A stretch of DNA of 64,000 bases from the human T2T-CHM13v2.0 reference genome, Homo sapiens, in assembly GCF_009914755.1 (NCBI RefSeq), contig NC_060943.1; one strand, given 5' to 3'. The notes below the pieces were generated by a model. That model saw only the letters and a list, made by a program, of their open reading frames with translations, was not told the DNA's origin and ran no database searches. The translations under genes were made by a program, and so were the position numbers. The first letter of the stretch is position 1; each line of letters opens with the position of its first letter. This document shows positions 1 through 64,000 of the stretch, in pieces.

Positions 1-11
1 GGGGAGGTTAG

Positions 12-498
<487 letters not shown>

Positions 499-1345
499 TG
501 ACAGTCCCGGTGCCTGGCCAGGCCCTCCATGCTCCCACCCAGACTCCCCTATGGTGCTCGGGCCTGCTCCTTGTCCTCCGGGCCTCCTGTGTGTCCTGGT
601 ACCTGGGCTGAGGCTTGTTTGCAGGAAGAGGGTATGGAAGTGTGGTCAGGGGAGGTCGGGCCAGCTCTAGGGCGCAGGGTCCTGGGGGAGGTCTCGGCCT
701 GAGCTAGGTTGGAGCCATGAGGCTGGAGAGGAAGGGAACAGTGGAGGTTTCAAAGGAACCAGGGAGGCTTGGAAAGGAGGGGCGAGCAGGTTCTTCAGGG
801 GGTTGTACAGGAAGGAGAGAGGAGTGGGTCCGGGAGGGATGTGGCCCAGGGAGGGGCATTGGGGGCAGCAGGGTGCCTGGGAGGCCTCCTGGAGCTGAGG
901 AGGGAGGGGCCTGTGCTGCCAGCAGCAGGTCTGAGTCCCGGGGGCTTAGAGGCTGAGGCGTGGGGTGGGGAGGCTGGGGACAGCCGGAGGAGGTGGCTTC
1001 CACCCAGGCCTCTGGTCCATTGAGTGTGGAGACTGGTGTTAGGTTGTGGCACAGGAGCCCAGGCAGGCCAAGGCCAGCGAGGAGGTCTGTGTGGCCCGAG
1101 GCAGGCTAGGAGGATGCTGAGGCTGGGATGGCTGAGCCCTGCTGTGCTGAGTGCCCTGCCTGAGGGCCTCACCCGCTCCGCCTGGATAGTCCAACAGTTG
1201 TGCTGCAGGGAACTGAGGCCCAGAGGCTGAGCCCTTGCCTGCTGGGCCCTGCCCTGCTGCCCACTCGAGCGCCCTCCCACTCCCTGCTGGCCCTCAGGCC
1301 CCACGGCAGCCCACTGGCCCTGACCTGCGCTCCCTCCCTCCCCAG

Positions 1346-1432
1346 TGGCACATCATCCTGGGGGGGGCCGTGTTGCTCACAGCCCTGCGTCCTGCTGCGC
1401 CAGGGCCCGCGCCACCGCCACAGGAGGCCTGA
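1346..1432 (+). CDS. EMC10: EMC10 alternative cassette exon encoding the C-terminus of the secreted isoform (HSS1/scEMC10): WHIILGGAVLLTALRPAAPGPAPPPQEA*
   Basis: ctccctccctccccag acceptor (1344-1345), in phase 0 after ...FFAKY, TGA 1430-1432 followed immediately by a gtgagg donor. Confidence 0.88.
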   Translation, partial: WHIILGGAVLLTALRPAAPGPAPPPQEA

Positions 1433-1561
1433 GTGAGGACCGAGACCCCTGCCCCTCCCTGCGCCCCACTGGCCCTCCCTGACCTGTAGTGACGTAGGGG
1501 ACCTGGGCGCCCTCCCCTTACGCGACCTCCCCTCATGCCGGTCCCCACCGTGGGTGGGTGA

Positions 1562-1744
<183 letters not shown>

Positions 1745-2808
1745 GGGCCCAGGCTGGTCAGCGTCCCGTCTTGCACACCCAGGGGCCTCCCTTTCTGCTG
1801 GAGTCCCCTGTGTCCTCAGCCATCCCAAGAAGGGTTTGCTGGTCCCTCCTTTCCCCCCGTCCCACGAGGCCACCTGGGCCAGCCCCTTGTCCTCTGCCTT
1901 CTGCTGGCAGAGGAGCAGCTGGACTGGGGCCTTTGGCACAGCAGCCGGTGTCTCCTGCGCCCGCCTCCCCCATGGCCCCATGCAGCCCCAGGGGCTTCCC
2001 CCCTGCCCATGGAGTAGAGCCCGAGATCCTGGCCACTATGCCAGTTCTGACCTCGCATCCCCCTACCCCGAGCCCATGCAGTCTGGGAACATGCCGCCTT
2101 CTCTCCAGCCTCTGTGCCTTTGTTCCAGGTGGTCTCACCCTCCTGTCCCTGGCTGGGCTAGGTGGTCCTGTCCAGGCTCCTGCAGCGCCCCCCTCACTTT
2201 GACACTGGACTAGGATGCAGCCTCCCTTCTGTGTCCCCTTGAGGGTACCCTGGGTCCCCTCATCAGGGGCAGAGGCATGAAAGAGTCGGGGCTGGATGGC
2301 CAGGGGCTTCTGGGCCCGACGCCTAGTGCAGCCCCTGGGGTCGTGGTTTGACATTTGTCTGCCTGGTGCAAACAAGGAATCCTTGCCTTTAAGGTGACAG
2401 GCCCTCCACAGGCTTCCAGACTTGAAGGAAAAGGTTTAAGAAAGAAAACAAAACCAACAGTTAGTGGAGTCAAAGCCCAGACACTGTAAATAGAACCCCC
2501 TCCACCACCCCCCGCCGCCCAGCATCCTACCTGGACTGCGGTGCTACGAGGGCCTGCGGGCCTTTGCTGTGTGCCACCCTCCCTGTAAGTCTATTTAAAA
2601 ACATCGACGATACATTGAAATGTGTGAACGTTTTGAAAAGCTACAGCTTCCAGCAGCCAAAAGCAACTGTTGTTTTGGCAAGACGGTCCTGATGTACAAG
2701 CTTGATTGAAATTCACTGCTCACTTGATACGTTATTCAGAAACCCAAGGAATGGCTGTCCCCATCCTCATGTGGCTGTGTGGAGCTCAGCTGTGTTGTGT
2801 GGCAGTTT

Positions 2809-2814
2809 ATTAAA
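2809..2814 (+). terminator. Candidate proximal EMC10 poly(A) signal ATTAAA
   Basis: ATTAAA ~1.07 kb after the stop, at the end of a unique AT-richer UTR-like segment and before the Alus begin. Confidence 0.5.
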
Positions 2815-3054
2815 CTGTCCCCCAGATCGACACGCAGCTAGCCTCCTGCATTGTATGGTTATAAATAGCACCCTAGCGAGTGCTGTCGTCCAGTCTCTCT
2901 TGGGTGTGGTTTGAATGATCTCGGGATGCATGACTAAAATGGAATTACGATGGCAGATCGGAAACGCGTTTATAAACAAGTGATGGTTTGTGAGTCGACT
3001 GTCAAGACCAGGAGGTGGTGCACCGTGGGAGGTTGCCTTCCCTCCCATCACTTC

Positions 3055-3346
3055 TTTTTGTTTTTGAGTCAGGGTCTTGCTCTGTTACCCAAGCTGGAGT
3101 GCAGTGGCGGTACCTTGACTCACTGCGACCTCCACCTCTCAGGCTCAGCGATTCTCCCACCTCAGCCTCCTGAGTAGCTGGAATTGTAGGCGTGCACCAC
3201 CACGCGCAGCTAGTTTTTGTATTTTTTGTAGAGACGGGGTTTCACCATATTGCCCAGGCTGGTCGTGAACTGCTGGACTCGAGTGATCCACCTGCCTCGG
3301 CTTCCCAAAGTGCTGGGATTACAGGCGTGAGCCACCGCGCCTGGCC
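3055..3346 (-). mobile_element. Alu SINE
   Basis: Alu consensus in reverse orientation, ending GAGCCACCGCGCCTGGCC. Confidence 0.92.
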
Positions 3347-3477
3347 TATTTTTGGTAACTTTAATAAAGAAGATAGTCTTAGCATTGCTAACTTCTGTTT
3401 CTTTCTCCACCTGCAGGAGATAGCTTATGCTTTTTCTGTCTTCATTCCATGTGAATCCTGCTTCATTCTTTTCCTAG

Positions 3478-3812
<335 letters not shown>

Positions 3813-4170
3813 CTACTGATGCTTTTTGGGAAGTGTTCCCAACTTGGAGTCCTGGTCCCTGTGTCTGATCTGCAGATGTCTTCTACCCCGGCACTGGGGG
3901 AACATCTTATTTTTCCTGGGTTGAACATTGGGATCTTTATAAACCTGATTATGTCCTTTCCCTCTAAGTCTCGGTTGCTTTCAGGCTGGCAGGGTTACTC
4001 TGTGGGGTATTCCAGGAAATGCCTGAGCTCCTTCAGGCTCCCCTAGCGTTCTGTTCTTATTAAACTTTTCTTCCCGGTCTGGCCGGTCCTTGGGGAACCC
4101 ACTCACTATTTTATTTTATTGACCGGGTTATCCAGGGATGAAGTATGAAACTCAAAAGATAGAGTAGGTT

Positions 4171-4318
4171 GGCCAGGCATAGTGATTCATGCTTGTAGTC
4201 CCAGCTGTTTGGGAGGCTGAGACAGGAGGATTGCTTGAGCCCCAGAGTTCGATGCTTCCTGAGCTGTGATTGAATCACTTTACTCCAGCCTGGGTGACAG
4301 AGTGAGACCCTGTCTCCA
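4171..4318 (+). mobile_element. Alu monomer / partial Alu
   Basis: GGCCAGGCATAGTG...GAGTGAGACCCTGTCTC, single-arm length. Confidence 0.8.
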
Positions 4319-5689
4319 GAATAGACAAAAGATGCAGTGGAATCCACGTCCAGAAACTGTATGCTCACTCTGGGCTCCAGCACCCACTTCCCCTCCCTGG
4401 AGGCAGCCTGAGTTTTCTGTCCCCTGGTATGCTGCAGATACTCTCCACAGAAACAAGCAGATGCACATGTCAACAGTTTTGCAAGTGTTGCTCTTTTCCC
4501 CCACCTTCTTTTGACATAGCTGGGGCAGTTTCCATCTCTGGTATAAGGTGCCATCTTATTCCATCTCTGGTGTAAGAGTGTGTTGCTGGATTTGAGTAGT
4601 TCTAAGCAGCACTGCAGGAGTCCCCCTGTTCTGCTGCATCATTTTGCACACATATGTGTCTGTGGAAGACATGGCCCGGTGGGGCCCCACCTTGCTGGGG
4701 GAGAGGGATGTGTGTGTGATGGTGGTGCATGCTTCCCCCTTGCTACTCCAGGTGTCTGCCCCATCCCTTCACCCTGGAGGTTCCAGACAGCCCCTCTTCA
4801 CCAGCGATTCCCCAACTCATCTCCAGCTCAGATCCCACCCCTGATCTCCAGACTCATGGCCCCAGCTGCCTCCTGGGCTCCTTCCCCAGGATGTGCCTCA
4901 GGGGCCACTAAAGGAGCCAGTGCCTCCCACCTGCCCGGATCGGGTGCTCCTCCAGGGATCTTTGTTCCAGTGAGTGGTGCCATCACCTGCCCAACCTCAT
5001 GGACCAGAGCACTGCCCTGTCCCAATCACGTTCTCCTATGCACCACCATACCTACCCCTAAAGTTCTTCCTGGCCTCATCCCGTCACCTCTGTCTCCATG
5101 GCCTTGGTCCCAGCTCAAGCCTCGTCCTCTGCCACCTGGACCATCGGCCCAGCCTCCTCTTTGGCCTCCCAGCCCCCAACATCCCCCCCTCAGTCCATCC
5201 CCCTAATGGAGAGCTTCCTGACACTAGAGCTGACCTCACTACTCCCCTGCTCACAGCCCTCCGCGTGGCCTCTCACCTCCCCCAGGATAGAGTCCCAACC
5301 CATCCTGTGTCTCCTCCTCTCTGTGTCCACTGTCCTGACCCTAACTCAATCCTCATTCTCTGCCTCCTGGACCCTCATCCTAGCCTCGTGACTTCTGGTC
5401 TAAGATGTGAGAGCACCTGGCAAGGTAAATGCTCCAGGAGGGGTTGCTCCCTCCCATTTCCTGCCACCAGAAAATGTTATCGGCTGCGTGGCATTGCGAA
5501 AGCCTTCCTCTTCCCAGCCTAGGGTTTCATGTGGGCATTTAGGTGCTCCCAGTACATAGTTGCATGGCAAACAATCCTAAAATATACAAGACTACATTTA
5601 GTATTTTGTAAAATTCTTTACTAACCCCAAATTGTCTACTGGAAACTATAGGCTCCTTTTTTTTTGGTGGGTGGGGGGCAGGTGTGTTT

Positions 5690-5968
5690 GTGGGATGGAG
5701 TTTCACTTGTCACCCAGGCTGGAGTGCAGTGGCTCAATTTTGGCTCAATGCAACCTCCACCTCCCAGGTTCAAGCAATTCTCTTGCCTCAGCCTCCTGAG
5801 TAGCTGGGATTACAACCGTGTGCCACCACACCCAGCCAATTTTTGTATTTTTAGTAGAGACCGGGTTTCACCATGTTGGCCAGGCTGGTCTTGAACTCCT
5901 GACCTCAAGCGATCCACCTTAGTCTCCTAAAGTGCTGGGATTACATGTGTGAGCCACCGCCCCTGGCC
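5690..5968 (-). mobile_element. Alu SINE
   Basis: Reverse Alu consensus. Confidence 0.9.
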
Positions 5969-7493
5969 TCTGTAGGCTTCTTTAACCCATCAGAGAGACT
6001 CCCTGGTAAGGATTAGGGGCTAATTACTGGTGCCTCTTCAGCTGTCAGTCCATCCTCCTTTATTTGTACCCACCTTCCAGTCAGCAAGGCACAACAATGT
6101 TGTTACAAAGGAAACAAACTCAATTTGGCCCATTTCCTGGAAATGCAATCTCCCAAACAGGTTTGTGTGAACCAAATTCCATTTTCCTTTGTTTCCCATG
6201 TGCAGTCCCAGTTGCATTTCCATGGGAGCCAATCCACCCACCCATAGAATGACTTGAAAATGTGTGAAGTTCAGAAGTTTCATACCAAGAAGTTTGCTGA
6301 GCATGATGTTTGTATATTGATTAGGAGTAAAAATGTTCATTTTTACAAAATATTACAACTTCTCCCTCTCCCCTCCTTCCACCCAGTATCCCCTGTTCCT
6401 CCCCCAGGCATTCTGGTCACTGTTCCTTTTTGTTGAGATCATTCTCGGTGTCTCATATAGCTGGGTTGCAGCTCCGTTCTTTGCCAGGAGGTGGTAATAG
6501 AGGATTCCACGCACTCAGAATGCCTCAGGCCGGCGCCTGTGGCTTCTCTCAATGGAGGGAAGTGTCCTGCAGGGGGCGCTGTTGGTCCTTCAGGCAAGGT
6601 CGGGTTCCCTCGAAGTCTCTGTCTTAGCAGTTGCTGGTCTTCAGAAACATTGGGCACCAATTTTCTCATTTCTGAAATGGAATTCAGGTGAGGTCCCCTC
6701 AGTGCTGAGGTGCTTCATGTTGTCAGAGGAAGAGTTGGGAAGGGAGCGGAATGGAGCAGAAAGGCGTCATCCGCTGCTCACTGAGCTCAGATAGGAGGCC
6801 AGGGATCGGCAGATTCAGGAGCCCACTCCTGGCCAACCCCAGGGGCCCCACCCAGTCCTGTCCCTGCTCCTTACGTGCTGTGTATCTTTAGGCAAGTTGC
6901 TTCCTGTCTCTGAGCGTCGTCTTTGTTTCCGCCTTCCTGGGCCTACGGCAGGCCTGATTCCTCCAGGCAGTGTCCAGAGTTCCGGACAGATGGAAAAGGA
7001 AGAGAGAATGGGTGTCACAAAGGTCTGTCCACTCCTGGGCCTCAGGCTTGGGGGCCCTGCTCAGGGCTAGCCTGTTTGGGCCTCGGTATGGACTCCTGCC
7101 TCCTGGTCAGGACCTGGAAACCTGGGAGCAGGCAAGGCAGGAACAGGAGAGGGAGGCAAAGGCCCACCAGGCAGGGATGCAGGGGCCACCTGGAGACGGA
7201 GGAGACGGGGCTCCCGGGAGGGAGGCCAGTGGGAGTGAGAGCTTGAAGGAGAGAGAGCCAGGAGAGGAGACAGGTCCAGAGAGGAGGGAAAGGAAAGGAC
7301 AGGGCAGAGACAGAGAAACCAGAGAGAGGGAAGGAAGAGAGACCCAAGGGGGAGAGACAGGGAAGGAAGAGGGAGGTGAGAAGAGGAAGAGGCAGATTCA
7401 GAGGAGAGAGGAGAGAAAAGAGGTGGAAATCAAACAGGAGAAAGAGGGAGGAGAGGAGGGAGGAGAGAGTGTAGGAAAAAAGCAGGAGGAAAG

Positions 7494-8144
<651 letters not shown>

Positions 8145-9592
8145 CTAGGAACTGGGAAGGAAAAGAGCTAGGAGGAGACCATGAGACAGAAAGAGAAGAG
8201 GGTGAAGAGAGAGGATAGTGGCTGGGAGGAGAGAGGAGGAGGGAGGAGCACAGAGGGAGAGGAGAGGAAACAGCCAGAGAATCTGCTAGAAGGGAGAGAG
8301 GAGAGAGAAGAGCCGGACAGGGAGAGCAGAAGTGAGAAAAAGGAGGGTGGCCACAGAGAGGACAGCGAGAAAAAGAGAACAGGAAGAGGGGAAAAGAGAA
8401 GAAATGGGAGAGGGAAGAAGGGTGGGAGAGAAAACGGAACAGAGAGGGGGCACAGACAGCGGACTGGACCGAGAGGGAGATGGAGCGGTGCGGAGGGGGA
8501 GAGAGAAAGAGGGAGGGAAGGAGGGTAGGAGAGGGCTGGAGATAGGGGAAAAGAGAAAAGGAGGGTAGGAGAGGGCTGGAGAGAGAAGGGAAGTTAAGAA
8601 GGGAAGGAGAGAGACAGACATTAGGGAAGAAGGAAAGGAGAAAGGAAAAAATACAAAAAAGGGCAGAGAGAAAAGAACAGGCCGGGCATGGTGCCTCGCA
8701 CCTGTGGTCCCAGCACTTTGAGAGGCTAAGGCAGGAGGATCACTGGAGCCTGGGAGGTGGAGGCTGCACTACTGCACTCCAGCGGGTGAGTGAGCGAGAA
8801 AAAAAGCAGAAAGGAAAGAAGAGGTGCATGAGTGTGGAAGAGCAATATGGAGAGAAAGAAGGGAGAGAGGATTGGAAGTAGCGACAGAGGACCATGCCCC
8901 TCCAGCTGAGGAGGGGGCGCCCCTAAGACAGCGTCAGCCCAGAGACCGGGGCAGGAAGCAGGAACGTGAAGCAGGTTAGGAGCCAGTGTGAGGCACGGAG
9001 AGGGCCGGGTAGCTGGGCGGCGGGGGTGTCGTGGGCACAGCCCAGGCTACTGCGGGGACAGGCTGCCAGACCCGGCGGGTCCAGGTTGGGAACTCGGCCA
9101 TGCAGCAGAAACGTTCCCTGCCTCAACAGGGCGCAGCCACCCCGGGGCCATCTCTGTGACCCAGGGAGAGAAAGGACAACGAATGGGACTAGACGAGGAT
9201 GGGGAGGAACAGAGCAGCTGTGGAAGGTGCGGCAGAGAAGGGCCCAGGAGAAAGGAGGAAGGGAAGGAGCTGGAGGGGCGGGAGAACAGGAGACAGAACA
9301 GGACAGAGACAGCTGCCCGGGAGGATGGGAGAACAGAAAGAGGGAGGAAACGCCGAGCACTGACCTGGGGGAGGGGAGTAAAGAGAAGTGAAGGGGGATT
9401 GGAAGGGAACTGGAGAATGAGAGAAGCAACAGGCGGGGTGCGTGTAGGAGGGCGGGAGAGCCAATGACAAGACAGAAAAGGCAGAGAAAGCAAAGCAAGA
9501 CCGGACTCCTCATCCGGTAACACTGTGTCAGGTCATTGCCCTCCCACCCCGCCCCCAACCCCATAACTGAAAACAAGTAGGAACCTGGATAA

Positions 9593-10047
<455 letters not shown>

Positions 10048-10333
10048 TGAGTGACAGGGGGACCCAGGGGCCTCACCTGGGCTACCTGGGGTGGGTGGAC
10101 CCTCCACTGTGCCAAGGTGCAGCCTGGGCTCGGAGGAACATGCCCTCCGCCTAGTCCCTGACATCCTTTTCACATCCAACACGCAGAGCAGGGGCGTGAG
10201 GGAGCAGGCAAGCAGGGAAGGGAAAGACAATGAGCAAGAGCCAGCGGGACGGTGGGGCGGATGGCAGAGGCTTCGCTGCTGGAAAATCAGACGCAGAGTA
10301 CGAAACGCCTGTGCTCACTATGTTAATAATAAT

Positions 10334-10339
10334 AATAAA
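10334..10339 (+). terminator. Candidate distal EMC10 poly(A) signal AATAAA
   Basis: AATAAA within (AAT)n in unique sequence; would end a long (~8.6 kb) 3' UTR. Confidence 0.4.
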
Positions 10340-11099
10340 AGGCAAAAAACCAGGCTCATTGATACACTGATATTAACAAGAACAAAGTACTGAGAGAGAG
10401 AGAGAGAGGTGAGGAGGAAGGCAGAAGAGGGAAGGCTGGGTTTCCTGCCGTCCACTTTGTGACCTCCTGCGTGATGGCGCGTCCTTCCAAGTCATGGGGT
10501 AACGTCCTTGTGGCCCAGATAATGAGCTGCAGACGGACGGGAATGTGCAACTGTGGAGACACGCGAGCTTATGGTCCCAGGACCTGGCAGGACATGAAAT
10601 GAGTTTCTTAAAGGGTGAAACAGATTGCAGGACCAATCGTCCCGATCGTCCAAGGCAGGATAAAAATATCCCAGCATGCGGAGGAGCCCTCCCTGCCCAG
10701 TCTCCTCCGAGGGGCCTCGGGGCCTCTGCAGCTGCAGCTGTTGGAGTCATCAAGAAGACGGGGACGCGGGAGGGGGACAGGGACCAGGAGGCGAGGGGAT
10801 GGCGGGAGTCAGGGGTGGGGTTGGGCGGGGTGGGGAGAAGGCTGTCAGCGCCAGGCTCAGACGAGCCGGTGGGAGCAGAGACGAGGAGAGGGAAGGGTCA
10901 AGGACAATGACTGGCAGAGGAACTGGAAAGGAAGGAGCGGGCATGGAGAGGCGGAGCTGGGAAGGACTTGGGGGACTAGAGGCGAGGGGAGAGAGCTTGT
11001 GGGGTGAGGGAGAAAACGGAGAGGAAAGAGCGAGTGAAGGTGAGGATGGAAAGGAAACAGGAAAGCCCCATGGAGGGGAGGATGGGAGAAATAGAGTGT

Positions 11100-11552
11100 G
11101 TCAGAGACAGAGAGGGAGAGAGAGATGGCGAGAGATGGAGAGAGAAAGAGACAGCGAGAGAGACAGAGACGTTGAGAGAAACAGAGATAGCGAGAAAGAG
11201 TGAGAGAAAGAGACAGGGAGACAGCAAGAGAGACAGTGAGAGAGACAGTAAGAGGGAGACCGAGAGAGAGAGTGAGAGACAGACAGCGAGAGAGAGACAG
11301 TAAAAGAGAGATAGCCAGAGAGAAACAGACAATGAGACAGAAAGCGAGAGACAGAGAGAGACAGTGAGAGAAACAGACAAAATGATGGCGAGAGAGTGAG
11401 AAAGAAAGAGACAGCGAGAGAAACAGAGACAATGATGGCAAGAGAGTGAGAGAGACAGAGCGAGAGAGACAGAGACGGACTGAGAAAATGAGACAGAGAC
11501 AGCGAGAGATGGGAGAGACAGGGGGAGAGAGAGAGAGAGAGAGAGAGAGAGA
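11100..11552. repeat. (GA)/(GACA)-rich low-complexity repeat (CU/CUGU-rich on the minus strand)
   Basis: Degenerate GAGAGACA units ending in pure (GA)n. Confidence 0.9.
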
Positions 11553-12142
11553 AGCGCCAAAGAGAAGCCACCAGGAGCGTGTGGAGGGGAAGCCAGGTGG
11601 AACTCACTGAAGGTGCAGGGAGAGGAAGGGGAGGCAGGAGTGAGAGGAAAGAGGAGAGGCAAATCCAAGGGACAGAAACTGGAGGCGAAGGAGGCAGAGG
11701 AGGGAGGGAGACCAAGGGCACAGGCCCTAACCACAGTGCTGCCCCTTGTCCCCGGCCCCCTTGTCTCCTTCTGACACAGTCCGGCGCTGTGGACGGGCAC
11801 AGTGAGACTGGGGCCCCATCAGCGCCTCCTCTGGGGGTTGGGTACAGACGATGAGGAAATGACAGGGCGGGGATGAGGAGGAGGACCTAGCGCAGGGGAA
11901 GGAGAGGGCAGAAGACAGTGGGGGGTGGCAGTCTGGAGGACAAGGGAGAAGATTCCAGAAAGGCTGAGAGCCACAAGGTGGACAATCAGGAAAAGGTGGG
12001 GCTGGGTGGAAGCGTGTGGAGGACTGGAATATCGCCCAAGGGAGGAGCAGTGTGTGCAAGACCTAGAGAGGAGGAAACACTGAGGATCCAGCCGAAGAGA
12101 GGACACACAGGGACAGGGACAGCCTGTGTGTGTGTGTGTTAT

Positions 12143-13535
12143 GGAGAGGGGGAGGAGGAGGGGGGAGAGGAAAGAGGAGGAGGAGAAGGAAGAAGGAGGA
12201 AGAGGAAAGAGGAGGAAGGGGGAGGAGGAGGAAAGGGGGAGGAGGGGTGAGGAGGAGGAGGAAAGAGGAGGAGGAAAGAGGAAGGAGGAGGAGGGAGGAA
12301 GAAGAGGAAAGAGGGAGAGGAGGAGGAAAGGGGGAGGAGGGGTGAGGAGGAGGAGGGAGGAGGAAGAGGAAAGAGGGAAAGGAGGAGGAAGGAGGAGGGA
12401 GTAAGAGGAAGGAGGAAGAAGAAGGAAAGATGAGGAAGGAGGAAAGAGGAGGAGGTGGAGTAAGAGGGAGGAGGAGGAAGGAGGAAAGGGGGAGGGAGGA
12501 GGGGGAAGAGGAGGAGAAAGAGGGAGGAAGGAGGAGAGGGAGGAAAGAGGAAGGAGGAGGAAAGAGGAGGGAGGAGGAGGAAGAGGAGGAGAGAGAAGAG
12601 GGAGGAAGGAGGAGGAGGATAAGGAAGAAAGGAAGGAGGAGGGGGAAGAGGAGGAAAGAGGAGGGAGGAGGAGGAAGAGGAGGAGAGAGAAGAGGGAGGA
12701 AGCAGGAGGAGGATAAGGAAGAAAGGAAGGAGGAGGGGGAAGAGGAGGAAGGGAGGAGGAGGAGAAGGAAGAGGAAGGAGGAAAGAGGAAGGAGGAGAAG
12801 GGAGGATGGGGAAGAGGACAAGGAGGAGGAGAGGGAGGAAAGAGGAAGGAGGAGGAAGGAGTAGTAGGAGGAGGGAGTAAGAGGGAGAAGGAGGAAGGAG
12901 GAGGAAGAAAGGAGGAAGGAGGGGAAGAGGAGAGGGAGGAGGAAGGAGGAGGGAGTAAGAGGGGGAAGGAGGAAGGAGGAGGAAGGAAGGAGGGGAAGAG
13001 GAGAGGGAGGAGGAAAGAGGAGGAAGAAGGAGGAGGGAGGAGGAAGGAGGAGGAAAGGAGGAAGAGGGAGGAGGAAGAAGGAAGAGGAATCGAGGAGGAG
13101 AGAGGAGGAAGGAGGAGGATGAAGGAGGAGGGAGGTGGAGGAAGGAGGAGGGGGAAGAGGAGGAGGAAGGACATGGAGGAAGGAGCAGGAGGAGGAAAGT
13201 GGGAGGAGGAAAGGAGGAGGAGAGAGGAGGGGGAAAGAGGAGGAGGAAAGGGGGAGGAGGAAGGAGATGGAGGAAGGAGAAAAGAGGAGGGGGAGGAGAA
13301 AGGAGGAGGAAGAGGAAGGAGAAGGGGAAAGAGGAGGAGGAAGGAGGTGGAGGAAGGAGGAAGGAAAGAAGAGGGGAGGAGGGGGGAGGAGGAAGGAGGT
13401 GGAGGAAGGAGGAGGAGGGGGAGGAGGAAGGAGGAGGAGGAAGAGGAAGGGGAAGGGGGAAAGGAGGAAGGAGGTGGAGGAAGAAGGAGGAAAGAAGAGG
13501 GGGAGGAGGAAGGAGGAGGAGGAAAGAGGAGGGGT
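12143..13535. repeat. ~1.4-kb degenerate (GGA/GGAA) polypurine tract
   Basis: Almost exclusively G and A; internal ~90-bp duplication near 12560-12740. Confidence 0.95.
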
Positions 13536-13575
13536 AGTTGCAGGAAGAATAATGAAAAGAAAGAAGAGGTGATCA

Positions 13576-14025
<450 letters not shown>

Positions 14026-14884
14026 TCAGAGAATGGGAGAGAGGAGAGGGCGAGAGAGACAGAGGAAGGGGGTCACAGAGGAGAGGTAGAAGGAGAAATG
14101 GGGAGGGGCAAATCCTCTTTCCCGCCCGAGCCTCAGTTTCCTCATCTGCTCCCTCAGGTGGTGAGGAGTCCAGGGACCACCCGCCAAGTGTCTGCAGGGC
14201 AGGAAGGCCTGCGGAGGGGAGAGGGAGGTGGAGGAAGGAGGCTCAGGCTTGAATCCAGTGTGGTGACTGGCAGCAGAAGCGTCCCCTCCATGGGCACGGG
14301 CTGCCTCTCAGGCTCAGATTCTAGAGTGTTCCTTCCTAGAGTCCCTCCAGGCCTCCTTCAGCCTCCCCCACCCACCCTGACCTGGGAGGGAGTAGCCATT
14401 GTCGTCCACATATTTTTCCAAGGGAGAAATCAGGCTGCAGCCCACATCCTCCTTCCTCCTCCTCTTTCCTGCAGCCCCGCACGGTGTAGCTGGCCACCCC
14501 TTCTAGGGCTGTGGCGGCTGAGACTCCTGGGGGAAACCTAAACCCCTTCCATCTGGAAGGTTTGGAGCTTCCACCGCTGAGAAGGAAAAAAAAGGGAGTC
14601 GGTGGAGTGGAAGGGGCAGAGGGAAAGGAAGGGGCTAAAGAGAGTCGCCTGGTACACAGTTGGCGCTCAGTTGGTGCCCTTCCCCTTTCCTAGGGGAGAG
14701 CACAGAGAGTAGGAAGGCAGAGAGAGGAAGAGAAAGGGGGAATCGAGGGTGAGAAGGGGAGGCTGTATCTATAAAAAGCCTGGCACACAGTCGGTGCTCA
14801 ATAACTGCCCATTCCCTTCAGGACCACATGAAAAGGGAGAAGAAGAAACTCCCGCAGAGCAAAAGCAGAAGGAGAGGCAGCCTA

Positions 14885-15247
<363 letters not shown>

Positions 15248-16571
15248 TTAAGTGTTATTTCTTTTCCCCAAGAGACAGGAGAAAGTAAAGGAGGAGTGAG
15301 GAGAGGAGGAAGAGAAGGAAGAGAAGGAGGAAGAGGAGGAGGAAGGAGAAGAGGAGGAAGAGAGGAGGAGGAGGAGGAGGAGGAGGAGGAAACTCCAGCA
15401 GAGAGAATAGAAGAGACTGTTGTGTGGGAAGGAGACAATATATGTAAAGTGACTAATACACAGTGGGTGCCTAATAAATGCCCATTCTCCTCCCTGGCAG
15501 CAAGCACAGAGAAAGCAGCCAGGAGGAAGGGAGCAAGCAGAGAGAAGGAGAAAAGGAGAGAAGGGAGAACAGAGCCTGTGAGGCAAGCAGACAGTGTAGA
15601 TGAAGCGGCAGCATACAGTAGGCACTCAATACATGCCTATTTCCTCCCTCAGGAAAGAGCTGGCAGGGCAGAGAGGAGGGGGAGAAGCTGGTGGAGAGAA
15701 GGAGGCAGGGAGAAGAGAGGAAATGAGAACAAGTACACTGGTGAGGTGGTGGGCACACAGGAGGCACTCAATAAATGCACATTGTCGTCCTTGGAGGAGC
15801 AAGAGAACAAGACAGAAATGAAGGCACAGACAGGAATGAGAGGAAAAGGTTGGCCCAGGAGGCCTCCGTGGGGGTGGAGGAGCAGAGGGAGGAGGGATCA
15901 GTGAGAGGAGTGTGGCAGAGGAGAGGATACGCAGGGAGGGGGCATTGCAGGTAAACCATGGGGCACACAGGAGGCACTCAATAAACACCTGTACCCTTCC
16001 CCAGAAAAGGACCCAGAGAACAGCAAGGGGATAAGCTGGCAGAGCAAGAGGGGCAGCGAGAAAGAGGTAGGAGATGAGGAGGGATGTTAATTGCCTGGCA
16101 TACAGTAGGTGCCCCATAATTGCTTGTCTTTGTCCCCGAGAAAGAGCCGATGGGACAGAAAGAAGTTAGAGATAAGGGAAGAAGGCGAAGTGAAGGGTTA
16201 GGGGAGAATAAGAAAACTGTCTGGCACACAATAGGTACTCAATAAATGCCCATTTTCTTCCCTGGCACAGAGCAGAAAGAAGCAGAGACTGGTGGAGTCA
16301 GTGGAGACTGAAGGGCAAGAGGAGAGGAGAGAAAGGACATAATTGCTTGCATACCAGAAGTGCTCAATAAATGTAGTCCTTGCCTTGGAAGAGGGCAGAG
16401 AGCTCAGAAACACAAGGAAAGGACAGAAGAGGGACCGGGGAGGAAGAGAGTGAGGAGAGAGGTATGTAAGGTGTTTAGTACACAGTAAGTGCTCAAAATG
16501 TGTCCACTCCCTCTGCCAGGAGAGAGCAGAAAGTCAGAAAGGAGAGGACACCAATAGAGAGGAAAGAAAGG

Positions 16572-17170
<599 letters not shown>

Positions 17171-17924
17171 AAGAAAGGAATGGGGGTGGGGGGAGGAAAG
17201 AAGGTAGCGAGAGAGGAGCCATGTTCCTCAACTCCTCGGCGCATAGCAGATGCTCAGTAGATGCCCGTTTCCTTCCCAGGAGAGACCAAGCAAATCAGAA
17301 AGAGAAAGGAACTGGGGCAGAAGGGACAGGAAAGCAAGAAGGATGGAAAGTGCAGACGCGGTTAGGGGAATTGCCTGCCAAGCATCAGGTGCTTAATAAT
17401 TGCCCGTTTCTTCCATGGAAGGAGCCAGAGGCACAGGAGGAACAAGTAGAGGGCGCCGAGGACGGCACACCCGAGGCGGGCACACCCGAGGACGGCACAC
17501 CCGTGGCGGGAGACGGAGTGTGTGAGGAGAGGCGAGGAGGCATTTTGGGTGCATACAGCAGGTACTCCATAAATGCCTGTCCCCTTCCCCAGGCAGAGCA
17601 GAGAAAGCAGGCTGGGAGTAGGTGGAGACCCCAGGAAGGGAGGCCAGGGGAGAAGGAGAGTCTGAGGGTGGAGGCCGTGGGCCAGGCCCGCAGGAGGTGC
17701 ACCTTCCCCAACCCAGCAGCCGCTGTGGCCGACCCTCCTCCGTGGCCCAGCCCACAGGCCTCCCCAGCTGGCTGGCTCCTCCGGAGCCCTGACAAGGGCC
17801 CATTGTCCTGGGCCTGGCACCGCCTGGCCTGGCCTGGCCTGGAGGGGGAGGGGAGGCTGTCCAGCCCTGACCGGCTCTTGTCCCCTGTGTCTGTTTGTGT
17901 GTATTGGAGTGGGGGCGCTGTCTG

Positions 17925-18105
17925 GTCTGTCTGTCTCTGAGTCTCTCTGTGTCTCCCTGTCTCTCACGTGCTGTGTCTCTGTGACCTGCTGTCTCTCTCA
18001 TTTCTGAGCTTACGGCCCCCATCTTGTCTCTGTCTCGCTCTGTCTCTCTCTGTCTCTTTCCGTGCCTGTCTCTGGTTCTCTCTCTGCATCCATCTCTGTC
18101 TCTGG
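17925..18105. repeat. (CT)/(CTGT)-rich tract, opposite polarity to the surrounding GA repeats
   Basis: ctgtctctctc-type runs on the plus strand. Confidence 0.8.
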
Positions 18106-18312
18106 GAGGGAGGAGCCCCCACCCCCAGCTCCAGAATTCCCACCCCCTATACCCAGGATCAGGGCTGGGGGGCCGAGCTGAGAGGCAGAGGAGTGAGGAA
18201 GGAAAGAAGGAGGCGCAGAAGGGAGAGAGGTGAGGACAGAAACAGCTTTATTCAGCAGGGACCGCAGAGGCCCCGGAGGGCTTCGTCCAGGGAGCTGGGG
18301 AGAGAGGAGGAG

Positions 18313-21085
18313 TCAGAGACAGGAGAGACAGACAGAGATGGAGAGAAATGGGGGGAGAGACAGAGACAGAAATGGGGGTAGAGACAGAGACAGAGAGAAA
18401 TGGTGGGAGAGAGGCAGAGAGAAGTGGGGGACAGTCAGAGATAGAAATGGGGAAGAGACAGAGATAGAAGTGGGGGAGAGACAGAGACAGAGAGAAGTAG
18501 AGGAGAGACAGAGATAGAAGTGGGGGAGAGACAGAGAGAAGTGGGGGAGAGACAGAGACAGAGAAATGGGGGAGAGACAGAGATAGAGGAAGTGGAGGAG
18601 AGACAGAGAGAAGTGGGGGAGAGACAGAGACAGAGAGAAATGGAGAGACAGAGATAGAAGTGGGGGAGACAGAGACAGAGAAGTGGGGGAGAGACAGAGA
18701 GAAGTGGGGGAGAGACAGAGATAGTGGGGGAGACAGAGACAGAGAAGTGGGGGAGAGAGATAGAAATGGGGGAGAGACAGAAGTGGGAGAGAGACAGAGA
18801 TAGAAATGGGGAGAGACAGAGACAGAGAGAAGTGGGGGAGAGACAGAGATAGAAATGGGGGAGAGAGACAGAGAGAAGTGGGGGACAGACAGAGGCAGAG
18901 AAGTGGGGGAGAGTCAGAAATAGAAATGGGGGAGAGACAGATAGAAATGGGGAGAGACAGAGAGAAGTGGGGAGAGACAGAGAGAGAAATGGGGGAGAGA
19001 CAGAGATAGAAGTGGGGGAGAAACAGAGACAGAGAGAAGTGGGGGAGAGAGAGACAGAGAAGTGGGGGAGAGTCAGAGATAGAAGTGGGGGAGAGACAGA
19101 GAAGTGGGGGAGAGGCAGAGAAAGAAGTGGAGGAGAGGCAGAGACAGAAGATGGGGAGAGACAGAGATAGAAGAAGACAGAGAGAAAGAGACACAGAGAT
19201 ACAAAGCCAGGGAGAGACAGAGAGATGGGGAGAAAAGGGAGAGTAAGAAAGAGAAACAGGGGGTGCTGAGGGAGACTGAGAGAAAGTTGGGGGGAGGAGA
19301 CAGAGACACAGAAAAGAGGTGGGAGGAAGAGACAGATGAGACAGATGGAGAGACAGAGAGAAACAGACGAGAAGGAGGAGAGAGAGATGGAGAGAACGAT
19401 AGGGAGAATGAGAGACAGAGACAGTGAGGAGAGGGAGATGAGGCAGGAGAGGAGATAAAGAGAACTGGGGAGAGGGACACAGAGAAAGACAGATGGGGAG
19501 AGAGACAGAGACAGGGAGAAAGAGAAGGAGAGAGAGACGGAGAGAGAGAGGAGAGAGGGAGACAGCGGGAAAGAGGGGGAGAGAGAGAGACGGAGAGAGG
19601 GAGACGGAGAGAGAGAGACAGAGGGAGAGAGAAAGAGGGAGAGAGAGAGTGGGAGAGAGAGACAGAGGGAGAGAGGGAGAGGGAGAGAGAAAGAGGGAGA
19701 GAGAGAGAGAGGGAGAGAGAGACAGAGGGAGAGACGGAGAAAGAGAGGGAGAGAGAGACGGAGAGAGAGAGACAGGGAGAGAGAGACAGAGGGAGACAGG
19801 GAGAGAGAGACACAGGGAGAGAGAGAGAGAGGGAGAGAGAGAGACGGAGAGAGAGAGACGGAGAGAGAGACAGAGGGAGAGAGAGACAGAGAGAGGGAGA
19901 GAGAAGGAGAGAGAGAGAGAGAGGGAGACAGAGACAGAGGGAGAGAGGGAGAAAGAGAGAGAGGGAGAGAGAGAGACGGAGAGAGACAGAGGGAGAGAGG
20001 GAGAGAGAGAGACGGAGAGAGAGAGACGGAGAGAGGGAGAGAGAGAGACGGAGAGAGAGACAGAGGGAGACGGAGAGAGAGACAGGGAGAGAGAGACGGA
20101 GAGAGAGAGACAGAGGGAGACGGAGAGAGAGACAGGGAGAGAGAGAGACGGAGAGAGAGAGACAGAGGGAGAGAGGGAGACAGAGGGAGAGACAGGGAGA
20201 GAGAGAGACAGAGGGAGAGAGAGAGACAGAGGGAGAGAGAGACAGAGGGAGAGAGAGACAGAGAGAGAGAGAGGGAGACAGAGACGGAGAGAGAGACAGA
20301 GGGAGAGAGGGAGAAAGAGAGGGAGAGAGAGACGGAGAGAGAGAGACAGAGGGAGACAGAGAGAGAGACAGAGGGAGAGAGAGAGAGAGGGAGAGAGAGA
20401 CAGAGGGAGAGACGGAGAAAGAGAGGGAGAGAGAGACGGAGAGAGAGAGACAGGGAGAGAGAGACAGGGAGAGAGAGACAGAGGGAGACAGGGAGAGAGA
20501 GACACAGGGAGAGAGAGACAGAGGGAGAGAGAGAGACGGAGAGAGAGAGACGGAGAGAGAGACAGAGGGAGAGAGAGACAGAGAGAGGGAGAGAGAAGGA
20601 GAGAGAGAGAGAGGGAGAGAGAGACGGAGAGAGACAGAGGGAGAGAGGGAGAGAGAGAGACGGAGAGAGAGAGACGGAGAGAGGGAGAGAGAGAGACGGA
20701 GAGAGAGAGACAGAGGGAGACGGAGAGAGAGACAGGGAGAGAGAGAGATGGAGAGAGAGAGACAGAGGGAGAGACAGGGAGAGAGAGAGACAGAGGGAGA
20801 GAGGGTGACAGAGGGAGAGGGAGACAGAGGGAGAGAGAGACAGAGAGAGAGAGAGGGAGACAGAGATGGAGAGAGAGACAGAGGGAGAGAGGGAGAAAGA
20901 GAGAGAGAGATGGAGAGAGAGAGACAGAGGGAGACGGAGAGAGAGACAGAGGGAGAGAGAGAGACGGAGAGAGAGACAGGGAGAGAGAGAGACAGAGGGA
21001 GAGAGGGAGACAGAGGGAGAGAGAGACAGGGAGAGAGGGAGACGGAGAGAGAGAGGGAGAGAGAGACGGAGGGAGACAGCGAGAG
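18313..21085. repeat. ~2.8-kb compound GA-rich VNTR: GAGACAGAGAGAAGTGGGG units followed by GAGA/GACG/GACAGG units
   Basis: Two subdomains (~18313-19200 and ~19540-21085); higher-order block repeated at ~680-bp offset (19717 vs 20397). Confidence 0.95.
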
Positions 21086-21149
21086 AAGACGCGCGGAGCC
21101 TTGCGGCAGGAGGTCGAGGAAAGAACAGCCCCTCTCACCTGGCGTCGGT

Positions 21150-21785
21150 GGCAGCTGAACCCTGGGCCCGACTGTGCGATTTAAGGGGTGCCCTGGGGGT
21201 GAGACCGCCCCCCCACCCAACTGCCTTATCTGGCCAGACCCGGCTCTGTGAGCTAAATCGGGCAGCAGCTGTCACCACCAGGGGGTGTGGGACAGCTGTC
21301 CCCCTCCCCCCGCACCTGCCCTGCGCCTGCCTCTTGACCACAGCCCCTCCCTCTCCGTTTCTGCAGCCTGGGGGTGTGGAGAGGCCACTGGCATCTGTGC
21401 GGGGCGCCCCAGCCCCCTCAGCTCTGGGACAGGCCTGGCCGGGTGCCCTGGGGCAAGCGGTAGCCCTCTGAGTCCTGAGGCGCTCCCCTGGGAAGAGCAG
21501 TCCCAGCGGGTGGGGGCACAGGCGCTCTGCACTGTGAGGGGCAGACAGTAAGTGCTTAGTTGATGCAATGACCTGGTCTGTCCTGCCCGCTCTCACCTGC
21601 CAGAATATGGGGGTTGGGGCAGGAGGGAGTGGGAGCAGGAGGAGGTCAGCTGGCCCCTCTCCCCCCACCCCCGGCGCCCCCAGCTCCTCCTCCCGGGGCT
21701 CCTCACTCCGGACCTTATTTGGCCATAGCCCAGGACGCACCTGGGGGCCACAGCCCCGCCTGCCACTCAGGCCCAAGAATAGCAA
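21150..21785 (-). promoter_or_regulatory. Muscle/cardiac-type promoter-enhancer of the lncRNA
   Basis: CAGCTG at 21152, 21266, 21293 and 21647; CAACTG 21218; CACCTG 21313; perfect CArG CCTTATTTGG 21713-21722; CArG-like/GATA CCTTATCTGG 21224-21233; GGGTGTGG 21283; minus-strand TTAAAT 21179-21184. Confidence 0.65.
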
Positions 21786-23149
21786 CACTCAGGCCCCCGC
21801 CAGTCTGTCTGGGACCTGCGATGGGACAGGCGACAGGCACAGGGTGGCAGGGAGGGGCCCAGGGGCACTGAGAGAAGGGGAGAGACACAGACAGAGGGGA
21901 GAGACAGCGAGCTGAGGAGAGACTGAGAGAGACCGTGGGAGAGACAGAGAGACAGGGTCAAAGAGACAGAGAGGGGTGGAGAGAAATGCCCAGCAAGAGA
22001 GATAGAGAAGGGAGGCTGAGACAGGCGAAGCGAGAGAGGGAGACACAGAGACAGAGGGGGTTAGCCAGGGGCCCGGGGCCAGACACCCAGATGGGGCAGA
22101 GAGCGAGACCCACACCAGCAGAGGCGTGGGGAGCCCGGTGGGCGGGCAGGAGGTGCAGGGATCTGGATGGGATGGGGCCAGAGCCGTTCGGGAGTCTGCA
22201 ACCCCCAGCAGTTTCCCCTCCGGTGCTGTCTGGCTTTTAACTTTACGACCTGCCCTTTGACCTTGGGAAAACTTGCAAACCAGAACCTGCCACACCCTGG
22301 TCCATGCGCAGCCAGGGCTTTCATGAGTGTGTCCTGCGGGGCATCAGCTCCACCTTGCCGGGGGTGCATGGGCAGCTTGTGGGCTGCCTGGATGAACTGC
22401 CTGCCTGGGCGCATGGGCCTGTGGCTCCAGGAGGGGACACACCCCAAGCCGGGGACCCCTTGCCTCCCTGTGCCTGAGTCCCCCACTTCTGCAGGTGCCT
22501 AACGGGGATCCCCAGGTTCATCCAGGCCCCTGGACACCTTCCACTCATTCCTGCCTCCTCACCTCCCAGGGCCCACCAGCCTCAGACCCTCCTCTCTGTC
22601 GCCCTCAGGGGCCTAGCTCAAGCCCTGCCTCGCCCCTCCCAGCCTCCTCCCGGGCCTCCTGGCTTCTGGTTCCCCCTCCATTCTGTGCCTGCAGCCCCAG
22701 AGGGGTCTCTGCACCCAGAGCTGACCTGTCCTTCCCTTCTCGCAGCTCCCAGGCTGCCCTTGGAGGTCCCGCCTGGTTGGGTTCCTGGCCGGGACCCACC
22801 CTCCTCCTTCATCACCTCCTCAAATAACTCTGGCGATAAACAGCCGTGGCGTTCCAGGTCTCATCCGGGATGACTTCCAATTCTGGAGTGCCCTCCCGTG
22901 CCCCGCCAGCCTCTGCAGAGCCCTCCTCAGCCTTCCGTGGCCAGCCTTGTCTCTGGGCCATTTTATGCGACTTGCTTGTCCCGGGGTCCCTTCTCTGTTC
23001 TCTCGTCCCTGCAGTGCTCTGTGGGAACCCCATAAAAGCCCCCACTGCTGGGACAGAAACTCTTGGTGTCCCCTTGGGTCTCCCCACAGGGTGGGAGCTG
23101 GGAGGGTGGGCCGACACTTCCCGTCAGCACAGGCGTCCCTCCTCCGCTG

Positions 23150-26200
<3,051 letters not shown>

Positions 26201-26239
26201 TGCCAATCAACGGAATAGAATCGAGAGTCAAGAAGTAAA

Positions 26240-26540
<301 letters not shown>

Positions 26541-26877
26541 AAAGAAGTAAACACCTGCTTTCTCCTTAGCAATGACCCCCGTGGAACCCAGGAGATCAAA
26601 CTCATTTGTTTGCCACTGGTCTCTCTCCAGCACCGGAGGAGCGTGAGCCCCAGGGGGCACGGACTTGTGTTTTTTTCTGCTGTGTCACTGATGAGGAAAC
26701 TGAGGCCCAGCAGTGAGAAACTGGCATGAGGTGGCAGAGAACCAGGAGGCCTCCTGGGCTCTCGGCCCCACACACCAGGGTGTCTGGCCTGTAAGGTAAG
26801 TGGGAGTCACTGAGTGGAAGGGGCCCCAGAAGGGTGGGGCCGTCAGACACAGGCCAGGCAGGCAGCAAATCAGCAGA

Positions 26878-26883
26878 TTTATT
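26878..26883 (-). terminator. JOSD2 poly(A) signal AATAAA
   Basis: tttatt on the plus strand ~155 nt after the JOSD2 stop. Confidence 0.85.
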
Positions 26884-27035
26884 GAGGCAGCAGCGGCAGT
26901 GGGGAGCAGGGGTGTGGGGAGGGGGCGGGGCCTCCCCAGGGTCCATGAAGTGCTGGCCTTTCCCAGGCATGCAGTGTGCGCAGCCGGAGGGGGATGCGCA
27001 GGGACTGCGCTGTGGGCGCCGATGGTCAGCCATGG

Positions 27036-27135
27036 TCAGTCTGTCCGCAGCCAGCTGCCCTTCTCCTCCACCTCCTTGGTCACTACCAGCAGCACCTCGC
27101 ACAGGCCCTGGGCCAGCGCAGCCGCCAGGAAGGCC
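27036..27135 (-). CDS. JOSD2: JOSD2 last coding exon (R-AFLAAALAQGLCEVLLVVTKEVEEKGSWLRTD*)
   Basis: ttctcccacccag acceptor; TGA 27038-27036; exons sum 146+126+195+100=567 nt = 188 aa plus stop. Confidence 0.95.
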
Positions 27136-27240
27136 CTGGGTGGGAGAAATGGGGAGACTGAGGCTCGGCCAGCCTGGGCATTCCGTCTGGGGAGTGGGGT
27201 TTCAGGCCCCTGGTCTTGGAATCGCCTCTGTGGGGCTCAC

Positions 27241-27435
27241 CTGACTCCGTCCTCATCCCCCAGGGCCTCGGGCGCCCGCAGCTTGGAGTCCAGGTTGTAG
27301 TAGACACCGTCCACCTGGCGCAGGGCCACCCAGTGCCGCCGGCGCAGCGGCAGTGACAGCAGCCCCAGCGACACGGGCGAGGGCAGGTTCAGGATCAGCC
27401 CCAGTACCTGGGGCAGGGCCAGCTGGGACAGGGGC
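27241..27435 (-). CDS. JOSD2: JOSD2 coding exon 3 (Josephin domain, RRRHWVAL and YNLDS catalytic His/Asp motifs)
   Basis: cacacag acceptor, AG|gtgagc donor, 195 nt in frame. Confidence 0.96.
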
Positions 27436-27599
27436 CTGTGTGGGCAGGGAGGGGACACTGCCATCAGGGCCTGCTCCGCCCGCCGGTGAAATGTTGCTGA
27501 ACATGTGGGGCCCAGGCTGGTGGTGGTGAGGGCCTCCTGAGCCCACCCAGAGGTGTTCCTTAATCAGCCACCCTGGTTCCCGACACTCATCCGTTCACC

Positions 27600-28340
27600 T
27601 GCCCACTCAAACCTCCCACCCATGCGGCCACCCAACCAGACCTCCCACCCACCCACCCACCGTCCACCCAACTCACATCGGCCCTTCACCAACCACCATC
27701 ACCCTGTCTGTCCAGCCACCCACCCACCAACTTACCAACTCCTCACACAGCCACCCAGGATCCATGCATGATCCGCCCACCCCACTGAGCCTCCCAGCCA
27801 CCAGCCAACTTCCCAATGACGATTCACACACTCACCTCCCATCTATGCATTCACTTCCATCCCTCATATACACCCGCCCCACCTCCCCGTCAACCACCCA
27901 ACCACCATCACCATCCAACTAGCCATCTACTGTTCACCACCCACCACCCACCCACCCACACAGCCGGCCACCACCCAGCCAGCCATTCACCCAACAGTGG
28001 ACTCGCCATGCCCCCAATCCTCACTCACTCTTGACCCCCCTGCCATTGGTCTACCCCTCATCCACCAGCCACACGCCCGGCCACTGGCCAGCCGGCCATC
28101 AAAACTTCCCATTCATCCACCCAACTCCCCAGCCTCCTGTCTGCTGCCCATTGCCCAGGAACACCCATCACTTCACTCCCCCTGACCCAACACATCCAAC
28201 GGCCTACTCAGCATTCACCCAGTAACCATCATCCACCCAGCATCTCAGCCCATCGACCACCTGATCTCCCCCTTCCAACCCATCAGTGCCAGGCTTCCCA
28301 CATTCATGCCAACCTCCCCCAGCCACATTCCCCTCCCTGC
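27600..28340. repeat. (CCA/CACC)-rich low-complexity intron segment
   Basis: Repeated ccacccacc/catcc motifs. Confidence 0.7.
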
Positions 28341-28413
28341 CCCCCAACAGGCTCACACTATAGGGTGCCCTCTGTGCCCGGCCCAGCACATGCTGTGCTG
28401 CTCTGGGGCCTAC

Positions 28414-28539
28414 CTCCTCCTGTCCCACCACACGGCGGCCAGGCCCAGCCCCTGCAGAGCGGCCATGATCACATTGACATCATAGTTGCCGGTGCCCAGG
28501 AGGCTGCGATGAGGGTTCAGCCGGGAGTCTGGGGCCAAC
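28414..28539 (-). CDS. JOSD2: JOSD2 coding exon 2 ([41 protein letters not shown])
   Basis: taccag acceptor, AG|gtaggc donor; Josephin GNYDVNV motif. Confidence 0.96.
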
Positions 28540-28667
28540 CTGGTAGTGGGGGTGGCCAGAGCTGAGGTGGGGACCCCTGGAAAGGCCTCCCCACAAAATG
28601 GGGGTCCCAGGGGCCACAAGTTGCCTCAGCCTTTGACTCTCCCCGCTTCAGACCCCACAACTCATCC

Positions 28668-28903
28668 ACCCCCAAGTCCTGCCTCTCCTGCCCCAATTCT
28701 GCCCTGTCCCCAAGTCCTGTCTCTCCTGCCCTGACTCTGCCCTGTCCCCAAGTCCTGCCTCTCCTGCCCCGACTCTGCCCTGTCCCCAAGTCCTGCCTCT
28801 CCTGCCCCAACTCTGCCCTGTCCCCAAGTCCTGTCTCTCCTGCCCTGACTCTGCCCTGTCCCCAAGTCCTGTCTCTCCTGCCCTGACTCTGCCCTGTCCC
28901 CAA
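28668..28903. repeat. 38-bp minisatellite, ~6 copies
   Basis: CCCAAGTCCTGYCTCTCCTGCCCYRACTCTGCCCTGTC with AAG anchors at 28674, 28712, 28750, 28788, 28826, 28864 and 28902. Confidence 0.92.
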
Positions 28904-29535
28904 GGCCCCAGATGGGCTCTGTCTTCTCCCGCAGCCTCCAGCCTCCCTCCAGTCCATTCCCACACGGCCCTGGCCCTCTCCTGCTCTCAGCTCTCCCATG
29001 GCTCCCCAATGCCTTGGACAAAGTCCCTGTCCCTCCGCCAGTCCCTTCCTCTGTCCTTCAAGGCCCACCTCAGATGTCACGTCCTCTGAGAGGAGCCTCC
29101 TGACCTCCAGGCTGGATCGGGGCCCTGTCTGGGCTCCCCCAGTGAACTGAGCCACCTCAACGATGACAGCTGCCCGCATCACCCTGATTTAACACTGCTT
29201 GCTTCTCCCACGGGGTTGCCCTCACCCCTCCCCTGCTCACAGCCCACTCTGCTGCCTCATTTCCCCCAGGACAGAGTCCCACAAGGCCCTGCGTGGTCTG
29301 GCTCTGGTGGCCTCACCTCAGAGCCTCAGCACCCTCCTTCCTGGTCCCCTGTCCCCAGCCACATCCCCGGTGCCCACCGCCTCCCGCCCCACCCCCGCCA
29401 ACCTTTCCTCCAGCTCTTCCCCTGCCTAGGAAGGCTCTTCCGCCTGTCACCACTTGTCTCTGGGCCCTGCCTCTGAACAGCTGCACCTCTGTTCCCTATC
29501 TGGACCCTGGGCAGGCAGGACATGGGAGGAAAACG

Positions 29536-29538
<3 letters not shown>

Positions 29539-29580
<42 letters not shown>
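29539..29580. repeat. (GT)n microsatellite, ~21 units
   Basis: Pure GT run. Confidence 0.95.
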
Positions 29581-29582
<2 letters not shown>

Positions 29583-29943
29583 CCCTCACCACCCTTAGGC
29601 TGGCACTTGTGTCTGAGTCATCTCAGGGTCTCCAGCATGGCTTTTGTATGAAAGAGCTGATGGGTCCTTGTTGCGAATGATAGAGGAGATGACTAAATAC
29701 CATAATAATCAGTCTGAGGGGCTGGGACTCTTAAGATGTCCGAGAGCCGGAGGAGGCTTGGAGCAAGAGGCAGGGGAGGCAGGGCCATCTCCAGGTGTAG
29801 AAAGACTCTCTAGGATCAAGTGGGGACTGAAGGCAGGGACAGACTGGAGGCCATGGGCAGGCTGGGCAGGAGAGGGTCAGGCCTGAGCTGGGGCCAGGGA
29901 CATGGGGACAGAGAGGAGGGAGTGAGAGATGGTAAAGGAGTGA

Positions 29944-30892
29944 TTTTTTTTTTTTTTTTTTTTTGAGACAGTCTTGCTCTGTTGCCCGGCTCACTGAAAC
30001 GTCTGTCTCCCAGCTTCAAGCAATTCTCCCACCTTAGCCTCCAGAGTAGCTGGGACTACAGACATGTGCCACCACGCCCAGCTAATTTTATTTTTTATTT
30101 ATTTTTATTTTTTAGTAGAGACGGGGTTTCGCCCTGTTGGCCAGGCTGGTCTGGAATTCCTGACCTCAAGTGATCCACCCGCCTCAGCCTCCCAAAGTGT
30201 TGGGATTACAGGTGTGAGCCACTGCGCCCGGCCAAAGAGTGATGTTGGACATTGTGAATAGTGAAGAGGAACATTCCATGCTGGCAGAGAAGGAAGCCAT
30301 GCCGGGCAGAAAGAAGTACCTGGAAGCCCAGAGGCCGCACAGAAGGGCTCACGGGAGTGGAGAGTCTGGTTTGAGGGGGGCCGTGAGGGCTGAAGATGCA
30401 GAGGCAGGCTCGGCCTCCGCTATGAGGAGGGCCCTGAGTAGGGCGGGGGCGTGTTTAGGATGGACTGGAGAGCTGTGACAGGGCCCAGATAAGAGATGCC
30501 TGAAGCTGGGTGAGCCTGTAATCCCAGCTACTGGGGAGGCTGAGGTGGGAGGATCACTTAAGCTCAGGAGTTCAAGACCAGCCAGACCTTGTCTCTAAAG
30601 AAAGAACCACTGGGCCGGGTGCAGTGGCTCACGCCTGTAATCCTAGCACTTTGGGAGGCCGAGGCGGGTGGATCACGAGGTCAGGAGATTGAGACCATCC
30701 CGGCTAACATGGTGAAACCCCGTCTCTACTAAAAATACAAAAAATTAGCCGGGCGTGGTGGCGGGTGCCTGTAGTCCCAGCTACTCGGGAGGCTGAGGCA
30801 GGAGAATGGCATGAACCCGGGAGGCCGAGCTCGCAGTGAGCGAGATCGCGCAACTGCACTCCAGCCTGGGCAACAGAGTGAGACTCAGTCTC

Positions 30893-30923
<31 letters not shown>

Positions 30924-30925
30924 AA
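29944..30925. mobile_element. Alus in JOSD2 intron: reverse Alu ~29944-30233; forward partial plus AluY-like ~30503-30925
   Basis: Alu consensus in both orientations. Confidence 0.88.
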
Positions 30926-31139
30926 GAACCACTGGATTGAGGTCTGGCTGGGGCTGAGGCCACAGGGACAGACAGGCACAGGAGGCAACATCTCCCCAGA
31001 GTCCCAGCGTCTAGCTTAGGCAAGTGAGCGCGGAGCAGAAGAAAGCCCCCAAGGCTCAGCGCCTGCCTGGCGGCGAGACCCAGGTGGGTCACTCCGCCAG
31101 AGCTCTGCTGCTCCAGGGGCTGGGGTGGGTGACGGTCAC

Positions 31140-31285
31140 CTCTTGCAGATCTCATCGGCAGCCTCCTGGCTAAAGAGCTGCTGCTGCAGAACGTTGTTGA
31201 GGGCGTGGACAGCACACAGCTCCAGGCGCTGCCGTTCGTGGTACACGGTGGGTGGGCTCGGCTGTGCTCCCGGGGCCTGGGACAT
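31140..31285 (-). CDS. JOSD2: JOSD2 first coding exon (MSQAPGAQPSPPTVYHERQRLELCAVHALNNVLQQQLFSQEAADEICK), catalytic Cys24
   Basis: ATG 31285-31283 after a CAGCAG (NAGNAG) acceptor at 31304/31301; AG|gtgacc donor; YHERQ..LCAVHALNN Josephin signature. Confidence 0.96.
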
Positions 31286-31515
31286 GCCGTCCTCGGCTCC
31301 TGCTGGGGGTTGGGAGGGGGAGAAGGTCCTCAGGGGCCCGGGATCTAGAGGTCCAGCCTCCCAGCAGGCCTTTGGGGCATCGCCATTGATTGAGCTGGGA
31401 CTCGGAGCAGCCCAGGAAGACACTGGGCCCCTGACCCCGCTCCCTGGCAGTCTCCTGGCAGCACACGTCCCTCCATCCCTTATTCCTATTCCTACGAAAA
31501 ACGCTGTCTCTTCTG

Positions 31516-31961
31516 CTCCCCTAGCAACAGAAAACCACCCTCACCAGGTCTCTAAGTAAAAGGGTCCCTATCATGGTCACCTAGCAACAGAGGAACCTGC
31601 CTCCCCGTCCCTAGGTAACCAGGGCGCTCTGTGGTTACCTAGCAACAAAGCCCCCTCCCCACCGCACTAGGTAACAAAGTCTGTCCTCCGAGCACCTAGC
31701 AATAGAGAATCCTCCTCCCCTGTCTCTAGGTGATAGGGTCCCCTCTGGTCTCCTAGCAACAGAAGACTCCCCTTCCCCGGTCATGTAGCAGCGAGGCTCT
31801 CTGCTCTTGTCACCTGGCAACGGGGCCCCCTCCCCAGTCACTAAGCAACAGGAGTTCCTCTTCCTATCACCCAGCAACCAGGCCCCCTCCCCGGACACCA
31901 AGGAATGGAGCCCTTCGCCGACCCGCACCCCAGCCACGGCGCTCGCCCTTTGCCTGGCAAC
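31516..31961. promoter_or_regulatory. Homotypic array of ~14-15 RFX X-box-like motifs (~29-bp period)
   Basis: GTCACCTAGCAAC / GTCCCTAGGTAAC-type 13-mers at 31516, 31548, 31576, 31607, 31634, 31663, 31691, 31722, 31748, 31780, 31809, 31837, 31866, 31894 and 31949. Confidence 0.75.
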
Positions 31962-32460
31962 GCCCCTCACCCCGCCTGCCTCTCCGCTCCACCGAGCCAG
32001 GGGTTTCCGCATCCCCTTCCTGGGCGGCGGCTCTGGGCTCCGAGTGCGGGGCGGGCAACACCGCGCTGACTGGGCAGGCGGGACGGACTACAGCTCCCGG
32101 TGATCCCCGCGCGCCGGACTACGACTCCCGTGGGGCCCCGCGGGACTCCTGCTCCACACGGAACGCCCGGGCCGCGTGGCCCTGAAGTCGGCCGTCGGGC
32201 CTAGGAAATGCCGCACTACAACTTCCGTCGGGCTCCGCGGCAGGTCCCGGAAGTGCGCCTCAGAGGCCCTTCTTTCGCATACGGCCGCGCCCACTACCGC
32301 TCAGAGATTCTAGGAAACTTAGTAGGTAGGCTCTCGCGATAGCTTCCTGGCGCCGCGCTCTCATGGGTGCTCGCCCCCGGCGATGGCGTCATGCGCGGTG
32401 CGCAGACGCAGCGTGACGTCACACAAGGGAAAGGGATCAGAGACGCTAGGCGGTGCGGGG
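31900..32460 (-). promoter_or_regulatory. JOSD2: JOSD2 CpG-island promoter and non-coding exon 1 (candidate donor GG|GTGAGG at 31971)
   Basis: Dense CpG; ACTACANNTCCC-like motifs at 32086, 32117 and 32214; ETS CCGGAAGTG 32247; TCTCGCGATA 32332; CRE TGACGTCA 32414. Confidence 0.8.
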
Positions 32461-32476
32461 GGAGGCAGCGGTGATC

Positions 32477-32482
32477 TTTACT
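32477..32482 (-). terminator. ASPDH poly(A) signal variant AGTAAA
   Basis: The only PAS-like hexamer I found between the ASPDH stop (32584) and the JOSD2 promoter. Confidence 0.6.
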
Positions 32483-32583
32483 GAGTCAGAAGGGAGACCC
32501 TGGGGAAGTGGGGCAGGGCAGGGGTGGGATGGTGGTGGTGAGAGGCCAGGCAGATGATCTTGTCTCGGGAGGGAGGAGGCTTC

Positions 32584-32627
32584 TCAGCAGAGATGGATCC
32601 CCGGCCTGGAGGGGAGCTGGCAGCAGG
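32584..32627 (-). CDS. ASPDH: ASPDH exon 7 (A-CCQLPSRPGIHLC*)
   Basis: ctctccccgcag acceptor; TGA 32586-32584; the seven exons give 283 aa. Confidence 0.9.
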
Positions 32628-32884
32628 CTGCGGGGAGAGGGGAATGAGCGAATGAGACAGAGGAGAGATGAGGAGACAGACGCCTGGGGGAGGCAATGGT
32701 GGGAGGAGGGGACAGGGCAGGGGGGCGGTGGAGGAAGACCCGGAGAGAGCGGGACAGAGCCCTGGGGGTGGACAGAGACAGAGAGAGTCTCGATCAGAGG
32801 CGGGCACAAATGGAGACATCTACAGTGCCAGGATTCAAAGTCATGGAGAGAGGTTAAGGAAATAAAGGTCAGAAAGAAAGGTCA

Positions 32885-33178
<294 letters not shown>

Positions 33179-33208
33179 TCAGCCCAACACCCTGCTTAGC
33201 TCTGCTCA

Positions 33209-34001
<793 letters not shown>

Positions 34002-34087
34002 TCACATTTGCTTGAACCAAGGCCCAGAGAGGGTCAGGGAACCCCTGAGATCACACAGTGGCTAAGAGAGCCAGGACAGGAGCTTCA

Positions 34088-34530
<443 letters not shown>

Positions 34531-34621
34531 AGAGAGAAAAAAGTGTTTGTGGAGGGCAGAGAGTCTTGGGAGCTTTAGGAAGGGGTTTGGGGAAGGAGGC
34601 CAAGGATGGTCAGGGACTCAC

Positions 34622-34673
34622 CGAGGCGGCCATAGCCCACCACGCCCACCCTCCACGGGCCCCTGTCGGCCAT
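34622..34673 (-). CDS. ASPDH: ASPDH exon 1 CDS (MADRGPWRVGVVGYGRLG), Rossmann GxGxxG motif; aspartate dehydrogenase domain-containing protein
   Basis: gccATGg Kozak at 34673, G|gtgagt donor. Confidence 0.94.
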
Positions 34674-36504
34674 GGCCCTGAGTGCGGTGTCTGGGGCCTG
34701 GCTCCCTGGGCTGCTCGCTGCCCGCTGCACAAGGCCTGGGCAGCCGCTGCTCTTTGGACATCTGACCCTTGAGCCTCTGGGCTCAGTCTTCCCCCTTCCC
34801 CGCAGGCCCAGCGTGGGGGCGTGGGCCTGCGGGAGTGGAGGCGGGAGAACCCTTCCCTGTGCTCTGTCCACTTTCCCGGGTCCAGCACAGTGAGCATGGT
34901 GACCGGGGGTTCTGGGAGCCCTGCGTGCCCCCCTTTCCCCTGCAGCACACCCTCTTTCTCCCTGCTGATGTGGAAAGTTTCCTCTGCAGTCCCCTGCCCC
35001 CTCTCTGGCCGGCCAGGTTGTCATGGAAACTGCATCTTGCTTTGGGTTGGGAGAAGAGATGGTGACAGGGACTCTGGGCTCTGTCTGTCCCCTCGTGCTC
35101 ACCTCTCCTCCTTGTCCTCAGGCGGCTAAGGTCTGAGGGAGGCTTCAGCCTGGCCGTGGCCCTAGCCCTCCCAGAGGCAGCGGGAGCCCTGGTTGTGGCT
35201 TCTCCTCAATGTGCCCTTGCCTCAGCGGGTCCAACCTCCCTAGCCCCGCTGCGCAGCACGGGTCCCCTTCCCACAGCCTCCGCCCCTGTCCACAGCCTCC
35301 CTCCGCTCTGATCATCCTTCAGTTCACCTTGACTTGCTACCTTTCACTCTGTCCCCCATCGTGCCACCAGCTGCCTCCAGTGTGACGTTCTCGCTCCCAC
35401 GTCCGTCCCTCCCGTTCCCCAGCTCGCATCAGCCCAGGAGAAGCCTTCGAGGCCTGGAGAGGCCAAGTGCCCCCAACATGAGCCCCAGCCTCTGTGCCTT
35501 GAGGGTGCCTGGCATCGGAAATGGCGCAGGCTGCGGCAGCGCAGGCTCCCTGCCCCCAGCCACCACCTGGTACCCGCTGCAGTGTTTCCATGGCAACCAG
35601 GATTGGCGCTGGAAGGAGGCTGGAGAGAAAGAGAGCGTGAACGGGAGCATGGGGTGGGGGGGGCGGGCACTGGGTGGCGAGAGCCCCAAGTTGACGGGAG
35701 GAGAGAGGAGACAGACGCAGGCAGACAGAGAGGGGCCAAGACCCCGACGTGGCACCCAAAGGCTGCCGCTGCTGATAAGGGAGGAATTGGCTTCCAGAGC
35801 CAGGAGCCCCCGGTGTGGGAGAGATGAGATGCCTGGGTGTAGACAGAGCCAGGAAGGGGGCAGGGGCCAGGCACCTCACGGAAGTGGGGGGCCTCCCGCC
35901 ATCTCTACCTTCTGACTCCTGCTGGGGCCTGAGTGTCCCCATAGTGCCCATAGCTGCCGTGTACGGGGTACAGCCTGGGCCACTACGAGGGGAGAAGGGG
36001 GCTGGGCGCAGGCCTGTGTGTCCTCAGGGCTGTGTCCCCGAAGCCACCTCAGCGTGGGAAAGCACTGGAAGGCCCTGCATGGCTCCGTCCCTCCCTCTGC
36101 CTCCCCCAGCAGCGTGAGATGGCAGCCCTGGCCAGCCCCAGCCCTCCAGGGCCTGCAACTCAGGCACCTTGACCCCCCAAGAGACATCACCACCCCCTCC
36201 CCCAACCCACCCAACAGCTGCCCACTGTGCCAGCAACCCCCCAGCCAGGCCCGCTCGGGGTTTGCTCCCTGCCCTCCCAGGGCTCTGCTCCTGCCCTTCT
36301 GAGTGGCACTGTGGTGCCCCTGCCGCCCCAGGCCCACCCGATCCGGCCCTCCAGCCTCCCACTGAACCGGCCAGAAATACAGCTGCTGTGCCCCAGAGGC
36401 CGCAGCCCCGGCCTCCCGCTTGGCCTCCCTCCCCTTCGGCACCCCGTCCTCTGGAGCAGCCTTGAGGGGGTCTGCAGTGGAGAGACACACTCTGGATTGG
36501 GCCC

Positions 36505-37550
<1,046 letters not shown>

Positions 37551-37764
37551 GCGGTGCTGGGGGAGGAGTTTAGGAAGAAAGGGAATCAGACCTTCTCTGG
37601 GGTCTCCAGGGTGAAGGCTGAGGGGCCTAAGACCACCCGGAGGTGCCCCGTGCCCACCCTCCCGACGGAGCTGCGAGGCTGGCTCTCCAGCCTCTCCTTC
37701 CGCCCCCACCCACATTCACTTTGTTTTCTCTCCTCCGTGCTTTCATGACCAAAAAAAATATTTT

Positions 37765-37770
37765 TTTACT
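37765..37770 (-). terminator. Candidate LRRC4B poly(A) signal AGTAAA in an A-rich 3' end
   Basis: tttact on the plus strand ~650 nt after the stop. Confidence 0.5.
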
Positions 37771-38419
37771 TTTTCCATGTTTTTTTTTTAAAGTAATTAC
37801 AGAGCAGGTAGTCGTTGACGCAAACCTCCCTTCAGTATCAAAAGTGTCTGTGGGGCAGGTGGGGCTGGGGCGGGTGGAGGCTCCCCCCCGCGCCGACGAC
37901 AGGGACCGCCGGCCGGGAGCAGAGCCGGGCGCTGGGACGGGAGCTCTGGCGACGTGTCCATCTCTTCAGTTTTGAGGGCGGAGGAGTGGGAGGGAGGGAC
38001 GGGCGTCAAACTGCAAAAACTGAACCGTAAAAGGAAGGTGTTTGGGGCCGAGGGGAAAGGACACCCCTGGAGAAAGCTCCTCTCTCCCCTGGAAGGCGGC
38101 GGGCCCGGAACGCTTGGTGGGAGAGCGAGGAGGAAACGCGGAGAACTCAGGCCACTTCTCCTGGGTCCCACGTCCCCTCCCGTCACCGGGGATTGGCGGG
38201 GGTGAGGCGAGGATCCCAGAGACTCCGCTCCTGGAGCCCCACCCTGTCCTTACTGGGGGTCCGAGCCCCAGATGGGGCTGGAAGCCACCTCTCCCCAATT
38301 CCCTGCGTGGTCCCAGAAGGTGGGCTGGGCTGTGGGAGGGAGGGGTCCCGGTCAGGCTGCGCCCGGGCTGGGACCTGGGTGGGGGGCTCCACGCCCCTCG
38401 CCCGCCCGGCCCCGCCGCC

Positions 38420-40264
38420 TCAGATCTGCGTCTCTTGCACGTTCTCCTTGGAGCCGCTCTTGAAGAGCAGAGGTTCGTGGATGGAGTTGAGGCCAGGCGG
38501 GCCTTTGCCCCCGCAGCCCCCGCCGCTGGGGTTGCTGCTGTAGTGCGCCTTGAAGGCGGCAGCCACGTAGTGGTGGTGGTTGAGGTGGTCTCGCTCCAGG
38601 GCGGGCAGGGCCAGGTGGCTGTCCCCGCCCACACCACCCCCACTGGCCACGGCGGCCGCGGCGGCCACGGACACGGCCGAGGCGGCGGGCAGCTCGTCCT
38701 CCACGTTGATGATCTCCACGGTGCGCGTGGGCCCGTGGTGCTTGTGGAGCTGGTGCTGCTTGCGCAGCTTGTAGAAGGCCACGAGCATCACCGCGGCCAT
38801 GAACGTGATGGCCACGAAGCAGCCGATGATGATTTTGGTGGTCTTCATGACGTCGTCCAGGTCCTTGAGGGCGTTCTCCGTCACATCCGTGATGGGCACC
38901 GTGAACGCCTTCTCCGTGGGCCGCGAGGAGCGCGGGGCGGGTGCCGTGGTAGAAGACGAGGCAGGGCCGGCCGCGTCCCCAGGCCGGCCCCCACCCCAGA
39001 CACCGTCTGTCGTGGGCCCTGGCGGTTCCTTCTCCGTCCCCCGCGGCTGCAGGGCCTCCTCTCCGGGCTGCGTCTCCAGGGTCTCCACGGTCACCGTGGT
39101 GAAGTAGGTGTAGCCGCCACTGCCCCCTCCAACACCACCACTGCCCCCAGGGCCGCCCCCGCCGCTGCCGGTGCCCCCGGCCGCCACGGGGTCCACGGCC
39201 GAGACGTTGAGCGTGGCCGAGGCGGTGGTGTTGCCGGCTGAGTTCGTCACCATGCACGTGTACTGGCCCGTGTCCTGCACGGTGACGTTGGTGAAGTTAA
39301 GCGTGCCGTCATGCAGGACGGAGATGCGCACGCGGTAGGAGCCGTGGGTCATGAGGGTGCCGTTGGGCGTCAGCCAGTTGACGGAGGTCATGGAGGTGCC
39401 CGTGCGGCATTTGAGCTCGGCAGCCATGCCCTCGGTGACGTTGAGGTCCGTGGGCGGCTCCACGATGACGGGCGCATAGCAGGTGAAATGCGACTGGTCC
39501 AGCTCCCCAATGTAGCGCCCCTTGAGGCCGGCGGGCGCATGACAGCGGGCGCAGCACGTCGTGTTGCTGGGCACCGTCTCCTTGAGCCACCAGCTCAGCC
39601 AGAGCACGTCGCAGTTGCAATGCCAGGGGTTGTGGTTGAGGTGCACGCGCTCGAGGCGGTGCAGGGGCGTGAAGAGGTCGTGGGGCAGCGACATCAGGTT
39701 GTTGTGGGACAGGTTGAGCTCCTCCAGCGACTTGAGGTCGTCGAAGGCGTTGCGCTCGATGGTGGCTACCTGGGCGTGCATGAGCCACAGCTTGCGCAGG
39801 CTGGTGAGACCCTGGAAGGAGCCCGGGCGGATCAGGTCCAGCCGGTTGCCCGACAGCTCCAGCTCCTCCAGGCGCACCAGGGCCGTCAGGTTGGGGATGT
39901 CCTTGAGGTTGCACATGCCCAGGTTGAGGTAGCGCAGGTTGACCAGCCCCTCGAAGGCCGCCTCCGAGATGTATTCCAGCCGCTTGAGCTCGCCCAGGTC
40001 CAGGCGCCGCAGCGAGGGCACGCGGTTGAAGGCGTAGGAGGGGATGCTCTCGATGGGGTTGTTCCGCAGCCAGAGCTCCCGCAGCTTGGACAGGTACTCG
40101 AAGGCCTGCGTGGGCACCGTGGTCAGCCGGTTGTCAAAAAGCTCCAGCGTGTTGAGGCTGGGCAGCCCGTTGAAGGCGCCCACCTCGATCTTGCGCACCA
40201 GGTTCTTGCTCAGCTGCAGAATCTCCAGGTGCCGCAGGTGCTTGAACGTGTCCGTCCGGATCAC
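38420..40264 (-). CDS. LRRC4B: LRRC4B (netrin-G ligand 3, NGL-3) last coding exon: LRRs, LRRCT, Ig domain, Gly/Thr-rich stalk, TM helix, C-terminal PDZ-binding ETQI
   Basis: ctctccccag|GTG acceptor at 40265; 614 codons to TGA; LxxLxLxxN repeats, [27 protein letters not shown]; the N-terminal exon lies outside the window. Confidence 0.97.
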
Positions 40265-40443
40265 CTGGGGAGAGGGAGACACGGATCAGTCACGGAGATA
40301 CTGACGGGGACCGTGGGGGGATCACCAAGGTCCCGGGCGCAGGTGGGGCCGTGTGGCTGGATCTCCCGTGCTGTGCTGTGACGGTACGACCTATATTGCA
40401 ACATGGTTTGATGAGTTTCTTATAAAGTTAAAACTGGAGTCAA

Positions 40444-41630
<1,187 letters not shown>

Positions 41631-41669
41631 AACCAAGAATTTTGGGATTGAAGAGGAAAAAACTTTTGA

Positions 41670-44843
<3,174 letters not shown>

Positions 44844-45031
44844 TTATCTGTTGGGAATTATGGACAATTTTTATTCTTGTGTGATATTTTTTCCTCAATG
44901 AGCAAAAATTACTTTTACAGTAAGCAGGAATAAAAACAAAACCAAACCCAGATATACCTGAGAGGCAAACAGCGTAAGAAATGGTAGAATCTGTGGCATA
45001 GGCAGAATCATAAAATAATAATAATGTATGT

Positions 45032-45690
<659 letters not shown>

Positions 45691-46237
45691 GATGCTGCGG
45701 GTTTACTCGGTGCCCAGGGACGCTCTGTGGACACAGTCACCTTTTGTCCATCCAGCAGCCCTAAGAACAAGGACTGTGATCGCCCCGTTTTAGAAAGGAG
45801 GAAACAGGAGCCTAAAGAAGTGGCTTGCTCCATGGCAGAGCTGGGCAGGGCTGGCCGGAGCCTGCGCCCCTCCCCGTCTCGCTCGGCCACCTCACACCCA
45901 CCCATCGCCGTTCCCCGTGGACAGACACGGAAACAGAGGTCACGGGTGTAGTGTGAAGAGCAGAGCCCTGTTCAAATCCCGCCTCCCCCGTCCTGGTTGT
46001 AGGGCCTGTCACTTGAGCTCTCTGTACCTCTGGGCTCACTCTTACCACGAGGAGGATGATGAAAAGCACTTCAGAGGGTGAGGGAGAGGAGATGAGGTCC
46101 CAGTGTTCAGGGGTGCTCAGCACGTCGTCATTCTCATTGTTATCGTTATCGTTGGCGTTGAGAAACTTGTACCATGCCCTTGGGATTACAGCCCTGAGCC
46201 GTCCACTGAAAGGCGGCTCTTAGGGCCAAGAACCGTA

Positions 46238-53246
<7,009 letters not shown>

Positions 53247-54207
53247 TCAGAGGCCCTTCAGAACCTGCCCTGCTGCCCTCTCCTTGACTCTAGCCATAGT
53301 AGGGAGAAGAGAGATGCATGGGGTTCCCTCTGCTTGCCACACTCTGTCCAGCCTCTCTGCCTTTGCACAGGCTCTGCCCCTTTTCTATACTGTCCTCCTC
53401 CTTGTTCTCTGGAAAATTCCAATTGCCTTCCCTGGAAAAGCCCTTTTTGACCCCTGGTCCCTCATCAGTCACACACACACACTCTCTTATTAGATCCCTA
53501 TCGCAGTGACTATAATTTGGTTTCACACGTCTGTCTCCTTGTCTAGGCTGTGAGTTGGTGTGAGTAGAGACTGTGTTGGGGCGACTTCTGCATTCCCAGC
53601 ACGCTATGCAAGGCCAAATTCGTGACAGACTTCGGCCAAGGTCTGCTGAGTAAACAGACTAGAGTGTCTAAGGCTCTTATTGGGGAACACCCTGGTTGTG
53701 CTGGTCCCTGTTTCCCTCACGCTTTTTGGCCTGGGTGATAATGCCAACATGTCAAAATCATGTTGACATCAATATGACAGAACTTGGGAACGGAAAAGCA
53801 TTGGTGTTCTGGTTCCAACCTATTCTGCTTTTTACCTTCGTGTGCACGTCTGAGATCATTAAAGCTACATCACCTTTCTTGTGTTTGTCATCATTTTTAC
53901 TTTCATGATTTCTGTCCTCATGTTTTAGGTATGTCTTTCGATTTTAAGTCAGTCTGAAATCCTTGTCTTTTAACTGGAAGTTTAGCTCATTTACATTTAC
54001 TATAATTACTAATATATTTGAAATTCTTCCTATAATGTTATTTTGTGCTTTTTAATTGTCCTGATTTTTATAGCTTATTCTTTCCCCTTTCCTGTCTTCT
54101 TTGTATTGACTGAATTTCTTATGATTCCATTTCTTCTCTCTACTGTATTAGAATTTATATATTTTCTCATTATTTAGTGGTTACCCTTAAAATTTAACAT
54201 GCATACC

Positions 54208-54445
54208 TAAAGACCAAAGCCAGTTAATTCTTCTCTTCTCCTCCCAAATAATACACAGACCAAAGACCAGTTAATTCTTCTCTTCTCCTCCCAAATAATA
54301 CAAATACCAAAGACCAGTTCATTCTTCTCTTCTCCTCCCAAATAATACAAAGACCAAAGACCAGTTCATTCTTCTCTTCTCCTCCCAAATGATACAAAGA
54401 CCAAAGACTAGTTAATTCTTCTCTTCTCCTCCCAAATAATGCAAA
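54208..54445. repeat. 47-bp minisatellite, 5 copies, at the edge of an AT-rich old L1-like fragment (~53930-54210)
   Basis: AAAGACCAAAGACCAGTTAATTCTTCTCTTCTCCTCCCAAATAATAC, anchors at 54246, 54293, 54340, 54387 and 54434. Confidence 0.92.
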
Positions 54446-55673
54446 GCTGATCTCATCTCTGACTCTAAAACAAAGAGACATCCTGGTCAGCTTCCCAATA
54501 AGGTAAAAGGGGCGGAATCATAATTTGTTAACTGCCGATTATTGCCAGAGCTGTGCTAAATGCTCTGAGGTATGATCTCATTTAATCTTTGTGGAAATTC
54601 TGTCACATGGGGGTTATCAAGCACATACCCCTGCTCCCTTCATATCTGGTGATTCATAGCTGAGAAAATGAAGGTTCAGAGAAGTAAAGTCACTTGTCCC
54701 CAGTCTCACAGGCTCCAAAGTTGCAGAACCAAGACTCAACGTCTCCTTCTCCTGAGCACAGACATGGGAGTCTCCACCACACCTACCCACCCTAAACTGA
54801 AACAGTTGGGCTGTCTGTGGGCTTCACAATGCTTTTTGAGCTGTGGGGCCCATTCATTCTTACATTACCATGTATTGTTTCGCTCATTTGACAGGTTATT
54901 TTTTGAGAGCTGCTATGTGTCAAGTGTCATACTGGGCTCTGGGGATCCAGCTGTGGACAAGACAGACAAAGCCCTGTCTTCCTAGATCCTGGCCTCAGAG
55001 AAGAAGAGAGACACTAAACAAAACAATTATGCCAACAATCATTTAACCAGCAAAGGTGTACACAGATCGTGGAGGCTGCCCTGGTTGCAGGGGGAGGCAG
55101 GCCTGGGGCCCCTCCAAGGCCTGATTTGAAACACCCTAGACCAGATCACCTCTGAAGTTGTGAGTGTCATCACCCTCATGGCCCTGACACAGAGTAGGAT
55201 GGGCAAGGTGGGGATTGGTTCTTGACGCAGGTAAATCCTCCTGCCCCCTCACCCTAACATCTTTAGCCTGACGAAGATGTTGACATTTTGTCCTACAGTA
55301 GAGGACCTAGGCCTGGGGCCACCTCTGACAGCCACATAGCTGCCCACACTTCCAAGTTCCCTGGATCTTCAGCCCCCATCTGCTGAGCCCACCTCCACCT
55401 ATGCTGGGCTCTGGGACAGATCTCAATGATGCAGATGTGAATCCGGCAAAGGGACGTGGCCCCCATCAATGACTGCCTTCTAACCCCGATGGGGACTTTC
55501 CTTTTATCCTGCAACTTGGCCTGTGTAGGGGGACTTTCCACTTTGGTTGTGGTAGGTAAATATTACTAAAGCTGAAAAAAATCCCACTGAGATCTGTTGG
55601 GGTTTTTAAGAAAATAAATTGTGAAGAAATTCCTTATTAAAAATGTAACTGTGGTAAGAAAACAATTAAGTGA

Positions 55674-60745
<5,072 letters not shown>

Positions 60746-61030
60746 TCACTGAAGAAAATCTAGAGAATAAAGAAAACATAAAGAAGAAATTAAATATCCC
60801 TGTAATACTAATGCAAAGAGAAAAGACCCTGTTGACCTTCCTGGGTGTTTCTCGGTCTTTTAAAATATATTGCTTAAGTTTTAAAAGTGAATTGGAGATC
60901 CTATTCACATTCTTTGAAAGCTCAGTATTACGTTTTGAGCATTTCCCCATGTCATCCACTATTATTTGAAACTCTGTTTTAAATAGCTGCATAATATTCC
61001 ATTGTAATGGGCACAGTGATTCATTGAACC

Positions 61031-62334
<1,304 letters not shown>

Positions 62335-63173
62335 ATGTAACCAGTCCCTTGTCAGCAGGAGTTGAGGCTACTTCTAAACGTTGGTAGTCGGGCCATCCTT
62401 AAACACAACTCTTTGAAGCCCCTCTAATAATTTCCTTAGGATGGATTGGTTTGTTCCTTAAGCTGGAACCACACTTGCTTGCCATACAACCTCATAGCCG
62501 GCCCCAGGAGGGACCCAGAGCCGCCCGCTAAAAGCCTTGGGTGGATTCAGTGGTACTTTGTTAAATTAAGTACATGAATATCCTACGGCCCGGCAATTCC
62601 CTCTGGGTATATATTCCACAGAAATGATCATGCAGCTCCCAGAGGGGTCCTGAGGGAGGATTTGCGGTGGGGCAGCTAGAAGCCTCCGGGACGTCCAGTC
62701 TCATCAGGAAGCAGTGGGGGACTTGGCAGATGGACGGGGGTGGGTGCCCATCAATTCTGTAGCAGCAACAGCAGCAGAGTGGACACACACAGCAATATGA
62801 ACCACTCTCAGAAACACAGGCCGAGCGAACACAGTGAGACAAAGACAGCGATCTTAACGCAGCTTCATCTGCATAAATTAAGAATACGTGTACGCAAAGC
62901 AACAATACCCATTTTGCAAGAACACACACAAGCAAAAAATCCACAGTAAACACATTAGGAGGACTTTCTGTGGGGAGAGGGTAAGGCGGGGATATGAGGA
63001 TAAAAGGGAGGGAAGGAGGAAGGAGCCAGTCCGGTGAGGACCAGGTACCTGACTGAGGAGCGAGGAGTGGACAGGCTGGGCCCAGCCGAGGTGGTGCACC
63101 TTCCCCCCAGGTCCCGAGGAGATGGAGGCGAAGATCTGCACCCGGTCTTCTCCCAGGGGGCCAGGGCATGTGA

Positions 63174-63755
<582 letters not shown>

Positions 63756-64000
63756 TAGAGTCCCCCAAAGTCCCCGCAAGGTTCTTGCTGCCCACACCGC
63801 ACCCAGGCCAGGGGCAGGCGAGAACAGGAGTCTCTGAGCCACCCCCCAGAGCTCACGGGAGGGCGTCGCAGGGATTCGCGTCGGCTCCCACCGACAGATG
63901 GCTGCAGGCCTCTGCCAAGGATCCGGGCAGGAGTTCGGGAGCTGGCCTCCCATTCAGAGGCAAACAACTGCTGGGCACCTCCTGTGTGCCAGGCTCGGCC

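What the first reader, a model, noticed from the sequence alone, without database searches (positions are those of the whole stretch)
31516..31961. Periodic, orientation-alternating array of ~14 RFX X-boxes in JOSD2 intron 1
Seen: 13-mers spaced 32, 28, 31, 27, 29, 28, 31, 26, 32, 29, 28, 29 and 28 bp apart. Odd copies read GTNNCCTAGCAAC (e.g. GTCACCTAGCAAC 31576, GTTACCTAGCAAC 31634, GTCTCCTAGCAAC 31748). Even copies among the first eight read the reverse-complement form GTCNCTAGGTAAC (31607, 31663, 31722), giving a ~58-bp dimer period. The spacers are diverged while the motif is kept. Established: GTNRCC(N0-3)RGYAAC is the RFX X-box, and CCTAGCAAC is the MHC-II X1 core. Inference: an unusually dense RFX landing pad immediately downstream of a CpG promoter, possibly coupling JOSD2 or its neighbours to an RFX programme (ciliary, testis, neural) or acting as a nucleosome-excluding hub.
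Basis: partly seen in the sequence, partly recalled or inferred. Interest (0 to 1): 0.75.

Follow-up and report, generated by a model that had tools for sequence, protein, structure and literature searches.

The report
Decayed tandem repeat of RFX sites
Just inside the first intron of human JOSD2 lies an old, worn-down tandem repeat whose best-kept part in each unit is a binding motif for RFX transcription factors, making it a real but fairly ordinary multi-site RFX docking region.

Summary
The periodic motif array is real. It is a decayed head-to-tail repeat of 7 units of about 58 bp. Each unit has an A and a B subunit of about 29 bp. Units are only 47-65% identical, and TRF does not call the array.

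"About 14 X-boxes" is too generous. Three 13-mers match GTNRCCNRGYAAC exactly, three more plus 31949 have one mismatch, and 9 of 14 keep an exact RGYAAC half-site. The array is not orientation-alternating: subunits align directly (0.58), while reverse alignment (0.45) equals the shuffled level.

The block CCTAGCAAC is much better kept than the rest (0.86 against 0.55 column identity). A C-rich block is also kept.

Across the genome this is one of 8 loci with two perfect same-strand X-boxes within 70 bp.

Supplementary tables of a mouse ependymal-cell study list Josd2 among promoters with RFX1, RFX2 and RFX3 ChIP-seq peaks, and as reduced in Rfx2-/- cells. A human U2OS table shows no RFX7 peak and no loss on RFX7 knockout.

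Verdict: a repeat-derived cluster of RFX sites. It is a new member of a known kind, of modest interest.

The parts
31516..31922 (+). Decayed head-to-tail tandem array: 7 units of about 58 bp, equal to 14 subunits of about 29 bp (A and B types alternating)
   Evidence: Spacings are 60, 58, 57, 57, 61, 57. Pairwise unit identity is 0.47-0.65. TRF does not call it.
31576..31588 (+). Perfect X-box GTCACCTAGCAAC (unit 3)
31634..31646 (+). Perfect X-box GTTACCTAGCAAC (unit 5). It is the only unit in which both strict half-sites are exact.
31809..31821 (+). Perfect X-box GTCACCTGGCAAC (unit 11)
31748..31760 (+). X-box with 1 mismatch, GTCTCCTAGCAAC (unit 9)
31837..31849 (+). X-box with 1 mismatch, GTCACTAAGCAAC (unit 12)
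31866..31878 (+). X-box with 1 mismatch, ATCACCCAGCAAC (unit 13)
31949..31961 (+). X-box with 1 mismatch, TTTGCCTGGCAAC. It lies 9-21 nt into JOSD2 intron 1 after the main 5' splice site, and inside the longer alternative exon 1.
31516..31528 (+). Half-site X-box CTCCCCTAGCAAC (unit 1; exact RGYAAC, 2 mismatches overall)
31607..31619 (+). B-type half-site GTCCCTAGGTAAC (unit 4; exact GGTAAC)
31663..31675 (+). B-type half-site CGCACTAGGTAAC (unit 6; exact GGTAAC)
31548..31560 (+). Degenerate unit 2 (3 mismatches). Units 7 (31691), 8 (31722), 10 (31780) and 14 (31894) are likewise degenerate.
31450..31464 (+). Possible outlying remnant unit GTCTCCTGGCAGCAC, 66 bp before unit 1
   Evidence: family D3; PWM score 11.1
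31651..31660 (+). CCCCCTCCCC block of the A-subunit spacer, also at 31826-31835 and 31883-31892. It reads GGGGAGGGGG on the JOSD2 sense strand.
31971..32045 (-). JOSD2 exon 1 (alternative form 31929-32045). The donors GT at 31970/31969 and at 31928/31927 are verified.
   Evidence: Hub annotation

Best explanation
The region is the relic of an old minisatellite. A unit of about 29 bp carrying an RFX X-box became a dimer of about 58 bp and was amplified to about 7 dimers.

Since then the units have drifted to about 55% identity. The 9-nt core CCTAGCAAC, which is a one-half-site X-box, has been kept in nearly every A subunit. A simpler RGYAAC half-site has been kept in several B subunits.

The result is a cluster of about 7-10 usable RFX sites of the same kind, all pointing the same way. 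It lies +84 to +529 from the JOSD2 start, inside intron 1, and 311-756 bp upstream of the divergent lncRNA start.

I infer that RFX proteins occupy several of these sites at once and give the JOSD2 bidirectional promoter a modest positive input. In mouse ciliated ependymal cells the proteins are RFX1, RFX2 and RFX3. In other human cells RFX1 or RFX5 may bind.

Shown: the anatomy, the motif match, the uneven conservation and the genome-wide rarity.

Inferred: occupancy of this array in human cells, the sign of the effect, and selection as the cause of the motif's retention.
For: Anatomy.

Motif:
- 3 perfect sites and 4 one-mismatch sites.
- The window's only 3 strict matches are here, against 0.18 expected.

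Uneven conservation among the 7 units:
- The X-box core columns have 0.86 mean pairwise identity, against 0.55 overall and 0.32 in the tail.
- 13 of 20000 column shuffles reach the observed best 9-column window.
- 7 of 300 uniform-decay simulations reach a 9-mer family of 7 or more copies.
- In the 7 odd units, columns 5-13 (CCTAGCAAC) carry 3 differences in 63 cells, against 7 in 28 for columns 1-4.
- 4 of 7 keep the exact 9-mer, P = 0.0005 at the array's mean decay rate.

Genome-wide:
- There are 12,614 CCTAGCAAC sites. That predicts 1.56 same-strand pairs at gaps of 10-70 nt and 0.0002 triples.
- 25 pairs at 23 loci are seen, and only 2 loci have three in a row, this one included.
- Only 8 loci hold two perfect same-strand 13-mer X-boxes within 5-70 bp.

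Occupancy and dependence in mouse (PMC7498320):
- Supplement Table S6 lists Josd2 under promoters with RFX1, RFX2 and RFX3 peaks.
- The paper counts only 1250 RFX2 peaks genome-wide and defines promoters as -1000..+500 (passages).
- Table S1 flags Josd2 as 'Down low' in Rfx2-/- cells, with logFC -0.41 and P 2.9e-5.

Annotation: the hub's RefSeq table places an 'enhancer' at 31226-31732, over units 1-8.
Against: - There are no human RFX occupancy data for this site. The mouse tables name genes, not peak positions, and I could not see whether mouse has the array.
- In human U2OS cells JOSD2 has RFX7_peak = 0. RFX7 knockout does not lower it (log2FC +0.34 and -0.16 in DMSO; +0.21 and +0.08 in Nutlin).
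- JOSD2 is absent from the 4 supplementary files of a human X-box target survey (PMC5838959).
- The conservation statistics are moderate. If the CpG-free core mutates more slowly, at 15% per site, P rises to 0.055. The simulation uses a star phylogeny without indels. The alignment itself favours matches.
- Six of the 14 units have 3 or more mismatches.
- The mouse effect is small, 1.5- to 2-fold by the table's own legend.
- RefSeq also marks a 'silencer' at 31897-32026, over the TSS-proximal end.
Confidence: 0.55

Rival explanations
1. Neutral relic. The founding unit of a minisatellite happened to contain an X-box-like word, and amplification copied it. The core survives better only because it lacks CpG and homopolymer runs. 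Any RFX binding at the JOSD2 promoter uses another site or has no consequence.
For: - Many young VNTRs carry the same half-site purely by amplification. The triple-site search gave 98 matches, most of them near-identical tandem units. One example is a 30-bp x 17 array with 14 perfect X-boxes.
- The window-wide count of CCTAGCAAC-like words is not above chance.
- At a lower core mutation rate, P is 0.055.
- There is no RFX7 peak or dependence in U2OS.
Against: - The conserved columns are contiguous and coincide with the motif (13 of 20000 shuffles).
- Units are only about 55% identical, yet 7 of 7 A cores are within 1 mismatch of CCTAGCAAC.
- The mouse promoter is bound by three RFX factors, and Josd2 is reduced in Rfx2-/- cells.
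Confidence: 0.25
2. The constraint is not RFX, or not only RFX. One option is the G-rich sense strand. Repeated GGGGAGGGGG runs just after the 5' splice site could act as intronic splicing enhancers, or as a GC-skew and R-loop zone. Another option is that the C-rich block binds MAZ, ZNF281 or SP-type factors, with the X-box word a passenger.
For: - GC skew is -0.28 to -0.41 on the + strand across the array, which makes it G-rich on the JOSD2 sense strand.
- There are 21 runs of G3 or longer against 4 runs of C3 or longer on the sense strand in 471 nt.
- The C-rich block has 0.69 column identity.
Against: - The best-kept block is the X-box core (0.86), not the C-run (0.69). C-runs also align by composition alone.
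- There is no canonical G4 with loops of 12 nt or less.
- There is no Rfam family.
- The factor names for the C-rich block are recalled, not tested.
Confidence: 0.15
3. An MHC-II-type enhanceosome site. RFX5-RFXAP-RFXANK together with CREB, NF-Y and CIITA would assemble on X1-like boxes, tying JOSD2 to antigen-presentation control.
For: - CCTAGCAACAG, present in units 1, 3 and 9, is as I recall it the start of the HLA-DRA X1 box. Two J Exp Med MHC-II papers hold that string in the search listing only.
- The half-site form is the RFX5-type motif.
Against: - There is no CCAAT or ATTGG anywhere in 31300-32400.
- The only CRE-like pentamer is at 32387, far from any X-box.
Confidence: 0.05

Closest known systems
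Promoter-proximal RFX X-box sites of RFX target genes, both the palindromic RFX1-3 type and the one-half-site RFX5/RFX7 type
   Same: It has the same motif: 3 perfect GTNRCCNRGYAAC sites and a kept CCTAGCAAC half-site core. It has the same promoter-proximal position. The mouse orthologue's promoter is listed as bound by RFX1, RFX2 and RFX3.
   Different: PMC7498320 (passages) infers a single site or 2-3 closely spaced sites in most multiply occupied regions. Here there are about 7-10 usable sites in 450 bp, all in one orientation, at about 29/58-bp spacing, downstream of the TSS.
Multiple X-box promoters in C. elegans (DAF-19 targets; PMC3245922, title and abstract start seen)
   Same: More than one X-box serves one gene, and the copies are proposed to tune expression.
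   Different: That work is in a nematode and I saw only the listing. The sites there are not described as a decayed tandem repeat.
Minisatellites (VNTRs) that carry transcription-factor motifs, such as the 30-bp x 17 X-box array at G000:C17:82374583-82375100
   Same: Both are head-to-tail units of about 29-30 bp made of an X-box plus a C-rich spacer.
   Different: The chr17 array is young, with 90% matches, and TRF calls it. The JOSD2 array is 47-65% identical and TRF does not see it. Spacer likeness between the two is only compositional (0.50 against 0.52 shuffled), so common descent is not shown.
MHC class II S-X-X2-Y regulatory module
   Same: It has an X1-like word, CCTAGCAAC(AG).
   Different: There is no X2, no Y box and no fitting S-X spacing. 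It is not a member.

Membership tests
RFX X-box site | Sequence match to 5'-GTNRCC(0-3N)RGYAAC-3' | tested here: met
   There are 3 exact matches and 4 one-mismatch sites in 31516-31961. Nine of the 14 units have an exact RGYAAC half-site. The consensus is as printed in PMC5752003.
RFX X-box site | Occupancy by an RFX protein in vivo at this site | not testable with these tools
   Only indirect evidence is available. Mouse Josd2 is listed under promoters with RFX1, RFX2 and RFX3 peaks, but peak positions are not given. In human U2OS the RFX7 peak flag is 0.
RFX X-box site | Expression of the linked gene depends on RFX | tested here: inconclusive
   From the literature only. Mouse Josd2 is 'Down low' in Rfx2-/- ependymal cells. 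Human JOSD2 is not reduced by RFX7 knockout.
Homotypic cluster of binding sites | Several sites for one factor within a few hundred bp, beyond chance | tested here: met
   Seven positions at up to 1 mismatch fall within 450 bp, the densest such stretch in the window. It is one of 8 loci genome-wide with paired perfect sites and one of 2 with three exact CCTAGCAAC in a row.
Minisatellite / tandem repeat | Head-to-tail units of constant period | tested here: met
   There are 7 copies at spacings of 57-61 bp. Subunits align directly, not reversed.
Minisatellite / tandem repeat | Units alike enough to be called by TRF | tested here: not met
   TRF gives no row for 31516-31961 at a minimum score of 30. 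Identity is 0.47-0.65. It is therefore a relic, not a current VNTR.
Minisatellite / tandem repeat | Copy number varies among people | not testable with these tools
   Only one genome is held.
MHC-II S-X-X2-Y module | X2 (CRE-like) next to X1, and a Y box (CCAAT) downstream | tested here: not met
   There is no CCAAT or ATTGG in 31300-32400. The only CGTCA is at 32387.
Dispersed repeat / transposon-derived element | Other copies elsewhere in the genome | tested here: not met
   A search of the window's own genome with 31500-31930 finds only the region itself. That tool skips simple repeats and very common words.

The most novel reading that the evidence does not exclude
X-box minisatellites may be a small class of copy-number-tunable RFX platforms. 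The JOSD2 array would be an ancient member, held by selection for tens of millions of years as a multi-site pad. It would raise local RFX concentration at a bidirectional promoter, or titrate RFX. The chr17 30-bp x 17 array would be a young, probably polymorphic member. Copy number and core integrity would then set RFX-dependent output.
Probability: 0.1. Interest if true: 0.6.

Novelty: new member of a known kind. Interest (0 to 1): 0.35.

Why it matters
If RFX proteins do load this array, JOSD2 becomes a clear case of a worn-out tandem repeat kept as a multi-site transcription-factor pad. JOSD2 encodes a deubiquitinase with no cilia link found in the searched papers. The array would be a handy natural substrate for asking three questions. 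How does site number affect RFX output? Do half-site and full-site X-boxes behave differently? Does a fixed spacing of about 29 bp matter?

It would also flag JOSD2, and perhaps the divergent lncRNA, as part of the RFX programme in ciliated and neural cells.

If the array turns out not to be bound, it stands as a warning that amplified words in old repeats can mimic regulatory clusters.

Tried and rejected
- The human X-box target survey PMC5838959 has no JOSD2, ASPDH or LRRC4B in the 4 supplementary files held.
- The PMC11344851 supplements (2 files, 2,811 characters) have no JOSD2.
- Two old J Exp Med papers listed as holding CCTAGCAACAG did not show it in the short texts held. The HLA-DRA X1 wording therefore rests on recall.
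- Literature searches for a prior description found nothing on this array: JOSD2+RFX (12 papers, none about this site by title or abstract); X-box+RFX+tandem repeat (14); RFX+minisatellite (9); RFX+VNTR+motif (22); six phrases for multiple or clustered X-boxes (4 papers).
- One search was badly framed and told nothing. JOSD2+cilia gave 9 papers, none holding JOSD2 in its title or abstract.
- A CTCF reading of the B subunit was considered by eye and dropped, because the critical GG of the core is replaced. No tool was run for this.
- Common descent of the JOSD2 and chr17 arrays was rejected, since spacer likeness equals the shuffled level.
- An Rfam scan of 31000-32500 found nothing at E up to 1.
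- Cross-species conservation could not be tested, because no other mammalian genome is held.

Full report

Largely yes. The repeat finder groups seven copies at spacings of 60, 58, 57, 57, 61 and 57 bp.

Aligning the seven units of about 58 bp gives pairwise identities of only 0.47-0.65. Tandem Repeats Finder reports nothing here even at score 30. The feature is therefore an old, decayed head-to-tail repeat, not a current minisatellite.

Each 58-mer has two subunits of about 29 bp:
- An A subunit, with consensus GTCACCTAGCAAC-AGAG...CCCCCTCCCC.
- A B subunit, GTCNCTAGGTAAC-AGGGTC...CTCTG. It is clear in the first four dimers. In the last three dimers it looks more like an A subunit.

**2. How many X-boxes, and which way do they point?**

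I scored the 14 units against GTNRCCNRGYAAC, the consensus printed in PMC5752003 (passage). The results:
- 0 mismatches: units 3, 5, 11.
- 1 mismatch: units 9, 12, 13.
- 2 mismatches: units 1, 4.
- 3 or more mismatches: units 2, 6, 7, 8, 10, 14.
- One further 1-mismatch site lies at 31949-31961.

The strict half-site RGYAAC is exact in 9 of 14 units, always at the right-hand end on the + strand. The strict left half is exact only in unit 5.

The even units fit no better when reverse-complemented (2/3/4 against 2/3/3 mismatches). Whole subunits align at 0.58 in direct orientation and 0.45 reversed, and the shuffled level is 0.46. The array is therefore not orientation-alternating.

One result points the other way. 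A PWM built from the odd units scores units 8 and 4 best on the minus strand.

**3. Is it more than chance?**

Within the window:
- The only 3 strict matches are all in the array, against 0.18 expected, and 0 of 100 shuffles reach 3.
- The plain count of CCTAGCAAC at up to 1 mismatch (12) is not above chance: 14.75 expected, and 82 of 100 shuffles reach 12. What is unusual is that 8 of the 12 sit in one 440-bp stretch on one strand.

Across the whole genome:
- CCTAGCAAC occurs 12,614 times.
- That predicts 1.56 same-strand pairs at gaps of 10-70 nt and 0.0002 triples.
- There are 25 pairs at 23 loci. Only two loci have three sites in a row: this one and C1:31646288-31646368.
- Two perfect same-strand 13-mer X-boxes within 5-70 bp occur at only 8 loci, this one included.
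- A looser triple pattern gives 98 matches. By my reading of the matched strings, nearly all are young, near-identical VNTRs.

So this array is unusual in being diverged yet still rich in the motif. Its DNA has no other copy in the genome.

**4. Is the motif kept better than the spacer?**

Mean pairwise column identity by block:

| Block | Identity |
|---|---|
| X-box core | 0.86 |
| C-rich block | 0.69 |
| B box | 0.57 |
| Stretch after the A core | 0.36 |
| Tail | 0.32 |
| All columns | 0.55 |

Statistical checks:
- 13 of 20000 column shuffles reach the best observed 9-column window.
- 7 of 300 uniform-decay simulations reach a 9-mer family of 7 or more copies.
- Within the odd units, columns 5-13 (CCTAGCAAC) show 3 differences in 63 cells, against 7 in 28 for columns 1-4.
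- 4 of 7 odd units keep the exact 9-mer. P is 0.0005 at the mean decay rate, 0.008 at 20% per site and 0.055 at 15% per site.

What is preserved is the one-half-site form of the X-box, not the full palindrome. PMC8287911 (passages) and PMC5838959 (passage) tie that form to RFX5 and RFX7, and the palindromic form to RFX1-3.

The evidence for constraint is moderate, not overwhelming.

**5. Surroundings**

- The array lies +84 to +529 from the JOSD2 TSS and 311-756 bp upstream of the divergent lncRNA TSS.
- It sits on the CpG-poor shore of the island. CpG o/e is 0.25-0.38 in the array, against 0.8-1.1 at 31900-32499.
- The JOSD2 sense strand is strongly G-rich here. GC skew is -0.28 to -0.41 on the + strand, with 21 G-runs against 4 C-runs.
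- The last site begins 9 nt after the main 5' splice site.
- There is no CCAAT box and no CRE next to any X-box, so this is not an MHC-II-type S-X-X2-Y module.
- No Rfam family matches.
- The hub's RefSeq rows mark an enhancer at 31226-31732 and a silencer at 31897-32026.

**6. Evidence from print**

Nothing I could search describes this array.

*Mouse ependymal cells (PMC7498320).* The supplement lists Josd2 in Table S6 under three sheets:
- 'Promoters with RFX1 peak': the occurrence at part 110 falls within that sheet's parts 101-122.
- 'Promoters with RFX2 peak': part 124, read.
- 'Promoters with RFX3 peak': part 135, read. Aspdh and Lrrc4b are listed beside it.

Table S1 flags Josd2 as 'Down low' in Rfx2-/- cells, with logFC -0.41 and P 2.9e-5. 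The paper reports 7440, 1250 and 9318 peaks for RFX1, RFX2 and RFX3, and defines promoters as -1000..+500 (passages). That range would include an orthologous array. The tables give no coordinates, and I could not inspect the mouse sequence.

*Human U2OS cells (PMC9981735).* The supplementary table gives JOSD2 an RFX7 peak flag of 0 and target flags of 0. RFX7 knockout causes no fall in expression.

**7. Reading**

My best explanation (0.55) is a repeat-derived cluster of RFX sites of the same kind. It would be loaded by RFX proteins and give a modest positive input to the JOSD2 bidirectional promoter.

The rivals are:
- A neutral relic (0.25).
- Constraint from the G-rich sense strand or from factors binding the C-rich block (0.15). 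This is not exclusive of the main reading.
- An MHC-II-type enhanceosome (0.05), whose defining boxes are absent.

**8. Known or new?**

RFX binding at promoters, clusters of sites for one factor, and motif-bearing tandem repeats are all known. The mouse promoter's RFX occupancy is already in a published supplement.

What appears to be undescribed is the architecture: a fossil repeat of 7 x 58 bp that keeps about 7-10 unidirectional X-box cores. I rate it a new member of a known kind, with interest 0.35.

Noticed in passing
G000:C17:82374583-82375100 (L022 783-1300): A young VNTR of 30 bp x 17.2 copies with 90% matches. Its unit is a perfect X-box (GTTACCCAGCAAC) plus a C-rich spacer, giving 14 perfect X-boxes on one strand. 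It has the same build as the JOSD2 A subunit, but spacer likeness is only compositional.
   Followed up: partly
G000:C1:31646288-31646368 (L009 about 1500-1585): This is the only other locus in the genome with three exact CCTAGCAAC in a row. The stretch is non-repetitive and CpG-rich, and also holds GTTGCATAGCAAC. Two of the cores are followed directly by CGTCA or GTCA. It looks like a multi-X-box promoter. I did not identify the gene.
   Followed up: partly
G000:C7:203212-204471 (L023 413-1672): A subtelomeric VNTR of 29 bp x 45 copies whose unit carries the half-site CCACCCAGCAAC. A related 67-bp array appears at C17:288750-289026.
   Followed up: partly
window 32087-32098, 32118-32129, 32215-32226: Three ACTAC(A/G)NCT(C/T)CC motifs lie in the JOSD2/lncRNA bidirectional CpG island. 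The first two form the 31-bp tandem repeat that TRF reports at 32084-32142. They resemble the ZNF143/THAP11 'ACTACA' promoter motif, a name I give from recall.
   Followed up: no
window 31949-31961: An X-box-like site, GTTGCCAGGCAAA on the JOSD2 sense strand, starts 9 nt after the main exon-1 splice donor. It lies inside the longer alternative exon 1, so RFX binding and donor choice could interact.
   Followed up: no
Whole genome: CCTAGCAAC is followed by AGA in 621 of 12,614 cases. About 197 would be expected if the next three bases were random. I did not examine this excess.
   Followed up: no
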